From positions 1-58,372 of the IMG/VR virus record IMGVR_UViG_3300032327_000398: 58,372 nucleotides of DNA. One strand, written 5' to 3'. Positions within the stretch are counted from its first letter, which is position 1; the number at the start of each line of letters is the position of its first letter. Positions 1 through 58,372 of the stretch are shown piece after piece. Origin of the DNA: a virus (Duplodnaviria; Caudoviricetes). The notes under the pieces were generated by a model that searched no databases, was not told the origin of the DNA, and saw only the letters and a program-made list of their open reading frames with translations. The translations under genes were made by a program, and so were the position numbers.

Positions 1-123
1 GCCGAACTATTCGCCGCAGTAGACCCTTCAACCGTTGTTACACGAGCGGCGAGAGCTGTTCTAGCCGTAGCCTCAGCTGTGTCTGCATTGGCTCTTGTAG
101 TCGCTTCTGAAGTAATAGCCGAA
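1..123. repeat. Terminal overlap of circular assembly (identical to 58250-58372)
   Basis: Bases 1-123 (gccgaactattcgcc...gtaatagccgaa) match 58250-58372 exactly; the overlap lies inside a CDS, so it is an assembly overlap. Confidence 0.95.
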
Positions 124-1850
124 TTAACAGTACTAAGGTTGCCCTGAACTGTAGCTTGAAGCGCGGAAACAGAACTTGAAATGGCAGAGTCAGCATCCAC
201 CTGAGCTTGCTTATTATCTACGATCGTGGCTTCAATAGATTTATTTGTTGTTACGCCAGACTTGTCTTTTACATTATCTAATCTTGCTTGTATTGACGAT
301 ACGTCGGAAGTAACGGCAGATACTGCGGTAGCCCTAGTGCTTGCTTCGGAGGCAATTGAAGAATTAACCGCGCTGAAGTTTGAAGATACCGTAGACGATA
401 AGCTGCTAAAACTAGATGACAGCGCAGCGTCCCCATCAACTTGGGCTTTTTTGTTATCAACAATTGTGGCTTCTATAGTTTTGCCAGTTGATACGCCGGA
501 AGAATTTTTTAAATCATCGAGCCTTGCTGTTACGCCAGAAATATTACTTGCATTAGCGGAGTCAGCCGTAGCGCGAGTGGTTGCCTCACTAGCGATGGAC
601 GATGTTAACGCAGCGTTATTGCTATTAACTGTTGAACTAAGAGACGAAACTGATGTGCTCAAAGCACTATCCGCATCTACTTGCGCCTGCTTGTTGTCTA
701 CAATCGTAGCTTCAAGAGACTTACCTGTTACTGCTCCGGTTTTATCTTTAAGGTTATCAACCCGACTTTGGAGGACGTTAATGCTTGAAGCGTTAGCTGT
801 GTCACCAGATATTCTGGCGGTTTGCTCGCTTGAAAGTACCGCATAAAAATTTGCAAAATCACCAGAAGACGCCGCAACCAAAGACTCTATTCTTGTAGCT
901 AATGCTGAATCCGCTGTAACGCGAGCCTGCCTTTCAGAATAAATAAGTCCGGTCGTAACGGAATTAACATCATTGCCAGAGTAATTCCCACGAAGCTGTG
1001 CTGCAAGCGTTTCCCTTGCACTAGCCTCCGTGCCGACGCTTGCAGAAATTTCAGCAGTCCTAGCAACCGCTTCCGCTGCGATAGCCGATGCCCTTGTGTT
1101 CGACTCAGAAGTAATGGCTGAAATTCGTGCAGATGATTCTGCTGCTAAAGCAGAGGTTCTATTGGTAACTTCTAGCGTAATGGCATTAGCTCGAGCTAAG
1201 GCTTCGGCAGCTAACTTCGCAGCAACACTGTTTGTCAGGCTGGCTGGCCCATCTATTAGATTAATACGATCGCTAAGAGCCGTATATAGCTGACCCTGCG
1301 TAATGCTGCCTGTAAGCTGCTCTAACAGAAACGCAATATCGGGTGCGGTCTGTGCAAAGGTGCCTACCGTGCTGTGGTAAGGCCCAGTAACATTCGCCTG
1401 TGATACAAATCGTACCCAGTAGTAAAACGACTTGCCCGAACCAACTGCGTCGGCGTAGACTGCACCCTGTGTGAAACCAACTTTTACAGCACTACCCAGT
1501 ACGTTTACGCTAGACTTCCAAATCTCGGCGTACGCATGGTTCTTGTATTTTGGGACGTCCCACTCGAGAATTATATTTATAAATGCTCCACCAGCAGTCA
1601 CGTTTGTGGGTGCAGGGGGTGGCGCATAATCGGTCAGTGGATCGTATCCGTCGGGGTTAAAAAAACCGTTGGGTAAACCAGTACCCGCTTCACCTGTACC
1701 AAAGGTAATGACACCACCGGAAGCTAGCTGCGCAGCTAGAGCCGTACTCATTATCTCAACACTTTCTTTTAGTTGCTGGATGATGTTGGCAGCAATCGGG
1801 TCTTTCAAGCCAATAACAGCGGGTATGCCGGGGAGTGATATTTGTGCCAT
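1..1850 (-). CDS. Tail fibre/host-specificity protein, N-terminal part (continues across the junction to 58249-56461; ~1212 aa total)
   Basis: ATG at 1850; 1850+1789=3639 nt, a multiple of 3 and in frame with ORF 56461..58077; Ala/Ser/Thr-rich repeats of the EATTRANAD type. Confidence 0.8.
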   Translation of the reverse strand, partial: MAQISLPGIPAVIGLKDPIAANIIQQLKESVEIMSTALAAQLASGGVITFGTGEAGTGLPNGFFNPDGYDPLTDYAPPPAPTNVTAGGAFINIILEWDVPKYKNHAYAEIWKSSVNVLGSAVKVGFTQGAVYADAVGSGKSFYYWVRFVSQANVTGPYHSTVGTFAQTAPDIAFLLEQLTGSITQGQLYTALSDRINLIDGPASLTNSVAAKLAAEALARANAITLEVTNRTSALAAESSARISAITSESNTRASAIAAEAVARTAEISASVGTEASARETLAAQLRGNYSGNDVNSVTTGLIYSERQARVTADSALATRIESLVAASSGDFANFYAVLSSEQTARISGDTANASSINVLQSRVDNLKDKTGAVTGKSLEATIVDNKQAQVDADSALSTSVSSLSSTVNSNNAALTSSIASEATTRATADSANASNISGVTARLDDLKNSSGVSTGKTIEATIVDNKKAQVDGDAALSSSFSSLSSTVSSNFSAVNSSIASEASTRATAVSAVTSDVSSIQARLDNVKDKSGVTTNKSIEATIVDNKQAQVDADSAISSSVSALQATVQGNLSTVNSAITSEATTRANADTAEATARTALAARVTTVEGSTAANSS

Positions 1851-1851
1851 A

Positions 1852-3519
1852 TTAGATCGCCTTAAGCTCAGCCACTGAAGTGGCGAGTGTCACTCCACGC
1901 ACCGGTACATTACCCGTGATCTCTACCTCCCAGTTATTGGCGCGAAAACCCGCAGCCATTCGAACTATGTTTTGGTTCAATATGTTTGAGTTAAATACCA
2001 GCGCATCGTCGGCATAAACTTTTATGTTTATGTATCGGCCTCCTACAGCCGCCATGTACGTATAATCTGCAAACACCTGCATAGCCGCAAAGTTAAGCGC
2101 AGCGGGCATGATGAATTTTTTAGATCGCCATTTATACAGAACAGACTGTGACTTATCGGCATCTATTGTGTAAACCTTATTGTCTACCGCAGATACGGCA
2201 CTCAACGCACCGGTCGTAGCTTCTATGAATACCGCTCGCGCGGGAAAATCAAAATTGGCGAGCGGAGGTTTATCGTTACGTGTTAACACGAGCGCATCGT
2301 ACACACCGCCAACATTGTAAAAACCAAAATACATGTTGTTGTACAAGATGCCAATCATGGAGCTCGGGTTTAGCGCCTGCCATTCGTCTCGACTATAGAA
2401 CTGCGTCGTGACAACATCTTGGTAGCCAAGGTTAATGGCAACGATTCCGTTTGCGCTTGCATACAAAACACCGAACTGATCTGACGTGATAGATCGTTTA
2501 GACACACATGGCTGCAGCATGGGCAATTTATTTTGCGACATGGAATTTGGATCTGAGCCCGAAACAATGTACGGATTTTTTGTAGTACCAACGAACAGAC
2601 TGTTCCCAAACACACCCAGCCCGACAATTGGGTAATCGGTGGTTAACATGTATTTTTGAGGCCACGCATGAGGCATGTACGGCTCGCAGAACCAAATTTC
2701 GTTACCAGTAAATCCTGCAACAATTCCGTTTGGTAGTGTGACAAGCCCGTGCAATCCAGATGGCGGCGGTGTGTAGTAAAAAGTATCTAGTACTTTGCCC
2801 AGATTGATAGCAGCTTTAGTATCTACATAGGACGAATTAGCGATCGGTATCTCAGCCACAAGTTGATAGCCGCTTGATGCGTTGCCAGAGACGGTTCGGT
2901 ATATCCGTCGATACTTAAAGTTGTAGTTTCCTGTTGGCGGCGTAGCAAATCCAGAGATAGTGACAGCATCTCCGCTGTAGTTAGCGTTTACGATAACAGC
3001 AGGACTGGGTGCAGACTCTTCAGCGACAAGGCCGAATTCTGTTACATGTGTATATACGTACGCACGGGTTTCGATCGGTGCAGTACCTGTTCCCGCCGCG
3101 AGAGCAATCGGCGCACTTGTCGGTGTTGGCACGCCAAGCTCAAACCATGCACTTGGGAATGGAGGTGTACCCACGCCGCTGTTATTAGCCATTAGCCAAT
3201 TAGTCTTTCTCGGGCTAAAACTTGTAGAGGAAAAATAAAGCCGATACTCACCGGTATCAGCAACAGGCCCGAGAACAATATCTACATCATCAGTCCATTC
3301 CAACCAGATGGGTGTTGTCCCTGCCGCGCCTTCAAACTTAAATATAGTTTTTGTGTTGTTGGTCGCTGGCGTAAACGCGAGAGTTGGAGTGCCCCAAGAG
3401 CGAAGCTCTCCTGACTGCAACTTTACGTTTCTAGCAATTTGCGCTTGCGTAGCATCGAGGGATGTGGGCCCTAGTTTAGGAACAACTCCAGAAAATTCTT
3501 CCAGTTTGAGATAAGTCAT
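1852..3519 (-). CDS. Tail tubular/nozzle (stabilization) protein
   Basis: 555 aa, beta-rich, FCEPYMPHAWP motif, located in the structural module of a podovirus-like layout. Confidence 0.65.
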   Translation of the reverse strand: MTYLKLEEFSGVVPKLGPTSLDATQAQIARNVKLQSGELRSWGTPTLAFTPATNNTKTIFKFEGAAGTTPIWLEWTDDVDIVLGPVADTGEYRLYFSSTSFSPRKTNWLMANNSGVGTPPFPSAWFELGVPTPTSAPIALAAGTGTAPIETRAYVYTHVTEFGLVAEESAPSPAVIVNANYSGDAVTISGFATPPTGNYNFKYRRIYRTVSGNASSGYQLVAEIPIANSSYVDTKAAINLGKVLDTFYYTPPPSGLHGLVTLPNGIVAGFTGNEIWFCEPYMPHAWPQKYMLTTDYPIVGLGVFGNSLFVGTTKNPYIVSGSDPNSMSQNKLPMLQPCVSKRSITSDQFGVLYASANGIVAINLGYQDVVTTQFYSRDEWQALNPSSMIGILYNNMYFGFYNVGGVYDALVLTRNDKPPLANFDFPARAVFIEATTGALSAVSAVDNKVYTIDADKSQSVLYKWRSKKFIMPAALNFAAMQVFADYTYMAAVGGRYINIKVYADDALVFNSNILNQNIVRMAAGFRANNWEVEITGNVPVRGVTLATSVAELKAI

Positions 3520-3600
3520 GGCCTACCCTTTGTACACGTACGATGTAGGCGTGACTCGCCCTTGATACCGCTAGGTATTTCATTATGCCATACTCAGGAG

Positions 3601-4059
3601 CTAACGCATACTATTTCGTGCCGCATTATAAGTGCCATAACAAGCTAACAATGCAGCTTTCATTTCGTTTGCTCGGGCAGATTCCCTTGCAAGAAACTCT
3701 GCATCCTCTCTTGATAATTGAGCGCCGGTGGCAGCGGGGCAAGTTCCGGAAGCACTGGGCAGGTTTGCACCACGGGGGGGACGACGGCGCAACTCGATAA
3801 GAGCAGTGTCAAGCTGACCACGGACAATAGTAATTTCAGCATCTTTCCTGCTCCTTTCTGTATCGGCAGCAGCTTGGATGGATCGCTCCTGCAGTCGGGA
3901 CTTCTTCTCGGCTTCCACACTTGCTTTGGTGTAAGAGGCTGCTAGCTCTTGGGCTTTACTACTCCAGCGCCAACCGTTCACTGTCCAGCCCATTGCAAAC
4001 GCTACAAGCATGATTGCGCCTGCGACAGCAGCTTTGTTGAGACTTAAGAACGCAAGCAT
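3601..4059 (-). CDS. Rz-like inner-membrane spanin
   Basis: N-terminal TM (AIMLVAFAMGWTVNGWRW) then coiled coil; directly downstream of the endolysin. Confidence 0.8.
   Translation of the reverse strand: MLAFLSLNKAAVAGAIMLVAFAMGWTVNGWRWSSKAQELAASYTKASVEAEKKSRLQERSIQAAADTERSRKDAEITIVRGQLDTALIELRRRPPRGANLPSASGTCPAATGAQLSREDAEFLARESARANEMKAALLACYGTYNAARNSMR
3660..3842 (-). CDS. Rz1-like outer-membrane spanin lipoprotein embedded in Rz
   Basis: ATG 3842 preceded by AGGAG; MLKLLLSVVSLTLLLSSC lipobox, then a Pro-rich mature part (60 aa total). Confidence 0.8.
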   Translation of the reverse strand: MLKLLLSVVSLTLLLSSCAVVPPVVQTCPVLPELAPLPPALNYQERMQSFLQGNLPEQTK

Positions 4060-4541
4060 GTCTCGTACTCCTTTTTGCGCCGTGTGACCAGCCCGGGCAG
4101 CACTTTACCCTTGGCGTACACGAACTTTAATAGCTCCGCGCAAGCACCCTCGTAATCAGCAGCGTTGAGCTTAGTAGCCACGCTGGAGCGGCAAAAACCA
4201 GCAATTCCAATGTTGTAAGTAAAGTCGGTATACGCATCAAACTCTCCCTGTGAGATTGGAACCTTAATACACGCGACCATACCCTTGGCATGTGCACTAG
4301 CGCTTTCCGAAAGCTGTACCAGAGCGCGTTCTCGTGTTGTGGTTTGTCCAGCTACTACTCCGCGTGTCTCACCGTAACCAATTGTCCAGACACCTACTGG
4401 GTCTTTATAAGCGTGACCGACATATCCTTCATGTGCTGCAATGCCTGCGAGGGCTGCGATACTAACCGTCAGTGACGCTGCAGCGACCCGTACTTTGCTT
4501 GATCGACTTAGAGCTTGTGGCTGAATATCGACGTTAGCCAT
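4044..4541 (-). CDS. Endolysin, GH24 lysozyme with probable SAR domain
   Basis: E-x8-D-x5-T triad (EGYVGHAYKDPVGVWTIGYG); weakly hydrophobic Ala-rich N-terminal helix; LPGLVTRR..E C-terminus. Confidence 0.9.
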   Translation of the reverse strand: MANVDIQPQALSRSSKVRVAAASLTVSIAALAGIAAHEGYVGHAYKDPVGVWTIGYGETRGVVAGQTTTRERALVQLSESASAHAKGMVACIKVPISQGEFDAYTDFTYNIGIAGFCRSSVATKLNAADYEGACAELLKFVYAKGKVLPGLVTRRKKEYETCLRS

Positions 4542-4723
4542 GTGACGACTCCTCCCGCAAAGCTGGCTATAGCCATGCCCGCCCAGAAACCACCTTTTGA
4601 TTTGTTAGCGAGTTCCAGAAGCTGTGCCATGCCAATTTCCAGCTTGTCAACTTTGCGCTCAAGGCTCTCGACTTTAGCTGTTAATGCGCCGTATTGGATT
4701 GGATCAATCATAGGTGGGATCAT
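4508..4723 (-). CDS. Small membrane protein of lysis cassette (holin/antiholin-like)
   Basis: Coiled coil plus C-terminal TM (GFWAGMAIASFAGGVVTWL). Confidence 0.6.
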   Translation of the reverse strand: MIPPMIDPIQYGALTAKVESLERKVDKLEIGMAQLLELANKSKGGFWAGMAIASFAGGVVTWLTSIFSHKL

Positions 4724-4724
4724 G

Positions 4725-4934
4725 TTAATTACTCAGATTGGTCTGTGCTACCAGCCTTGCAATAATTGACCCTGCAGCGGTAGCCCCAAGCAGAATTGCA
4801 AATGTATTGCGCGGGATAACATCTCCAAACAAAGGAAGAGTGACATCGGCAATAGCAAAGATAATTGATAGCGCAGAAAACCTAACACTCCAAGCTTTTC
4901 GTAAGATCAACTGCCACCCTGATTTTAACCGCAT
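4725..4934 (-). CDS. Putative holin
   Basis: 69 aa with two TM segments, W..ILRKAWSVR motif, upstream of the endolysin. Confidence 0.7.
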   Translation of the reverse strand: MRLKSGWQLILRKAWSVRFSALSIIFAIADVTLPLFGDVIPRNTFAILLGATAAGSIIARLVAQTNLSN

Positions 4935-4956
4935 GATGTACCCTTTGGATCAAAAT

Positions 4957-5457
4957 TTATGAGTCAGCTACTAACAAATCACTAACATTCTCGTCAAGCA
5001 CTGGTTCTAGTTCTGGCTCAGGCTCGGCATACGGATTTCGAAGATCAAATAAAGCTTTGGCTTCAACGCTTCCGGCATCTACTACAGCCTGAGCATTGGT
5101 TCGCTCGAGCAAATCAGCATCAATAGCTTCTTGGTTTGTAACCAGTCCGACTTCATTGAGTTCTTCTTCAATGACGGGCAGCGCAAGTCGAGCCGATGCC
5201 TTCTCTAATTCCAGCACTTGCAAGAGTAGAACCATGTCTTCAGTTGCGGCTTTACCTTCTGCCAGCGAATCCACCACAGCCGCATCACAAGCCGATATAA
5301 ATGCGCGTTCAGAGTCAGACATAGACTCTTTACGATAAAGCCGTGCTGCCTTTAATTCATCGGTTGCAGACACTTTTGATCGGATGATTGCTTGGACTTT
5401 GTTTGCAATATCCGTCGCTGACCAAATGTCATTTGCCATTAGATTAATGAAACTCAT
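4957..5457 (-). CDS. Tail-fibre-associated protein (possible chaperone)
   Basis: ATGA-coupled to the large fibre gene; acidic, helical. Confidence 0.45.
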   Translation of the reverse strand: MSFINLMANDIWSATDIANKVQAIIRSKVSATDELKAARLYRKESMSDSERAFISACDAAVVDSLAEGKAATEDMVLLLQVLELEKASARLALPVIEEELNEVGLVTNQEAIDADLLERTNAQAVVDAGSVEAKALFDLRNPYAEPEPELEPVLDENVSDLLVADS

Positions 5458-8400
5458 GTTGCACTCCTTACGGCACGAATTTGTACTGCGACGTTGTAGC
5501 CCGGAGCTGTACCGAACCTGATTGTTTCTCGGAAACCATCAAACAGTCTTGTGTAGTCTTTTGTTGAACCTTCAGTCTTGACCACACCAGCAGCTGAAAC
5601 TTGTACTGTTTCGTAGCCAACTGGAAGCACAAAGTCTGTGAAGCTAATCAGTGCCGCTGATCCGCTCCCTGTAGCTTTAGCTGAGAGATACGCTGTAGTG
5701 CCTACCAGATCGACAATGTAGGTTGATGCAGGAATACCTACACCTGTGATAACAGCGTTTTTGATCGTTGTCTGTGCAGGGTATCCTGAGCCAGCAACAG
5801 CAGTTACAGCGGTATTGCCTGTGACCGTTGTGCAAGTAAAGCCACCGATATAGTCGAACACTTGCTGCAATCGTGACAGTCTTGCAGCAGCTTCACCACG
5901 CTTGACTAGCTCTTCTCTAAGACCATAGGCAGGAATCGTTACATCAACCCCAGGACTTGTTGTAGAGCGTGCATTGAGCTTAACTCCACCACCGGCCTGT
6001 ACTTTTGAATACGATCCAGCAGGGACTGCTGTGACAGCGGTGCGAACCAGACCCGTCCACGATGCCTCGTTAGTTGCGGATACAGAAATCCACTTGTCCG
6101 TCACTTCGTCGTAAGCCAAATCAACAATTGTATTGGCATCAGGTAGCAGACAATTTGCACCGTCGCGGAACATTTGCTTTTCCTGCTCGTACATGAACGT
6201 AGACTGTTCTTGTGTCGGCGCGGTTGCACTGAGTTTAAGCATTGCAAGTGAGCCAGGGAATGGAGCATCGAGCGCGTAGCTGTTGCCAATTGTCAGGACA
6301 GCGTTGGCATTGTTGAGCGTAAGTAATGGGTTGCCGTAGGTTGTTGCGACAACAATACCGTTAACCGATATTGCAAGTGATCCATCAGGGCGATACACCG
6401 CACGTATTTTTTGCCAAGTGTCCTTAGTGATTACAGGGTTTGTATTTGTCCCAGTAAATGCAGGATACGTCACAGTGCGTGTAGTCGTACCATCAAACGC
6501 ATTTGCTTGAATGTAGTCAGGCCCTAAAGTGACAACTTCAAAATACGCACCACTAGAGTATTTTCTTGAAACAATTGTTGATGGTTTAACCTTGAATACA
6601 GTGAGATTCTGAATAGTGCCTGTAACTCCCCCGCCAAAATCAAAACCAACTACGTTTCCAAAATTAATATTAAAGGCAGTAAAAATTCTGTAATGTGTAC
6701 CAGTTGAAGTAATGTTGTTTACACTGCTATTCCATTGCGGTGCATGACCAATTCGTACAGGTATATTGCCATTAATTACTGTCACATCAAACTTCACCAG
6801 TACTACATCACCGAGAGTTAACGCTGGAAGCGGATAAGTTACATAATGCGTAACTGTACCGATTTTTGTAAGAGATCCACCTGACACAGTACATTCCGCG
6901 TCTAATCCCGTCCACCCAGTAGAGCTTGTAAAAGCACCGGCACCGGCAAGTAGATCACTACCGTACACAGGATAATTAGCTGACAAAGCCGATGTTGGCA
7001 TATTTAGCCAAGTGCTCACACTAAACTCACCAGTACCAAAATCTAGGTCAGCACTGTATGGTTCTTGCAAGTAATTTGCTGTACTGAAGCCCGAGTAGGC
7101 TACGACTTGATTGGCTGTATTTGTGAGTGCTTTGGTGAGAGTGCCGTAGATATTTGCGCTTGCTGCTTTGTAGCTGCGGTCAAGTACTTTAATTTTTATG
7201 CTTAGATCATCGTAAGTGTTTACAACACCAGTGCCGTTGCCGCTGTCTCCAAGCGAAAGATAAATCGTCGATTGTGTTGGGGTAAAAACCACCGCCCCAG
7301 TACCAGCCCCCGAAAATGTTACATATGCGGCGTTACTGATACTATTTCCAAGCAAGACTCGACCACCGCCATTTTTCACAACAAAATTACCGTAAAAAAC
7401 TTGCGGCACATTTGGCGTTACCGTAATGGCTTGATAGACGTATCCTGCGCCGTTGTTCGTGACTTCAAGTTGTCCAGATGAGTTTCGTACAGCAGACACG
7501 TTGGCAGTGCTGCTAGTCCAACCAGAAGCATCGGTGTTAAATGTTCCGTTGACCACCAATTCTGGGCCAGTAATACTCTCAACGACACTATCTGCTAAGT
7601 AAGCACGACGAATATCACCAAGCAGATGACCCGTGTTGTATGTTGGATATATTCTTGCAAGAATTGCTTTGTTAGTATTACTTTTATTTGGACGTAAAAG
7701 ATTTACACCTGAACCTTGAATTGCAGCGCTTGATTTACCTTCGGAGATTGTTTTAGCTCCACCAATATTATTGTTTAGTTTTACTAATGCTAATGCTCCA
7801 TAGTTTTGAACTGAGTCATCTAACAGATTCCAAATCCATGCACCGTTAAATGTATCTGGCCCAACACCACTTACAAGCAAGTTGTATCCATCAAAACTAA
7901 CAAAGTAGCAAGTTGCAGAGACATATGCTTTTGTAACCAACGACCCGTCATGTTTAATTACAGATACACCACTAACAGTAGCCACAGCAATTGTTGGTAC
8001 TGGCAAGCCTGTTACGGGGTCAAGCGGAGCGTCTGGTAAAACGGTCATTGCTACTGCGTAAATAGTGTTAGATGCTATGCCTATATAGTTTGTAGGATAA
8101 ATCCAGTTCAACGCATTGTGCCGAGTAGAAATGCCTCCATTTGGCCGACCCGCATTGGAGGCATACGCAAATTTCATACTGTCAGATGTGAATTCAAAAA
8201 TGTGTCCACCATTACCATTAGATGAAATAAATACTTGTGCATTAATAGCAGACAATGCCGAAATTGATCCGCTTCCATTCCACCAATTGTTATTTGATGC
8301 AACCGCTGCACGCATCCACATCGGTCTACCAGCTTCCGTCAAATCATAAATAGTGACGTTTGCGCCCTCTGCAACAATTGCACACAACTTTGGAAACTTA

Positions 8401-10886
8401 GCTTTGTTGCCTCGGAATACTTCGGTTGTTGCGCCATCCGCAGATTTATCTTCATAAGCTGTAACCGCAGAACCAGTCTCAATTTGTATATGCCAAAAAT
8501 AAAGATCAGTATTTCCATCTAATGCATACGACTGATTTAAACCATTATTTGAATTGTTAGAGCCTATCCCAATAGTGGATGTTACCGTTGTGTTAGCAAC
8601 AAAAGTCATGGTGCAGAGATACCAGCCGTTACCTATAGAGGTAATCGTACTTGTTGCTCCTGTACTTGCAACTGTGGATGGTGTTTGTAAGTCAAACGTA
8701 GACGTAAAATTGTTGTAATTACTAGAAGATAAAGAGCCATATCTTCTTGTTGAGTTTTTCATGTAAGCAGAAACGGTGTAGGTTATCCCAGCAGTAAGAG
8801 CCACACTCTGTACTCGGTTATGTCCATTCGAACCAATTTCTGTATATAGAAATGCAGTACTTGACCCGTCTGGGGCAGTTGTTGCTGTAGTGGCAGTTAC
8901 TGTAGAGTAACTACTATTCCATACCCCGTTTGTAAGTGCGTTACTGTACTTAAGCAAATTCTTCCACAATCTGTAAAACTTACCATCTGGCGTGAACTGT
9001 AAGTAATCACCAGAGTTAGTGTTTGTATTGACAACGGTTGATACTTGATAACCTGAAAGAGATAATGTATTTCCACTAGTTGTTCCGATTGAGAAATACA
9101 TTGTGGTTGCTGTAGCAGTAAAAACAATAGGAAGCCCAGTTGTTGCATAGTCAGTTCCGTTTGCTGCGGATGTACCAACTCGAAGATAACTAACCGTTCC
9201 AGTAAAAGTTCCAGTAATTTTATAAACTGATCCGATAGTCAGTCCAGATAAGGTGTCTACAGCCCAAGCAGGTGAACCACTAACCCAAGAAACAGTTAGA
9301 ACATTATTAGAAATCGAAAGTGAAGTTTGACCCCCATTATTTCCAATATTTGATACGCTTCTTCCTAGTGAAGTTACGGATGCGATAGCAAATCTAGCCT
9401 GAATCTCTGAAGCGTTTGCACCTAACCAAGTACCACTCAGCTTCTCGTTATACCAACTGGTCTGCTGACATTTCTCAGTCCAGGCACCACCATCAGAATC
9501 TTTGCTTGTGTCATACACAAACATTGAAGTAACTGCATTTGGTGAGCGATGCAGGGCTTGAGCTGCGATACCTGACAAGTCTTGTGTGAGCACACTAGCG
9601 GCACTTGCTGCAAACCCTTGTGCTGCACTCTGAGCAGCCTGTGCAGCCGTTACAGCATCAGCTTGAGCCTGTGTACTACCGTAGATCGCGAGGGCTTGTG
9701 CTGCTGATCCTGACGATGCTCCTGCGCTGGTGTTGGCGGCTGTTGCACTCGATGCGGATGATGTTGCGCTTGCAGATGCTGCGCTGGCTTGGGTTGTTGC
9801 AATGCCTGCTTGTGTGGTCGCTGTTGAAGCACTAGTCGAAGCACTGGCGGCGCTTGATGATGCACCTGAAGCACTTGTAGACGCTGATGAGGCTTGCGTC
9901 GTAGAAATAACGGCTTGTGCTGTCGCAATGCCAGCTTGCGCGGCTGCTGTGGATGCTAAGCTTGCGGCTGTCGTGGCCGAGCTTGCTGCGGCTGAAGCAG
10001 ATGAACTTGAGGCAGCTCGGTCAAGACCTGTTTGCACAAGATCCGCTGTAGTACCAGATTTATCGACACCTACCTGAGTACGATCTAACCCCGTCTGTAC
10101 GCGATCTAACCCTGTTTGCGCACGATTGGCTACTGTCGCCGTACGATCTGATCCGGTCTGAACTACATCCGCTGCTGTTGCGGCACGGTCAAGACCTGTT
10201 TGTATACTATCTGACCTAGTACCTGCTTTATCGGACGCCGTTTGAACCTTATCAAGACCTGTTTGAACGCGATCGGCGGCAGCAGATACGGCACTTGCAG
10301 CAGCCTCAGAAGCTTTTGTTGATGCAGTTGCGGCGCTTGCAGCAGAAGCTGTTGCGCTTGTTGACGCCTGAGACGCTCTTGTTGTGGCTGTTGATGCCGA
10401 TGTAGCAGAACTCGCTGCGGAAGAAGCCGATGCGCTTGCTGAGGCTGCGACGATAGATTGTGATGATGCTGCAGCATTGGCCGAGGCTTGGGCTTCAGCA
10501 GCCTTAGCAACAGCAATAGACCCAGCGGCTACTGCGGCATCGAGAATAAGCTGTCCGTCTGTCTTTCCGTCGTACGCAGGAAGCTCCGCAATCAGATGAA
10601 GCTCGGTAGAAGAAACATTAGGCACCACAGCATTAACAGTAAGACTTTTCCCCCCCGGTGGCACAATCTTAATCGTATACATCGACTCGGTGGAGCCGAG
10701 CTGGTTAGGCCACAACACAAGCGTGACTTGTCCAGAACTATTTGTTGTTCCCGTAATAGTCTGCGGAACGATGTACCCTAAATAAACTTCGTATTGGTTT
10801 AGCTTTGCTGTGATAACAGCATCCACTACGGGTTGTCCGCCATCATCATATACACTGCATAAGACATTACAGGTTGGGAGTGTCAT
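5454..10886 (-). CDS. Large tail fibre/spike protein (1810 aa)
   Basis: N-terminal anchor, long Ala/Ser/Thr and QTGLDR repeats, then beta-rich carbohydrate-binding/LamG-like segments. Confidence 0.8.
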   Translation of the reverse strand: MTLPTCNVLCSVYDDGGQPVVDAVITAKLNQYEVYLGYIVPQTITGTTNSSGQVTLVLWPNQLGSTESMYTIKIVPPGGKSLTVNAVVPNVSSTELHLIAELPAYDGKTDGQLILDAAVAAGSIAVAKAAEAQASANAAASSQSIVAASASASASSAASSATSASTATTRASQASTSATASAASAATASTKASEAAASAVSAAADRVQTGLDKVQTASDKAGTRSDSIQTGLDRAATAADVVQTGSDRTATVANRAQTGLDRVQTGLDRTQVGVDKSGTTADLVQTGLDRAASSSSASAAASSATTAASLASTAAAQAGIATAQAVISTTQASSASTSASGASSSAASASTSASTATTQAGIATTQASAASASATSSASSATAANTSAGASSGSAAQALAIYGSTQAQADAVTAAQAAQSAAQGFAASAASVLTQDLSGIAAQALHRSPNAVTSMFVYDTSKDSDGGAWTEKCQQTSWYNEKLSGTWLGANASEIQARFAIASVTSLGRSVSNIGNNGGQTSLSISNNVLTVSWVSGSPAWAVDTLSGLTIGSVYKITGTFTGTVSYLRVGTSAANGTDYATTGLPIVFTATATTMYFSIGTTSGNTLSLSGYQVSTVVNTNTNSGDYLQFTPDGKFYRLWKNLLKYSNALTNGVWNSSYSTVTATTATTAPDGSSTAFLYTEIGSNGHNRVQSVALTAGITYTVSAYMKNSTRRYGSLSSSNYNNFTSTFDLQTPSTVASTGATSTITSIGNGWYLCTMTFVANTTVTSTIGIGSNNSNNGLNQSYALDGNTDLYFWHIQIETGSAVTAYEDKSADGATTEVFRGNKAKFPKLCAIVAEGANVTIYDLTEAGRPMWMRAAVASNNNWWNGSGSISALSAINAQVFISSNGNGGHIFEFTSDSMKFAYASNAGRPNGGISTRHNALNWIYPTNYIGIASNTIYAVAMTVLPDAPLDPVTGLPVPTIAVATVSGVSVIKHDGSLVTKAYVSATCYFVSFDGYNLLVSGVGPDTFNGAWIWNLLDDSVQNYGALALVKLNNNIGGAKTISEGKSSAAIQGSGVNLLRPNKSNTNKAILARIYPTYNTGHLLGDIRRAYLADSVVESITGPELVVNGTFNTDASGWTSSTANVSAVRNSSGQLEVTNNGAGYVYQAITVTPNVPQVFYGNFVVKNGGGRVLLGNSISNAAYVTFSGAGTGAVVFTPTQSTIYLSLGDSGNGTGVVNTYDDLSIKIKVLDRSYKAASANIYGTLTKALTNTANQVVAYSGFSTANYLQEPYSADLDFGTGEFSVSTWLNMPTSALSANYPVYGSDLLAGAGAFTSSTGWTGLDAECTVSGGSLTKIGTVTHYVTYPLPALTLGDVVLVKFDVTVINGNIPVRIGHAPQWNSSVNNITSTGTHYRIFTAFNINFGNVVGFDFGGGVTGTIQNLTVFKVKPSTIVSRKYSSGAYFEVVTLGPDYIQANAFDGTTTRTVTYPAFTGTNTNPVITKDTWQKIRAVYRPDGSLAISVNGIVVATTYGNPLLTLNNANAVLTIGNSYALDAPFPGSLAMLKLSATAPTQEQSTFMYEQEKQMFRDGANCLLPDANTIVDLAYDEVTDKWISVSATNEASWTGLVRTAVTAVPAGSYSKVQAGGGVKLNARSTTSPGVDVTIPAYGLREELVKRGEAAARLSRLQQVFDYIGGFTCTTVTGNTAVTAVAGSGYPAQTTIKNAVITGVGIPASTYIVDLVGTTAYLSAKATGSGSAALISFTDFVLPVGYETVQVSAAGVVKTEGSTKDYTRLFDGFRETIRFGTAPGYNVAVQIRAVRSAT

Positions 10887-10888
10887 GC

Positions 10889-11533
10889 TCAGGCGATCCG
10901 CTGAAATTCGATTTGCCCTGATGCTCGTGTCAATCCACGGTTAACACGTACGCGCGCTTCACTTATCGCAGTACGGAATCGTTTATCAAACTCAAGCGCA
11001 GAAGCTTTATCGAAATATGGTTGTTTAGGGGTGTTGTAGAGCCTTGCGCGTGCACCGTAAGCAATGGCTTCAAGGTACTCTTCAAAAATCGTGCGGCTAA
11101 TGGACGTAGAAGTTCGTGTCGGTGCGTAGGCTGCGCGTATACGTAGAATCTCGCCCGCTTTAGCTGGCTTGGGGACAATGATTAACTCAGTAGAAATCAT
11201 GCGCGTGATGTAGGAGGGTGTACCCTCAAGCGAGCGCCAGTCGCAGCCGCGAAAGATACGCGTCAGATCCTCTACGCTTTTAGGAATAACTAAACGATCA
11301 TTAACCCATGCTTCAATGATGTCGACAAACTTAACGCTTGCGCTCAAATCAACTTCGTAGCTTGCCGTTCCTGCTGAGAGAGTTATTGGATCGCTGTCAT
11401 CTTGCCAAAAACGTGTGCGCTCACAAAATTCAATACATGCACTGCGAATGGCGTTTTCGGCCACCAGTTCGGGCACGTCGGGGACGTACTGCATTACCTC
11501 TGGTAAAAACAAACTGTAGGCGACTGAACTCAT
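10889..11533 (-). CDS. Head-tail adaptor/tail tubular protein A-like
   Basis: AIRSACIEFCERTRFW motif; position after the capsid genes. Confidence 0.6.
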   Translation of the reverse strand: MSSVAYSLFLPEVMQYVPDVPELVAENAIRSACIEFCERTRFWQDDSDPITLSAGTASYEVDLSASVKFVDIIEAWVNDRLVIPKSVEDLTRIFRGCDWRSLEGTPSYITRMISTELIIVPKPAKAGEILRIRAAYAPTRTSTSISRTIFEEYLEAIAYGARARLYNTPKQPYFDKASALEFDKRFRTAISEARVRVNRGLTRASGQIEFQRIA

Positions 11534-12216
11534 GATTGTGCTCCCGGTGCGGTGGCACCTCGTACGCCTGTTAGCGATAGGTTAGGAGAATTCGTAGTCT
11601 CTGCGCTTGTTTTTGCACCGAGTGCTGCAGTCAATGTTGCCCAATAGCCCTGCGCAAGCTGAAGTCCGGGTGCGTACTCTGCGTCCTTGCTGTAAGCGCG
11701 ATATAGGATGTAGTCAAGAATGACGGTCTGAAAAATATCGTTGAGTCCGATCGGCTGTGTCTCAGACGTCAGATCAGCAGGAACTTTTGAGTAGTTAATC
11801 TGTACATACCCATTGCCGTTGCTCGGTGGGTAGACCCAGAACGCAGTCTGGTCTTGCTCGTCAAACAGATAATTTTTAACTATTGTTGCGGCGGAGTCCG
11901 CGTGCCAATCAGGATTAAATCCATCCATCAGCTCTTTTGAAATGATACGTACCGCACGCCCGGGCGTAGCACCTGCCGTACCCATATTGCGGTACACATC
12001 GAGCAAGAGCCACCCATCAGAGGGAATAGTCTGACGTGTCCCCGCAACCATCTTTACCGTTGTGGTTGTGTTCGAAGAGCTCGGCAGCATCAATACAATC
12101 TGCCGCTGCGCGTCATTAAGATACCCAAGTAACTCTACTCTAAGCCATTTAATATTATTTTGGTCGCCTAGAAGCTTAGCTACTTTATTAATAATGGTGG
12201 AGGCTAATACGGTCAT
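11530..12216 (-). CDS. Head-tail adaptor-like protein (paralogue 2)
   Basis: W...ELL.YLNDAQR, GTRQTIP.DG..LL and LDYILYRAYSKDAEYA motifs. Confidence 0.6.
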   Translation of the reverse strand: MTVLASTIINKVAKLLGDQNNIKWLRVELLGYLNDAQRQIVLMLPSSSNTTTTVKMVAGTRQTIPSDGWLLLDVYRNMGTAGATPGRAVRIISKELMDGFNPDWHADSAATIVKNYLFDEQDQTAFWVYPPSNGNGYVQINYSKVPADLTSETQPIGLNDIFQTVILDYILYRAYSKDAEYAPGLQLAQGYWATLTAALGAKTSAETTNSPNLSLTGVRGATAPGAQS

Positions 12217-12845
12217 TGTGCGGCCTCCCTATTTATAACGCCAATCATTGCGTTAAATGTTGCCAAATAACCTTGGGCGAGTTGAAGCCCCGGTGCGTAC
12301 TCTGAATCTTTTGAGCAAGCTTTGTACAGGACATAGTCAAGAAGCACTGGTGCGTATATATCTAACACAGTAATTACTGTTGACTCTGTTGTTAGTTCAA
12401 TAGGGATTCGGGAATAAACTACCTCAATCTGGTTTCCTGAAGAATCTGCAGGGGGGTAAATCCAAAAAGTACTTTTAAGTACTGGTGTATATGCATACGC
12501 TACAGCAGTTCCTGTAGCTGTATCACTAGCCCAAGTTGGGTTATTTTTTGTTAGTTCTTCTTCAGCAACTAATTGCAATACACGGCCAGAGGTTGCGCCT
12601 GATAGACCCATATTACGATTGGCTCTTAACAGCACCCAGCCATCGGCAGGAATACTTTGTCTAATACCAGCTACAGTTGTAACCATACCAACAGCCGCTG
12701 TTGTGTCAGGGCAAGCTATTGACAGCACCCTTTGCGCATCACTTAGCCATTTCAATAGCTCGGCACGCGTCCACCGCACGGACGTTAGGTCGTTAAGCTG
12801 AACAACAGCTCTGTCGAGTACGTGCTGCGCGGTGAGTGTGCCCAT
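12213..12845 (-). CDS. Head-tail adaptor-like protein (paralogue 1)
   Basis: Collinear similarity to 11530..12216 (WTRAELLKWLSDAQR, SKDSEYAPGLQLAQGY). Confidence 0.6.
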   Translation of the reverse strand: MGTLTAQHVLDRAVVQLNDLTSVRWTRAELLKWLSDAQRVLSIACPDTTAAVGMVTTVAGIRQSIPADGWVLLRANRNMGLSGATSGRVLQLVAEEELTKNNPTWASDTATGTAVAYAYTPVLKSTFWIYPPADSSGNQIEVVYSRIPIELTTESTVITVLDIYAPVLLDYVLYKACSKDSEYAPGLQLAQGYLATFNAMIGVINREAAQ

Positions 12846-12847
12846 TA

Positions 12848-13090
12848 TTACGCTGTTACCGCAAGCGCAGCCACAATCGCATCATCTTGCGTCGAGGAGA
12901 GCCCACTCACGGCCAAGTTAACAATTGTCTGGGTGCCTGCATTGACTGCAACGATGGCATCCGCTTGTACGTTAGAGAAACCCTGCGCGACTAATTGCGC
13001 AGCCGTTGCGGTGCCCGCGTCCACTGCAATAACCATCTGAGCTTGGCTCAGCGATAACCCTTGCGATACGAGATCGTCGATAATAGCCAT
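12848..13090 (-). CDS. Small virion protein with three internal repeats (possible decoration protein)
   Basis: LVSQGLS / LVAQGFS / LAVSGLS repeats; GGAGG SD before ATG 13090. Confidence 0.5.
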   Translation of the reverse strand: MAIIDDLVSQGLSLSQAQMVIAVDAGTATAAQLVAQGFSNVQADAIVAVNAGTQTIVNLAVSGLSSTQDDAIVAALAVTA

Positions 13091-13144
13091 GCCTACCTCC
13101 AAAGCATTCGTGAGCGGAGAGTATCCCCGCCCACTTACTTACAA

Positions 13145-14149
13145 TTAGCCCGCGACTTGTAACAGTGCGAGTGAATCAGCCTGAGCGACCTTGTAGCCAT
13201 ACACGTTCAAGCCGCGAACCAGTTGACCGAAATCATTTGGGTTCTGGAGTGACTCGACCTTAGCGATCTGGGACGCGAACGTGATACCAGACTTGTGACC
13301 TGCCATGATGGCGTGGCGCTTCAGAGCACTGGTCAAGTTAGCACCGGCGTAGTCTTTGCCTGCAGCGGCTCGTGGAACCAGGTTGGAGACAAACACGGTG
13401 AAGCGGTCAATCATGCCGATACGACCGTTACGCAGAACGCTCTGGCCATCACCCATGAACTGGGCTTGAGCCAAGTTTGATTGCATCAAAATCTGACGCT
13501 CGGTTGGGGTGATAATGAGCCAGCGGTCTGTCTCAGGCACGTTGGCTTCATCCAAAACGCTAGAAAGCGCAGTGATGTTTGACAAGATGTTGGCAGCGGT
13601 CAGTGTGACAGGAGCCAGATCGGTGCCGATGTTATAGCCTGCAGAAATCTTACCGGCTGTTGCACCTTTATTAGATGCTGCGCACTGATCGAACGTACCC
13701 AACAGAACGTCGGTGTCGATCTTGATTTTCATCTGCATCGAGGCGTCGTTTGTAAACATGTCCATTAACTTAGGCTTGGCCTGCAGCTCGAGCACGTTGT
13801 TCACGTTCACGCCGAAGTATTTACCCTTGTTGATGACAAGCGAGATGGTGCTCGGTGCGGGGATTTCGTAGGCCAAGTTCTGACCGATCTGGTAGTCGTT
13901 GATCGTCACAGTCGGGATCGTGTTGATGATGACCGTGTCGCCCATACCAGAGATGTCTCCCTGCCAGTCGGTGTTAGCGATTTCGCCAAACACGGTGGCT
14001 GCGTAAAATTTCTGTGCCAGCTTGCCTGACCAGAGTGCGGGAATGAATGAGCCTGAGTAGGCGGTACCTGAGTAGGCGGTTGCGCCAGCGGGGCTGTTAA
14101 AGCCGCCGGAGTTAATGGGGTATGTTGCTGCTGCGGTGATGGTAGTCAT
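13145..14149 (-). CDS. Major capsid protein
   Basis: FIPALWSGKL, GDTVII, LDEANVPETDRW and RGLNVYG motifs of P22/N4-like coat proteins; follows the scaffold gene. Confidence 0.88.
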   Translation of the reverse strand: MTTITAAATYPINSGGFNSPAGATAYSGTAYSGSFIPALWSGKLAQKFYAATVFGEIANTDWQGDISGMGDTVIINTIPTVTINDYQIGQNLAYEIPAPSTISLVINKGKYFGVNVNNVLELQAKPKLMDMFTNDASMQMKIKIDTDVLLGTFDQCAASNKGATAGKISAGYNIGTDLAPVTLTAANILSNITALSSVLDEANVPETDRWLIITPTERQILMQSNLAQAQFMGDGQSVLRNGRIGMIDRFTVFVSNLVPRAAAGKDYAGANLTSALKRHAIMAGHKSGITFASQIAKVESLQNPNDFGQLVRGLNVYGYKVAQADSLALLQVAG

Positions 14150-14199
14150 GGAACTTCCTTTTTGGGATAACTAGGAAATGCCACCATCACCTTGGGGTA

Positions 14200-15135
14200 T
14201 TAACGTCTAATACGTCCCTCAGCAATAGCAGCGTGAATGTCGTTCTCAATACGAACCGCGTCGTCGTTGTTAAACATCCCGCGCCTCCACTCGCTATAGA
14301 ATTCCGCAATCTCGTTTTCAGAATAGACTTTGGAGTTCTGTGTATCGGTTGGTGGTGCGGATGAACGCGACCTGCCCGGTGCAATCTGACGTTGAAGTTC
14401 TTGGTTGTTACTCGCGGGCGTCGGAGTCGGCGCTGCACTGTTGCTGTAGGTATTGAAAATGGCCGCTACGCGACTATCATCGAACGCTTCATACGCAGTG
14501 TTCAGTGCGAGCTGGCGTGGTATTCCGTACACGGGGTCTACTTCTTGGAGCCAGTTGATAAAACCCTGATTTGTGTTCAAGGTCTGCCACGCTGGTGCCT
14601 TCGCAGTAAGACGGTTCAAGAAGCTCTCCTTATCGGATACCACTTGCCGTTCGGATACGTTGCCGAGCTGACTCGTAAGCTCATCAATCTTGCTAACTAA
14701 TTGCGCTTCGCGGGCTCGTAGTGTTTCCACTTTGACCTCTGTTGCACGCTCAATCAGGTTGATTAAATCGGGCCCAAAAGCTTCTCTGTCTTCATCGGTG
14801 ATGCTTGCCTTTTCCCGCTGTTCGATGCGTTCGGTCTTCACTGTTTCAAGCTCATTGGCCAGAACCTGTACTTGCGTATTCAGCTCTTTAGTCTGTGCGT
14901 GTAACCGTGGGACATCTGCGTCGTACATGCCTTTCAGAGTCCGGTAGCGTTGCTCCCATGGCTCCTCAATTTGCGGCTGTATCGGCACTGGATCTACTTG
15001 CTTTGGCTCTACAGGTTCGGCTGTTAGCTCAGTGTTCGTTAGAATTTCACCGTCCTGTGGTGGCGTTCCATTGATCTGCGCGACCATACGATCTGCGTCT
15101 TCCAGCTGTTGCTGGACTGCTTTTGGCAATTGCAT
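14200..15135 (-). CDS. Capsid scaffolding protein
   Basis: Acidic coiled coil, WEQRYRTLKGMY, C-terminal AIAEGRIR; start MQLPKAV preceded by GGAG. Confidence 0.75.
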   Translation of the reverse strand: MQLPKAVQQQLEDADRMVAQINGTPPQDGEILTNTELTAEPVEPKQVDPVPIQPQIEEPWEQRYRTLKGMYDADVPRLHAQTKELNTQVQVLANELETVKTERIEQREKASITDEDREAFGPDLINLIERATEVKVETLRAREAQLVSKIDELTSQLGNVSERQVVSDKESFLNRLTAKAPAWQTLNTNQGFINWLQEVDPVYGIPRQLALNTAYEAFDDSRVAAIFNTYSNSAAPTPTPASNNQELQRQIAPGRSRSSAPPTDTQNSKVYSENEIAEFYSEWRRGMFNNDDAVRIENDIHAAIAEGRIRR

Positions 15136-15211
15136 TTCCACATCTCCGTTAGCTCCGATCACGTCAACGCACTTCGCCATACGGCTGGTACATCACGCTT
15201 ACGGTCTGCTG

Positions 15212-15442
15212 CTATTTCTTCAGTTTGGCGAGTAATGCTTCCGCATTTTCGATATACCCAAGGAGTTCCTTGAGAATCACGGCTTCGCCTTGTAGCCGGT
15301 AAAGTTGTTGCTCAGAGTTAGATGTTACGAGCTGCTCTAATGCGTCTTGCCTCTGGGCCTTTAAGAATTCCACTAGGGGAATAAACTCTGGTGCTCTCAG
15401 GTGGGCAAACGCACGCGCTGCGCGTTCATCAACTCGTACCAT
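15212..15442 (-). CDS. Hypothetical head-module protein
   Basis: 76 aa, LYRLQG motif typical of small genes after the portal. Confidence 0.6.
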   Translation of the reverse strand: MVRVDERAARAFAHLRAPEFIPLVEFLKAQRQDALEQLVTSNSEQQLYRLQGEAVILKELLGYIENAEALLAKLKK

Positions 15443-15634
15443 TTACTTGCTGCCAAAACTGCGTGGGGCAACCTGTACATCCATTTCTTTGCCGCCGCGC
15501 TTAAGGGACGAAAAGATTGACGCGTCGCCGCCACCAATACCTGTCGAGCCACCTTTGCACATGCCGTCGGTCTTCGCGCTTTCTTGGGCAATTTCTTTGC
15601 CACCGCGTTTACCTAAACTCATCAGATCAGCCAT
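15443..15634 (-). CDS. Hypothetical protein with internal repeat
   Basis: GGAGG SD; (SL)KRGGKE occurs twice. Confidence 0.55.
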   Translation of the reverse strand: MADLMSLGKRGGKEIAQESAKTDGMCKGGSTGIGGGDASIFSSLKRGGKEMDVQVAPRSFGSK

Positions 15635-15687
15635 TTTGGCCTCCGTTCATATTAAATTACAAGGGCACTAGCTAACTGTATAAGTGA

Positions 15688-15716
15688 AATGTACACCCTC
15701 AGAAGCTAACAAGCAA
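15688..15716 (-). promoter_or_regulatory. Sigma70-like promoter for the scaffold/capsid genes
   Basis: Minus strand TTGCTT-17 bp-TACATT, with TGTTAG overlapping. Confidence 0.45.
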
Positions 15717-15719
15717 ATA

Positions 15720-17861
15720 TTATTGTTTAGTCTGCATCAAATTAGTCACAGGCTGACCTCCCGCGAGTGTTTGACCCGGGCCTTGTGGGGCGGGTGGAGT
15801 GCCACCTGCTTGAGGGTTGCCGTTCTTCTGGGCTAACTCCATCTGCTGTTGAGCGGCAGCTTGCTGCGCAGCCTGCGCAATGTTTCGCTTAACGACCTCA
15901 TCTGTCGGTACCACATCATCTTGGTTCATCTCCAGTGTTTTAGCCGCTTCGCGTAGGAGCGTGGCAATCCCTTCAGGGCCGATTACTTGTTGGGCGACAG
16001 GGCTATTTAGCGTCATCTGCAGGAATTCATTACGGCGTTGCTGCGCGGCTTCTTTTTCAAGCAGACCCGAGGTACCCTTAGCAATGACATTCACATCGCC
16101 TTTCAAATCCACATCATTGCCGTAGCGCATGTTGTAGTAAAACAACCGGCTTACTGCGGGTTCAATGACTCGCTCGTCAATGTTAGCGATGACCTGTTTG
16201 ATGTTCTTGGCAGCGTTCCCCATCATCTGCGCCATACCGGAAGCCGTGCGCCCTGCACCCCCGGGGGCTGAGCCGCCCATCATGTAGCGCGGGATACCCG
16301 TGTACTCGTCTGCGAGTGTGGAGAATCTTTCGTAGATCGCCATGAGCTCTTGCGCCATTGAGTTTGGCTGAAAGAACTGGATCGGGGGCTGGTTGCCTGA
16401 CATTGGGTCAGAGATTACCTGCCAGACCTTCCATGGGTAGAGCTGCGTGATGTTCTCGCCCTGTGGCAGTCGGTCGATGTTATAGACCACCTGTGGGCCA
16501 GATGCCAAGGACATGTTGTTGACGAGCGCGCGCGCTGCAGCATTACACACACTCTGCGTATCTCGTGCCAGATCAGCGACAGAATTACCCCAAAATACGC
16601 CGGGGATCTCTTCATACGAGGCTTTGTAGTACGGTTTACGGGCTAACGGATCAGGGTTAATCACGGCCTTAACCAGCCAGTTACCGATTAGCCACGCCTC
16701 GATGGGGTACTCTTCCAACGGATCGGGGATTTCTTCTTCCGACAGACCCCAATCAATCAGCAATTTACCCTGTACCGAGCCCCAAAACTGGAGCGCATCA
16801 ATTAACTCAGACGGGTTTGTCGATACACCCGTTGCAGATTTACCTTCCGCTGTAAGCTTACCCGTGTCGATATAGATCCACTCGCGCAGACCCCCGCGAC
16901 CATACTCGTCCAGTACCTGCCGAATCGCCGCATCGCTATAGCCATCCACCCCGATCATGGCGTGCAGATCACCACGAGACAACTGATGGCGCTCAATAAA
17001 GAACCCGTCATCAATCTCACTCGCATCCGGCGCGGGGTAGGCCATAAATGGGTCGACGCGCTCCCACTCCAGCTGCAAGACGTCCTGCACGTCGAGCACG
17101 AAGTTACCCTGATTCACTGGGTCGGGTACCCACTTCAGTGTCGATCGGTTACGTACCACAGGCCCTTTAAGGATCGCTGCGGGAAAGGTTGTCATGTCAT
17201 CAATGAACTGCGTAAACGCACGCACCCAACCGCCTGAAAGCATCTGGGAGTTCATCTTAAGCTCCATACGTGCCGCAGACTTCTCGGCAATCGTTGTGAG
17301 CTGGCGCATCGCCTCGTCTTTAAGCTCCAGGAGTAACTGCTTAACATCTTCCTGACTTGGGTTAATCCCTTGCTGCAACACGGCCTCGATCTCAGCCTGC
17401 GCTTTCTGCATCAAGTTCGCCAACACCGTGGGCGGCATATCAGGTACTGGGTTTGGGCTCAGTGTCCATGGTTTATCGTCTGAGCCTGAGAGCAACACAT
17501 CTCGTAACCAGCTCGACGCAGCGCGACACTTGTTCGAGGTCAGGAACATGTAAATCTGCGTGCCGCCTTGCTCTGCGATCTGCGACAGCATATCGGGGTC
17601 GTACTCACCACGGCGCGCGCGCACCGAGCGCAACATGCGCGTCTCAACAGTCGTCTGCTTGGCCATTCGGGCAAGCGTCCATTTGGAGCGAATATAGGAA
17701 GCCAGACCTTGAACGACTGGTGCATTGTTAGCTTCTGTCGCGGCTCGCTTGGCGTCCTCGTTCATTTGCTTGTTAGATTTAATATTAACAATGCCGCCAA
17801 AGGACGTGTTGCCCGGAGCCGTGGCACCTGTGATGTTAATGCCTTGCTGTGGATTATCCAT
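15720..17861 (-). CDS. Portal protein
   Basis: 713 aa following the terminase; FWGNSV.D..RD.Q..CN and ADEYTGIP motifs; Gln/Pro-rich tail. Confidence 0.85.
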   Translation of the reverse strand: MDNPQQGINITGATAPGNTSFGGIVNIKSNKQMNEDAKRAATEANNAPVVQGLASYIRSKWTLARMAKQTTVETRMLRSVRARRGEYDPDMLSQIAEQGGTQIYMFLTSNKCRAASSWLRDVLLSGSDDKPWTLSPNPVPDMPPTVLANLMQKAQAEIEAVLQQGINPSQEDVKQLLLELKDEAMRQLTTIAEKSAARMELKMNSQMLSGGWVRAFTQFIDDMTTFPAAILKGPVVRNRSTLKWVPDPVNQGNFVLDVQDVLQLEWERVDPFMAYPAPDASEIDDGFFIERHQLSRGDLHAMIGVDGYSDAAIRQVLDEYGRGGLREWIYIDTGKLTAEGKSATGVSTNPSELIDALQFWGSVQGKLLIDWGLSEEEIPDPLEEYPIEAWLIGNWLVKAVINPDPLARKPYYKASYEEIPGVFWGNSVADLARDTQSVCNAAARALVNNMSLASGPQVVYNIDRLPQGENITQLYPWKVWQVISDPMSGNQPPIQFFQPNSMAQELMAIYERFSTLADEYTGIPRYMMGGSAPGGAGRTASGMAQMMGNAAKNIKQVIANIDERVIEPAVSRLFYYNMRYGNDVDLKGDVNVIAKGTSGLLEKEAAQQRRNEFLQMTLNSPVAQQVIGPEGIATLLREAAKTLEMNQDDVVPTDEVVKRNIAQAAQQAAAQQQMELAQKNGNPQAGGTPPAPQGPGQTLAGGQPVTNLMQTKQ

Positions 17862-17907
17862 GGTCTCTAGCTAACCTGTCGAAAGTGTGTTAGTAAGTCA
17901 GTGTACA

Positions 17908-19302
17908 TTATGCCCACGCGAAAGATGCTTTTTCGATGGGTTTGGATTTAGTCTGCCACTGCGCACCGCTACTTATGCTGTCAATGTGCAACGCAAAGTA
18001 CTGCAGGGCGTCCGCTACGTGCGAGGCGGAATTCTTTTCAGGCGTATCTTCTACGTCACCATTTTTCTTCAGCTTGTAGCGATAGGCTCCGCGCAGTCCT
18101 CGTATGGTGTCAACACACACGGGATCGAGTAAAAAGGCAGGCTTGCCATCAACCAGACGTGTCAGGAGCGAATCTACCGCGTTTATGCGTGCAACCAGCG
18201 CGTTCGTTCTCGCGGGCATCACCCGAAATCCCTCCTGCCTGAGCACATCAAACACGGAACGCTCGTCGGTCTGCGCCCGCTGCGAGCCCGCAGGATCACC
18301 AATAATGATAAGCGGCATTCCGGCAAAGCGTGTACTGAGCAGGGGTTTAAGTTTTTCCCTGATAAAGCGTAATACCCCCATGCCCTCACTTGTCAAATCT
18401 GCGTATATCAACGCCCGTCCAAACGGATCTTGCTGACCAATCACGCAGGCCGGTGTCAGTCCAAAGTCAAACCCAATGACCAGTGGGTGTGTTGTTGACT
18501 TGATATGGCTCAGTGACTTTTTGGATACGTGCATGTCTGAGTTAAACGCACGAAACACGGGCTGACCCGACAACGATCGACCGAACTTACCGTGCACGTA
18601 GACATCCACCCAGTCCTCGGTTTTACCCTTGGCCAAGTTGTCGTAATAATCTTCGATCAAGTTATCAAGCCAATCCGCTTCAGCGCTCAGCCCACTGGGC
18701 TGCATAAAGACTTCCGCGTTATCGGGTGGCTCGCTCAGATACTTCTGCCACGTTGTGTCGCCATCAGGCGGGTTAGATGCACCCCAGACGTGATAATTCG
18801 GAGTACCGTCATCTGTGTAGCAGCCGCCCTGCCCTTTGCTCGGGTAGCGCCCGACGCGACCCTGCACGGCATCGAAAATCGCTTGGTTCACTTCTCTGAA
18901 CTCATCCATCATGGCAAAGGACGCTTCCACCGACAGCAGCCGCCTCACATCATCCTGGTCGTCCAGACCTCGAAGCAATATCTCGCACTCCACATCACCA
19001 ATCTTGAGCCACATCTTGCCGTCCACTTTCGCGTAGGTCAGGATGTCCGAGCCAAACCACTGCTGGATCGAGGGGATTGTGGAGTCTTGCAGCATCTGGC
19101 GCGTGTTACGGATGACAATACAACGTGAGCGGCGAACACCGTCTTTCTGCTTTCTCATGCGCGCGGCGTGGTAGAGGATCTTAAAGATTGCGCCCGTGGT
19201 TTTACCTGAGCCGACAGGCCCCATGATGAGACTGATGAACTTGCTGCCCTCAATAAAGCCTTGTACCGATTCGGGCGGTCTATAGGTGATGTCGCTAGTC
19301 AA
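17908..19302 (-). CDS. terL: Terminase large subunit
   Basis: Walker A GPVGSGKT, Walker B AMMDEFRE, nuclease IGFDFG...GDPAG...HVADALQY. Confidence 0.92.
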   Translation of the reverse strand: MTSDITYRPPESVQGFIEGSKFISLIMGPVGSGKTTGAIFKILYHAARMRKQKDGVRRSRCIVIRNTRQMLQDSTIPSIQQWFGSDILTYAKVDGKMWLKIGDVECEILLRGLDDQDDVRRLLSVEASFAMMDEFREVNQAIFDAVQGRVGRYPSKGQGGCYTDDGTPNYHVWGASNPPDGDTTWQKYLSEPPDNAEVFMQPSGLSAEADWLDNLIEDYYDNLAKGKTEDWVDVYVHGKFGRSLSGQPVFRAFNSDMHVSKKSLSHIKSTTHPLVIGFDFGLTPACVIGQQDPFGRALIYADLTSEGMGVLRFIREKLKPLLSTRFAGMPLIIIGDPAGSQRAQTDERSVFDVLRQEGFRVMPARTNALVARINAVDSLLTRLVDGKPAFLLDPVCVDTIRGLRGAYRYKLKKNGDVEDTPEKNSASHVADALQYFALHIDSISSGAQWQTKSKPIEKASFAWA

Positions 19303-19799
19303 GTTGATATTGCCTTCGGTGTTTCCACCATGTCGACAGTCATCGGATCGTCTTTACCGGATCGTGTGAAAACTATCGTGACAGAGCCCGTCGGTGCGGA
19401 TTGAACCTGTGCAGCTTTTGGGTACAGGTCTGTGACCTTCGATCCATATTCCACAAAGCTTTGTATCTGTCCCGGTGTCGCACTGCTTGACATGACATGC
19501 CGGTACCAAAGTAGGAACGCCTCCTCCGTACATGCTTTAACTTTCGAGCGATAGATCGACCCATCACGCTCAAGCTCCGCACGCTGTGCCTCCACGGCTT
19601 GCACAAACGGCTTGTACGCCTTCAAACGCTCCCAACCCATACCTTCATAGCCATATCGCGCTGCAATCGCCTCTGGCTCCTCCCATCCTGTGGCTATCTC
19701 CAAAATCATGCTCTGGGAAATATCCACGGGTTTTGGTGCCGGGAGGGCTAGCAGCCGATCCAGATCATCCGAGACATCGAAAGGTGTCGCCTTAGCCAC
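19299..19799 (-). CDS. terS: Probable terminase small subunit
   Basis: Immediately upstream of and coupled to terL; N-terminal HTH-like segment (PEAIAARYG). Confidence 0.6.
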   Translation of the reverse strand: MAKATPFDVSDDLDRLLALPAPKPVDISQSMILEIATGWEEPEAIAARYGYEGMGWERLKAYKPFVQAVEAQRAELERDGSIYRSKVKACTEEAFLLWYRHVMSSSATPGQIQSFVEYGSKVTDLYPKAAQVQSAPTGSVTIVFTRSGKDDPMTVDMVETPKAIST

Positions 19800-20054
19800 T
19801 TAGCACTTCCAGCGCTTCAGGCTTGCCGCTTTACGTGTGGGCTCGCCCTTTTCATCTTTCATCGGGCCGGGCATACCGCTCATGCGCGCGCAAAAAGATT
19901 TCTTGCGTGGCCCGCCTTCGGGCTGAGGGGCTTTCAAGTGGCTTCCTGTCTCACGATTATATTTCTCGCGACCTTTTTCAGTCAGACCTGCGCCTTGTTT
20001 AGTAGGCAGTTTTTCTCCGCGCCCAACTGCCAGAGAAGGTGGATTCTTAGCCAT
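19800..20054 (-). CDS. Conserved basic phage protein
   Basis: GAGLTEKGR..YNRETGSHLK and RKKSFCARM...SLKRWKC motifs common in aquatic phages. Confidence 0.7.
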   Translation of the reverse strand: MAKNPPSLAVGRGEKLPTKQGAGLTEKGREKYNRETGSHLKAPQPEGGPRKKSFCARMSGMPGPMKDEKGEPTRKAASLKRWKC

Positions 20055-20210
20055 GATGGATTGCCTTGGTCAAAATCTGTCGGATCAGTTCGCTGTAAGA
20101 AATCTGTTTCTTGCTGGCGAGTTCTTTCAGGTCTGCCAACAGGGCGTCGGGCAGGAACAAGTTACGTCGGGTCTGTGGCCCGTAAGAGCCCGCAACTGTA
20201 GGGGTTCGGC

Positions 20211-20525
20211 TCATTTTTTATCCTTTGCCTCGAACATACGCTGCTTGAGCAGGTAGCCCTCCAAGTCCCAAATCTTGTCGCGTGCGTTGGCGTATGCGAT
20301 CTTGCGTCCAATGTCTTGGTCGAAGTTTTCGGGGCTCGCAGACGCGCTACTGCCAATCACGGTGAACCCATTTTCCAACACAAGGCAACAAACTGTGACA
20401 GTGGTGCCGGGGATGATATGGAACTTCGTGTCGTAGATCACTGAGTCGATATTAGTCGGCGTCAGGCGCGGGGCGTTAAGCCCTTTGGATTGGATTTCCA
20501 GTTCCATGGTGGCTTCAGACATCAT
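20211..20525 (-). CDS. N4 Gp49/Sf6 gp66-family protein
   Basis: TVTVCCLVLENGFTVIG.SA.ASPENFD..IGRKIA..NA.DKIW.LEGYLL signature. Confidence 0.8.
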   Translation of the reverse strand: MMSEATMELEIQSKGLNAPRLTPTNIDSVIYDTKFHIIPGTTVTVCCLVLENGFTVIGSSASASPENFDQDIGRKIAYANARDKIWDLEGYLLKQRMFEAKDKK

Positions 20526-20728
20526 TTTTTAGCTTTTTCCATTTTTGCGTAGCTCATTGGGCTCATTTTTCCCGATTTCATTGCCATTGCAGCCTTCATA
20601 GACGGTTTTTCACCCTCTTTTTTCTCTTTTGCCATGTAGCCACCGACCGATAATTTGCCGGATTTAAGGCCTTTTGCCTCAGCTTTTTCGTGTGCAACAG
20701 ACTGTTTTGGTGCCATTTTGGTAGCCAT
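20522..20728 (-). CDS. Lys/Met-rich small basic protein
   Basis: 68 aa, GGAGG SD; first gene of the late arm. Confidence 0.65.
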   Translation of the reverse strand: MATKMAPKQSVAHEKAEAKGLKSGKLSVGGYMAKEKKEGEKPSMKAAMAMKSGKMSPMSYAKMEKAKK

Positions 20729-21061
20729 GGGGCCTCCAGAAGTTGAGTTAGTGTGTACATACTAACAAATTGGACGAAAAAATGACGAGTTAGTTTGTTT
20801 TAGGGTAATTTTTTTGGAAAAAATTGGGGGAAGGTGTGTATGTATAGGTGTGTATACCTAAAAAATTAGGTCATGCGATGCGTGAATGCCCTAAACGCAC
20901 CCCCCACCCCACCACCCCATGGGTCGCCCCCCCACCCCCCTGCCTAGGCTGAACTCTGCTTGCATTAAATGTAGGGTCAGCAACTAACAACCATCCACTT
21001 AGTCTGAACCCTGCTCGCAGTAAATGAGGGAGCCAACTACCAACGGGTAGACGGTGAGTCA

Positions 21062-21074
21062 CGTTCTTTAACAA
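21062..21074 (+). promoter_or_regulatory. boxA antitermination element
   Basis: CGTTCTTTAACAA matches the boxA consensus GYTCTTTAACA, in the leader of the early arm. Confidence 0.65.
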
Positions 21075-21309
21075 TCTGATGCACGTCTACCTTTCATGGG
21101 GTTACATGACTCTAAGCCCTCGGTTTATCTGAGGACGGATAGTCGTGCCATGTCAGACCATGACAAACATCGGAACCGGACAATGATAATTACCCAAGCC
21201 CTACACGTATTTCATAGCTAATGGTGCTAAGTGCGTGATCACATAGTGGCTTGGGGTTATCTGGGGTATTTGACCTTGCATATCGTGAGGCGTACCCCTC
21301 ATAACCCTA

Positions 21310-21987
21310 ATGGATAACATCATGACAATCGTAAACACAGAAGTCACCGCATCATTTCAAAATGACGTGCGTGTTCTGGGTAATAACGCAGAGCAAACGG
21401 CTATCAAAGCCCATGCTGTCGGTATTACTGCGGTTCAGAAGGCGTACTCTGGCGACAATTTGACCTATGCACAGTACGTGCTGGACAATTCGCCTAAGTA
21501 CGTGGCAAAGGCTCTTACCTCATGGTTTAAGCGTGCTGGTATTGACGTGATGGAGCCGCTTGTCGGTGAAAGTAAGTACATCGTGAATTGTGTAGTTGAC
21601 AAGTCACGTCAGGCTAAGGTTTTTAAGGCTATCAAGACACGTCCAGTCATCGAGACTGTAATGAAAGTAACACCTGAGCCAAAGGCTAAGGTATTGAAAG
21701 GGACAGCTGAGGAACGTGCTCAGATTGCTGTCGATCGGGTTATCACGTCCTTAAAGAAGGCTGACGATGAGTTAGCGGCTAGCATCGTATCAACTCGTAC
21801 AGCCGAATCATTCGAGGCTATGACCTTGATTAGTGCCACTGGTGCGGCTATTGAATTGGAATCGGCTGACTATAACGCTGTCGTGCAATTGCTTGAAGGT
21901 CGTGGGATTTTTATTGCTACGAATACCGCGCCGACTCCATTCACATCGTCCGACATGGATGAGTTGAAAGGTTTACTTACAGCTTAA
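21310..21987 (+). CDS. Hypothetical protein, first early gene
   Basis: 225 aa ORF, no recognised motif. Confidence 0.8.
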   Translation: MDNIMTIVNTEVTASFQNDVRVLGNNAEQTAIKAHAVGITAVQKAYSGDNLTYAQYVLDNSPKYVAKALTSWFKRAGIDVMEPLVGESKYIVNCVVDKSRQAKVFKAIKTRPVIETVMKVTPEPKAKVLKGTAEERAQIAVDRVITSLKKADDELAASIVSTRTAESFEAMTLISATGAAIELESADYNAVVQLLEGRGIFIATNTAPTPFTSSDMDELKGLLTA

Positions 21988-21992
21988 TCACA

Positions 21993-22048
21993 ATGTCACT
22001 GATGAGGGGTTAGTCCCCGAAACGTCCAGACTATCGGACGTATGACAT
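21993..22048 (+). ncRNA. Type I hammerhead ribozyme
   Basis: ATGTCA-CTGATGA-GGGG ttagt CCCC-GAAA-CGTCC agactatc GGACG-TA-TGACAT: complete core, all three stems pair, predicted cleavage after GUA (22042). Confidence 0.92.
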
Positions 22049-22082
22049 AAGCACGTACTCAACTATCAACTTGAGGTCAATC

Positions 22083-22331
22083 ATGAAACTATGTGATGTA
22101 CTACCATCTGACGTGGTGTCAGGTTTATACGCCATGAGCAGTCATAAATCCGTCCTGCGCCCTGACCCCCATGTGCTGCGTGTGCATCGTGTGGTGCGCG
22201 GTCTAATGCCGTCCCTGTCCATCGACTACCATGAGCACGTTCGTGGCTATGACGTCCCCAAATCCTATTCATCCAACATGCCACAGGTTTGTGCGTTTGC
22301 TCGTACCCACGGGATTAAGTCCCGTATCTAA
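22083..22331 (+). CDS. Hypothetical protein
   Basis: GAGG SD before ATG 22083; lies downstream of the ribozyme. Confidence 0.55.
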   Translation: MKLCDVLPSDVVSGLYAMSSHKSVLRPDPHVLRVHRVVRGLMPSLSIDYHEHVRGYDVPKSYSSNMPQVCAFARTHGIKSRI

Positions 22332-22367
22332 TATGTTGTTTTGCTTAGTAGAGCCGTTTCTGCTTCG

Positions 22368-22403
22368 TTACACTTGACATACGTCAAGTGTAAAACTTTT
22401 TTT
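22368..22403 (+). terminator. Inverted repeat followed by T tract (terminator or operator)
   Basis: TTACACTTGAC-atac-GTCAAGTGTAA then a T run. Confidence 0.45.
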
Positions 22404-22419
22404 GCTTGCTGTCAAGGGC

Positions 22420-22832
22420 TCGACTAGACAGAAATTGCCAATATTCACCAAAACGGGCTTCTGTCTTGTCGTTGTCTAATTACCAAAGTGAGTATCCATG
22501 CGGTTCTTAAGACCTTGACTAGACAATAAGACAATAAGACAGTAAATATAGAGCCTTGAACATTATTGAAAATATATTTTGGTGATGTTGTGATTTTTCC
22601 GTGGATATTTCATCCCCTATAAAAAGGCGCACGCTCGAAATTCTCTGTCTTATTGTCAAGCAGAACGCAAAACGTCCCGCAAACCCGCATGGATGCTCAC
22701 TCCGTCGACAAGACGCAGTTTTTCAATTTCTGTCTTGTCGAGCATTTCTGTCTTATTGACCGCTCTTGACGCTCCTTTTTTTATTTCGAGCAGTCATAAC
22801 CCGAGCACCTAGTTCACCCCACGCCTGTCTTT
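22420..22832. repeat. Iteron-like repeat region, putative replication origin
   Basis: About seven CTGTCT(T)-core repeats in both orientations around an AT-rich core; inverted repeat at 22488-22505 / 22681-22700. Confidence 0.55.
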
Positions 22833-22850
22833 ATTTTTGGAGATTCCCAC

Positions 22851-22994
22851 ATGGAAACCCATTCATTAAACCTGCCTGTCCCAAATCCAGCCCACTTTGG
22901 AAGTGACGAACAAGTCGATGCCGACTTCGCCCGATGGTGTGCGTCTTACGAACATGCCTTCATTCACGTCTACGAAGACCCTGAATATTTCTAA
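22851..22994 (+). CDS. Small acidic protein (47 aa, not in ORF track)
   Basis: GGAG SD; METHSLNLPVPNPAHFGSDEQVDADFARW...EDPEYF. Confidence 0.55.
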   Translation: METHSLNLPVPNPAHFGSDEQVDADFARWCASYEHAFIHVYEDPEYF

Positions 22995-23020
22995 CCGACA
23001 CCTACTTTGGGATGTTCATC

Positions 23021-23248
23021 ATGCCAGTATCCACATTCATTAAGTACGTCATGTCGTTCTACAACCCCAAAACTGGCATCTACCCCATTGAAGGTATGGG
23101 GCGCATGGATGTCGTTCGAGCAATCAATAAGTTGAAAGGCGAGGGTCATACCTTTGAGTATGACTCTATCGACCGTGAGATTGTCCGTGACCAGATCGTA
23201 GCTACGCTGTACCCCGGCGCAAACCGCCATCTCGGGTATACAGCTTAA
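23021..23248 (+). CDS. Hypothetical early protein
   Basis: FIKYVMSFY...FEYDSIDREIVRD. Confidence 0.65.
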   Translation: MPVSTFIKYVMSFYNPKTGIYPIEGMGRMDVVRAINKLKGEGHTFEYDSIDREIVRDQIVATLYPGANRHLGYTA

Positions 23249-23318
23249 CAAATTAACCCACTCACCAACTAACATCTTATTATGTTAGTATCTATACATA
23301 CACACCACAGGCTAACAA

Positions 23319-23471
23319 ATGTCTAAGCCCTTACCTAACTCACACAACTATCGTACTCACCCCCATCCACAACAACTCGACGACCGACTCACACTCAGAC
23401 GTCTGGCAGGAGGGCTGTCTGTGGTAGCTGCATGGATCATCGCCTTCGTATTTCTCGCCCAGTACTTTTAA
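23319..23471 (+). CDS. Small membrane protein (50 aa, not in ORF track)
   Basis: MSKPLPNSH...LAGGLSVVAAWIIAFVFLAQYF, C-terminal TM. Confidence 0.45.
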   Translation: MSKPLPNSHNYRTHPHPQQLDDRLTLRRLAGGLSVVAAWIIAFVFLAQYF

Positions 23472-23488
23472 CCATGAGACCGCTCATC

Positions 23489-23737
23489 ATGTCACTCATT
23501 GACACATTCAAATCCGTTGCACGAGATACCCACCCCGATGACTTCGTAGACTGTAAGGAGATCATCGTACGAGTTACTAACATCTATGGCAACAAGACGA
23601 TCTACCCCGACTGCCCGACCTCCCACAAATTCGCCAACCTCTTAGGTCAGAAGACCCTCACACGTAACAACCTCGACCACATCGAGAAACTTGGCTACCA
23701 CATCGCTGTCGCTCAACCCGACCCCATCACACTTTAG
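23489..23737 (+). CDS. Hypothetical early protein
   Basis: NIYGNKTIYP.C..S.KFA.LLGQKTLT...IEKLGY. Confidence 0.65.
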   Translation: MSLIDTFKSVARDTHPDDFVDCKEIIVRVTNIYGNKTIYPDCPTSHKFANLLGQKTLTRNNLDHIEKLGYHIAVAQPDPITL

Positions 23738-23876
23738 GAGCAGTAAGCAGTTTAGGCGGGGTGAGTAGGCGACCTTGTTACCCAACTAGCCGCTGAGTTT
23801 TGTGGGCTGTACTTAGTAACCCAAACAACCCACTACCTAACATCTTGCAGACATACTAACTTTAGGAGCAGTCATC

Positions 23877-24134
23877 ATGGCTGAATCACGTACCGTCACG
23901 ATCAACATGGACGCCGTACAGGCGACACAGATCGAACAGATCACAGGCTACCAAGAATTGATGGCTGCCATCGGATACCTGTCTACATGGAACATGACGT
24001 TCCCACGCGTTGAGATCTTCGTACAGGATGTCGAGAGTCCAGAGCTGCTCGCAGTCTACAAAGATGCGGGGGCTAAGCGTGGCTACACCATCGGCGCAGT
24101 ATGGAATGGCACCAAGTTCGGCTTCCACTCATGA
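23877..24134 (+). CDS. Hypothetical early protein
   Basis: AGGAG SD; C-terminal YTIGAVW...FGFHS. Confidence 0.7.
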   Translation: MAESRTVTINMDAVQATQIEQITGYQELMAAIGYLSTWNMTFPRVEIFVQDVESPELLAVYKDAGAKRGYTIGAVWNGTKFGFHS

Positions 24135-24544
24135 AAACCCCTAACCAAGTGCGCGAGATCGCTATAGCAACAGCACTCATGTACCAAGCAGCACCCGAGA
24201 TTTTCCCTAAAACCACTATTGATACCGCAGCCTACTTTGCCGGTGTGGCGGCATACCTGCATGACCGGAGTTTACTGGGGTACGAAATGCGTCAATACAT
24301 GGCGGGCTTTGGTAAGTACTTATCCGAGTTGCCCGACTACGAATGTCGTGATTTCTATCTGGAAACCTCAGCAGTACATGCCAAGTTATTTACAGACTAT
24401 GTACTTGGGCAGCAAGCTGCCGCCCGCCTGGCTGTTCGTCGCAGTGAACCTCCCGCCTACAACATCAACACCGACACCTTTGTTCACCCATGGCCAAGTG
24501 CAGAAAAAGCATGGCCTCTCCATAAACACACCGAAGGAACATAA
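24131..24544 (+). CDS. Hypothetical protein
   Basis: ATGA coupling to the previous gene. Confidence 0.6.
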   Translation: MKTPNQVREIAIATALMYQAAPEIFPKTTIDTAAYFAGVAAYLHDRSLLGYEMRQYMAGFGKYLSELPDYECRDFYLETSAVHAKLFTDYVLGQQAAARLAVRRSEPPAYNINTDTFVHPWPSAEKAWPLHKHTEGT

Positions 24545-24546
24545 TC

Positions 24547-25533
24547 ATGAAATTCTCATCCATCGTCAATTCAATCCGCGCTCAGTTCGAGACCACCAAC
24601 AAAGTTATCTTCTACATCGAGGGCGCACCCGGAGGTGGCAAGTCCGCAGCTGCCAAGGAAGTTGGCAAGCTACTCGGCTTCGATAAAGTCGTCTCGTTCT
24701 ACGCCTCGCTCAGAGATCCCGTCGATCTGCTCGGCACACCGCGCAATGACGGAGCAGTCACGTCATGGATTCCACCCAAGGAACTCCACGCACTCACCAC
24801 AGGTCGCAACCTCCTAATTGTCGAAGAACTTAGTGATGCCCCCGTACAAATGCAGAACCCGATGTGTGGTTTGTTCTACGACCGCCAACTCAACGACCTT
24901 GTACTGTCACCCCAGACGTTCATCATCGCAACCGGCAACCGTGCCAAGGACAAATCAGGTGCCACACGTATTGTTACCAAACTAGCAGGACGTGTACGCC
25001 GTATTACCTACACCGAGGACTTGGAGGATTTCTCCGCATGGTGGAAAGCTAACAACTTAGACCTCATCATGTTGCAGTTCCTGCGCTTCTGTCCACACCT
25101 ACTGTCAGCCTTTGATCCCAACGCTGACGCCTCGCCTACCCCACGCAACTGGGAATACGCTGCCGCATGTCCAACTAACCTGCCAGCCAACGAGTACTTT
25201 GAGAATATCGCCGGTAACGTAGGCGAAGGCGCAGCCGCGCAGTACGTAGGCTTTCGTGCCACATGGCAATCACTGCCTGATCTGGCGATGGCATTACTAC
25301 ATCCCGACTCTTGCCCAGTCCCCGACAAGCTCGACGTGCAGTATGCAACCCTAGGTGCGCTCGCTCACCGTACCGATAAGTCTAACTTTGCCAACGCTCT
25401 CAAGTATGCCGACCGCTTCACCCCCGACTTGAGCGTCATGTACATGCAGGACGTGCTTGGTAAATACCCAGAGCTTAAGTCATCGCGTGAGTTCATCGCC
25501 TACGCAGTCAAACACCAGTCCGTAATTTTCTAA
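24547..25533 (+). CDS. MoxR-like AAA+ ATPase
   Basis: Walker A GAPGGGKS, Walker B variant LLIVEEL, IIATGN sensor, SPTPRNWE. Confidence 0.85.
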   Translation: MKFSSIVNSIRAQFETTNKVIFYIEGAPGGGKSAAAKEVGKLLGFDKVVSFYASLRDPVDLLGTPRNDGAVTSWIPPKELHALTTGRNLLIVEELSDAPVQMQNPMCGLFYDRQLNDLVLSPQTFIIATGNRAKDKSGATRIVTKLAGRVRRITYTEDLEDFSAWWKANNLDLIMLQFLRFCPHLLSAFDPNADASPTPRNWEYAAACPTNLPANEYFENIAGNVGEGAAAQYVGFRATWQSLPDLAMALLHPDSCPVPDKLDVQYATLGALAHRTDKSNFANALKYADRFTPDLSVMYMQDVLGKYPELKSSREFIAYAVKHQSVIF

Positions 25534-25542
25534 GGGGTAAGT

Positions 25543-25716
25543 ATGAGCGGCTTCTTCAGAAAAGCGTCAGCAGTAGGCGGTGGCGGTATCAGCTGTAAGT
25601 GCTGCATGCCCAAGTCTGGCAATAAGTACGGAGCCGCCGCACGCACCCTCATCAAACGACAAGCCAAGCGGTTACTTGCCCGAACAGTAGACAAACTTAA
25701 CAAGGAATCATCATGA
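25543..25716 (+). CDS. Small basic protein with CxCC (57 aa, not in ORF track)
   Basis: MSGFFRKASAVGGGGISCKCCMPK...; ATGA overlap with the next gene. Confidence 0.6.
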   Translation: MSGFFRKASAVGGGGISCKCCMPKSGNKYGAAARTLIKRQAKRLLARTVDKLNKESS

Positions 25717-26609
25717 ACACACCCTACGCACCTTCAGCAGTCACTGCACACACCACACGCCGCCCCAAGCAACTCAACGAGAAAGCTATCCAAGTCCAGC
25801 TCGCCACCAGTCGTGCCAGATTATCCAAGCGTGACGTAGCAGCCGAGTCCTTTGTCCAAGGCGCACTTGGCGATGAGTCCCTGACCGCGTACTCCAAGTT
25901 GTTCCGTGACAAGACCAACCCGATCAACCGCCTCATGACCGAGGTCAATAAGGTCTACACGCACCATGTCACCAACACATGGCCGACCCCACAGAAAGGC
26001 GTGCGCTTACTCCCCATGCAAGTCTATGACGAGTATCGCCGTGAAATGCGCAGTCTCATGGATAACGTCGAAGCTCTGATGCAAAAGCTGATGCCCTTCT
26101 ATGACGACTATGTGTTGCTCGACATCTCATCCCGTGGCACCAGAGCGAATGTCAGTGATTACCCCAGCGCCTACGACTTCCAGACCAAGCTGAAATTCGA
26201 CTTACGACTTATTCCCCTGCCTGATGTGTCGCACTTCCTGTTCGACATTGACGAGGCTGACATGCGTGCCTTCGAGGACGGACTCAAGGACATCGAGCAG
26301 ATGGCGCGCCAAGAGACGGTTAAGTCCATGCTTGTGCCCTTGCAACACTTGGTCGATAAGTTAGCTCTGCCGATCGGCACAGACGGCTCGGTGTTTCGTA
26401 ACACCGCCTTGGAAAATGTCATCGAGGGTATCGAGCAAGCCAAGAAGTTATGCATCGACGACTCGCCAGAGATTCAAGCAGTCATCAGTGCGCTTGACAC
26501 AGAAGTTAAACGCTACTCACTCGACTGGTTACGTGAGTCCCCCGTCATGCGTGAGCAAGCCAACAAGAACCTGTCCGACATCGCGAGCCAGATGTCAGGC
26601 TTTATGTAA
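25713..26609 (+). CDS. DUF3150-like helical protein associated with AAA/VWA module
   Basis: GVRLLP and SDYPS..DF..K..F motifs; lies between the AAA and VWA genes. Confidence 0.55.
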   Translation: MNTPYAPSAVTAHTTRRPKQLNEKAIQVQLATSRARLSKRDVAAESFVQGALGDESLTAYSKLFRDKTNPINRLMTEVNKVYTHHVTNTWPTPQKGVRLLPMQVYDEYRREMRSLMDNVEALMQKLMPFYDDYVLLDISSRGTRANVSDYPSAYDFQTKLKFDLRLIPLPDVSHFLFDIDEADMRAFEDGLKDIEQMARQETVKSMLVPLQHLVDKLALPIGTDGSVFRNTALENVIEGIEQAKKLCIDDSPEIQAVISALDTEVKRYSLDWLRESPVMREQANKNLSDIASQMSGFM

Positions 26610-26619
26610 GGAGTAAATC

Positions 26620-27087
26620 ATGGCGTCCGAATCGTACATATACCTAGAGTGCCCGACAGAGTTAATGGAGCAAGCCCTGAGCGTCTTTAGGCTCAACAAC
26701 AAGCACATGATCGCCGACGACCTTCGAAACTATGGGTACACATCAACCGCAACATTCAGAGCAAACCCTGACCAGAGTGAGAACTCAGCTTCACTACAAG
26801 CTGCAGGTATACCCCACGACATATCGGTCGAGCGTGACTACGACGTAGATCCCATGACGTACTACGTTCGGTTCAACCCCGATGGTACGACGGTTCGTAA
26901 AGAGATCATGGACGACGACGTAGTGTTGCCTGTCTACAAACTGCACGACTTACTGGACAAGCCCGATGAACTACGAGCCATGATACAGAAACGCTGGGAG
27001 GATGTCCAAGTCCTGCCATGGGATAACCAACTGGAGTACAGCCTACCTGCAAGGGTAGCCGCAAGACTAATGAGGAGCACGTCATGA
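26620..27087 (+). CDS. Hypothetical protein
   Basis: AAGGAG SD, 155 aa. Confidence 0.7.
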   Translation: MASESYIYLECPTELMEQALSVFRLNNKHMIADDLRNYGYTSTATFRANPDQSENSASLQAAGIPHDISVERDYDVDPMTYYVRFNPDGTTVRKEIMDDDVVLPVYKLHDLLDKPDELRAMIQKRWEDVQVLPWDNQLEYSLPARVAARLMRSTS

Positions 27088-28292
27088 GCATCGTCACCAC
27101 CAACCCACAGCACGCCATCACCAAGGCACGCGTATCCATCCAGATCGACCATGCCTTCTTCGCCTTCATCCTATGCAAGCACACCATACACATCACTGAT
27201 CAAGTAGACACCTTGGCGGTCGACCCACGCAAGAATCTGTATATAAACCCCGAGTTCATTAGCGGCTTAATCTCACAGCAGCTCGTCTGGGCCCTGTGTC
27301 ACGAAGTCATGCACCCTATCCTTGGACACTTCGCTCGTATCGGCACACGTAATGCGTATAAGTGGAACTACGCAGGGGATGCCGTCATCAACGATATGCT
27401 TGCAGACTGCGGAATTGGCGCACCGATCCCAAATACAGTCAACATGCCGGGCTCCAGGCACAAGACTACCGAACAAATCTATAACGAGTTACCAGATAAA
27501 CCTCAACCCAAGCGCGGCCAGCCCGGCCAGCCAAGTAAGCCAAGTAACTCAGGCCAACCCGGACAACCCGGAACTCCCGGACAACCCAGCCCCGACGACC
27601 AGTACGACAACGGGCTAGGCAACGACATCATGCACGGCGCACCGCTCACCCCCGCCGAGATCCAAGAGATCGAGACACAAATCAAGATTGACGTCACCCA
27701 AGCCGCCCTTGCTGCAAAGGTACGTGGTCAGCTGACGGGCAAGTTAGCGCAGTTTGTTGCCGACATGATCGAGGTCAGCACACCGTGGTACGACATCCTT
27801 GAGAGATTCATGCAGGGTCAGATGCGTCACGAGCAGTCATGGATGCGCCCTAACCGTCGCTTTCTGGAATACGGCTATCTGCCAAGTTCTGGCAAGACTC
27901 CCCAGATGGGCGAGGTTGTCATCCAGATCGACGTCTCAGGCTCGATCACACGCAAAGAGATGCAACACTACGCCGGACACATGCAGCGCATCGTGGATCA
28001 GTGCCGCCCCGAGAAAGTCCATGTCCTGTACGTAGACACACAGGTTAAACGCCACGACACCTTCGAGCTTGGCGAGGAGCTTGAGTTCAACTTCTTCTCC
28101 GCCGGTGGCACCGATATGCCCGCAGGTTTTAGGTATTGCGAAGATCATGGCATCGAGCCAGATGTATTGATCTGCTTGACCGATGGCTATACCCCATGGG
28201 GCGAAGACCCCGGATATCCCGTTGTGTGGTGTATCAGTTCGACCAAGACGCCTGACTTCGGTCTGCACGTTCCATTCAAAATCGAGGAGTGA
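27084..28292 (+). CDS. Zinc metallopeptidase plus VWA-domain protein (DUF2201-like)
   Basis: HEVMH zincin motif, WNYAGD..IN, PGQ linker, MIDAS DVSGS...GGTD...TDG. Confidence 0.85.
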   Translation: MSIVTTNPQHAITKARVSIQIDHAFFAFILCKHTIHITDQVDTLAVDPRKNLYINPEFISGLISQQLVWALCHEVMHPILGHFARIGTRNAYKWNYAGDAVINDMLADCGIGAPIPNTVNMPGSRHKTTEQIYNELPDKPQPKRGQPGQPSKPSNSGQPGQPGTPGQPSPDDQYDNGLGNDIMHGAPLTPAEIQEIETQIKIDVTQAALAAKVRGQLTGKLAQFVADMIEVSTPWYDILERFMQGQMRHEQSWMRPNRRFLEYGYLPSSGKTPQMGEVVIQIDVSGSITRKEMQHYAGHMQRIVDQCRPEKVHVLYVDTQVKRHDTFELGEELEFNFFSAGGTDMPAGFRYCEDHGIEPDVLICLTDGYTPWGEDPGYPVVWCISSTKTPDFGLHVPFKIEE

Positions 28293-28295
28293 GAG

Positions 28296-28475
28296 ATGAA
28301 AGCCAGAAAGATAGCCAAGGCGCACTCATGGTCAACGCTTGGTAACAAGTGCAAGCACTTCGAGTGGTATTGCTGTGTCTGTGAAGCTTACAGGTACAAG
28401 GAATTGTTCGGCGGTTTCGCATCGCTCGAAATTGTAGATGCATGGGCTGAGCCACTTAGACAGGAGGAAGAATGA
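28296..28475 (+). CDS. Small Cys-rich protein (59 aa, not in ORF track)
   Basis: KCKHFEWYCCVC; fills the gap and overlaps the next gene by ATGA. Confidence 0.55.
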   Translation: MKARKIAKAHSWSTLGNKCKHFEWYCCVCEAYRYKELFGGFASLEIVDAWAEPLRQEEE

Positions 28476-29098
28476 GCCCAGAACTTAAAGAACTCATTGA
28501 GGAGCACCGATACTATAACGTCGAGCACCAAGATTGGTGGGAGCATATCTATGCAGACTTTTCAATGCACTTGGAAAGGCGTGGCATTACGGTAGAAGAA
28601 ATACAGTTCTCGGGGTTCGCAAGCCAAGGCGATGGAGCATCCTTTACGGGGTACGTAGCACGTCACGATATGTGTCTGTTCATGGAGGTAGAAGGACTAA
28701 TTAAAGAGTTTCCCGAATCCTACACACTTGCTGGATATGACATGCTTGCCGCCACAATCGGGCATAGGGGTAGGTACTACCACCACATGTCAGCCACGGT
28801 AGAGATTAACGACGATGTGTATAACGAATACGATCCGGGTTCTATTCGTGAAGCTGCGTTTCAAGCGATCATCACGCGCTTTCACGAGAGCTTTATGGCG
28901 TTCGAGGCAAGAGTCACCAAGATTCTGCGCAACCACATGCAAGACCTGTACAAGTCCCTCAATGATGAGCATGACTATCTAACAAGTGACGAAGGCGTAT
29001 TGAATACGTTAGTATGTAACGACATGATTCCAGACGAAATAGTAGTACCTGCACACACAAACACACCCAACAACCAAGCACAAACCGAAACTATCTAA
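28472..29098 (+). CDS. Conserved phage/plasmid early protein
   Basis: FSGFASQGDGASF and LYKSL..EHDYLTSDE motifs. Confidence 0.7.
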   Translation: MSPELKELIEEHRYYNVEHQDWWEHIYADFSMHLERRGITVEEIQFSGFASQGDGASFTGYVARHDMCLFMEVEGLIKEFPESYTLAGYDMLAATIGHRGRYYHHMSATVEINDDVYNEYDPGSIREAAFQAIITRFHESFMAFEARVTKILRNHMQDLYKSLNDEHDYLTSDEGVLNTLVCNDMIPDEIVVPAHTNTPNNQAQTETI

Positions 29099-29107
29099 GG
29101 ACTAATC

Positions 29108-29761
29108 ATGGCATATGTATCCATCTCAGCAGGACTCCTTGCAGACGTTGTACTTAAGATTCACACCATGCGTGACGCTGAGCGCAAGCCCTACATACAG
29201 AGCAACAGCCTCACCATCGACCCAGACAGCCCCTTCATGGTAGCTCTAATCTATGGCGAACACGCTCACCTCAAGCACCAGATCCCCGTGGGCTGGCTCT
29301 GGACTGATAACGATATACGAGCACGTTTCGTGGATACGACCTCTGAGGGACGTGAGTTTACTCATACACTCAAAATAGATTTCGGTCGACAAGTCCCGCT
29401 TCCACGCAACGTCACGGGCTATGGCGATAGCGGACAGAACGTCATTACCAATCTGGAAGCCCCCGAGATCAAGGAGTACGCTGATAAAAATCGTGCAGAC
29501 ATGTCGATTATTGACAGATGGAAGATCGTCGAAGAGCAAGTGACTAACTTCTTAAAAAATTGTAAGTCACTCAATGAGGGCTTAAAGCTCTGGCCTCAGC
29601 TCTCTATGTATATACCGAGCGATGATATTGCACGCGTCGAGCGCAAGACCGCCAAGGTCAAAGAGGTATCTGGTGCGGCAGCATCCCTAGCCACGATGGA
29701 CACGGACATGTTAATTGGTTCAGCAGTCATCGCGCGCATGTCGGGTGCCGTGCTTACCTAA
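29108..29761 (+). CDS. Nmad5-like protein
   Basis: C-terminal V..FL..CKSL..GLKLWP.L..YIP resembles nucleotide-modification-associated domain 5. Confidence 0.5.
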   Translation: MAYVSISAGLLADVVLKIHTMRDAERKPYIQSNSLTIDPDSPFMVALIYGEHAHLKHQIPVGWLWTDNDIRARFVDTTSEGREFTHTLKIDFGRQVPLPRNVTGYGDSGQNVITNLEAPEIKEYADKNRADMSIIDRWKIVEEQVTNFLKNCKSLNEGLKLWPQLSMYIPSDDIARVERKTAKVKEVSGAAASLATMDTDMLIGSAVIARMSGAVLT

Positions 29762-29932
29762 TTTAAAGGGGACTGCGATTGTTTGTCCATAACTGGGTCA
29801 AGCCGCCCGGTACCCCGCCCCTAATGCCTGAGTACGTTGCCCCCGAGGATTCTTAACGACGTATGGCAGGTCAACTCGTATCGCAGTGGTAACGATTTTA
29901 GCGAGAAATTAGGGGAACGGCTAACTTACATG

Positions 29933-29961
29933 TTGCACTAGCTAACAAGCGTGTGTATAGT
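29933..29961 (+). promoter_or_regulatory. Sigma70-like promoter
   Basis: TTGCAC-17 bp-TATAGT with CTAACA in the spacer. Confidence 0.55.
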
Positions 29962-29987
29962 TCATAGTGATCCACAAGGAGCAGCAT

Positions 29988-30173
29988 ATGTCCTACGAGT
30001 TTAGGCGTTATCCACGTACTATCCAAGAGGCATTTCCTCATATCGACCACACACAATATAGAAAAGCACGATGCACGCCCTACGTGTTACGGCTTTTAGG
30101 TAATCCGATCATAAGTAGTATTGTGGCGATTATGGTGTTAGTTACTTATGCCATATTGAGATGGTGTACATAG
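29988..30173 (+). CDS. Small membrane protein
   Basis: AAGGAG SD; RRYPRT..EAF motif; C-terminal TM. Confidence 0.6.
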
Positions 30174-30361
30174 TGCCACGCAAGAAGCCAGAAGGTCAGC
30201 TTGATACGGTGTTTGGTGCAGCGCACATGACACTCTCCGAGGTGGGTGAGGTTCTTGGACTAACACGAGAGCGTGTTCGCCAGATCGAGGTGAGCGCACT
30301 GAAGAAGCTGCGAGCGGCACTACGCAAAGCAGGTATTGATTCACTAAACGACTTATTGTAG
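30161..30361 (+). CDS. Stand-alone sigma70 region-4 HTH protein
   Basis: [28 protein letters not shown] closely matches RpoD region 4.2. Confidence 0.85.
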
Positions 30362-30369
30362 GAGTACCT

Positions 30370-30645
30370 ATGCAGGAACTAACCGATGTCCTTAACGAGC
30401 GGGGAAACCGCTACGGTAAGTTTGTAGGACACGCTGAAGTGACCCAGATGCTTAAGGCTGTGATCGAGTCAGCGCTTGCCAAGCGGGCAAAGATTCTTGC
30501 ACCAGACCAGCAAGAAGCACTCGACATGGTATGCCACAAGATTGGGCGCATCGTGAACGGTGATCCTGATTATGCAGATAGTTGGATAGATATTGCGGGG
30601 TATTCCAAGTTGGTAGCAGATAGATTGGAGGGAATTGAGCGATGA
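30370..30645 (+). CDS. DUF6378-like phage protein
   Basis: L.ERG.RYG.F...KIGRI...D.W.DIAGY. Confidence 0.7.
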   Translation: MQELTDVLNERGNRYGKFVGHAEVTQMLKAVIESALAKRAKILAPDQQEALDMVCHKIGRIVNGDPDYADSWIDIAGYSKLVADRLEGIER

Positions 30646-31049
30646 TAACGGTAATTAAACCCGATGGCAGTACGGTAGACAGTGAGGACTCTTCAGTCAC
30701 TGCAGCGACTCAGAAAGCATGTTGCATTATTGACACCGCCTTGCACGATATTGCCAGTAAGCACGGAGTAAATTGTGCCCAGTTTGCAGGACTCACCGAT
30801 ATGATGTTTACGCAGACCGATGCGTTTGTTCACGTCCTGCACAGCTTGTACGAGTGTAGTGATATGACTGAGGAAGACCATGACTATGAGTTGAGCATGT
30901 ACTTAGAAGTCAATGCAGTCATGTCCCACAACATAGCTGAGGCGCTCGGTATTCGCTCGGAGCTTGCAGGGACGATCGCAAATCAGATTAGCGCGGCACA
31001 CAAACGTGCAAGCACGATCGCTGCGAACAGCGGAGCGGAGCTTCACTGA
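30642..31049 (+). CDS. Hypothetical protein
   Basis: Coupled ORF, 135 aa. Confidence 0.6.
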   Translation: MITVIKPDGSTVDSEDSSVTAATQKACCIIDTALHDIASKHGVNCAQFAGLTDMMFTQTDAFVHVLHSLYECSDMTEEDHDYELSMYLEVNAVMSHNIAEALGIRSELAGTIANQISAAHKRASTIAANSGAELH

Positions 31050-31210
31050 TGCAACTTGTAGAACAGAAGATGTGCACAGGCTGTCAGCGTCTGCGCAGCA
31101 CAGAGAATGGCGAGTACCAACAACGTGGCAAGATCAGGCGATGGATATGCAAGGTGTGTGTTGCCAAGACCAACGTATCGCTCTACACCTATCGTAAGGA
31201 TCTGGAATGA
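31049..31210 (+). CDS. Zinc-ribbon protein (53 aa, not in ORF track)
   Basis: CTGC...RWICKVC; TGATG and ATGA coupling at both ends. Confidence 0.65.
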   Translation: MQLVEQKMCTGCQRLRSTENGEYQQRGKIRRWICKVCVAKTNVSLYTYRKDLE

Positions 31211-31602
31211 AACACGACAAAAGCCAGATGAGTACCTACCAACTGGAGGAGTATTCCACAAAGATATTTGTGTTAGCCGCTGAGAAGCTGCGCATGATGG
31301 GGGTTATAAAAACCAACGTCGTGCGTCGTAAAACTCTGCTCTCACACATGGCCTTGGTGATGGAGAAGCCCCTGAGTGGTACAGAAGTTGAGTTCGTTGA
31401 GCAATTTCTGGAAGCAAATCAGCACGTAGTTGACACAGGCGTCGCACCATCACGCACCGCACCAAGCCTTGCCTCTCGCCGCCCCTACAAGTTACCAATA
31501 GAGATGCAGATTGCTGCGCAGCGGGCTCGCGCCGAGCAGCCAGAGCTTATCAGCGTCAACGGAAAACTGAAATTCATAAACCTTGGCGGCAGAGATGATT
31601 GA
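31207..31602 (+). CDS. Hypothetical protein
   Basis: Coupled ORF, 131 aa. Confidence 0.6.
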   Translation: MKHDKSQMSTYQLEEYSTKIFVLAAEKLRMMGVIKTNVVRRKTLLSHMALVMEKPLSGTEVEFVEQFLEANQHVVDTGVAPSRTAPSLASRRPYKLPIEMQIAAQRARAEQPELISVNGKLKFINLGGRDD

Positions 31603-31816
31603 TGTACCGGTTACTTCCATCGAACCGCGATGGGAACTTGATTTGAGCCTAGCCCCCAAGGGACGAAAACTACTAGCAATGAACCCAAGTGGTGTGGCCG
31701 TGTTTGCCACGCTCTCCGCGTCAAACCTAAAGTACTTCGTAGCTTGGTGCCCACTGCCTAAGCTAAACGCCGCCCAGAAAGATATTCTGCACCCACGTCG
31801 TAAGGAAGAGAAATGA
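31595..31816 (+). CDS. Hypothetical protein (DUF551-like ending)
   Basis: AP.G.K.L...GVA...VAWCPLP. Confidence 0.6.
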   Translation: MIDVPVTSIEPRWELDLSLAPKGRKLLAMNPSGVAVFATLSASNLKYFVAWCPLPKLNAAQKDILHPRRKEEK

Positions 31817-31992
31817 AATTACCGACAGTTAAAGAGGCGAATGAGGCTGTCAATGATGGGTTAGCAACGCCGCTAGATGTATTTGTGAGCGAATGGACAC
31901 CAACCAACCATGAAGATTATTTCCGCAATGATTTGCAGAAACTAGTTAATTACTTTCTGAAAGCACGAGTGAGAAATGAACGAACAACCTAA
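31813..31992 (+). CDS. Small protein (59 aa, not in ORF track)
   Basis: MKLPTVKEANEAV...ATPLDVFVSEWTP; ATGA-coupled. Confidence 0.55.
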   Translation: MKLPTVKEANEAVNDGLATPLDVFVSEWTPTNHEDYFRNDLQKLVNYFLKARVRNERTT

Positions 31993-32176
31993 AGAACTTG
32001 CTGATATTAGCAATAAAGACCTGTATTTAAAATCTCTTGATGATGATGGTGAATTTTGTTATCAGCGCTTTGCAGAATTAGTCCGGCAGGATGAACGTGA
32101 AGCGTGCGCTAAGTTGTGTGACGACTGGTTTGCAGCAACAGCCGGTCAAGCAATCAGAGAAAGGAGTGAGAAATGA
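31976..32176 (+). CDS. Hypothetical protein
   Basis: RFAELVRQDEREACAKLC motif common in freshwater phages. Confidence 0.65.
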   Translation: MNEQPKELADISNKDLYLKSLDDDGEFCYQRFAELVRQDEREACAKLCDDWFAATAGQAIRERSEK

Positions 32177-32445
32177 ACAAGATTGATTTAATTATTGATG
32201 CGCTTGACCAATTCATAACACTTGATAAACATAAATGGGACTTTGTATCAGTAGAGCAAGCACTTGCCGCTGCCCGTGAGTTGCGAGATATGAAGCCTGT
32301 GGCGTACTGGAATAAAGCGGGATATGAATTTGGTGCGGATGATGAGGATTTTATATACCCAGAAACTCGACATCACCACATTAAAGCAAATAGCCATGCG
32401 GATTATTGGTCTATTCCACTCTACGCACTGGAGCAATCAGAATGA
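32173..32445 (+). CDS. Hypothetical protein
   Basis: PVAY...PLY motif; AGGAG SD. Confidence 0.65.
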   Translation: MNKIDLIIDALDQFITLDKHKWDFVSVEQALAAARELRDMKPVAYWNKAGYEFGADDEDFIYPETRHHHIKANSHADYWSIPLYALEQSE

Positions 32446-32747
32446 ATAAGCTACTAATCGCCATGCTACTTAGCACTACAGCTCACGCCCAGCCCCAGCA
32501 GGTAACGACATTTAATGACCCCATGGGGCAGCTCATCGGCACACTGACCAACCAAGGCTACCAGAGTATTTTTACTGACCCGACAGGACAAGTCTCAGCA
32601 GTCATCACAAACCCTACGCCAACTTACAGCCCCTCGTACTCACCTGCCCCCAATACTATGCCTACGATCACGAGCCCGATTGCACCACCGATCACCGCAC
32701 CTCAACCCCCCGCGCTACCGCAGATCAGTCCGTGGGGTTCACGATGA
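32442..32747 (+). CDS. Exported Pro/Thr-rich protein
   Basis: Signal peptide MNKLLIAMLLSTTAHA-Q; F.DP.GQ occurs twice; Pro-rich tail. Confidence 0.6.
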   Translation: MNKLLIAMLLSTTAHAQPQQVTTFNDPMGQLIGTLTNQGYQSIFTDPTGQVSAVITNPTPTYSPSYSPAPNTMPTITSPIAPPITAPQPPALPQISPWGSR

Positions 32748-32968
32748 ATATATCTGGAGCTCTTCCGTCGGGCAACATCGCACAAGGTATTTCAGCGTCA
32801 AGCTACGATACTTCCGTTATGGCAGGACGACATACCTTCGTCTGCATACAAGCAGTAAACGGCTGGGTGCTTCACTTTGACAGAGCCCAGTACATCTGCA
32901 AAGACCTCAACGAATTAGGCCAGCAGGTCGTGGCATCACTCGTCGCAAACAGACTGGAGAGTAAATGA
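32744..32968 (+). CDS. Hypothetical protein
   Basis: IQAVNGWVL motif; coupled to the polymerase gene. Confidence 0.6.
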   Translation: MNISGALPSGNIAQGISASSYDTSVMAGRHTFVCIQAVNGWVLHFDRAQYICKDLNELGQQVVASLVANRLESK

Positions 32969-34809
32969 GTATCATCGCACTGGATTTTGAGACCTATTAC
33001 GCCAAGGATTTCAGTCTGTCCAAGATGACGACTGAGAGTTACATCCGTAGCCCGCAGTTTCAGGTCATTGGCTTTGGATATAGTATCGACGGTGCTGAGC
33101 CTGAGTGGGTATCCGGGACAGAGGCGTTAATTGGCGCAACACTTCGTGATCTGGACATCCCTAACCACACCCTGCTCTGCCACCACGCAGCCTTTGATGG
33201 CGCGATCCTCGCTTGGCGCTACGGACTGATACCCAAGGTATACCTCGATACGAAGTCCATGGCAGTCCCCATCACAGGACATACAAGGGTTGGTGCGTCT
33301 CTGGCTAAACTAGCCGTGCACTTTAATCTTGGCAGGAAAGGCACCGAGGTGGTCGATGCACTCGGTAAGCGCAAGCAGGATTTCGGATTCACCGACCTGC
33401 ACCAGTACGGCGAGTACTGTAAGAACGATGTGCAGTTAACTTGGGATCTATTTAAGTTGCTGCTGCCGATGTCCACCAAGAAAGAGATGTTCATTATCGA
33501 CATGCTCATTCGTATGTACACCGACCCCGTGATGGTGTTTGACGCACCACTGCTCGAAGAACACCTCACCGAGGTCAGGCGTAAGAAAGCCGCACTCATG
33601 GCAAAGCTCGACGAATCTATCGGTCGAGACCAGCTCATGTCAAACCCTAAGTTTGCGGAGATCTTAATTAAGCTAGGAGTTATCCCTCCCACCAAGGTAT
33701 CACAAGCCACCGGCAAGGAAGCCTACGCATTTGCCAAGACCGATCAGGAGTTCAAGGAGCTGCTCGAGCACGAGGATATTCGTGTGCAGACCGTGGTCGC
33801 TGCACGCCTGGGGGTGAAGTCGACCCTTGAAGAAACACGTACCGAATCCTTTATTGGTATCGCTAGTCGTGGCACGCTGCCTGTCATGCTGAATTATTAC
33901 GGTGCAGCCACAGGTAGGTGCTCAGGTGGCGACAAGATGAACTTCCAGAACATGCCCCGAGCGGGAGTCCTGCGTAAAGCGATCCTGCCACCCGAAGGCC
34001 ATACGATTGTGGTGGCTGATTCGTCCCAGATCGAGGCGCGGATTGTTGCGTGGCTTGCAGGGCAGACTGATCTGATGCAGGCGTTTGCTGCCAAGCAGGA
34101 CGTGTATAAGCGTATGGGCACAGTGATTTACAACAAGCCTATTGAGGATATAACCACGGACGAGAGACAAATATCGAAATGCGTAGTGCTCGGCGCAGGA
34201 TATGGAATGAGCGCCAACAAGTTTCGCGACTACGCTAAAACGATAGCTAAAGTTGATCTGTCCGAGCAAGAAGCCAAGCGGATCATCACAACTTACCGTA
34301 ACACCAACAGCCATATCGCCGCACTCTGGCGCGATGGAGAAAAGGCACTTGCAGCAATCGCTAACAACGGATTCTACGAGTTCGGTGCAGCTAAGTTAGT
34401 ATGCGACAGCCGTGGAGTGCTCTTGCCAAATGGTATGTTTCTACTCTACCCGGGGCTTAGCAAAGGGGTTGAGGGTAATTACGAGTACGACTCCAAGTAT
34501 GGGCGCAAAGGTATATATGGCGCAGCACTTGTGGAGAACGTCACCCAAGCCTTGGCTCGTATCGTGGTGTTCGATCAGATGTGCAAGATGGAGCAAGAGC
34601 TTCGTAAGCGAGACAGCCGAGCGTCAGGCAAGCGCTATAGATCAGTGCTCTCTGTACATGACGAGACCGTAATCGTTGTCCCCCACGAAGACGTTGATTG
34701 GGCACTTGATCGGCTAATGTTTCATATGTCGACGCCTCCATCGTGGGCGACAAACTTACCTGTGGCTTGCGAGGGCGGTTCAGGTGCTAACTACGGCGAG
34801 GCAAAATAA
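32965..34809 (+). CDS. polA: Family A DNA polymerase with 3'-5' exonuclease
   Basis: ExoI LDFET, motif A ADSSQIEAR, motif B RQISKCVVLGAGYG, motif C VHDE. Confidence 0.93.
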   Translation: MSIIALDFETYYAKDFSLSKMTTESYIRSPQFQVIGFGYSIDGAEPEWVSGTEALIGATLRDLDIPNHTLLCHHAAFDGAILAWRYGLIPKVYLDTKSMAVPITGHTRVGASLAKLAVHFNLGRKGTEVVDALGKRKQDFGFTDLHQYGEYCKNDVQLTWDLFKLLLPMSTKKEMFIIDMLIRMYTDPVMVFDAPLLEEHLTEVRRKKAALMAKLDESIGRDQLMSNPKFAEILIKLGVIPPTKVSQATGKEAYAFAKTDQEFKELLEHEDIRVQTVVAARLGVKSTLEETRTESFIGIASRGTLPVMLNYYGAATGRCSGGDKMNFQNMPRAGVLRKAILPPEGHTIVVADSSQIEARIVAWLAGQTDLMQAFAAKQDVYKRMGTVIYNKPIEDITTDERQISKCVVLGAGYGMSANKFRDYAKTIAKVDLSEQEAKRIITTYRNTNSHIAALWRDGEKALAAIANNGFYEFGAAKLVCDSRGVLLPNGMFLLYPGLSKGVEGNYEYDSKYGRKGIYGAALVENVTQALARIVVFDQMCKMEQELRKRDSRASGKRYRSVLSVHDETVIVVPHEDVDWALDRLMFHMSTPPSWATNLPVACEGGSGANYGEAK

Positions 34810-34883
34810 ACATAATATTTATAATTAATAAATACCACTATTTGGTAAATAGCTTCTAACATACGCCATGTAGCTATATACAA

Positions 34884-34906
34884 ACACGTAGACGTGTGTA
34901 TATAAT
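34884..34906 (+). promoter_or_regulatory. Putative promoter/operator
   Basis: Palindrome ACACGT-AG-ACGTGT next to TATAAT. Confidence 0.45.
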
Positions 34907-34939
34907 TTGTTCTCCAAAACCATGTAGTGGTGAATCATC

Positions 34940-35524
34940 ATGATTACCTACAACCTTGAACGTGCGCGTGTTGCACTGCAGTATCTTGTTGATACTTCCT
35001 ACTACTCGCAGCACGTCCGACGCATAGAATCCTGTGTCGCAAAGCCTAGGGCGCTTCCGTTCAAAGATGACGCAGAGTCGCTTAACGAACTGATTATTGT
35101 CGGTCGGCAGAATCGTAAAGCACTGGATAACTTATTGGACGTAGCGCGCTCCAAGCGTGGAAACAAAGGCGAATACCAGCGCGAGTTCATGGCGGCTAAG
35201 CGCAAGCGTGATAGAAAGGTTATTCATCTAGAGGAATTACTGACCGGCCAGTCTTTAAGCCTCGAAGCACGCCGGTTGTTGTTGCTCAAGCAATACGCTA
35301 CATGGAATAAAGAACGCGAGCAATGCCTGAAAGAAAAGGATGCACTTGAGTGGGACGCACGCAATGCCTTACTGCGCGAATTCTGGCAATCCAAAGAAGA
35401 CGAGCTCGATACCATGCTCACAGACGTGACAACCGTACAGAGCTCATTTCGTAAAAAGAAGCGAGCAGTCACAGTACAAGCTAACGAAAATAAATTAGCT
35501 ACTAAGCCGTCAAAAAGATTGTAA
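34940..35524 (+). CDS. Hypothetical basic helical protein
   Basis: 194 aa, YQREFMAAKRKR. Confidence 0.7.
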   Translation: MITYNLERARVALQYLVDTSYYSQHVRRIESCVAKPRALPFKDDAESLNELIIVGRQNRKALDNLLDVARSKRGNKGEYQREFMAAKRKRDRKVIHLEELLTGQSLSLEARRLLLLKQYATWNKEREQCLKEKDALEWDARNALLREFWQSKEDELDTMLTDVTTVQSSFRKKKRAVTVQANENKLATKPSKRL

Positions 35525-35597
35525 GTCTGGTACAAATGAGCTAACATATACACACCGCCGACAATCAAGTCTGGTGGTGTTTCCCAATGGGGGGCTC

Positions 35598-36242
35598 ATG
35601 GCCGCATGGACGTTTAGTCAGCTAGAGAAGTACACGACATGCCCCAAACAGTTCTACCACTTGCGTGTCGCTAAAGACTTTAAAGACCCACCAACAGAGC
35701 ACACCATGTGGGGTGAGGCCGTTCACACAGCCTTTGAATACCGCATTGCCGAAGGCACACCGCTTCCTGAAGGTATGTCGCAGTGGGAAGGCATAGCAGC
35801 TAAGTTAGCAGCGCTTAAAGGTAAAAAGTATGTCGAGCATCAGATCGGTATCTCCAAGTCGTTTGCACCTAGCCCATGGGCACAGTCATGGAGTCGTGGA
35901 ATTCTAGATTTGTTAGTAGTTGATGGCAGTAAAGCAGGAGTTTTTGATTATAAAACTGGTAAACGTAAGCAAACAGACCAGTTAAGTCTCTATGCGGCGT
36001 ATACTTTTGCTGCCTTTCCTCAAGTAGAAACAGTTACTACTGGCTTTATTTGGCTCAAAGACAAAAAAATAGATACAGAAAAATTCACACGAGACGATGT
36101 ACCTACTATCTGGCAGTCGTTTTTGCCGACAGTCCGTAAATTAGAACTTGCATACGACAACAACCAATGGCCAGCTAGGCCTTCAGGGCTCTGTCGTGCA
36201 TGGTGTGCCGTTACTTCATGCCCTCACAATGGTAAAAAATAG
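35598..36242 (+). CDS. PD-(D/E)XK exonuclease, Cas4/RecB-like
   Basis: SQL..Y..CP, G.AVH, GILDL, DYKTG, Q..LY and C-terminal C..WC....C. Confidence 0.85.
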   Translation: MAAWTFSQLEKYTTCPKQFYHLRVAKDFKDPPTEHTMWGEAVHTAFEYRIAEGTPLPEGMSQWEGIAAKLAALKGKKYVEHQIGISKSFAPSPWAQSWSRGILDLLVVDGSKAGVFDYKTGKRKQTDQLSLYAAYTFAAFPQVETVTTGFIWLKDKKIDTEKFTRDDVPTIWQSFLPTVRKLELAYDNNQWPARPSGLCRAWCAVTSCPHNGKK

Positions 36243-36244
36243 CA

Positions 36245-36394
36245 ATGCAAACCACCTCACTATCCTGCTTGAGTACAGATGAGTTACTCACACATATACA
36301 ATTTAAGGAAGAACTAAACGACTGGGAGATTGAGCTAGCTCAGCGACTTCAGTTAGCGGTTGATTTACTGGAGGAACATGGCCTCAACTCCTGA
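36245..36394 (+). CDS. Small acidic protein (49 aa, not in ORF track)
   Basis: LSTDELL...EIELAQRL. Confidence 0.5.
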   Translation: MQTTSLSCLSTDELLTHIQFKEELNDWEIELAQRLQLAVDLLEEHGLNS

Positions 36395-36698
36395 AGGAAG
36401 GGTCAAAGCAGCCGTCAAGAAGCTGCTTAAGGCCTACGGTATTTGGTACTACATGCCTGTGGCGGGGCCTTTTGCCCGTCACGGCATACCTGATTTTAGT
36501 TGCATGGCACCCGGAGCCAAGGCTTTCTTCATTGAAACTAAAGCACCGGGTAAAGTAAATAGCACGACCGATAACCAGAAAGCAGTCCACGCCGAGATTA
36601 GGGCTGTGGGCGGTACGGTGTTGGTCATCGACAACGTAGCACCGCTTAAGGAGTATTTGGATGGGATCGGAACGCACACCCGCCATGAAGGCAGCTGA
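36378..36698 (+). CDS. VRR-NUC domain nuclease
   Basis: TPEG.VK, GIPD, FFIETKAPG, Q......I...GG. Confidence 0.85.
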   Translation: MASTPEGRVKAAVKKLLKAYGIWYYMPVAGPFARHGIPDFSCMAPGAKAFFIETKAPGKVNSTTDNQKAVHAEIRAVGGTVLVIDNVAPLKEYLDGIGTHTRHEGS

Positions 36699-36933
36699 CG
36701 ACGCTTATCAGGCACAACCGGAACAAGTCGCTAAGCGTGTAGCACGTAACGCTGCTAGGCGTGAAGCCATGAAAGCAGGACTTGTACATAAAGGCGACGG
36801 TAAGGATGTCGACCACAGAAAAATGTTAGACGCTGGCGGCACTAACGCCAAGAGTAATCAACGAGTTGTATCGGCATCGGAGAATCGCTCATGGAGAGAC
36901 AGTCACCCCACTGTGTACGGCAAGAAGAAGTAG
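36661..36933 (+). CDS. Small HNH-like protein
   Basis: GDGKDVDH....GG.N...N.RVV....NRS. Confidence 0.65.
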   Translation: MGSERTPAMKAADDAYQAQPEQVAKRVARNAARREAMKAGLVHKGDGKDVDHRKMLDAGGTNAKSNQRVVSASENRSWRDSHPTVYGKKK

Positions 36934-36950
36934 TAGTACCATCAGATTTA

Positions 36951-37229
36951 ATGCACGCAATGAGTTCAGACGTACAAGCTAATAGATGGATACTCTCAGA
37001 AATACTAGGTATTGACGAGATGCGTGTGCAAGAAACACCTTTTAGTGTCTCACCCTATGAGACAGCACATACGTACATATGCATTAAAGATAGACGGGAG
37101 GTATGTCGTATGACCATACCCGATGATGTTCCACTGCAAGACAAAGTTACTGCGCTGAAAGCAGCGTTGAGGTTATCCCATGGCAACAATACTGAAGGAA
37201 AAGAAGGCCGTAATCCTAAAATTACGTGA
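36951..37229 (+). CDS. Hypothetical protein (start uncertain)
   Basis: ORF filling the gap before the helicase. Confidence 0.45.
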   Translation: MHAMSSDVQANRWILSEILGIDEMRVQETPFSVSPYETAHTYICIKDRREVCRMTIPDDVPLQDKVTALKAALRLSHGNNTEGKEGRNPKIT

Positions 37230-38751
37230 CCCTGCTCGTGTCACTACCGTCATCCCCACGGCACGGCTAGTCAAGCATAAGGGTGCCACACTCGTTGCCG
37301 TTCCCCACAGACCAGATGAGACACGGGTACTTCGCGCGCTAGGTTTTAAGTTGCCCGACCCGATGCGGGTGCACTATGAGTGGCCTAAAGCAAGCGGCAG
37401 ATTTTCCCCCTACCAGACTCAACTTGAGACTGCGAGCTTTGCCTCGATGAATTCGCGCTGCTTTATTAACAACTCCATGGGAACCGGCAAGACAGTCAGC
37501 TCGCTCTGGGCCTACGACTACATGAGGACTACCCGACAAGTTAAAAAGCTACTAATCATTTGTCCACTCTCCACAATGGAGCGTACTTGGGCAGATGAGA
37601 TCTTTAAGACCTTCCCGCACCTGCAAGCCAATGTGCTGTATGGCTCAGCCGAACGACGCAAGAAGCTACTCGCAGACAAGGCGGCAGACATTTACATCAT
37701 CAACACCGATGGGTTGCGAATCGTTAAGGATCTTCTGGCTAAGCGCGATGACATTGATGTTGTAATCGTCGATGAGGTTGCCATGTTTCGTAACGCGGGA
37801 ACAACACGGTTCAAGGTACTCAACGAGATTCTCAACAAACAACCCGTGCAGCGACGGGTCTGGGCGCTTACTGGGATGCCAACGCCTAACGCCCCAACAG
37901 ATGCATGGGCACAGTGCAGACTGGTGACTCCGGGCAGCACCGCCGTACCGAAATACTTTGGAGCCGCGCGAGACGCGCTGATGGACTCCAGGGGCCCGTT
38001 CAAGTTCGTGGCTAAGCCGTCAGCCAACGATACAGTTAGAGAGTGGATGCAGCCCTCGATCCGGTTTTCACTCGACGATGTAACAGAACTCCCCGAGCAA
38101 GTCATACTACACCGCCATGCGGAGATGTCAGAAGCTCAGAAACGTGCCTACAACATGATGCTCAGTAAGCTCAAGACCGAGTATGCAGGTGGTGAGATTC
38201 TTGCGCTCAACGAGGCTGTGAAGGCCTCTAAGTTAGTCCAGATCGCTTGCGGTGTGGCGTACGCCGTGGATGGTCAGCGCGTCATGCTCCCTGCCCCCAA
38301 CCGCATCGAGTTGCTTCGAGAACTGATTGCAGAGTCCGAAGGTAAGGTGATCGTATTTGTACCCCTCACAGGAGCCCTTGAGCATGTTGCCAAAGAGTTA
38401 TCAGATGAATGGGAAGTTGCTGTTGTCCATGGAGCTACGCCCAAGTCCGAGCGCGACCAGATATTTGGCAACTTTCAGAACGCCCCTAACCCCCATGTGC
38501 TGGTGGCAAACCCCGGCACGATGTCCCATGGCCTAACCCTCACTGCCGCTACGACAATTATTTGGTTTGCCCCAATCTACAGCCTCGATATATACGGTCA
38601 GGCGAATGCACGAATTTTACGCATTGGCCAGAAGAGCAAGACACGGATTATCAATATTTCAGGATCAGCCATTGAGGAGAAAATCTATGATCGACTGGAG
38701 AAAAAGGAGTCAATGCAAGCGTTACTGCTGGACATGCTTGAGAAACAGTAA
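37180..38751 (+). CDS. SNF2-like SF2 helicase
   Basis: MGTGKT, VIVDE, LTGMP, HGLTLT and QANARILRIGQ motifs. Confidence 0.9.
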   Translation: MATILKEKKAVILKLRDPARVTTVIPTARLVKHKGATLVAVPHRPDETRVLRALGFKLPDPMRVHYEWPKASGRFSPYQTQLETASFASMNSRCFINNSMGTGKTVSSLWAYDYMRTTRQVKKLLIICPLSTMERTWADEIFKTFPHLQANVLYGSAERRKKLLADKAADIYIINTDGLRIVKDLLAKRDDIDVVIVDEVAMFRNAGTTRFKVLNEILNKQPVQRRVWALTGMPTPNAPTDAWAQCRLVTPGSTAVPKYFGAARDALMDSRGPFKFVAKPSANDTVREWMQPSIRFSLDDVTELPEQVILHRHAEMSEAQKRAYNMMLSKLKTEYAGGEILALNEAVKASKLVQIACGVAYAVDGQRVMLPAPNRIELLRELIAESEGKVIVFVPLTGALEHVAKELSDEWEVAVVHGATPKSERDQIFGNFQNAPNPHVLVANPGTMSHGLTLTAATTIIWFAPIYSLDIYGQANARILRIGQKSKTRIINISGSAIEEKIYDRLEKKESMQALLLDMLEKQ

Positions 38752-38767
38752 AAATATATGTTAGCTA

Positions 38768-38798
38768 TTGACACACATACACACAACCGTGTTAGTAT
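38768..38798 (+). promoter_or_regulatory. Putative promoter
   Basis: TTGACA and TGnTAGTAT (long 19-bp spacer), flanked by TGTTAG and TACACAC motifs. Confidence 0.4.
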
Positions 38799-38822
38799 GT
38801 GACTTCACTGGAGATTTACATC

Positions 38823-39203
38823 ATGCAAATTGATGAATTGATTGGTAAATACGTCGAACTGCGCGACAAGAAGGCTGAGATTAAAGCAGCCTACACAGAG
38901 AAAGCCGCCAAGATTGATGCGGTTCTTGATAAGATCGAAGGCAAATTACTGGAAACATTTACCAAGTCAGGTACCGAGTCAGTACGTACCGAGTTTGGAA
39001 CAGCATATAAATCCACAGTCGTATCCTGCACAACAGCAGACAAGAGTGTGTTTCTGAAGTTTGTGCAAGATAACGATGCATGGCCTTTGTTAGATGCTCG
39101 TCCCCTAAAGTCAGCCATTGTTGAGTACCAAGAGCAGCACCAAAATATACCTCCGGGCTTGAACTGGAGCTCAGAAGTTGTAGTTAATGTGCGCCGCGCA
39201 TAG
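38823..39203 (+). CDS. Conserved coiled-coil replication-module protein
   Basis: Y..LRDK, SVRTEFGT and PPGLN motifs. Confidence 0.65.
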   Translation: MQIDELIGKYVELRDKKAEIKAAYTEKAAKIDAVLDKIEGKLLETFTKSGTESVRTEFGTAYKSTVVSCTTADKSVFLKFVQDNDAWPLLDARPLKSAIVEYQEQHQNIPPGLNWSSEVVVNVRRA

Positions 39204-39237
39204 TATTATCCTAACACCCCCCACGGAGTTACTAATT

Positions 39238-40209
39238 ATGTCAAACATCATCCCCTTTGACGGTGGCACGCTTCCCGCCTACCTCAAGAACAAAAACGCA
39301 GCAGCTATTAACGCTGACCTGATCGCCCACGCAGCCTCGGGCGGATTTCCCTCAATCTCTATCAAGGGTAAAGTATTTGCCATCGTTCGTGATGGCGAGC
39401 GTAAGATTTTGCCTAACCCGAAAGATCCAGATTCACCTGCCACCTCCATTGATGTGGTGATGATTAAGGTCAACAAAGGTACGAGCAAAGTGTTTTACGC
39501 AAAGGGTTACACCGAAGGCGAAGATGCTAAGCCAGATTGCTTTAGCTCAGAGGGTGTAGTCCCAGACCCAAGCTCAGTGAATGTTCAAGCCAAGGCATGT
39601 GCGACCTGCAAGAACAACCAGTGGGGCTCACGCATCTCCGAGCAAGGCAAGAAGGGTAAGGCCTGTGCAGATTCAATCCGTATGGCAGTTGCTGCACCTG
39701 ACGCACTGAACGATCCGATGTTGTTGCGTGTTCCTGCAGCTTCCATCCGTGCCATTGGTGAGTACGGTGCAATGCTTGCTAAGCGTGGCGTGGCGTACAA
39801 CGCAGTCGTGACCAAGATCAGTTTCGATCAAGACGTAGCAACTCCCAAGCTGCTGCTCAAGGCTGTCGGGTTTATTACCGAGGCGGCTGTCGATGAGTCT
39901 ATCGAGATGGCCTCATCTGATGTGGTGCAGAACATCCTCGGTGCTGGTGGATTTACGGCTTCTGAAAGCGCTGTGGATGCCCCCGATGTAGCCGAGACCG
40001 TTGTCGCTGCCGCCAAAGCATCGAGCAAGGAAGCTGTTGCCAAGAGCAAGACTGTCACAGCAGATGAAGTTGATGCAGCCGTCGAGGCAGCAGAAGCCGA
40101 GGTCGCTACGCCAGTCGCTAAGGCTAAGCCCGCAGCCAAGGCCAAGCCCACACCGGTTGAAGTGGATATTGATCTCGATGATCTGGGTGACTTGAACTTC
40201 GATGACTAG
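39238..40209 (+). CDS. Putative single-stranded DNA-binding protein
   Basis: ISIKG..F, PDC.S, C..C..N.WGS, KAC; acidic C-terminus LDDLGDLNFDD. Confidence 0.65.
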   Translation: MSNIIPFDGGTLPAYLKNKNAAAINADLIAHAASGGFPSISIKGKVFAIVRDGERKILPNPKDPDSPATSIDVVMIKVNKGTSKVFYAKGYTEGEDAKPDCFSSEGVVPDPSSVNVQAKACATCKNNQWGSRISEQGKKGKACADSIRMAVAAPDALNDPMLLRVPAASIRAIGEYGAMLAKRGVAYNAVVTKISFDQDVATPKLLLKAVGFITEAAVDESIEMASSDVVQNILGAGGFTASESAVDAPDVAETVVAAAKASSKEAVAKSKTVTADEVDAAVEAAEAEVATPVAKAKPAAKAKPTPVEVDIDLDDLGDLNFDD

Positions 40210-40221
40210 AGCGTGAGGGTG

Positions 40222-40259
40222 GCGGGGAGCGGAGTCGACGCCGTTCCCCGTTTTTATTT
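40222..40259 (+). terminator. Rho-independent terminator
   Basis: GCGGGGAGCGG...CCGTTCCCCGT hairpin followed by a T tract. Confidence 0.7.
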
Positions 40260-40278
40260 GTGTCGCAGGAGACGTTGA

Positions 40279-43203
40279 TTGAATACCCTCGAATTTTTTA
40301 AGCGCATACTTCCTGCCACGGGAGTCCATTATCTAGCCATCATTGATAACACCACAAAGCGCACCGCACACAAGGCATATACCGATTTAGCCACCATGGC
40401 AGCTGATGCTCTGGAGCTAGACAAACGCAGCAAAGTTAGTATCTACCACGCATGTGCTGCCTTCAAAGAACCATTCGTCGAACAAGGTGGCAAGCATAAA
40501 TACCGAGTACCTACTAACCAACTATCAGCCAAAGCGTTTTGGGTAGACATAGATTGTGGTCAGGAGAAGTTTTCAAAAGGCGCGGGATACTTACTACAAG
40601 CTGATGCTACCCGAGCATTGATTGGGTTTGCACGCACACTTGGTCTATCAGACCCTATGATTGTCAGCTCAGGCTACGGCGTCCATGGGTACTGGCCGCT
40701 TACCGAGTCGATCTCACCTGTCCGTTGGATCAAGATTGCTCAGGCACTTAAAGCTGCCCTTTCATTTCAGCAGGTGTTAGTTGATACCGGCATTACCGCA
40801 GACTTTGCACGTATATTGCGTCCCATCGGAACGACGAATAAGAAACGAGACAGTAGGATTGTTAAGCTGGTACGCGACGCAGCAGATACTAACGTAGATA
40901 AATTTGAAGAGATATTAATAGAGTTTGTTAGTAACCACAGCATTGAGTTGGAGCCTCCTGAGTTTGATCGGGATCTTAACTCTGACTTGACTGGGCACTT
41001 GCCACCAGACATCCCTGTATGGGCAGATACCGTAGCAGATAAATGCCAGCAAGTTGCCAAGATGCGCGACACTAAAGGCGATGTGAGCTACGAGCACTGG
41101 CGCGGTGTGATCGGCGTAATTAAGTTTTGCCAAGAAGGTGTGGAGCTCGCCCATGCGTGGAGCAGTGAACGTGCCAACACAGACCACGGGCAGCTCGATG
41201 TAGACAAGATGTACAACACATGGGACTCAGCACCCACTACCTGTGGATTCTTTGAGAAGAACAACCCCGGTGGCTGTGCAGGCTGTGAGTTCTTTGGCGC
41301 GGGCAAGTTTAAATCCCCGATCGTGTTAGGTCGTCGTGAGGAAGTTACGGTCGAGCACGAGGTCGAGGTTGTGAAAGATGGAGCAGTCATTACGGCCACC
41401 ATACCTGCCCTGCCCTCTGGCTACGTAAATCGTGCAGGTGTACTTCACCGTCAGCTAAAGGATGCCGAGGGTGTGATTCACGAGTTCGCTATCAGTGCCA
41501 CCATGTTCTACCCCAGAACACGCATCAGACGAGGAGACGATAAGTATGCACTTTCCATCAGAGCGCACTTGCCCCGCGAGGGCGTCAAGGATTTCGATAT
41601 TAGCCAAGGCTCACTTGCCTCACCCATGGAGCTTCAAAAGTCGCTCGCGGAGTACCAGATCGTGACAACGAACAATAAGGATGCCGGAATGCACATGACC
41701 GCATACATGAAGGACTGGCTTGAAAAGCTTAAGCAAGAAACTGATGAACAGAATACTTACCAGAGCTTTGGGTGGCAGGATGACTCTCAGAACTTCCTAC
41801 TAGGCGACCGGATGTATCACTTCGATGGTACGGTGCGCGAGGTATTGGTGGGTACCAACGCACGGGGCAAGCTCGATAATTTCCCCTACCCCAAGGGCTC
41901 ACTGCACGAGTGGGCGGAAGCCATTAAGTTTCTGTACAGCCATGAGGGACAGGAGTATCGCCAGTACACCATCGCCTCCGCTCTGGGCTCGGTGCTCACT
42001 AACCTGTCAAGTGATCCGCTGTATAAGGGCTTAGTCTTTGCGCTTGTCGGTGGCGAGACCGGTATGGGTAAAACGACTCTGGCTCGTGCGGCACTCTCGG
42101 CTTTTGGCGACCCCGACAAGATGTCCCTCAAGACCGACCAAGGTGCGACGCTGAACGCCCGTTACATGCTGATGGGTACGTACAAGGATTTGCCTATTCT
42201 GGTGGATGAAGTCACCAACATTGACCCAGAGGAGATGTCAGCCTTTTGCTACACCGTATCCCTTGGCGAAGAAAAGATGCGCCTGACCGTGACCAAGGGC
42301 AGTGGCGTGGGCTTTGCCGATACCAACACATGGGCGATGTCTGTGTTTGTGACCGCTAACGCGGATCTCCATGCCATCCTGTCTAGCAAGAACGCCAACT
42401 CCCAAGCGGAGGCCGTGCGCATGATCCAGATCAAGGTCGATAACCACAAGATGGTTAAGAACGAGGCAAGCGTGGTCAACGCAGCGGTGCGCAAACTGGA
42501 GCGCAGCAAAGGGATGGCGGGTGATGCACTCCTGCGCTACGTCGTAGCCAACCGGCTCGAGGTCGAGGCCATCATGCTCAAGTGGGCAGCACGTATCGAG
42601 AAGGCTGTCCCCGAAACCAAGTACCGGTTCTATCGTGGACATGCCGAGTGCTCGCTGGCCGCCATTGAGATATGCAACCGTATCGGTGCGACGGATTTCG
42701 ACATGGAGCTGCTATTTGACTACGTGGTGCGTTTGTTTGCCGAGCTTGCCATGGACGTATCAACCACCAACTCGCTCACGCCAGAGGACGCATTAAGCGC
42801 CATGCTGACCTCATTCTCTAATCAAATCATCGTGAGTAATGAGTATCGCGACAAACGGGGTGATCCGCCAGAGATATTGACCAAGACCGTAGTTAACCCT
42901 GTGGGTCGCTACATCATTGGCAACAAGGTAGAAGAACGACTTGCGGGTCGCTTGTATTTATCTATCGCTGCTATCCGAGATTGGTGCTCAGCAAATCGCA
43001 CCACATACGCGTCCCTGATCGGTGCGGCAGAAGCCATGGGACTACCCATCCCATTAGAGGACAACCGCTTCTTTTTAGGTCGGGGTACTGGTCAGGTTGT
43101 GGGGCAGGCGCGCTGCATTTGTCTGGACTACAACAAACTTCAAGCAATACACGGTGGGCTTAATCGCCTAGATAACGTAACTTCAATTAGAAAGGTGATG
43201 TAA
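40279..43203 (+). CDS. Primase-helicase (AEP-like N-terminus, PriCT-like, DUF927, P-loop helicase)
   Basis: FWVDID, SGYGVHGYW, Cys cluster, FGWQ, Walker A GETGMGKT, ILVDE; TTG start with AGGAG SD. Confidence 0.85.
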   Translation: MNTLEFFKRILPATGVHYLAIIDNTTKRTAHKAYTDLATMAADALELDKRSKVSIYHACAAFKEPFVEQGGKHKYRVPTNQLSAKAFWVDIDCGQEKFSKGAGYLLQADATRALIGFARTLGLSDPMIVSSGYGVHGYWPLTESISPVRWIKIAQALKAALSFQQVLVDTGITADFARILRPIGTTNKKRDSRIVKLVRDAADTNVDKFEEILIEFVSNHSIELEPPEFDRDLNSDLTGHLPPDIPVWADTVADKCQQVAKMRDTKGDVSYEHWRGVIGVIKFCQEGVELAHAWSSERANTDHGQLDVDKMYNTWDSAPTTCGFFEKNNPGGCAGCEFFGAGKFKSPIVLGRREEVTVEHEVEVVKDGAVITATIPALPSGYVNRAGVLHRQLKDAEGVIHEFAISATMFYPRTRIRRGDDKYALSIRAHLPREGVKDFDISQGSLASPMELQKSLAEYQIVTTNNKDAGMHMTAYMKDWLEKLKQETDEQNTYQSFGWQDDSQNFLLGDRMYHFDGTVREVLVGTNARGKLDNFPYPKGSLHEWAEAIKFLYSHEGQEYRQYTIASALGSVLTNLSSDPLYKGLVFALVGGETGMGKTTLARAALSAFGDPDKMSLKTDQGATLNARYMLMGTYKDLPILVDEVTNIDPEEMSAFCYTVSLGEEKMRLTVTKGSGVGFADTNTWAMSVFVTANADLHAILSSKNANSQAEAVRMIQIKVDNHKMVKNEASVVNAAVRKLERSKGMAGDALLRYVVANRLEVEAIMLKWAARIEKAVPETKYRFYRGHAECSLAAIEICNRIGATDFDMELLFDYVVRLFAELAMDVSTTNSLTPEDALSAMLTSFSNQIIVSNEYRDKRGDPPEILTKTVVNPVGRYIIGNKVEERLAGRLYLSIAAIRDWCSANRTTYASLIGAAEAMGLPIPLEDNRFFLGRGTGQVVGQARCICLDYNKLQAIHGGLNRLDNVTSIRKVM

Positions 43204-43415
43204 TGGAAAAGGTTAAACAACTACCCGTCGAGGGTATGGTTCGGCTCAGCGACTTGATTGGGGGGCCTACCCGGATCATCCCCTTTTCCCGTGCCACGAT
43301 CTACCGAATGATTGAGCAGGGCACTTTCCCTAGGCCTAAACGATTTGGTAACTGCGTGGCGTGGCCGGTGCAAGCCATCCGTGCATGGATAGATTCCGTG
43401 TCTAACTCTGAATGA
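43203..43415 (+). CDS. alpA: AlpA-family regulator/excisionase
   Basis: SRATIYRMI..GTFPRP...VAW....I.AWI; converges on the integrase. Confidence 0.88.
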   Translation: MEKVKQLPVEGMVRLSDLIGGPTRIIPFSRATIYRMIEQGTFPRPKRFGNCVAWPVQAIRAWIDSVSNSE

Positions 43416-44631
43416 ACCCCTTGGTATCCCTACCCTCGGCTAACGCATCCAGATAATCAGCCCATACCTGCATCATGCTCGTACGCTGCTTGAGGTGCTT
43501 AGTCCGGTTGTAGGCCGTGCCGTGGAGATCCTTCACCATGTGGCCAAGTTGTTGCTCGAGGTAGGTGTCCTTGAAGTTAAGGACTTCCTCCGCAATGGTA
43601 CGAAAGGTCGCACGAAACCCATGCACGGTAGTCTCTGTTCTCTCAAACCCCAGACGCACGAGCGCCGTATTTAACGTGCCGTCACTAATGGGTCTAGACT
43701 TTTGTAATCCGGGAAAAAGATATTCTCCATCGCCCGTTAAAAGTTTTAGTTCCTCAAGCTTTGCCACGACCTGAGTAGCTAGGGGCACAATCAACTGTGT
43801 TCCCAGTTTCTTCTCGGTCTTATTTGGCGTAAAGCTCCAAGACTTGTTCTTGAAATCAATATCCTCCCACTTAGCACGACGAATATCCCCAGGTCTAATC
43901 GCCACACGGGGCACTAACCAGAGCGCACACTTTGTCGAAGGACGTACCTTGGCATGCGGAATTGCTTTAAGTAGCACAGCGAGTTCAGCGGGATCGGTAA
44001 TCGCAGCAAAGTTATTGGTCTTAACCGCTGGCAGCGCACCCACCAAGTCCCGCGCGGGATTATGTTGAACCATCCCACGAATGACAGCAATTGAAAAGAC
44101 CCGCTTAATATCGGATAGCGCTCTATGCGCGATGTCATTGGAGCGTTGCACGATACGCTCGATTACGTGCAGGATCTCAGGGCCTGTAATCTCTTCCAGC
44201 GGTCTGTGCCCAAGGTAGGGTAATACGTCATTCTTTTGGCGGGTCGTGACATGTTCAAAGTGTTCGTCCACCCAACCACTGCGCTCCTTCTCAAGCCACA
44301 GCTTATAAGCAACTTGATACGTATTCTCAGTCTGGATAACGAGGGCTACCTTCTTGGCAACTTTAACCACCATCGGGTCACGCCCCACATCCAAGTCGGC
44401 TTTTGCAGCCTCTGTGGCCTTGCGCGCAGCAGCGAGGGACATCTCAGGGTATCGACCCATCGTTAGGGTTTTATATTTACCCCCGTACTTGTAGTTCATT
44501 CGGAAGGTAATCATGCCGCTTGGGCTTACGTACGCATACATCCCTGTCCCGTCTCCAAGCTTTACGGGCTTCTCCGAGCCTTTTACGCTGCGGAGCTGCA
44601 TGTCTTTTAGTTTCATTTTTACCTTCGGCAA
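43402..44631 (-). CDS. int: P4-type tyrosine integrase
   Basis: Arm domain DGTGM...GRYPEMSL..AR; catalytic R (RPGD), HGFR, LGH, AY; alternative ATG at 44616. Confidence 0.93.
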   Translation of the reverse strand: MPKVKMKLKDMQLRSVKGSEKPVKLGDGTGMYAYVSPSGMITFRMNYKYGGKYKTLTMGRYPEMSLAAARKATEAAKADLDVGRDPMVVKVAKKVALVIQTENTYQVAYKLWLEKERSGWVDEHFEHVTTRQKNDVLPYLGHRPLEEITGPEILHVIERIVQRSNDIAHRALSDIKRVFSIAVIRGMVQHNPARDLVGALPAVKTNNFAAITDPAELAVLLKAIPHAKVRPSTKCALWLVPRVAIRPGDIRRAKWEDIDFKNKSWSFTPNKTEKKLGTQLIVPLATQVVAKLEELKLLTGDGEYLFPGLQKSRPISDGTLNTALVRLGFERTETTVHGFRATFRTIAEEVLNFKDTYLEQQLGHMVKDLHGTAYNRTKHLKQRTSMMQVWADYLDALAEGRDTKGFIQS

Positions 44632-44788
44632 AAGGGTATAAGACCTTACTTTTTACCCTAAATAATCAGCGATGTACAGGTAAAAGGAGGTAATCAGAGA
44701 CGCTGGCTGAGATAACCTAGTAAGGTCTAGAAAACTGAAGAGCCGCATAAACGCTGGCTCTTGGCGTCTCACAGCGTTCCAAACAGAC

Positions 44789-44815
44789 AAAAAAATACCC
44801 ACTAAAAAGTGGGTA
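44789..44815 (-). terminator. Terminator following the att core
   Basis: TACCCACT-4 nt-AGTGGGTA hairpin plus T7 on the minus strand. Confidence 0.75.
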
Positions 44816-44816
44816 C

Positions 44817-44831
44817 TGGTAGGCGGTATTG
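44817..44831 (-). other. attP: Putative attP core resembling a tRNA 3' end
   Basis: Minus strand CAATACCGCCTACCA ends in CCA, is followed by a terminator and lies upstream of int. Confidence 0.65.
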
Positions 44832-44889
44832 ATACCTAATTCGTGCTTGAAAACAACAGCCCGTCTAGCGGTTTCCCCAAAAGGGCTGT

Positions 44890-44925
44890 TTTTACCCTCC
44901 GTTTTACCCTCCGTTTTACCCTCCG
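44890..44925. repeat. Three tandem 12-bp repeats, integrase arm-type sites
   Basis: TTTTACCCTCCG x3; related TTTTACC(C/T)T at 44617 and 44651, inverted copy at 44678. Confidence 0.7.
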
Positions 44926-44929
44926 CATT

Positions 44930-47900
44930 TTAGTTGGCATAACCAGCAGCTTTTACCCCACTAGTTTGCAGGTTTTTCGTGGTGCGTTGATCGTACTTAC
45001 GAGCAGCCTGCGGGGCTTTAAAGAGCTGTGACATGGGCTGGGTTTTAAACCCAAGGTCTCTGCGCGATGCATTGATCTCTGTCCATCGCTCCCGTGCGTC
45101 CTGCATGGCAGCGCTATCCCCCTTCTTATACGCTTGAACGTAATCGTGTTCCACCTTCTGCGTTTCTTTTCGGTAGTACGCTTCGTAGGTAGTTTCCACG
45201 CGATTGATGAATTCCTTATCCGCTAACGTATTGGTCTTTAACCCAACAGCGGTCATCATGGAGTCAAACACCCCGACTTCAGCTGGTGACAAAATCGTAG
45301 CTCCGTTGGCACGCGTCAATCCCTTTTCTTGTTGATCGAACGCCTTAACGATATTGGCAATACCTGTGGGCAGTGCTTTTTGCAGACCACCGATAAAGTC
45401 ACCATCAGCCATCTTACCCATACCCTCAAAGGTCTTGGCAGCTAGACCCGCAGTTGGGCCAGCCATACCCAGAAGAATATTCTCCGCAGTGCTTCGGGAC
45501 GCATCCTCAATCTTGGTGTAGGGCAGCAGAGACAGCATCCCACCAAACCCACCAAAGATAGGTTCCATGTCCATGCCAAGTGATTTGGGAACACCTTTGA
45601 GTAGGAAGTTTGCGAGCCCTGTGTCGCCAATGGCACGACGCATGCGGGCTTCTTGTGCTTCTGGATCGTCCGGTTCATCGCCATCGGACATTATCTTTCC
45701 AACCATCCATGCAATGGCTTTGTAGCCGGGCAGCGCCATCAACCCACCGAAGGTAAATGCAGTGCCTAGGGTATACCCTAGTGCGTACTTACCGACCGCG
45801 CGCTCTTCTTTGGATGCACCGGTAAATGCTTGCTGACCGAGTTTAACCATCAGCGACAACTGCACCATCTGGAATTTACGGAACTGAGTCAGTACACGCC
45901 CGGTCTGCGTGCGCATAATGCGCGGTGCGTTAAAGCCTGAGTAATCGCCATGAGTATCGTAAACAGTTTTGCCAGCGTACTTGACCGCAGCATCGTGACC
46001 CATGGTAGGTTTGGCCAGACGGTAAGCCGCGACAGCAGTTGTCACACGGTTAATCCCCTCGACACGTTCTGCCATAGTCTGCAGCTTGGATGTCACACGG
46101 CTAAATGCATCTGTACCTTTCAAACGATCACCCATCTCTTGGTCGAGATCGACGTTAAGCTCACCGCGCTCCATCAGTTCGTGGACAGCCTTCTGCACGT
46201 CCTTGGGCAATTTATCAAGCACGTCACGCGTCAGGTTATTACCCGCCATCACAGCGCCCACATCTTTATAGGCTGTCAGCATCGCACTCACCGCCTGACC
46301 TTGGAAACGACCTGCCAGATAGGGCAAGCTCATCGTCCATGGTTGCATCGCGTTCTGCACGTAGTACAGGGGCTTGGTCAATAACTGCATGACCGAGTTG
46401 GCTTTAAGGATCTTGCCGACTAACTTATTTTCTTTAGACTCAATGCCCATACCATGGCGGGTAAGGATCTCGTTATGCAGGTCTTGGCGCTCCATACGAT
46501 TGTCAGTCGTAATGTCCTCAGCTTCCTTTTTCATGCCGTCGAGCGAGTCTTGGATTTCCTTGGACTTATGAAGCCCTGCCAGAAAGGACGCGTTTGCCAC
46601 GCCGTGCTGGTAGAACGAGCGCATCATGTTGTTCGTCGCACCGGCAATATCATCACGGTGGTGTTCGGAATGACGAGCACTCTGCTCGCTCAGAAGCTGC
46701 AGGTGCAGCTGGGTCAGTAAGTTGTTAATTGCCCGGTGGCTTGCGCTTAAGTCGTCCTCATCTTTCTTATTAGCCAAGCTACGTGTGCGGTACAGCAAGC
46801 CCTGCATCTCTTTGCCACCAAACTTATTGGCTGCATCGTCCTTCATAAAGGATTGGGTTTCGCCATACTTCTTGAGCTGCTCCTCGATCTTGGCAGCTTG
46901 CACACCGTTCTCTGCGAAGTGAACTTGGAAGTGCTTGGGGTCATCACGATTCTTATTAACAAACTTCTGGGCGGCTTTGATCGCAGCTTCGTCGTACTGG
47001 CCTGATTTGCGATTGTTCAGGATGTCCTGATTCATCATCATCTCGGGCGAGCGCATGGTGACAACATGATCGCCAAAACGACCGAGCGGTGCGTAAGGGT
47101 TTTCCCCACGTATATTCATTACGCTATTGAGATGTCCGAGCTCAAAGTCTTTTTCATCTTCGAGTCGCTTGACTTCCTTGACGTCTCCCACAGCGCGTGC
47201 GTTAGCAATACCAATGTCGTAGTTTGCGATCGTGGTGTCTTCGATCTGGTGCTGGATCTGCTTCATGCTTGAGTAGCCATGGGCGAACACGTTACGCACG
47301 ACCTGACGGGCTGCGTCAGTAGTCAAGTTCTTATAGGCAAGTTCCAAGCCCGGGTCAACCTTGGCAGTGTTCTGCCCTGTCGACGCATTAGTAAGCCAGC
47401 TCGGTGTAAATGCCCAGCGTTTGTTACGTGTGGATTCTTTAATGAGTGCGTTGACCGAGCGCTGATCGGCTGCAGACAGTGCCTCAAAGCTCTGACCAAT
47501 CTTTTCAACGGCGCGGCGTTCATCATTACGGATGGCAACCTGCTCACCCATGGCACGCATATACGACACGGCGGACGGCATGTATTTCTCAGCGCGCGCA
47601 ACCAGATCCTTGGTAAAGGAAAGTGCCATCACACCACGCTGGATTTGCTCCGCGAAGGACTTGTAATAGAGCTGTGCGTTTGGGGGGAGCTTGGCTATGT
47701 TCTTGGCAACAACACCCTTGGCAGGTAGAGAGAACTGCATGTCTCCCACATCACCATTACGGGCAGTCGCTACACGTTGGATGTTCTTGTCGTTAAAAAT
47801 AACCGAGTTACGCGTTGCCGTTTTAACTTCTGGATGTTTAGCAACGTAATCTGCTAATCGCTTTTTACGCTCGGCAAGGTATTGCTCAGCGCGAGTAACG

Positions 47901-50900
47901 TCCTCTTGTCTTTTAGGTAGCCACTTATCCTTAGATATGTAAAACCCTGCAAGAGACACGGGGTGTTTTAATTCCCACTCGCTCGGTTTTTCCGCAATGT
48001 ATTTCTCTAACTCATCTTTTGACTCTTGGAGCAAAACCTCTGCAGCTTGGACGTCTCTAGTGTAGCGGGCAGTTCGTTTACGAACAAGATTACCCGAGCG
48101 GCTTGGATCGTCCAAGAACTTGAGACCTTTGACACCATGCTCATCTAAATACATGGACGCTGCGCGGTCGTCCTGACCCTGCTCTTGTGCATCCAGCACG
48201 TCTGGGTTGTTCGATGGGATCGTATCGTCTCTACTTGCTCGCTCAAGTATTTTGTAAAGATCTTTACCCGTCATCTCAGTTGCGTCGATGTTTATCTGAT
48301 CGAGGTAGTCATCAAAGTTTTCTTGCCCAATCTCTGAGCGTATTTTCTCAACGGCTTGTTTGACGTGATCGCTTTGCTCGGACATCGGCGCATCATAATC
48401 TAGCCACTCGTAGTCAGCGATGTTTGAGTCCACACGGTGCAGTGAGCCTTGGTTAGTGTCTGATTGCCGTCCTTTATTTTTAATATCACGCACACGATAG
48501 CCTTGGCCAATACCAAAGCGTTGGGCAGCATAAGTACCCCAACCGAAAGCCTGAGCGCCCTCACCTGAGTTCATGAACGCGTGATTAAATTTTCTGAATG
48601 ATGCTGCGGTGCCGTGCCAGCTTCCAGACATTTCTAACTTGGCTGCACCGTAGGCCATGTCGACCATATCCTGCGCAGTGAGCTTCTCTGGATTGAACCC
48701 AAGTTTACGTATCGCTGCTTTCATGGCAGCGTAAACCGAACGGAACCAACGACCAAGCTCGGACTTGTAGCTCAGCGCCGTAGGATCAACACCCATGTTG
48801 ATCGCTTCTTCAAGGAAGTACGCAACAAGCTCGGTATTACGTTGATTGTCAGATGCGTTAGCAGAAAATACTCGGCCAAGTGCTTTGACAGCAATCTTGG
48901 ACTCGATGGAGTCGTCCTGCTTTCCAGCCCATGCAACAATACTATCTACTAGCTTGTCAAACTGAGCGTCGTTAAGCAGACGTTGAATACCGAGATGGGA
49001 GCCAACTTCATGAAGGAACACAGCCCGTGTCATACCCTTGGGGATATTTCCCGCGATCAGGTAAGCCTTTCCACCCGCAACGACACCCCTTGAGTTAGCG
49101 TCGAACTTCGGGTGGTTACGAATATCAGCAGGTAATTGTTCAACCGATTCAACAACTACCAGACGGCTTTCGTTTAGGGTTCCAACAAATTCTTTAACCG
49201 CAGCATTTGCGGAAGCAACCGTTTCAGTTTCTCCATTGGTACTCGTATTGCTGGTACTGTTCTGGATAGCGTCGTCTTTGGGTACGAGCCCATTCTTCTC
49301 CATGAACTTAACTACGTCCGCTAGCTTTTGGCTCGGCAGGTCAAAGGCTGCAAAGTCTGACTGTTGCTTCTCGGTTAGCTCTGAGAACTTCTTGGCACCG
49401 GGGATTACGGCAACGGCTTTGTCCCATGACCTACTAGCCACGTCCTTGCGTGTCTCTCCTACCGCAGCGGTCTGCGCGGGTGCTGCTTTCTCAGTGGTTT
49501 TCTCGGCAGCGACTTTTCTAGGTGTGGTTACTTTCTTAGGCTTTTCTGTACCCGTTTCTTTCTTGCTTAGATTTTTCTTGGCCGCTTTGATGTTGGCTGT
49601 TGCCTGCTTTGTCTCAAAATCATCAAGCGCTTTCTGAGTGGACTCTACCAAGTCCTGATCGCCAGCTTCGTGCGCGGCATCATTAGCTGCTTGGAGTGCT
49701 TCCCATTTGGCAGCAGCGGCTTCGTTTGTATTACCAAACTCACTTTTGCTCGCGCCGGTGCTACCAGTACGAATATTGACGTTAGACTCGATATTGCCTT
49801 CGCTGTCTATAGACCCATCGCCCAGTACAGATTCTTGCTCGAAGCCACGAACACCTGAGCCATCTTCCAAGAACTGCTGGATTTCGCTTTTCTCGTTCTC
49901 ACGATCCGCAGACTCAATCCATTTCGTAACTTCGCTTGGTGCAATAAGTGCTTGGTAAAGATCAGTCGGGGTCATGCCCTCCGGCAACTGAATCGAAGAT
50001 CCGATAGCGTTGAGTGAGGTGGCGTACTTAGCCAGCCAACGCGATATATCCCCACTATTACGAGGAATATCTGCACTCCATTTCTTAATCTGAGACTCAG
50101 TTACCCCTAGCTCTTTGGCAATTTCTGCCTGCGTGTTATTACGGTCTGCTAGAGCCCGACCCCAGTTTTCTTGGAAAAATTTGGCTTTCGCTTCAAGATC
50201 TTGACCTTGCGGAGTGGCGTGACGAAAAACTCGTAATAAAAAATCACCAATAAATGATCGAGTTTTTTCGGCCTCTATTTCGACGAGGGGTCTTTCGCTT
50301 TCTTGAGTTGACTGCGTTCGAAGGCCGGTAGAATTGCCTTGAATATCTCTATCGAGTTGCGTGTCACCATCTTGTCGTGCGCCAGCGTCCCCCGTTTGGG
50401 AGTCTGATCTGACGACAATGCGGGTTCCACTGGTGTCAATAGAGAGTCCGGTACCTGCAGTTCCTGATCCTGCTGCGGGTCTATCGGTGGTTTGACCATT
50501 TGTGTCATCCTTTCTTGGAGCGCGGCCTTTGGAACCGATGAGTTTACCGGAAGACGTGAGCTTTGGTGCAGGATTTATTTCCTGCGTTTGACTGCCATCA
50601 TTGGAAATATTGGCATCGGGGGTGAGTACGGCTCGTTGTCCATCTCCACCATCTCCGCTGGTGTCATTTTGCTCGCCATTCGATCCAGCAACGATACTTC
50701 CTGCTCCGACGGGTTGAACGCCCGTTGATCGTATAAGCCCAATTTGGTTTCCGCTAGTTTCATTTGTTCCGCTTTGCTCTGGAACTTCTCCCAGCCCGGC
50801 AGTGTTTTGCAATCCTTCATTTGATGCTCCTGTAGTGTTTTGAGTTAAAAGCGTGCGAAGACCATCTGGCGCTGCCGGCGATACCAACCCTGCGCGTTCC

Positions 50901-52879
50901 ATTTGTCCTAGCAAATCTTGTGCGCGTTTATAGTCAACCCGGAAATGTCGTTGGATAAGCGACACCGATGCGCGATTATTTTTTTGTATTAGCTCGACTG
51001 CTGGGGCGTAGAGCGGATCAGTTGCAGCGTTTGCGGCATCCAGACGTGCCTGTGCTTCTTTAACTGCGTCTGATGTAGCCGTTGTAACTGCACTTGGTGC
51101 AGTAGAGTCAACTTTTGTATCGGTAGCAACAGGTGTTGCAGCCGTGGTAGCTACGGCAGTGGATGCAGACTTAGCAGCGGGTTTACCAGTGGGTGTTTTC
51201 TTGGCGTCCTTGGTTGCCTGCTTAGCGGCCTGCTTATCCGCCTCAGCCTTGGCTACCTCAGCTTGATGTGCGTCATTACGCGCCACCGCACGTTCCCTAG
51301 CCGGTGAGTCAGCCCCAGTTAATTCTTTGTGTAGTTTGTTTAGCTCGTTGGCAAACTTAGCACCCTTGCCATCAAGACGTATGTCTTCACTTGCAGGGAT
51401 CGCGTCAATCTGTGCGTCAATCCTGGAGATAACTTCAGCAGGGTTTGCAGCCGTGTCTAACTGGTTCTTCTTTAGGTACGCTGTAACTGCGTTCACTACC
51501 CCTTTAGGGTTTGCGTCAGGCGTGACTTGTACCGCACCCGAATTAATAACCGCACCGATAAGCGTCTTTTGCTCAGGTGACATATTGGAGGACGCTTTTT
51601 CGAGTCCGACGATAAATGCCTTAGCGTCATTCTGGGTAAAAATTGGTTTACTACCGATTGAGAATTGTCCCGTTGGATTACCATCTGCGCCCATGGTTGG
51701 ACGAACACCAAACGTCCCTGCGACAGTAGCAAAGCCTGCATCATGTGATGCCTGTGTCTGCTGCGCTGCAGCGGCAGCATCAGCTTGTTGTTTCTGGATA
51801 TTAGCGGCAGCAACAGCTGCGGAGTCAGCCTCGTTCTGTTTAATCTGTTCAGGAGTCAGCAATTGCGGGCCGATACTTGCCACGGCTTTAGCTTGGGAGT
51901 TGGCAGCGATTTGCTCAGGCGTAAGCGAAGAGGTGTTCGTGAAATCGTTTTCATTAATGGCAGCACCAATTGCACCACCCGCGCTTGGCCTACGGCCTCT
52001 AAAGCCAGCGGGCAAACCCATCACACCTTCAACTACACCGCCAATCACACCGGCATTTAAACGCTGGCTGAACTTCTCGTCATCAGTAAGTGGCTTGCCA
52101 ACTGCCATCTCAAGCTCACCTTGCGTAAGCTCACTTGTCGCACCCGATGCGCCCTGCACGGCAAAGTTCTTGCCCATACGTGTCAGCAGATTACCCGAGG
52201 CACCACTGCCATTGGCGAGCTTTCCAAACAACATAGCTTGGGGAATAGTCTCGGCCAGAGCATGCGGAACCGCACCAAGGAAGGCAGTAGCACCGGGGCT
52301 TTTATCTTCTGGGTTCTCGCTCGCAGAGTCATACATCGAGCCCACGCCCGTGCCGTAATTAAACGCAGCACCGCCCGTAATAGCACGGGCTAAGTCTTTG
52401 CCGCCTTCAAGAGCTGCACGTCTGGCTGCAAACGACGACCCAGCCTCAAGCGCTGCAGCCCCACCACCACCAAGTATTCTTGGAACGAACGCCGCACCTC
52501 GTGCGAGCGCAGCGGGTATAGCCACTTCGGGGAGTGCGATAGCGGTAGCTACTGATCCAGCTAGGTTAGGGAGTTGCTTACCAATCTGATACGCCAACAT
52601 CGGGGCAGCGTTGCCCCAGCTAATGTCTTCAATCTTCTCTAGGTCTGGGCGACCGTTTAACCTTGACTCTATGCTGTTTCGATCAGCGCCCTCCTCACCC
52701 CAGTTTTTTATCTTGTTAGAGCCAACTAGATCACCGATAGCTGCGATACCAGAGTATCCAAGGCCCTGCAGATCGTCGATACCTGATGATACGCCTGATA
52801 CTAAAGCGTTACGGTCTTGCCGTCTAATATCCTGAACAGGGTCATTGTCTAGTGGTTCAAAATCGTTAAGCAACGCCAT
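44930..52879 (-). CDS. Giant polyvalent internal virion/ejection protein (2649 aa)
   Basis: Gly/Ala hydrophobic N-terminus, FtsK-gamma-like domain, HTH, HEVGSH zincin-like, WHGT...FGWGTY ART-like and PLGRFG motifs. Confidence 0.8.
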   Translation of the reverse strand: MALLNDFEPLDNDPVQDIRRQDRNALVSGVSSGIDDLQGLGYSGIAAIGDLVGSNKIKNWGEEGADRNSIESRLNGRPDLEKIEDISWGNAAPMLAYQIGKQLPNLAGSVATAIALPEVAIPAALARGAAFVPRILGGGGAAALEAGSSFAARRAALEGGKDLARAITGGAAFNYGTGVGSMYDSASENPEDKSPGATAFLGAVPHALAETIPQAMLFGKLANGSGASGNLLTRMGKNFAVQGASGATSELTQGELEMAVGKPLTDDEKFSQRLNAGVIGGVVEGVMGLPAGFRGRRPSAGGAIGAAINENDFTNTSSLTPEQIAANSQAKAVASIGPQLLTPEQIKQNEADSAAVAAANIQKQQADAAAAAQQTQASHDAGFATVAGTFGVRPTMGADGNPTGQFSIGSKPIFTQNDAKAFIVGLEKASSNMSPEQKTLIGAVINSGAVQVTPDANPKGVVNAVTAYLKKNQLDTAANPAEVISRIDAQIDAIPASEDIRLDGKGAKFANELNKLHKELTGADSPARERAVARNDAHQAEVAKAEADKQAAKQATKDAKKTPTGKPAAKSASTAVATTAATPVATDTKVDSTAPSAVTTATSDAVKEAQARLDAANAATDPLYAPAVELIQKNNRASVSLIQRHFRVDYKRAQDLLGQMERAGLVSPAAPDGLRTLLTQNTTGASNEGLQNTAGLGEVPEQSGTNETSGNQIGLIRSTGVQPVGAGSIVAGSNGEQNDTSGDGGDGQRAVLTPDANISNDGSQTQEINPAPKLTSSGKLIGSKGRAPRKDDTNGQTTDRPAAGSGTAGTGLSIDTSGTRIVVRSDSQTGDAGARQDGDTQLDRDIQGNSTGLRTQSTQESERPLVEIEAEKTRSFIGDFLLRVFRHATPQGQDLEAKAKFFQENWGRALADRNNTQAEIAKELGVTESQIKKWSADIPRNSGDISRWLAKYATSLNAIGSSIQLPEGMTPTDLYQALIAPSEVTKWIESADRENEKSEIQQFLEDGSGVRGFEQESVLGDGSIDSEGNIESNVNIRTGSTGASKSEFGNTNEAAAAKWEALQAANDAAHEAGDQDLVESTQKALDDFETKQATANIKAAKKNLSKKETGTEKPKKVTTPRKVAAEKTTEKAAPAQTAAVGETRKDVASRSWDKAVAVIPGAKKFSELTEKQQSDFAAFDLPSQKLADVVKFMEKNGLVPKDDAIQNSTSNTSTNGETETVASANAAVKEFVGTLNESRLVVVESVEQLPADIRNHPKFDANSRGVVAGGKAYLIAGNIPKGMTRAVFLHEVGSHLGIQRLLNDAQFDKLVDSIVAWAGKQDDSIESKIAVKALGRVFSANASDNQRNTELVAYFLEEAINMGVDPTALSYKSELGRWFRSVYAAMKAAIRKLGFNPEKLTAQDMVDMAYGAAKLEMSGSWHGTAASFRKFNHAFMNSGEGAQAFGWGTYAAQRFGIGQGYRVRDIKNKGRQSDTNQGSLHRVDSNIADYEWLDYDAPMSEQSDHVKQAVEKIRSEIGQENFDDYLDQINIDATEMTGKDLYKILERASRDDTIPSNNPDVLDAQEQGQDDRAASMYLDEHGVKGLKFLDDPSRSGNLVRKRTARYTRDVQAAEVLLQESKDELEKYIAEKPSEWELKHPVSLAGFYISKDKWLPKRQEDVTRAEQYLAERKKRLADYVAKHPEVKTATRNSVIFNDKNIQRVATARNGDVGDMQFSLPAKGVVAKNIAKLPPNAQLYYKSFAEQIQRGVMALSFTKDLVARAEKYMPSAVSYMRAMGEQVAIRNDERRAVEKIGQSFEALSAADQRSVNALIKESTRNKRWAFTPSWLTNASTGQNTAKVDPGLELAYKNLTTDAARQVVRNVFAHGYSSMKQIQHQIEDTTIANYDIGIANARAVGDVKEVKRLEDEKDFELGHLNSVMNIRGENPYAPLGRFGDHVVTMRSPEMMMNQDILNNRKSGQYDEAAIKAAQKFVNKNRDDPKHFQVHFAENGVQAAKIEEQLKKYGETQSFMKDDAANKFGGKEMQGLLYRTRSLANKKDEDDLSASHRAINNLLTQLHLQLLSEQSARHSEHHRDDIAGATNNMMRSFYQHGVANASFLAGLHKSKEIQDSLDGMKKEAEDITTDNRMERQDLHNEILTRHGMGIESKENKLVGKILKANSVMQLLTKPLYYVQNAMQPWTMSLPYLAGRFQGQAVSAMLTAYKDVGAVMAGNNLTRDVLDKLPKDVQKAVHELMERGELNVDLDQEMGDRLKGTDAFSRVTSKLQTMAERVEGINRVTTAVAAYRLAKPTMGHDAAVKYAGKTVYDTHGDYSGFNAPRIMRTQTGRVLTQFRKFQMVQLSLMVKLGQQAFTGASKEERAVGKYALGYTLGTAFTFGGLMALPGYKAIAWMVGKIMSDGDEPDDPEAQEARMRRAIGDTGLANFLLKGVPKSLGMDMEPIFGGFGGMLSLLPYTKIEDASRSTAENILLGMAGPTAGLAAKTFEGMGKMADGDFIGGLQKALPTGIANIVKAFDQQEKGLTRANGATILSPAEVGVFDSMMTAVGLKTNTLADKEFINRVETTYEAYYRKETQKVEHDYVQAYKKGDSAAMQDARERWTEINASRRDLGFKTQPMSQLFKAPQAARKYDQRTTKNLQTSGVKAAGYAN
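50275..50499 (-). CDS. Putative nested +1-frame ORF B inside the giant gene
   Basis: AAAGGA-8 nt-ATG; 74 aa MVKPPIDPQQDQ...KKAKDPSSK. Confidence 0.45.
   Translation of the reverse strand: MVKPPIDPQQDQELQVPDSLLTPVEPALSSDQTPKRGTLAHDKMVTRNSIEIFKAILPAFERSQLKKAKDPSSK
50575..50820 (-). CDS. Putative nested +1-frame ORF A inside the giant gene
   Basis: ACAGGAG-6 nt-ATG; 81 aa MKDCKTLPGWEKF...MMAVKRRK with protein-like composition. Confidence 0.55.
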   Translation of the reverse strand: MKDCKTLPGWEKFQSKAEQMKLAETKLGLYDQRAFNPSEQEVSLLDRMASKMTPAEMVEMDNEPYSPPMPIFPMMAVKRRK

Positions 52880-52899
52880 GTCTAGCCTCTACAAAGAAT

Positions 52900-54561
52900 T
52901 TATTTTGTTTGATTTGCCGTACGACGTTCACCAGTTTTCTTATTTTCAAAAACCAACGTACCACCGCCTAGGGCACTATTCTTTTGACGCCCGATCGGCT
53001 CAAACCCCTGCTTGTACATTGAGGCAATTGTGAATCGTTCATTAGCGTTGGATGGAGCCAGAACACCTCGAGCACTTGGAGGTAGTGGGACTTCTCCGGT
53101 TGGGTCTTCCAACGCTACGCTTTGCTTCATAGCTGCGCTAGTCTTTGCGGCTTTATCAATACTTACGAAAGCGTCTTTCTCGTTGTCGTACCACTTGTTA
53201 TCAGCACCCTTAAACCCTGCACGACCTTTTGCGTCTACGGCACCTATAACTCCAGCACTCGCAGCAGACTCTGATACTTTAGGAGTTCCTTTATCGACCC
53301 ATCCTGCACCATCACGGAATTCCTGTACCCGATCTCCATTTGGGGTTGTACGCATCGTGCCGTCGGTACTGACCTTCCAATCGACCGTGGGCTTTTGATT
53401 GCCCTTCCCCTTATAGATTTTCCAAGCAGCAGCGTCTGCCTCTTCTACCGTATAAGGTTTTTTAGTAGCCGGATTTATTTCCTGACCTTTAACTAAGTCT
53501 TGAGCTATGTACCCAACTTCCTCGGCAGCAACCTCAGCTTTGGATGGTTTTGCGCTAGGGTCTCTAGTAAGTACTTGGAGTGCATATGCCCGAGCTTCTT
53601 TAGTATCTTTAAACGGTTCACCTGTTTTTGGATTATTCGTTCCACCACCCATGAACCCAGTCGCCATGGCGTCAGCTTTTTCATTAAGGACGTCCGTAGC
53701 CGTTTGCTTTTTCCCCATGGCTGCACCAGCCGCACCGTAATAGCCAGCTTTAGCTTTTGCCTCAAGTTCTTTAGCGCCGACTTCACGACCTTTAAGGTTA
53801 AGCTCTTCACCCTCTTTAAACTTACCGGGGAGTGATTGATACTTTGCAAATGCTATGTCTTTAAACGCAGCCATGGCAGTCTGCGAATTGATGGGTGTAC
53901 TCGACACAACCTTACCCTTGGTATCTTTCTGCACAAGTGAGGAGCTTCCGTCAGCACCCTGTACAACCTCAGCAGTCATACCGTCATCAAGGTGTCCACC
54001 TTTAGGGGGCTTGTTGTAATCCTTTAGGTTGTCTTGTGCCCACTTAACAGGATCTTTTTGGATCTGGGCAAGTGAGTTCTGGCTCCATGCGCTGAAATCA
54101 TCTTCAGCTTTACCGCGCGAATCGACTCGACGGGCATTGCTAATATCCAAGCCTTCGCGCTCGGCCTTGCGCCCCATGTCGAAGTTAATACCATAGGCGC
54201 GTTTGGTGAAGTCTGCATCAGCCATCTCGCGTGTGTACGCGGTAGTACCCTCTTGCGGTTGGGTCGGGATCGCTTGGACAGGTACTGGTTTTCCATCAGC
54301 ACCGACTTGACCTTGACCGTCACCTGCGAAGACCTGAGCTTCCTCTTTCGGGGCAAGTAGGGCTTCGACGTTATCGTATTTATTCTGGCCGACCTGACCG
54401 TACGTATCACTAGAAGCTTGGGTCAACGCCTCTTTCTGGTCTTGTTCTTTTTGCCATGCGTCAAACATCTTCTGGTCACGAGCTTCTTTATTTAGCCGCT
54501 CGAATGTGCTCACACTGGATTGGGCACCAGCACCAAGCGCTACACCTAAGTTGAATCCCAT
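52900..54561 (-). CDS. Internal virion (ejection) protein
   Basis: MGFNLGVALGAG N-terminus; NP.T..P repeats; lies between the other ejection genes. Confidence 0.6.
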   Translation of the reverse strand: MGFNLGVALGAGAQSSVSTFERLNKEARDQKMFDAWQKEQDQKEALTQASSDTYGQVGQNKYDNVEALLAPKEEAQVFAGDGQGQVGADGKPVPVQAIPTQPQEGTTAYTREMADADFTKRAYGINFDMGRKAEREGLDISNARRVDSRGKAEDDFSAWSQNSLAQIQKDPVKWAQDNLKDYNKPPKGGHLDDGMTAEVVQGADGSSSLVQKDTKGKVVSSTPINSQTAMAAFKDIAFAKYQSLPGKFKEGEELNLKGREVGAKELEAKAKAGYYGAAGAAMGKKQTATDVLNEKADAMATGFMGGGTNNPKTGEPFKDTKEARAYALQVLTRDPSAKPSKAEVAAEEVGYIAQDLVKGQEINPATKKPYTVEEADAAAWKIYKGKGNQKPTVDWKVSTDGTMRTTPNGDRVQEFRDGAGWVDKGTPKVSESAASAGVIGAVDAKGRAGFKGADNKWYDNEKDAFVSIDKAAKTSAAMKQSVALEDPTGEVPLPPSARGVLAPSNANERFTIASMYKQGFEPIGRQKNSALGGGTLVFENKKTGERRTANQTK

Positions 54562-54573
54562 CAGATCACCTAT

Positions 54574-55521
54574 TTAAAATTTTGAGAGCAACTTGGAGGC
54601 TAGCGAACCTGTGCCGCCACTCATAAACCCACCAGCCACTGCACCAAGAGCAGAACCAATACCCGCTGAGGACTGAGCGTTAGCTTGTTGCTGGGCGTTC
54701 CACGCACTAACTTGCGTACCGTAAGACTGCGCACCGAGCGCGCCCACATTGCCATAAATGCCCGCCGCACCGCCATAGCCCTGATTCATACTACTTCCTA
54801 GCGTCGAGGCGTTCTGTATGGGTACTTGTCCTGCTGCCAGTGAACTGTTACCAGCGTTAAGCGCAAGGCTTGTTGAGGTCGCCTGATTACCCGCTAGACC
54901 TTGACCCAGACCAATTGCATCCATGGACTTTGCCCACCCAAGCTGCAGGGCAGCATCACGCGCGCGCGTCGCCGCAGAGGCCGAGGCAGAAGCCTGCATC
55001 ACATCGGTCGCAGCGTTAATGGCGTCATTTCTACCCGAGTTCGGATTAATGCCGTAACTGCGCGCAGTCATTGAGTTGTTAGCGCGTTGTGCCGCAAACG
55101 ACTGATTAACATCCCCGATTGCTGAAGACGCAATCTGCTCACGGTTGCCTTCCGTGTTGTAGTCGTTAGCTTCTTTTATGAGCTTGTCTTGCATCGGGTA
55201 GAACACATCGGTCATACGTTTGTTGTATGCCGTGGCAATGGCTTGGTTCTGCGTGTTGATGTCATACTGCTGAGCAGAAAGCCTATTCGATGCTTCGAGC
55301 TGAGACTGCGACTGTGCTGCCATAGTCGGCCACACTTTTTCGCTAAAGTCTTTATATTCTCGTTCAGCCAGATCGGACATCTGTTTTTGCGATGCACCGA
55401 TACTCGGATCTGGATCTGGAGCACTAACGGAACTGCCCTTACCTTGGGGAATAACGCGTCCATCCAACCCACGCTGAAAAGCGCGATCTGGGAGCATATC
55501 GGAGTATGAATTAAGTCTCAT
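54574..55521 (-). CDS. DNA ejection/pilot protein
   Basis: GKGSS.SAP.PDP.IG, YGINPNSG, Gly/Ala/Gln-rich C-terminal TM-like segment. Confidence 0.7.
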   Translation of the reverse strand: MRLNSYSDMLPDRAFQRGLDGRVIPQGKGSSVSAPDPDPSIGASQKQMSDLAEREYKDFSEKVWPTMAAQSQSQLEASNRLSAQQYDINTQNQAIATAYNKRMTDVFYPMQDKLIKEANDYNTEGNREQIASSAIGDVNQSFAAQRANNSMTARSYGINPNSGRNDAINAATDVMQASASASAATRARDAALQLGWAKSMDAIGLGQGLAGNQATSTSLALNAGNSSLAAGQVPIQNASTLGSSMNQGYGGAAGIYGNVGALGAQSYGTQVSAWNAQQQANAQSSAGIGSALGAVAGGFMSGGTGSLASKLLSKF

Positions 55522-55522
55522 G

Positions 55523-55948
55523 TTAGTTTCTACCTAACCTCAAAAATCTGCACTCACTGGCTAACATGCCATAGAGAATCATATCGGTACCATCTGCACA
55601 CGCCGAGCGGATTAATCCCTCGCGTACAAAGCCCAGATGCTCGTCAAATTTTTGCGCTGGTAGGTTATCAACACGTACTAACCCCGTTACACGCCTACAG
55701 TGTAACTGCAAAAAGGGATATGCGAACACCCTAAATAAAAAATCACGGTTCATCCAGCGTTTTCCGGGCTCAGCCGCTACGTGAATATTGATACTTGTGC
55801 CAGAATATTCATTAAAAACAACACCAGCAACTAACTCACCATCTTTTTCTAGCCCGAGACCAACTGCGTCATCGAACTTACCCTCGTTAATACGCTCCCC
55901 CACCCATGCACAAACTCGGGCATCCTGTCCGTAAATAACCGTTTTCAT
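55523..55948 (-). CDS. GNAT-fold acetyltransferase-like virion-module protein
   Basis: F.YPF.QL...RVTGLV..DN....KF.E.LGFVREG.IR. Confidence 0.8.
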   Translation of the reverse strand: MKTVIYGQDARVCAWVGERINEGKFDDAVGLGLEKDGELVAGVVFNEYSGTSINIHVAAEPGKRWMNRDFLFRVFAYPFLQLHCRRVTGLVRVDNLPAQKFDEHLGFVREGLIRSACADGTDMILYGMLASECRFLRLGRN

Positions 55949-56115
55949 AATTTTATGTACTTATCTTTAACTGCTTTTATCTGGGAATACATGGGCTCAA
56001 TCTTGGGCATTAACCCATCGTTCATTGCGTGCCATAGGGCATCCATCTGATCTGCCAGTTTTGGATACTCTGCCGCCCTGAGTTTTCGGTAGTCTTCGTT
56101 ATGCTGGATAATCAA
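55945..56115 (-). CDS. Tail fibre assembly chaperone-like protein (56 aa, not in ORF track)
   Basis: TTG start after AAGGAG; YRKLRAAEYPKLADQMDALWH...IKAVKDKY. Confidence 0.7.
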   Translation of the reverse strand: MIIQHNEDYRKLRAAEYPKLADQMDALWHAMNDGLMPKIEPMYSQIKAVKDKYIKL

Positions 56116-56464
56116 CTGAGAACTCCTTGTCGAGATGTGGCCAAGATTCGATCGTGACTTTATAAGTACCAGGCTGATTAAAGCTAAGCGTGGCTGTCGA
56201 TTCAGTGCACGGGTAGCTTTGGGTTCCGATTTTGACTACGCAAGGCACAGGCAGATTTGTTAGTTCCAAACCGGTAAGCGTTGCGGGGTTTTCTGGTCTA
56301 AGCGTAACTTCACCACTGGGGATGTAGTGCGTTTGCGCAAACCATAGATCATCTACCCAAGCATGGAATGGAGATTCTTTGGTTATTTGAAGGCTGCTAT
56401 CAGTTGCCGTTAGCTGCCCAATGATTTTGCCATTTAAACGATTATAAAAAGTGATCGAGTTCAT
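56099..56464 (-). CDS. Tail-fibre-associated protein
   Basis: Coupled to the fibre gene; F..PGTY.V.IE.WP. Confidence 0.6.
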   Translation of the reverse strand: MNSITFYNRLNGKIIGQLTATDSSLQITKESPFHAWVDDLWFAQTHYIPSGEVTLRPENPATLTGLELTNLPVPCVVKIGTQSYPCTESTATLSFNQPGTYKVTIESWPHLDKEFSVDYPA

Positions 56465-58249
56465 CTTTTAAACACCTGATACAGAAGTCGTGGTTCACCA
56501 AGCAAATAACCGTCTGACATATAAAAACCAACGTAATGAGTTCCAGCGCCAAAAGTGACATAAAAAATACTGGTTGCAGCGTAATGTCTACTTTCAAATT
56601 CACCATACGGATAGTCTCCACCAATTACTTGACCAACTTCCCAAGCTCCATCAGCTACTATGACCAATACTGAATTACGATTGGCATAGCAACCTGGATT
56701 AAATGCCGTTAAACAAACGCTAAAGTCTTGAGCGCTATAAAAACCGACTGTCCCGCCGTTAGCAATAACACCCGAGTCAGTAACTGCATTACCTCGGATT
56801 TTGATTGTGTCGACTTCTAGGTTTCCAATCTTTGCATTGTTAATTGCAGCATTACCAATCTGAGCGTTTTGGATTGCACCATTAGCGATATAAGTCCAGA
56901 CACTATTTGAATCAATCTGACCATATATGTTCGATCCGAATGTAGCCCCATTCGTTGCATAATTCTCAGGCCTGCCACCAGAATCCCAAACCTGATCCCA
57001 TCGTGCCCCAAGTGTTGCATTGTCTTGTGGTTTACCACCTCCATATACTTGACTGCCCCACTCAGCACCCCAAGTCGCATTATCTTGAGGTTTACCACCA
57101 CCGTAAACATTATTCCAATTTGCCGTTAACGCTGCGTTACTAATGCTCGGAACAAGGTCTGAGTTTCTTGTTCCATTTGCTGCATAATCTGGATTAAGTG
57201 CAGATCCTGAGCCAAGAATAATGTTTCCGTATACGTCACGAATCATCAAGCCATTGGTATTGATCTTGTCTGCTGTTAACGAAGAGGCAAGAATTCTATC
57301 GGCACTGATGTAGCCTGCGTTAATCTTCCCAGCGTCAAGGCTATAAATTTTTGCGTTCGTGATTTGTGCATCGGCAATCTTGGCCGTTGTGATGTTTGCG
57401 TCAGCTATTTTTGCTGTAGTGATGTTCGCGTCAGCAATGAGCGCATTGGTTATTGCAGCATTCTGTATCAGCGCTGTTGTAATCTGCGCCAACCCTATCT
57501 TAGCTGTCGTTATATTTGCGTCTGCAATCTTTGCAGTGGTTATGTTTGCGTCCGCAATCTTTGCAGTAACAATGGCGGCATTAGCTATCTTTGCCGCGTC
57601 AACGGCGAGATTCCCGATCTGGGCATTGGATATTGATCCGTTCTGGATATATGCAGATTGGATGTACACCCCTGCCGGAACATTAACTCCGTTAATAGTG
57701 GTTGGTGATGTCTGCAAAACGAAGGGAAGGTTCTGCGGCGTCACACTCCATGCAGACCCGGTATAGTAACGATTTACGTACGGCGTAACGCTTGTATCAC
57801 GCCAAGTCATCCCAGGATATAAATTTGCTGAAGGTGCCGTTGCACTCACATAAGACGGCGGGGCCACCCAGAATCTGTCCGCACGAATACCAAAATCACT
57901 TGACGGGTTAGCACCTGATGTTGTCGAAGCAAGTCCAAACCCAGAGACAAACCCTGAAAGATCGACCTTAATCGTGTACTGAGCAGAAAGTCCGGATGTC
58001 TCGCTTGCTCTAGTCGAGGCCTCCAATTGAATGGCAGCAACTTGGGTTGTATTGTTGCTTGTAACCGTTGACTGCAAAGTAGTGATACTGTTTGAAAGAG
58101 CTGAGTCTGCGTTAGCTCTTGTGGTCGCTTCTGTTTGGATAGCCGCAGATTGCGTAGAGTTATTATTGGATACTGAAGATTGGAGCGTACTAATACTGGA
58201 TGCAAGGGCTGAATCGGCGTTGGCTCTCGTGGTTGCCTCTGAAGTTATT
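56461..58249 (-). CDS. Tail fibre/host-specificity protein, C-terminal part (DUF1983/J-like)
   Basis: AQYTIKVD.SG.VSGFGL and FGIRADRF motifs, ANITTAKIAD decapeptide repeats, G.KPQDNAT.GA repeats. Confidence 0.8.
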
Positions 58250-58372
58250 GCCGAACTATTCGCCGCAGTAGACCCTTCAACCGTTGTTACACGAGCGGCG
58301 AGAGCTGTTCTAGCCGTAGCCTCAGCTGTGTCTGCATTGGCTCTTGTAGTCGCTTCTGAAGTAATAGCCGAA
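58250..58372. repeat. Terminal overlap copy (identical to 1-123)
   Basis: Exact duplicate of the window start. Confidence 0.95.

Follow-up and report, generated by a model that had tools for sequence, protein, structure and literature searches.

Does the short spacer between the first two genes of a phage's replication arm hold a genuine self-cleaving hammerhead ribozyme, and what would its cleavage do to the transcript that carries it? We addressed this question in a window that comprises one whole IMG/VR record, a complete virus genome of 58,372 bp with direct terminal repeats. Leftward from position ~20,728, the minus strand encodes the large terminase, an N4 gp49-like protein and tail proteins, among others. 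The rightward genes of the plus strand occupy 21,310 to 43,203, and their products include an ATPase, an HNH endonuclease, a DNA polymerase, a helicase and a primase. We consider the phage to be temperate because it carries an integrase gene on the minus strand (Table 1); no tRNA genes were found in the 58-kb genome. The 95-nt spacer that separates gene 1 from gene 2, where the rightward (replication) arm begins, carries the hammerhead motif on its coding strand. Five nucleotides (21988–92) separate the gene 1 stop codon from stem I, and 34 nt separate the end of the motif from the gene 2 ATG. The setting is thus intercistronic, with the motif in sense orientation in a short spacer and both flanking genes on the plus strand. 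Matches to a sigma-70-like promoter around the locus were not above those in shuffled sequence (5 versus 5.7).

The original prediction described a complete type I hammerhead at this locus, and direct reading of the sequence located every one of its elements in the expected place. The full motif spans positions 21993–22048 (+), with stems I, II and III of 6, 4 and 6 bp, respectively; all 16 of the 16 stem pairs are Watson-Crick, and every core position fits the consensus. At the DNA level, stem III consists of A15.1 (22022) paired with U16.1 (22041) and CGTCC (22023–27) paired with GGACG (22036–40), closed by the loop AGACTATC. The pairs adjacent to the core are all intact (U22043-A21998, G22006-C22018 and A22022-U22041). 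Stem I is open and stems II and III are closed by loops, which is the topology of type I. The nucleotide that follows U16.1 is A22042, not G; with A22042 as H17 and GUA as the triplet, cleavage is predicted between 22042 and 22043.

Table 1. Features of the hammerhead locus and of the genome around it, with positions in the window.
Feature	Position	Strand	Basis
Large terminase (TerL)	17908-19302	-	leftward arm
Gene 1, 225 aa, first ORF of rightward arm	21310..21987	+	ORF list, homologues
Proposed outer helix GCUU/AAGC enclosing 7-nt bulge AAUCACA	21982-22052	+	weakly supported
Gene 1 stop TAA	21985..21987	+	sequence, ORF end
Stem I 5' strand AUGUCA	21993-21998	+	sequence, fold, descriptor, R1
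Catalytic core C3-A9 CUGAUGA	21999-22005	+	sequence, descriptor, R1
Stem II GGGG 22006-09/CCCC 22015-18, loop UUAGU, closing pair G10.1-C11.1	22006-22018	+	sequence, fold
Core G12 A13 A14 (GAA)	22019-22021	+	sequence, descriptor, R1
Stem III ACGUCC/GGACGU including A15.1-U16.1, loop AGACUAUC	22022-22041	+	sequence, fold
Predicted cleavage site after H17 = A22042	22042..22043	+	core numbering
Stem I 3' strand UGACAU	22043-22048	+	sequence, fold, descriptor, R1
GAGG, Shine-Dalgarno-like site of gene 2, 5 nt before ATG	22074..22077	+	sequence
Gene 2, predicted 82-aa ORFan, ATG 22083	22083..22331	+	ORF list
Terminator-like hairpin, 11 pairs, 4-nt loop, then T run, 36 nt past gene 2	22368..22403	+	consensus
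Integrase	43402-44631	-	gene annotation

The site is a real hammerhead, far beyond what chance would produce. A hammerhead descriptor applied to both strands of the 58,372 bp returned one match, which is this site, and no type II or type III permutation was found in the genome, even with loose stem rules. Among 1000 dinucleotide-preserving shuffles of the whole genome, 5 contained a loose match and none a match with stems of 6, 4 and 6 pairs. Rough arithmetic gives an expectation of ~1e-5 chance sites per genome when G-U pairs are allowed, and far fewer when all pairs must be Watson-Crick.

We also compared the site with curated covariance models. A scan with Rfam 15 at the gathering score gave no matches, a scan of 251 nt at E<=10 gave no Rfam hammerhead family, and at the same E threshold none of RF00163, RF02276 and RF03152 matched anywhere in the genome. 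RF00163 (Hammerhead_1; gathering score 34 bits) shares its open stem I topology and its core with the site, but its score threshold was not reached; it was unmatched genome-wide and in the 251-nt and 71-nt scans. RF02276 (Hammerhead_II; gathering score 37 bits) was unmatched at E<=10, and the topology of the site is type I, not type II. The best Rfam match, obtained in the 71-nt scan only, was to RF03152 (RAGATH-1-hammerhead), which scored 20.7 bits (E 0.074) where its cut-off is 56.3. This match spans model positions 22–77 of 77 and aligns stem I, the core, stem II and a long stem III with the site, leaving model positions 1–21 unmatched. Since no Rfam threshold was reached, the site does not belong to any curated hammerhead family by Rfam criteria.

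We next turned to a model of our own, built from viral hammerheads. A generic core pattern matched at least 120 loci in IMG/VR, and the descriptor, applied to these, identified 79 type I hammerheads in 58 of 120 loci among the matches listed. From this survey, 61 distinct sites of 46–62 nt were aligned, and the 30 that were in register and had ordinary stem lengths were kept and realigned. The resulting covariance model, R1, represents 30 viral type I hammerheads with a hand-checked structure, and the site under study was left out of it. The survey set and R1 were both picked with one kind of descriptor, so that both are independent of the site, though not of how a hammerhead is defined. Searched against the genome with filters off, R1 matched positions 21993–22048 (+) at 45.3 bits, with an E value of 1.7e-12 on a rough calibration, across model positions 1–50 of 50; the second-best site in the genome, among the 10 matches listed, scored 10.2 bits (E 1.1). 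Over 59 sources R1 gave 80 matches at E<=0.001, and the site ranked 34th among them. In the class alignment, 95.9% of cells were paired and 13 of 15 pairs had changes on both sides; these counts describe the class and are no test of this locus, because the set was selected on pairing and fitted to the model. The covariance-model comparison proposed for the original prediction was thus negative for the curated Rfam models and positive for the viral model R1. That the Rfam models miss a site that a 30-sequence model finds easily suggests that automatic annotation may under-count such viral hammerheads.

The survey also allowed us to ask how usual the site is for its class. Stem I and stem II lengths of 6 and 4 bp, as found here, were the commonest combination, occurring in 26 of 79 sites among the matches listed. 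The site further resembles the surveyed viral set in its 5-nt, U-rich loop II, its C15.2-G16.2 pair, an upstream stop codon no more than 10 nt away and the short leader that precedes the next start. To score stop codons, we required a sense-strand open frame of at least 60 codons ending between -30 and +10 nt from the start of stem I. Such a stop was present at 51 of the 79 sites among the matches listed, compared with 9.8% of 20,000 random positions and 7 of 79 when the antisense strand was scored. Among the same listed matches, the stop fell 0–10 nt before stem I, as it does here, at 20 of 79 sites, overlapped the 5' strand of stem I at 12, coincided with the first UGA of the core CUGAUGA at 15 and lay elsewhere inside the ribozyme at 4; the remaining 28 had no such stop nearby. 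A TAA lies directly 5' of stem I in 22 of 79 viral hammerheads among the matches listed. We conclude that the site has an architecture and a placement that are ordinary for viral type I hammerheads. It differs in detail from other members: it has UUAGU as loop II, where (6, 4) members among the matches listed most often have UUAAU, and its stop codon is 5 nt from stem I, whereas many members listed have a stop flush with the stem. It is also present in one copy, whereas some of the survey contigs listed hold 3 to 5. By the descriptor, four IMG/VR loci (L118, L034, L122 and L091) contain 3–5 type I hammerheads each, a few hundred nucleotides apart, which is the clustered layout familiar from prophages; at L118, R1 gave further, weaker matches beyond the descriptor sites.

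Folding calculations agreed with the hammerhead structure when the motif was considered by itself. The minimum-energy fold of the 71-nt stretch is a hammerhead three-way junction with an outer extension (-20.6 kcal/mol, z -2.3), and 4 of 200 shuffles folded equally well; for the 56-nt core stretch the hammerhead is likewise the minimum-energy fold, at -19.1 kcal/mol. The original prediction had extended stem I through a bulge by pairing GCTT (21982–85) with AAGC (22049–52). The two segments are indeed complementary and the extension forms in the 71-nt fold, but with flanking sequence its pairing probability is at most 0.02, so that this part of the prediction is not supported. In larger contexts the three stems behaved differently. 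Stem III paired with a probability of 0.91–1.0 in all of them, and stem II with a probability of 0.93–0.98 in three of four and 0.33 in the fourth, whereas stem I had a pairing probability of 0.00–0.04 in equilibrium folds of contexts from 149 to 1094 nt. Because stem I is disfavoured at equilibrium, the ribozyme could cleave efficiently only if it folded during transcription or were stabilised by tertiary contacts; equilibrium folding takes no account of the order of transcription, of ribosomes or of tertiary contacts. A helix between 21989–22004 and 22105–18, within gene 2, dominates the equilibrium folds; we rejected it as a candidate, 69 of 500 shuffles having equalled or beaten it.

Fast hammerhead cleavage at cellular Mg2+ requires a tertiary contact between stem I and loop II. 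The geometry of the site suits such a contact, with a 6-bp stem I, unpaired flanks, a 4-bp stem II and a 5-nt loop. A search for Watson-Crick complementarity found no base-pairing partner for loop II in the flanks of stem I, with at most 3 contiguous pairs. Across the survey, complementarity between loop II and the flanks, as in a pseudoknot, was not enriched (15 of 79 sites among the matches listed, against a permuted mean of 10.4).

We then considered the flanking genes. Gene 1 has two homologues, with 72% and 61% identity, on 1.5-kb contigs from ENA and Logan, indicating that it encodes a real, conserved protein. Both homologues begin at the second ATG, at 21322, and the C-terminus of gene 1, next to the ribozyme, is unlike either of them. 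Neither the ATG at 21310 nor that at 21322 has a clear Shine-Dalgarno site. Gene 1 had no match in Pfam, PHROG, NCBIfam or PDB, and the ESM Atlas returned viral hypothetical clusters only. Immediately upstream, positions 21251–21310 hold an 18-nt inverted repeat, 83% complementary, with 24 nt between its arms, that ends exactly at the first ATG of gene 1. Within the gene, a 237-bp piece (21658–21894) is found with an identical sequence as a contig in a marine-metagenome run from a study other than that of the probable source sample, which shows that the phage or a very close relative is not restricted to one sample. For gene 2, the sole database match was to itself, and no match was found in Pfam, PHROG, NCBIfam, PDB or the ESM Atlas; its ORFan status leaves the downstream 'gene' unproven. 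The terminator-like hairpin beyond it is a match to the consensus only, since the number of such sites does not exceed that in shuffles (3 against a mean of 3.0).

Relatives of the locus were scarce. DNA searches of the region and of an 86-nt motif against cultured phages gave nothing, or two chance-level matches in a Lactococcus lysin gene (E=3). With gene 1 and the downstream ATPase as anchors we found no relatives in IMG/VR, and alignment of gene 1 against JGI metagenomes and GTDB genomes likewise gave none. Five viral fragments related through TerL had no homologues of the early genes. The cultured phages with the nearest TerL are Rollin and RHph_TM3_14A (45% and 36% identity); neither these nor three related fragments had an R1 match, and a positive control recovered the site. 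The absence of the ribozyme from the cultured phages with the nearest TerL indicates that the element is sporadic rather than a trait of the wider group. Patterns derived from the motif had no matches in IMG/VR, and one such pattern matched four loci in metagenomes, all unrelated. Two short metagenome contigs each carry the same hammerhead core twice, L131 at 160–201 and 759–800 on the minus strand and L129 at 3–29 and 549–575 on the plus strand. The spacing between the cores is 599 nt in L131 and 546 nt in L129, and stem III of the L131 ribozyme is minimal. Such tandem units resemble viroid-like, satellite or retrozyme-type repeats and have no relation to the phage. A search of sequencing runs found no RNA run among those that hold the sequence; the one run that contains it in full is probably the source sample.

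Hundreds of bacterial hammerheads have been reported, many of them near integrases or in prophages; as a group they frequently flank a single gene or a short block of genes (PMC3088659). Some of them were shown to cleave, both in vitro and in E. coli (Perreault et al. 2011, PLoS Comput Biol, PMC3088659). Their proposed role is the processing of long phage transcripts to gene-length mRNAs (Perreault et al. 2011, PMC3088659), with products that may differ in stability or translation efficiency (PMC6765202), and the roles of bacterial and phage hammerheads are described as still largely elusive (Weinberg et al. 2019 review, PMC6765202). These two sources (PMC3088659, PMC6765202) bear out the statement in the original prediction that such ribozymes occur in phages with largely unknown roles. 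The element described here is a new example of this phage hammerhead type, known since 2011, and not a new kind. Like the phage hammerheads of Perreault et al. (2011), it has a full consensus core and lies in an intergenic position on the sense strand of an integrase-carrying phage, where processing of a polycistronic transcript can be proposed. In contrast to those, it occurs singly rather than in a pair or cluster, comes after the first gene of the replication arm and is flanked by genes of no known family; published phage cases, and those of our survey, are often clustered. A likeness in principle exists to the glmS and twister ribozymes of bacterial mRNAs (PMC6765202), where self-cleavage within an mRNA gives a 5'-OH product with an altered fate. 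The hammerhead fold is unrelated to those ribozymes, has no ligand dependence and is intercistronic here rather than in a 5' UTR.

We assign a probability of roughly 0.8 to the reading that a genuine sense-strand type I hammerhead in the spacer between gene 1 and gene 2 cleaves the transcript into RNAs that are handled differently. Once the 3' strand of stem I (22043–48) had been transcribed, the junction would fold and the 2'-OH of A22042 would attack the adjacent phosphate. Hammerhead cleavage leaves a 2',3'-cyclic phosphate on the 5' fragment and a 5'-OH on the 3' fragment (PMC6765202). From this chemistry and from the layout of the genes, it is plausible that cleavage yields a gene 1 RNA and a 5'-OH gene 2 mRNA. 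The gene 1 RNA would retain the stem II and stem III hairpins and end in the cyclic phosphate. U22043, bearing a 5'-OH, would be the first nucleotide of the gene 2 RNA, which would have a 40-nt leader that includes the GAGG and would end at the terminator-like hairpin near 22400. By analogy with proposals for phage hammerheads, the two halves would gain different stability or translation efficiency, and host RNases would set which half is favoured; uncoupled stability or translation of the two early products is the likely consequence. If the halves differ in this way, one promoter could yield unequal amounts of two early products. Unmasking of the gene 2 ribosome-binding site by cleavage finds no support, since the site is unpaired with a probability of 0.39 in the uncut RNA and 0.36 in the cut one.

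Other readings of the locus were weighed against this one. It is exceedingly improbable that the motif is a chance resemblance with no evolved function: rare motifs are expected when very many windows are scanned, and the Rfam models make no call, but 0 of 1000 shuffles were as good, R1 gave an E value of ~1e-12 and roughly calculated expectation is ~1e-5 sites per genome. The position of the motif, on the sense strand of an intergenic spacer and in a context typical of the class, also argues against chance. We think it unlikely that the site is an evolved hammerhead that is inactive or inefficient in its native transcript, either a decaying relic or one trapped by alternative pairings, with little effect on expression. 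The low probability of stem I (0.00–0.04 in contexts of 149 to 1094 nt), the lack of a detected loop II partner and the presence of a single copy for which no conserved relatives were found are all consistent with such an element, and some consensus-like candidates were inactive in vitro (Perreault et al. 2011, PMC3088659). On the other hand, the core and stems are undegraded, with 16 of 16 pairs Watson-Crick, and the strongest competing duplex (with 22104–18) is at chance level, 69 of 500 shuffles doing as well or better. The equilibrium folds, moreover, omit co-transcription, ribosomes and tertiary contacts.

A further reading makes the ribozyme the border of an exchangeable cassette, consisting of gene 2 and its terminator, with which it travels, and gives it a role in gene shuffling or in the insulation of a 'moron'. 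The genes that flank hammerheads vary (Perreault et al. 2011, PMC3088659), and features of the locus point the same way: gene 2, an ORFan, has a ribosome-binding site of its own as well as a terminator-like hairpin, the C-terminus of gene 1 beside the ribozyme differs from both homologues and the two cultured phages with the nearest TerL lack the ribozyme. We nevertheless regard a cassette border as very improbable. Descriptor and repeat searches found no second ribozyme or repeat bounding the cassette, and we know of no mechanism for hammerhead-driven mobilisation of DNA in phages, which counts against such a role here. The last alternative refines our preferred explanation by adding a ribosomal gate, such that translation of gene 1 controls release of the gene 2 mRNA. 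With 5 nt between the stop codon and stem I, a ribosome that terminates there would sit over the 5' strand of the stem and open it; with stem I melted, cleavage would occur only when gene 1 is untranslated, and release of the gene 2 mRNA would be tied to gene 1 translation. The geometry of the stop codon and stem I, read from the sequence, fits such a gate, as do the stops flush with or inside the ribozyme at 51 of 79 surveyed sites, 15 of them at the core UGA and 12 over stem I, among the matches listed. Tight packing of genes alone predicts the same pattern, however, and 28 of the 79 hammerheads listed have no nearby stop; the gap also spans -30 to +10, which implies no fixed register. Modulation of cleavage by ribosomes, which had been suggested in the original prediction, is therefore not supported, as the proximity of the stop is the usual viral layout and tight gene packing fits it equally well, and we hold a ribosomal gate to be improbable. 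If it were true, the fate of the 5'-OH gene 2 mRNA would read out the translation load of gene 1, and such a translation-sensing switch would apply to many viral type I hammerheads at stop codons (51 of 79 among the matches listed).

For the reading that we prefer, a genuine hammerhead whose cleavage divides the transcript between gene 1 and gene 2, the phage offers a clean, single-copy example in a complete temperate genome, placed after the first gene of the replication arm. The two-gene layout makes it a simple system for testing what phage hammerheads do.

We made several further observations elsewhere in the genome. The divergent control region between the two arms contains a C-rich, low-complexity tract (20898–20945) with runs of 4–7 C, which is matched, with variable small deletions, by short contigs from other runs of the source study. 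Upstream of gene 1 lie two imperfect direct repeats of ~43 nt (20948–20990 and 21003–21044). They were seen by eye and are absent from the output of the computed repeat search; they are ~80% alike with two indels, start with CTGAAC...CTGCT and end with CAACTA.CAAC, and could be operators, iterons or a small RNA. Adjoining the integrase, positions 44930–52879 (-) encode a protein of 2649 aa, residues 1092–2622 of which match DarB-like antirestriction PHROGs; an FtsK/SpoIIIE-like stretch lies near residues 573–682 of the same protein.

Follow-up and report, generated by a model that had tools for sequence, protein, structure and literature searches.

The giant protein P0001, encoded in the virion module of a complete 58-kb genome of a temperate podovirus-like phage known from a metagenomic record (the window, that is, the whole stretch of 58,372 nucleotides analysed), contains a genuine FtsK-gamma-type winged helix between disordered linkers. 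In FtsK the gamma domain stands at the C-terminus of the motor, whereas the phage copy is internal to an ATPase-free virion protein of 2649 residues. Its recognition helix has diverged from that of FtsK, and its distribution among homologues shows it to be a discrete optional cassette in a disordered and variable N-terminal half. We tentatively propose, with a confidence that falls short of even, that the domain may act as an accessory double-stranded-DNA-binding bead tethering the giant protein.

Identity and fold of the gamma domain

The minus-strand translation of positions 50845-51019 exactly reproduces the peptide (DPLYAP...RTLL) in which a previous sequence-only reading had recognized an FtsK-gamma domain, and the reading frame of the plus strand is interrupted by a stop in the same interval. 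The exact codon range of the 58-residue peptide is given in Table 1 together with the other features of the locus. That earlier assignment was borne out by profile search, fold and flanks alike. The Pfam model FtsK_gamma (PF09397, cut-off 30.6) matches the whole protein with 57.8 bits (E 8.8e-16) over profile positions 3-61 of 63, the isolated 58 residues with 63.0 bits and, in a six-frame search of the whole record, the gamma domain with 64.3 bits, a match far above chance. When phmmer was run against the PDB, the FtsK gamma chains 2j5o, 2ve8, 2j5p, 5dcf, 2iut and 2ius were recovered with E values from 2e-9 to 6e-8 and 40-41% identity across 57-59 aligned columns. The AF2 model displays the H-beta-H-H-wing order of a winged helix, its core reaching a pLDDT of roughly 90 or higher, and the best 12 Foldseek matches are all FtsK gamma domains (rmsd 0.9-1.5 A, target TM-score 0.71-0.88), MarR and IclR appearing after them only at E >= 0.02. 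The low-complexity linkers described on both sides were likewise confirmed by composition and low pLDDT, small and polar residues making up 92% of residues 551-600 and 78-82% of residues 701-850.

Table 1. Features of the giant gene and its neighbours (window coordinates)
Feature	Residues	Position	Strand	Basis
Tyrosine integrase, directly downstream of the giant gene		43402..44631	-	Pfam Arm-DNA-bind_3, Phage_int_M, Phage_integrase; PHROG 1
P0001, 2649-aa giant ORF, PLxRFG / 'DarB-like' polyvalent virion protein (putative)		44930..52879	-	ORF translation, PHROG, NCBIfam
Conserved C-terminal PLxRFG body	~1724-2649	44930..47710	-	Homologue coverage, PLGRFG motif, NF032893
Conserved middle module, HExxxH at 1290-1295	~1230-1460	48500..49192	-	Conservation, homologue coverage
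Probable helix-turn-helix common to the family	911-934	50078..50149	-	Sub-cut-off Pfam HTH matches, conserved motif
C-side low-complexity linker, Gly/Ser/Thr/Asn/Gln-rich, net charge -8	679-860	50300..50845	-	Composition, charge; pLDDT 57-65 in modelled part
FtsK_gamma winged-helix cassette	621-678	50846..51019	-	Pfam, PDB, AF2, Foldseek
N-side low-complexity linker, Ala/Thr/Lys-rich	551-620	51020..51229	-	Composition; pLDDT <50 in modelled part
ORF of 553 aa, directly upstream of the giant gene		52900..54561	-	No PHROG, Pfam or NCBIfam match

The giant protein and its genomic setting

P0001 has 136 homologues at E<=1e-3, whose domain complements vary and include ART-PolyVal, LPD23, LPD38, LPD39, LPD1, LPD5 and PBECR among others, and FtsK_gamma is the sole domain of P0001 itself that passes a Pfam cut-off. 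Being giant, multidomain and different in domain complement from one homologue to the next, the protein is classed as polyvalent. Homologue coverage separates a variable N-terminal half from a conserved C-terminal body, in which residues 1751-2600 are covered by 110-116 of 119 homologues. The NCBIfam PLxRFG domain NF032893 is found there at residues 1995-2630 (255.7 bits, cut-off 100), and the PLGRFG motif itself occupies residues 1931-1936, with P1928, Y1929, L1932, R1934 and G1936 invariant among 15 relatives. P0001 also matches PHROG 10089, 'DarB-like antirestriction' (E 5e-39), a label that rests on the C-terminal body only; by its sequence the protein does not qualify as a P1 DarB, and no methylase or helicase domain was matched in it by Pfam at E <= 0.1.

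Two further conserved elements lie between the gamma domain and this body. Several Pfam HTH models match the same 24 residues, all under their cut-offs (best HTH_28, 22.4 bits, E 1.3e-4, cut-off 25); the TxxEIAxExGV motif of this probable helix-turn-helix appears in the 15-member family consensus, and similar weak matches are shown by P0003 and P0004, two homologues about 59% identical to P0001 in the C-terminal body. The middle module, with H1290, E1291 and H1295 at least 90% conserved, lies where residues 1201-1450 are covered by 59-83 of 119 homologues. Residues 1225-1480 gave no significant Pfam or PDB match, and ESM Atlas pointed to ART-PolyVal/LPD23 clusters (score 0.94), a lead that went unconfirmed when P0003 reached 26.2 bits against ART-PolyVal, under the cut-off of 31.2.

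P0001 is not an FtsK/SpoIIIE translocase, and what defines such an enzyme is missing from it. No FtsK/HerA or other ATPase domain was detected in the 2649 residues (Pfam, E <= 0.1), nor FtsK_SpoIIIE or FtsK_alpha at the same threshold, whereas a true FtsK such as P0199 shows both clearly. The lone Walker-A-like string falls in the PLxRFG domain, and its GK is absent from the 15-sequence family consensus.

The giant gene sits in the structural arm of the genome, past the tail-fibre and virion-protein genes. The presence of the downstream integrase indicates that the phage is temperate; between this enzyme and the gamma domain no link other than gene adjacency was seen. Compared at the near-DNA level, the giant gene had no match among reference phages; at the protein level, Bcep22 gp75, JC1 gp69, PBC5, Skulduggery, PEp14 and SopranoGao, among others, share the PLxRFG body with 22-28% identity (tblastn). 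Cultured hosts exist for the Bcep22-like phages, PBC5 and Skulduggery. The PLxRFG giants of Bcep22-like podoviruses also lie at the end of their virion modules, and their N-terminal half is unrelated. In JC1 a 510-aa virion-associated protein precedes the giant gene (gp68-gp69; PMC9144972), and the 553-aa ORF, occupying the same place, may by position be its analogue. It has been demonstrated that gp69, the giant protein of JC1, is present in CsCl-purified virions, where 51 unique peptides were detected (PMC9144972). By analogy, P0001 is probably packaged in the virion and ejected into the host, virion association being taken from gp69, a distant member, and ejection from the family rather than from any close relative. 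Thus, of the giant ejection protein of the sequence-only reading, the giant size and the virion association of the family stand, and ejection would follow from kinship.

Distribution and relatives of the cassette

Within its own family, the gamma domain is found in one of 120 proteins: it is absent from all 119 homologues of P0001 (best phmmer E 0.22) and from the 10 related loci. The region in which it lies is scarcely shared, residues 601-650 being covered by 1 of 119 homologues vs 110-116 for the C-terminal body. P0003 and P0004 align with P0001 through '...AVKEAQARLDA' and then offer only short low-complexity sequence and gaps across the gamma domain. This is the pattern that would be expected of a discrete, optional cassette, and its absence from the 119 homologues means that gamma is dispensable for the core function. 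The base composition of the cassette is the same as elsewhere in the gene (GC 0.517 vs 0.511, GC3 at the 28th percentile), which indicates that the insertion is not recent and that its frame has been kept. Recent capture from a host was also considered and rejected: no relative exceeds about 60% identity, the composition matches the gene, and the FtsK gamma domains of candidate hosts, taken from the five betaproteobacterial genomes with the closest named prophage-like relatives, are identical to the phage domain at 29-30 of 58 positions.

Outside the family, relatives are abundant. An exhaustive search with the gamma domain returned 2188 of them; a word-index search with the domain region among shorter and similar-length proteins returned the query alone, a limit of the index and not an absence. 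In a tree built on 58 columns the phage domain falls, apart from FtsK proper, in a 28-tip clade of phage and mobile-element gamma domains (support 0.93, a FastTree local value, as are all supports of the tree), and none of the other 25 proteins of this clade shows an FtsK motor match. Its neighbours comprise RdgC-gamma fusions of Vibrio and Pseudomonas phages, small proteins with one to three gamma copies, and P0219; they have the wing signature SP.(x)DG.RT.L in common with the phage domain and differ in their carrier proteins. P0219 is an unrelated polyvalent protein of 4198 aa in which SLT, gamma, a Sno-type helicase and LPD38 are combined, and its gamma domain is 52% identical to the phage copy, with nothing else shared. 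Among the gamma matches listed for reference phages (40 of 174 records), none lies under a PLxRFG-type giant gene, and among the 40 listed of the 355 matching records of a plasmid collection the annotated ones are FtsK paralogues, with no polyvalent protein.

The 'FtsK wHTH' was already on record as an infrequent component of polyvalent proteins and a predicted binder of double-stranded DNA, with a Cupriavidus protein as example (Iyer et al. 2017, PMC5512222). Like those proteins (PMC5512222), P0001 is a multidomain giant encoded by a terminase-portal phage, its domain set differs from homologue to homologue and gamma is a rare accessory in it; it is the sole carrier of the domain among the PLxRFG homologues examined. 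The phage cassette is therefore a further example of a theme already described by Iyer et al. 2017. With regard to a tethering role, that report (PMC5512222) and P0219 constitute gamma precedents.

Recognition helix and genome motifs

The sequence-only reading had pointed out that the GYNRAAR segment of FtsK reads DYKRAQD in the phage, and this change holds in the PDB alignments and against 206 related gamma domains. Four substitutions, G1294D, N1296K, R1300D and E1303G, alter the turn and the recognition helix, while Q1288, R1289, R1292, Y1295, R1297, E1306 and the wing Arg1320 are retained. The fold core has been preserved: among columns at least 80% conserved in the 206 relatives, the phage domain keeps 13 of 17, and its net charge is +2. 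The acidic residues introduced by G1294D in the turn between helices 2 and 3 and by R1300D in the recognition helix could each weaken DNA contact, which speaks against a tether.

In E. coli FtsK, the triple alanine mutant at R1300, E1303 and E1306 becomes KOPS-blind (PMC2680272). At these positions the phage domain has D, G and E, so that one of the three KOPS-reading residues is kept and the combination of a KOPS reader is absent. Among the 206 relatives, 150 carry R or K at 1300 and 187 carry E or D at 1303. In the nearest 10-tip subclade R1300 is kept in just one of the nine other domains.

The surface of gamma that engages the Xer recombinases was compared as well; its XerD-contact residues are Q1288, R1289, R1292, I1293, G1294 and N1296. 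The E. coli FtsK 9-mer RQFRIGYNR (1289-1297) is enough to activate XerCD, R1289 being the most critical residue, and polar contacts to XerD are made by Q1288, R1289, R1292 and N1296 (PMC5052618). The phage 9-mer, RHFRVDYKR, is identical at 6 of 9 positions, with I1293V, G1294D and N1296K changed and Q1288, R1289 and R1292 kept. These three residues are near-invariant in the 206 relatives and also contact DNA, so their retention does not discriminate a role in Xer recombination.

The genome itself offers no motif that can be linked to the gamma domain. The KOPS sequence GGGNAGGG occurs 0 times on the plus strand and 6 times on the minus strand, against analytic, composition-based expectations of 1.3 and 2.9, a strand split that is not significant (p ~0.10). 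The octamer AGCAGTCA is found 13:0 on the plus strand vs 2.9 expected on both strands together; 11 of the 13 copies fall in the plus-strand gene arm and nothing ties them to the domain. Nothing notable emerged on the genome for SRS, Lactococcus KOPS or Chi, and no credible dif-like site was found, the one match having 3 mismatches and being equalled in 28 of 100 shuffles.

Possible functions of the cassette

These observations can be set against four readings of what the cassette does. The sequence-only reading held that the injected protein binds oriented motifs to guide genome entry or else interferes with host FtsK/Xer. If gamma read skewed KOPS-like octamers in order to orient entry, or competed with host FtsK for KOPS, one could invoke the KOPS reading of the FtsK members of its family, the location of all six GGGNAGGG on one strand and the 13:0 distribution of AGCAGTCA. 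However, reading an oriented motif is meaningful only with a translocase, and P0001 is without one, so that an orienting role lacks support; KOPS-blind positions 1300 and 1303, two of three, are substituted, the GGGNAGGG split does not survive correction for composition, and the AGCAGTCA scan reflects a concentration in one gene arm. Moreover, against the large number of KOPS on a host chromosome, a few injected copies would hardly be effective competitors. We thus regard this function as very improbable, and gamma is expected neither to read canonical KOPS nor to orient anything. The Xer half of the proposal, in which the cassette delivered with the DNA engages XerD of the host, or a different tyrosine recombinase, by way of the FtsK-gamma surface and, independently of FtsK, activates Xer recombination or acts as a decoy for it, deserves separate consideration. 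It agrees with the Q1288, R1289 and R1292 kept in the 9-mer, with the fact that KOPS-blind changes at R1300, E1303 and E1306 spare Xer activation (PMC2680272), of which the phage has just the first two, and with the loss of R1300 in eight of the nine closest domains. There is also a phage-encoded precedent: XafT, from the Vibrio satellite phage TLC-phi, is reported to activate XerD independently of FtsK, thus standing in for FtsK gamma (PMC6744903, PMC9226527). XafT is expressed from an element that integrates at dif, whereas here the domain belongs to a virion protein of a phage with its own integrase and without a dif-like site. In addition, I1293V, G1294D and N1296K all lie within the 9-mer, and the retained residues double as near-invariant DNA contacts. 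Interference with host FtsK/Xer finds no support in our data, and a modulator of recombination is quite unlikely.

It is also conceivable that, as a mobile wHTH module, the cassette became lodged in a tolerant disordered linker and has no selected role beyond being tolerated, or is in the course of being lost. Its absence from every homologue and related locus, its placement in the least conserved part of P0001 and the four turn and recognition-helix positions that deviate from the family norm are what such a passenger would show. But the fold core is intact, with most strongly conserved columns kept and a high pLDDT, a composition in line with its gene speaks for an old insertion whose frame has been maintained, and at least one independent recruitment, into the giant P0219, argues for usefulness; we consider this explanation unlikely. 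A tether fits these data better as a working proposal, and it is the reading that we hold, tentatively. The cassette was acquired as a discrete module in the disordered N-terminal half of a PLxRFG polyvalent protein. According to the proposal, as a bead on a flexible tether and beside the probable helix-turn-helix common to the whole family, it would anchor the giant protein, whole or in part, to DNA inside the capsid and/or just after ejection, the genome of the phage itself being the most plausible partner. Binding to double-stranded DNA is suggested by the predicted fold and the retained basic residues. Against it stands the weak DNA binding of a single gamma domain: three of them occupy one KOPS in the co-crystal, and covalent gamma trimers were built in order to raise the affinity (PMC3384302).

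A broader conjecture extends to the whole clade. Phages and mobile elements might keep a gamma subfamily of their own, with R1300 lost and the R1289/R1292 XerD patch kept, which, as a bead in the flexible tether of injected giant proteins, would be a ready-made, FtsK-independent regulator of host tyrosine recombination, and could also be a handle loading the protein on incoming DNA, at hand within the first seconds of infection and before any phage gene is expressed. To this idea we assign a low probability.

Biological meaning

Giant polyvalent virion proteins presumably enter the host together with the DNA of the phage, and the domains they carry as cargo reflect the earliest needs of the infection. 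As part of such cargo, gamma is rare, with one mention in Iyer et al. 2017 and one case in the 120 proteins of this family. The phage domain belongs to a mobile-element clade whose recognition helix departs from that of KOPS readers. At present the gamma cassette, an independently folding unit of 58 residues, stands as a well-supported annotation and not as a discovery. If the domain touches Xer recombinases, it would represent a new kind of injected regulator. If it tethers the protein to DNA, this would account for the action of such proteins in cis on the genome as it enters.

Identity and fold of the domain

The giant protein of this phage carries a genuine FtsK_gamma domain, and both the original observation and its annotation are sound. 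Minus-strand translation of window positions 50845-51019 reproduces every letter of the peptide quoted in the sequence-only reading, and the frame on the plus strand contains a stop. Pfam PF09397 matches residues 620-678 with 57.8 bits (E 8.8e-16; curated cut-off 30.6 bits) over profile positions 3-61 of 63; in a six-frame search of the whole record the domain scored 64.3 bits and no second copy was found. Searching the PDB sequences with phmmer recovered only FtsK gamma chains (2j5o, 2ve8, 2j5p, 5dcf, 2iut and 2ius; E 2e-9 to 6e-8). A winged-helix fold is also predicted by AlphaFold2 for a 95-residue piece (residues 606-700, 38-row alignment), with the order helix, short strand, helix, helix and wing, block-mean pLDDT values of 90-93 (model residues 21-60), 83 (61-70) and 72 (11-20), and poorly ordered flanks. 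A Foldseek comparison with the PDB gives FtsK gamma domains for all of the best 12 matches (rmsd 0.9-1.5 Å over 57-59 columns, target TM-score 0.71-0.88), and generic winged-helix regulators appear only from E >= 0.02. The low-complexity linkers described around the domain are borne out by composition, small or polar residues making up 92% of positions 551-600 and 78-82% of 701-850.

Features of the giant gene and its genomic surroundings
Feature	Coordinates	Strand	Remarks
Giant gene	44930..52879	-	2649 aa, single ORF
FtsK_gamma domain	50846-51019 (codons)	-	residues 621-678 of the 2649-aa ORF
Probable helix-turn-helix	50078-50149	-	residues 911-934; conserved in family
HExxxH	48995-49012	-	residues 1290-1295; middle module about 48500-49192
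553-aa ORF	52900-54561	-	directly upstream of giant gene
Acyl-CoA N-acyltransferase	55523-55948	-	PHROG 4470; between tail-fibre and virion-protein genes
DUF2201_N putative metallopeptidase + VWA-like domain protein	27084-28292	+	early arm
Large terminase, portal, tail proteins, internal virion protein, tail fibre, acyltransferase, virion structural protein, then 553-aa ORF, giant gene, tyrosine integrase		-	gene order
Family A DNA polymerase, SNF2 helicase, primase-helicase		+	replication genes
AGCAGTCA	1593, 22137, 22789, 23867, 24753, 25736, 26477, 27832, 29722, 32597, 35464, 41382, 53971	+	octamer scan

The giant protein and its genome

The record is a complete viral genome; it measures 58,372 bp, has a G+C content of 49.9% and carries a 123-bp terminal repeat. 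Over its C-terminal ~900 residues the giant protein scores 255.7 bits (cut-off 100) against NCBIfam NF032893 (PLxRFG domain-containing protein) and also matches PHROG 10089 (DarB-like antirestriction), and a PLGRFG motif lies at residue 1931. By tblastn, this C-terminal body is found at 22-28% identity in giant genes of 87 records, including phages PBC5, Skulduggery, POI1126, SopranoGao, PEp14 and Atu_ph08. The protein belongs to the class named polyvalent proteins by Iyer et al. (2017). Pfam detects no methylase, helicase or other ATPase domain in it; its single Walker-A-like string falls within the PLxRFG domain, and the GK of this string is outside the consensus of a 15-sequence family alignment.

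JC1, a Bcep22-like phage, has a homologous giant protein, gp69, for which CsCl-purified virions yielded 51 unique peptides (PMC9144972). From this family relationship and from gene position we infer that the giant protein would be packaged in the virion; its ejection would be a further step, by analogy with P1 DarB. The 553-aa ORF, with no family match in PHROGs, Pfam or NCBIfam, matches in position a virion-associated protein of 510 aa encoded ahead of the giant gene of JC1 (PMC9144972). A serine tRNA is encoded by every Bcep22-like phage that the JC1 paper compares (PMC9144972), whereas ARAGORN detected no tRNA gene anywhere in the window. The early arm encodes the putative metallopeptidase listed in the table, and the acyl-CoA N-acyltransferase is a possible moron or virion-associated modifier.

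Two further elements of the protein deserve mention. Residues 911-934 are matched by several Pfam helix-turn-helix models, all under their cut-offs, and the motif TxxEIAxExGV is present in the 15-sequence family consensus; this probable helix-turn-helix would give the variable half a second DNA-binding element, one that is ancestral. The middle module (residues 1201-1450 are common to 59-83 of 119 homologues) matches nothing in Pfam or the PDB at a significant level; in the Atlas, the lead is to ART-PolyVal/LPD23 clusters. Its H1290, E1291 and H1295 are each at least 90% conserved among 15 relatives, and the module could act as a metal-dependent enzyme or as a processing peptidase.

The gamma domain as an optional cassette

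Within its family, the gamma domain is an optional cassette. A collection of 5.8 billion proteins gave 136 homologues at E <= 1e-3, and among the 120 listed, query included, the precomputed annotation assigns PF09397 to the query alone. Other homologues have domains from the polyvalent-protein repertoire: ART-PolyVal, LPD23, LPD38, LPD39, LPD1, LPD5 and PBECR. A phmmer search with the 58 residues found no gamma domain in the 119 other listed homologues (best E 0.22). By BLASTP coverage, residues 1751-2600 are common to 110-116 of these 119, and residues 601-650 to only one. The two closest relatives (P0003 and P0004, ~59% identity in the C-terminal body) align along the upstream linker until AVKEAQARLDA, past which they have only short low-complexity sequence, with gaps at the domain, and then the common Gly/Ser/Asn-rich linker. 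The domain is also absent from 10 related loci on viral and bacterial contigs, several of them truncated. The cassette resembles the rest of the gene in composition (G+C 0.517 versus 0.511; among 58-codon windows its GC3 is at the 28th percentile), and its insertion is therefore not recent.

Relatives of the cassette

HMMER, run exhaustively over 1.84 billion representatives, recovered 2188 proteins at E <= 1e-3, the top single-domain identity being about 60%. Among the best 150 of the 2188, an FtsK motor is present in 10, four are RdgC fusions and one is a giant protein, P0219; the remainder are small and contain one to three copies of the gamma domain. P0219 (4198 aa) joins FtsK_gamma (721-780) to an SLT lysozyme, a Strawberry-notch-type helicase and LPD38. 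It has only the gamma domain in common with our protein (52% identity), and thus represents independent recruitment into another polyvalent protein. Its gamma domain lies upstream of the Strawberry-notch-type SF2 ATPase and could load this motor on DNA, a role nearer to that in FtsK. Many of the small proteins (about 150-470 aa; P0122, P0124, P0135 and others) have two or three tandem gamma domains, P0122 packing three into 216 aa, and look like natural counterparts of the covalent gamma trimers engineered for KOPS binding (PMC3384302). Among reference phages, 174 records contain the domain. Most of the annotated proteins in the 40 matches listed are RdgC-like recombination proteins or FtsK-like translocases, and no PLxRFG giant protein is among them.

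A FastTree phylogeny built from 207 gamma domains puts the copy in the window in a 28-tip clade (local support 0.93) with P0219, an RdgC fusion and small proteins, a placement that is indicative rather than firm given only 58 columns. No FtsK motor match was found in the 25 other proteins of this clade. Among named relatives, those closest to the giant protein come from betaproteobacterial MAG contigs (Alcaligenaceae, Oxalobacteraceae, Dechloromonas, Zoogloeaceae and Accumulibacter), which gives no more than a hint of host since binning can misplace phage contigs. In each of those five genomes the FtsK gamma domain is canonical (QRHLRIGYNR[AS]AR...E.ME) and identical to the phage copy at 29-30 of 58 positions.

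Recognition residues

In E. coli FtsK, whose numbering is used here, the combined R1300A, E1303A and E1306A changes abolish KOPS recognition and leave Xer activation intact (PMC2680272). The XerD interface comprises Q1288, R1289, R1292, I1293, G1294 and N1296, R1289 being the most important, and the 9-mer 1289-1297 by itself is enough for some activation (PMC5052618); DNA contacts are made by the same surface. The phage copy (Q-RHFRVDYKR-AQD-LLG-QME) keeps Q1288, R1289, R1292, Y1295, R1297 and E1306 and carries I1293V, G1294D, N1296K, R1300D and E1303G. It retains 13 of the 17 columns with at least 80% conservation among 206 relatives, and the sole radical departure in these is G1294D (D in 10 of 206). 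Position 1300 is R or K in 150 of the 206 and position 1303 is E or D in 187; in the nearest 10-tip subclade R1300 is kept in one of the nine other domains. This pattern points to a scaffold under constraint with a turn and recognition helix of non-FtsK make-up. Canonical KOPS reading is unlikely. DNA binding as such is plausible because the net charge is +2 and the wing arginine is kept; contact with XerD is conceivable.

Possible roles

The sequence-only reading had proposed that the domain reads oriented motifs to guide genome entry or interferes with host FtsK/Xer, functional speculation that is unsupported. The KOPS octamer GGGNAGGG has 0 copies on the plus strand and 6 on the minus strand, against first-order Markov expectations of 1.3 and 2.9, a one-sided split with p about 0.10; together with the diverged recognition helix, this makes KOPS-type reading or competition very improbable. 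The most skewed octamer, AGCAGTCA, has 13 copies, all on the plus strand (2.9 expected over both strands), a count matched by none of 100 shuffles. The next base is usually T or C, and 11 of the 13 copies lie in the early/replication arm, in genic and intergenic positions. No link between this octamer and the gamma domain was found; the octamer could have a role in regulation or packaging, or be Chi-like.

Modulation of Xer or of a tyrosine recombinase is quite unlikely. Q1288, R1289 and R1292 of the XerD interface are kept and three other interface residues are changed; the one dif-like match on the phage genome, with 3 mismatches, is at chance level (28 of 100 shuffles). That the cassette is a tolerated passenger, a reading to set beside its absence from relatives and its conserved scaffold, is likewise unlikely, if slightly less so. 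Part of the probability falls outside these readings and the favored one.

The theme is already in print (Iyer et al. 2017, PMC5512222), and neither the domain family nor the giant-protein family is new. The literature on polyvalent proteins and FtsK, PLxRFG, and Bcep22/BcepIL02 virions, in the portions available, assigns no function to a gamma domain in such proteins, and the supplementary tables of Iyer et al. may list more cases. What is new is that this is the only PLxRFG-family protein with a gamma domain among those examined and, as the phylogeny indicates, that the domain belongs to a mobile-element gamma clade with a diverged recognition helix.

The reading that we tentatively favor, at a little short of an even chance, is that of an accessory dsDNA-binding bead, as the protein is of the polyvalent class and its family has the conserved probable helix-turn-helix. 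The cassette would be an additional bead on a long flexible tether, with a specificity other than KOPS or with little specificity, and would help the packaged or ejected protein to remain on DNA.

Follow-up and report, generated by a model that had tools for sequence, protein, structure and literature searches.

Comparative sequence evidence indicates that nested-A, an open reading frame of 81 codons plus TAA on the minus strand (50575–50820) of the window (the whole analysed DNA stretch of 58,372 nucleotides, a complete 58-kb phage), is a genuine and conserved protein-coding gene that lies entirely within a giant gene, in the +1 frame of the latter. The giant host ORF (44930–52879, minus strand, 2649 aa) spans nested-A in frame 0, and the Shine-Dalgarno (SD) sequence AGGAG of nested-A (50827–50831, minus strand) is located 6 nt ahead of the ATG at 50820. 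A preliminary description had listed nested-A as ORF1 together with a second ORF, ORF2, and interpreted the pair as a hidden mini-operon in the linker of the giant protein. Both same-strand +1-frame ORFs and the SD-like motifs quoted for them are present in the sequence, and the conserved start, SD and stop of ORF1, together with the selection acting on the nested frame across the relatives, support its assignment as a real gene. Altogether we consider it very probable that nested-A is a real +1 gene in an unconstrained linker and that ORF2 is a chance or decaying frame.

The giant host protein and its linker

The product of the giant host ORF is a multidomain, virion-module protein, probably of the 'polyvalent' type. 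It contains an FtsK-gamma winged-helix domain (50846–51022, minus strand, residues 620–678; Pfam E = 8.8e-16, over the Pfam cut-off), a weak HTH at residues 911–934 (HTH_28, 22.4 bits, under the 25-bit Pfam cut-off) and a long C-terminal region (residues 1092–2622) matching phrog_10089, 'DarB-like antirestriction' (E = 5.4e-39). For the zincin and ART-like domains named in the preliminary description, no Pfam match was obtained in the giant protein of the window; the sequence around residue 1290 contains an HExxH string. The FtsK-gamma domain lies directly upstream of nested-A, as had been reported, but this vicinity is incidental, because the FtsK-gamma region is an insertion peculiar to the window among the aligned relatives (few aligned columns at residues 526–670) and because the closest protein relative, P0004, is devoid of the domain and yet appears to encode nested-A. 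P0004 carries PF18760 according to precomputed Pfam data. Downstream of the winged helix, the host-frame linker (residues 679–868) is composed of 16.3% G, 10.5% S and 12.1% T and contains not a single M, F, Y, W or H, in agreement with the Gly/Ser/Thr-rich main frame originally noticed over the nested spans.

Conservation of nested-A and selection in the two frames

A phmmer search with the +1 read-through against 1.84 billion representatives yielded 10 matches at E ≤ 1e-3 (best 1.3e-13), all of them 55–99 aa long and aligned to ORF1 almost end to end. In 56 of 56 IMG/VR viral loci, a nested-A homologue occupies the +1 register of a giant open frame; the surrounding frame is open over about 2137–3120 codons in the 35 loci containing it as a whole and reaches the end of the contig or locus in the remaining 21. 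The same layout recurs in all 48 additional loci, which comprise 47 metagenome contigs and one MAG contig; in 32 of them, the nested ORF is non-identical to any from IMG/VR. These 104 loci share ancestry and thus do not represent 104 independent events. They were reached via searches with the nested-peptide family, as queries with the giant protein failed to do so; the giant protein or its two-sequence alignment retrieved either nothing or only the distant C-terminal relatives L002 and L003. No match was obtained for the linker DNA by blastn against GenBank phages and plasmids or for nested-A by tblastn against 50,697 GenBank phage records, and no cultured member was found. The species-genome match consists of one 1261-bp contig of an Actinomycetota MAG, which is too short to name a host. 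Among sequencing runs, the phage occurs solely in the probable source sample, and the search for RNA sequencing runs containing it found none. Contigs from three runs provided the identical sequence and short unrelated pieces, with no variants over the linker.

The translation signals were analysed on the basis of 57 sequences (the 56 loci and the window), in which 56 nested-A versions were located, 54 of them complete and 46 distinct. All 46 distinct versions start with ATG and carry a GGAG or GGA(A/C) core 6–7 nt upstream, which is also found in the 48 further loci; the stop codon is TAA in 45 and TAG in one, and the length varies between 78 and 91 aa. The conservation of the SD-ATG unit and of the open +1 frame in homologues, by which the preliminary description had suggested to check its claim, therefore holds for ORF1. 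The conserved features of the encoded protein are an N-terminal LPGWE, a central NPS.QE, a hydrophobic patch and a basic C-terminal tail. In P0004, the +1 frame permits 33 of 50 nested-A family consensus residues at one place, compared with 9.7 ± 2.8 at other offsets (next best 18), and the two blocks, with 20/25 and 19/25 residues, are collinear. As to the composition of the window's nested-A product P0002, the 10 Met among its 81 residues are an off-frame signature, arising from AAT or GAT followed by G-starting codons, and count against reading it as a gene. SD-like motifs also precede 18 of the 35 long ORFs of the phage.

Substitutions were counted pairwise in an alignment of the 46 distinct versions guided by the nested protein (1035 pairs). 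The differences at nested codon positions 1, 2 and 3 amount to.366,.279 and.436 over all pairs and to.117,.071 and.210 in 73 close pairs. Nested position 2 is the lowest and, accordingly, the least variable position is the third position of the host frame. For the same bases, amino-acid identity is.575 in the nested and.415 in the host frame, with the nested value being higher in 99.6% of the pairs. In an independent alignment guided by the host protein and comprising 32 complete giant ORFs, differences at host positions 1, 2 and 3 are.463,.384 and.634 outside the nested span (2254 columns), compared to.429,.346 and.319 within it (80 columns), which makes the host third positions unusually conserved precisely over ORF1. 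Clear dips in host third-position variation (ratio < 0.9) occur only at residues 671–760 and 1091–1140; the ratios are near 1 at residues 791–860, based on 12–24 aligned columns, and at residues 1621–1690, which are essentially unalignable. The alignments guided by the host and by the nested protein agree with each other.

Calculated from 18 non-overlapping pairs as simple uncorrected site-class counts, in which the SS class comprises just 13 sites, dN/dS is 0.24 for the nested frame (dNN/dNS; bootstrap 0.19–0.29) and 1.17 for the host frame (dNN/dSN; bootstrap 0.93–1.62). Nested-A is under purifying selection in its own frame, and the host amino-acid sequence across nested-A evolves as if unconstrained while its frame is kept open. 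From the substitution pattern in the nested frame, the host dN/dS of 1.17 and the low host third-position variation we conclude that the giant protein crosses nested-A as an unconstrained linker. For ORF1, this upholds the original impression that the main frame has the character expected when a real gene is read off-frame.

ORF2, other embedded genes and alternative readings

ORF2 (50275–50508, minus strand, +1 frame) encodes 77 aa from the ATG at 50508, which overlaps an AAGGA (50508–50512) and has no SD of its own, or 74 aa from the previously proposed ATG at 50499, which is preceded by this AAGGA at a distance of 8 nt. We regard it as unlikely that ORF2 is a real embedded gene specific to the lineage of the window and that the two-gene mini-operon was right in full. 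Such a gene would be in line with the AAGGA upstream of ATG 50499, with the presence of another +1 gene at the same place in relatives (see below) and with a +1 coding score of 6.0 bits over the ORF2 span, a value reached by none of 3000 synonymous resamples (−23.3 ± 9.0). The score is as high as that of ORF1, and a chance or decaying frame accounts for it only loosely. Moreover, the first 25 residues of ORF2 are attainable in the +1 frame of P0004 (16/25, z 5.2); however, blocks 26–50 and 51–75 are at background there and not collinear. Further arguments against a real ORF2 are its unremarkable length, the abundance of SD-like motifs (4-mer or longer) in the linker, where they precede 14.5% of the positions compared with 4.8% on the whole strand, and a conserved patch around the ORF2 start which is partly outside any ORF of the window. 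In L004, the closest DNA relative, three +1 stops follow within 15 codons past the nested-A stop, and the conserved +1 counterpart expected for ORF2 was found neither in the 56 related loci nor among the 1.84 billion representatives. Thus, ORF2 is probably not a gene; judged by this lack of conservation, it is most likely a +1 frame that is open by chance or decaying, within DNA where the relatives have embedded genes.

Some relatives contain a second +1 gene, referred to as A2, directly after nested-A, and a further one, B, is present 666–1431 nt downstream in 39 of 46 relatives. In the window, a start-less +1 stretch just past the nested-A stop (50497–50574, minus strand) resembles the middle of A2 in a match made by eye only, which comprises a shared PVN..(S/K)P and QERMT; behind the TAA the window reads ATC where the A2-bearing relatives have ATG. 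Owing to the missing start codon the stretch is interpreted as a remnant. Nested-B was not found in the window. Its product starts with MPFKS and weakly matches phrog_1375, a family of small phage proteins, at E = 6.7e-4, so that this embedded gene resembles proteins forming a PHROG family of their own; nested-A does not match this family. The notion of a mini-operon is hence apt for relatives with embedded A2 and B, but not for the window with only a remnant of A2, no B and an unsupported ORF2.

Instead of starting independently at nested-A, or in addition to doing so, ribosomes might enter it by a programmed +1 frameshift from the giant frame, which would join a truncated N-terminal part of the giant protein to the nested product. 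In most loci, 7 to about 60 codons of open +1 frame precede the nested ATG, and since SD-like sequences stimulate frameshifting in prfB and dnaX, the SD of nested-A might act as such a stimulator. This scenario is nevertheless very unlikely in view of the invariant ATG at a fixed distance from the SD, of upstream +1 residues that show no conservation apart from what the SD dictates, and of the relative L051, in which a stop codon immediately precedes the nested ATG.

Still less probable is that the conservation of ORF1 stems from an RNA structure or DNA site, or from constraint acting on the giant protein itself, with the open +1 frame as a by-product. Any conserved DNA yields similar off-frame translations, and the third frame, too, clusters across 23 loci. 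However, this third forward frame is full of stops at nested-A in the relatives (open spans of 12–112 codons), the three-base periodicity tracks the nested frame with its third position as the most variable one, start, stop and length of the nested ORF are conserved, and the nested dN/dS is far below a host value of about 1.

The length of both nested ORFs alone is unremarkable. The +1 frame of the giant gene contains open runs of 119, 101, 99, 89, 89 and 82 codons; synonymous resampling of the whole gene gave a probability of 0.80 for a longest run of at least 99 codons and of 0.139 for two adjacent runs of at least 189, and +1 runs of at least 75 codons are found in 17 of the 35 long phage ORFs. 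The linker provides 9 of the top 10 +1 coding scores among 637 phage-gene windows, and the score over the ORF1 span (5.6 bits) is not reached in any of 3000 synonymous resamples (−32.7 ± 10.1). An A3/G3 codon skew as the sole cause of this +1 signal was rejected, because the gene at 5454–10886 displays an equal or stronger skew without a high score. A chance origin of both ORFs in a linker poor in hydrophobic residues (L, I, V, M and F account for 14.7% of the linker versus 22.7% of the giant gene), whose +1 frame would stay open because +1 stops need NTA or NTG codons, agrees with their lengths and with the longest double run falling on the linker in 100 of 300 resampled genes, but is refuted for ORF1 by all comparative evidence, including homologues, signals and substitution patterns, and is practically negligible as an explanation for the pair.

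Nested-A product, known gene overlaps and implications

Neither the nested-A product P0002 nor that of ORF2 (P0003) matched Pfam or PHROGs, and the PHROG/family search with nested-A and A2 from relatives likewise gave no match. The best Pfam match over 52 nested-A members, Ribosomal_S16 (E = 0.0032), was taken as chance. The PDB profile search with nested-A had no match at E ≤ 1, and the protein language-model Atlas search with P0002 no usable one. A Rha/AntA/KilA-N-like regulator emerged solely among the language-model neighbours of a typical member (0.87, 115 shared features, under the level of true relatives) and was rejected, as these families gave no Pfam match at E ≤ 1 in the 52 members and no PDB sequence match. 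AlphaFold prediction of nested-A with a 52-row alignment resulted in a weak model (pLDDT 68.4, pTM 0.36), and co-folding with the conserved N-terminal 530 residues of the giant protein scored 0.00 in a run whose controls were not folded.

Returning to nested-A as a real +1 gene, ribosomes would start independently at the AGGAG-6 nt-ATG unit on the mRNA of the giant gene and thereby yield a protein of about 80 residues. In the giant protein, the same DNA would be read as a disordered G/S/T-rich linker with the absence of a stop codon as the sole requirement. Being locked into the giant gene, nested-A would be synthesised when and where the giant protein is. Most likely it acts together with the latter, perhaps as a cofactor of assembly or packaging or as a regulator, which is a guess; the chaperone or inhibitor role put forward in the preliminary description is likewise a conjecture.

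Nested-A is a variation on known phage gene overlaps. In the lambda-type Rz/Rz1 pair, a larger phage gene completely encloses a small one that has the same orientation, is shifted to +1 and is equipped with a separate ribosome-binding site and start codon, and each of the two yields a product; nested-A would match this arrangement. The Rz1 lipoprotein is secreted and bears a signal peptide and a lipobox. In contrast, the N-terminus of nested-A is polar (MKDCKTLPGWEK) with no hydrophobic signal by inspection, its Cys is not conserved (absent in L004), its host is a virion-module gene of 2100–3100 codons instead of a lysis gene of 150 codons, and the host frame over the overlap shows no amino-acid constraint. 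An Rz1-type embedded o-spanin was therefore rejected on account of the lacking signal and lipobox and the giant virion-module host protein. Microviruses overprint B within A and E within D, as well as K, in tiny genomes under size pressure. Nested-A resembles them in its dual-frame coding with synonymous variation in one frame suppressed by the other, and differs in its location in the disordered linker of a giant protein of a 58-kb tailed phage and, in relatives, in up to three small genes (A, A2 and B) within one host gene.

With its FtsK winged helix, weak HTH and DarB-like C-terminal region, the very large giant host protein probably resembles the polyvalent proteins of phages and conjugative elements, single polypeptides in which several unrelated conflict and DNA-binding domains are combined. 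The FtsK wHTH is listed as an infrequent domain of such proteins in the main text of the respective survey (Iyer et al. 2017, PMC5512222). This text does not use the word 'overlap', applies 'nested' and 'embedded' to hairpins and peptidase domains, and describes no off-frame genes. In the literature, no description of genes hidden in the giant host gene of this family was found. Calling the arrangement undescribed thus appears fair for the nested-A family and its host gene, but not for embedded +1 phage genes as such. Since standard gene callers skip genes lying wholly inside a longer gene on the same strand, a family of about 100 phage contigs is mostly invisible in annotations; the entries that exist bear no label other than 'hypothetical protein' and mostly come from short fragments.

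More tentatively, the genes for the giant injected or virion proteins of this phage group might be regarded as 'operons within a gene', whose disordered interdomain linkers serve in frame 0 as spacers that merely have to stay open and harbour a changing set of small, independently translated +1 genes; this is a possibility to which we give less than even weight. Every giant gene would then contain nested-A and most of them B, whereas A2 and perhaps lineage-specific genes such as the ORF2 of the window would occur in some. If this were true, the benefit of the arrangement would be that the small genes are inherited and translated together with the giant one, and their products would be indispensable partners of the giant protein, such as adaptors for packaging or keepers of its enzymatic domains. 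On this reading, the composition pattern would point to small genes that existed before the giant ORF, which would have expanded by reading through them.

As an example from nature of a large tailed phage coding in two frames at once, nested-A is clean: the linker frame appears free of amino-acid constraint and the embedded frame is strongly constrained. The layout is useful for testing the origin of overlapping genes and the growth of giant proteins by fusion across intervening genes, and it suggests that hidden genes be sought where giant phage proteins have disordered linkers. For this phage family, nested-A is a candidate cofactor for giant virion proteins, a class about whose assembly and delivery little is understood.

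The giant gene and its linker

The window represents a complete virus record of 58,372 bp with direct terminal repeats, which contains genes for an integrase, a family-A DNA polymerase, a primase-helicase, a portal protein, a major head protein and tail fibres. Its closest cultured phages, as judged by the portal protein (26–37% identity), are RHph_TM-type Rhizobium phages and marine Roseobacter and Pelagibacter podophages. A giant ORF of 2649 codons (44930–52879, −) is located where the structural module ends, and its product contains an FtsK-gamma winged helix (residues 620–678), a weak HTH (residues 911–934) and a match to phrog_10089, ‘DarB-like antirestriction’ (residues 1092–2622). A low-complexity stretch together with FtsK-gamma (50846–51297, −; residues ~526–670) yields hardly any aligned columns across 31 relatives and seems to be an insertion peculiar to this phage. 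The integrase gene (phrog_1, E 1e-51; 43402–44631, −) adjoins the giant gene, and the phage may on this basis be temperate. A tail protein gene (5454–10886, −; 1810 aa) combines a lower G+C content (0.44–0.45) with the strongest third-position A-over-G skew in the phage, pointing to a distinct origin or distinct constraints.

In the linker following FtsK-gamma (residues 679–868), the preliminary description had reported two SD-preceded ORFs in the +1 frame relative to the giant (host) frame. Both are present with the quoted motifs: ORF1 (50575–50820, −; 81 aa) and ORF2 (50275–50508, −), the latter with an additional earlier ATG at 50508 that extends it to 77 aa. Their length is no more than expected by chance. 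Counted over 2650 codons, the giant gene shows 100 stops in +1, with open runs in that frame of 119, 101, 99, 89, 89 and 82 codons; when synonymous codons were resampled and the protein kept, the probability of a longest run of at least 99 was 0.80 and that of two adjacent runs of at least 189 was 0.139, the linker being the site of the longest double run in 100 of 300 redraws. Stops in +1 are scarce there because the linker is low in L, I, V, M and F, the source of the NTA and NTG codons that give rise to them. The odd composition of the linker, in turn, was a first sign that the earlier argument, according to which the main frame here resembles the off-frame of a real gene, had substance. 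Host-frame third positions are A in.36 and G in.09 of cases compared with.22 and.24 in phage genes, the host-frame coding score falls, and linker windows account for nine of the ten top +1 coding scores among 637 windows. The +1 scores of the ORF1 and ORF2 spans each exceed those of all 3000 synonymous redraws, including redraws without +1 stops, and a comparable third-position skew is present elsewhere in the phage without a high +1 score.

A conserved family embedded in the giant gene

The +1 frame, read past its one stop (TAA, written as X), was searched against 1.84 billion representatives and gave 10 matches at E <= 1e-3 (best 1.3e-13), all of 55–99 aa and covering ORF1 from about residue 3 to its end. 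ORF1 and these homologues, referred to as nested-A, have in common LPGWE near the N-terminus, NPS.QE in the centre and a basic tail at the C-terminus. The homologues are unnamed or named ‘hypothetical protein’ in their source records, and stem from many contigs below 2 kb and some of 21–55 kb. An IMG/VR scan with a five-member nested-A alignment yielded 56 loci with 41–68% identity to the ORF1 product. In 56/56 loci the match is +1 relative to an open frame, which spans 2140–3120 codons in the 35 that hold it whole and reaches the contig or locus end in the other 21; the remaining forward frame is interrupted (12–112 codons). The same embedding recurs in 48/48 loci of a further set (47 metagenome contigs and one MAG contig), 32 of which carry a nested ORF different from every IMG/VR one. 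By tblastn, GenBank phage records contain no family member. Despite the integrase, a search of 185,579 species genomes recovered nested-A from a single MAG contig of 1261 bp.

Of the 57 sequences (the window plus 56 loci), all except L056, which is cut by its contig end, could be delimited; 54 of these 56 are complete, and 46 differ from one another in nucleotide sequence. Each of the 46 begins with ATG, carries GGAG or GGA(A/C) 6–7 nt before it and encodes 78–91 aa, ending with TAA in 45 cases and TAG in one. For ORF1, the SD-ATG signal and the open +1 frame are thus kept in homologues.

Aligned on the nested protein, the sequences differ at nested positions 1/2/3 by.366/.279/.436 over all 1035 pairs and by.117/.071/.210 over the 73 close pairs, the third position of the host frame being the least variable. 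Amino-acid identity over the same bases is.575 in the nested and.415 in the host frame, and higher for the former in 99.6% of pairs. An independent alignment guided by 32 complete giant proteins gave differences at host positions 1/2/3 of.463/.384/.634 outside the nested span and.429/.346/.319 inside. In sliding windows, third-position variation is clearly suppressed (ratio < 0.9) only at residues 671–760 and 1091–1140, and ratios are near 1 at 791–860, where the alignment is sparse, and at 1621–1690, which is essentially unalignable. Site-class counts on 18 non-overlapping pairs (75–97% nt identity) resulted in a dN/dS of 0.24 (bootstrap 0.19–0.29) for the nested and 1.17 (0.93–1.62) for the host frame, both being simple counts without multiple-hit correction on sequences of shared ancestry. 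These patterns place the constraint over ORF1 in the embedded frame, and the giant-protein sequence would there be free except for the need to stay open. The off-frame argument accordingly holds for ORF1, which is very likely a real embedded gene.

P0004, the closest protein relative, comprises 2823 aa; identity is 60% in the aligned C-terminal part (~1170 residues, 1478–2647) and 50% across the full length. At a single site, 33 of 50 family consensus residues are compatible in +1 with its amino-acid sequence, compared with 9.7 ± 2.8 at other offsets and 18 at the next best; judged from the protein, its gene very probably carries nested-A too. Since P0004 has no FtsK-gamma domain, the position of nested-A beside this domain seems incidental.

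ORF2, probably not a gene, and embedded genes in relatives

The earlier claim of two genes stands for ORF1 with its conserved family, whereas ORF2 is probably not a gene. A tblastn search with its product, covering the window as well as the 56 loci, matched nothing but ORF2 itself, no match among the 1.84 billion representatives aligns to the ORF2 half, and in L004, the closest DNA relative, three +1 stops occur within 15 codons past the nested-A stop. In P0004, compatibility with ORF2 rises above background only for its first 25 residues (16/25, z 5.2); past these it is at background level and not collinear. This reading accounts only in part for the high +1 score of the span, which would fit a lineage-specific gene, but the missing counterparts, the stops in L004 and the local abundance of SD-like motifs (before 14.5% of linker positions versus 4.8% strand-wide) render this improbable. 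A host-frame patch with a GRAPR core (50509–50545, −; residues ~778–798), common to the window, P0004 and L004, falls largely between ORF1 and ORF2 and, given this position, may belong to the giant protein itself.

The high score of the ORF2 span may instead be a legacy of embedded genes such as A2, a different +1 ORF of about 56–66 aa after nested-A in 17 loci (14 distinct), located directly behind the nested-A stop in, for example, L035 (6723–6899), L016 and L028. A2 begins at TAAATG or, with a GGAG of its own, 12 nt further on; over the first 35 codons it exhibits the nested-frame pattern (.204/.169/.354) and in its tail the host-frame pattern. Window positions 50497–50574 (−) show short A2 similarities with ATC in place of the relatives' ATG and are therefore read as a putative start-less A2 remnant. 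Other protein-like +1 frames occupy the same place in L009, L015, L025, L032 and L039, in L033, L041 and L058, in L012 and L049, and in L004, one group having a common PFQVPPKSP motif; they may be additional embedded genes or may follow from conservation of the host frame.

The second third-position dip (residues ~1091–1140; window 49460–49609, −) is the place of nested-B, a +1 ORF of 44–57 aa starting with MPFKS and found 666–1431 nt after nested-A in 39/46 distinct loci (e.g. L017:9249–9401). It has an SD-like motif, an ATG or GTG start and a TAA or TAG stop, differs at positions 1/2/3 by.298/.254/.410 with identities of.60 (nested) versus.45 (host), and weakly matches phrog_1375. The window contains no nested-B: stops interrupt the +1 frame at the corresponding position, and the genome lacks a copy at any other site.

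Novelty and possible role of nested-A

Embedded +1 genes are known in phages and in small viruses, and nested-A resembles lambda Rz1, located within Rz, in being such a gene. New are the nested-A family as such, its location in a giant multidomain virion-module gene, the apparently unconstrained linker provided by the host frame across the embedded gene, and the fact that a single host gene can contain as many as three different embedded genes. The arrangement was not found described in the literature searched, nor by a term search of the main text of Iyer et al. 2017 (PMC5512222). Altogether, the initial observation is confirmed and its interpretation partly supported.

The nested-A product has no match in Pfam, PHROG or PDB sequences, and its language-model neighbours fall below the tool's own level for relatives; the AlphaFold model consists of four short helices (pLDDT 68.4, pTM 0.36). 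We propose that nested-A would be translated by independent initiation on the mRNA of the giant gene and that, as it can be neither inherited nor expressed apart from the giant protein, its role may be tied to the latter.
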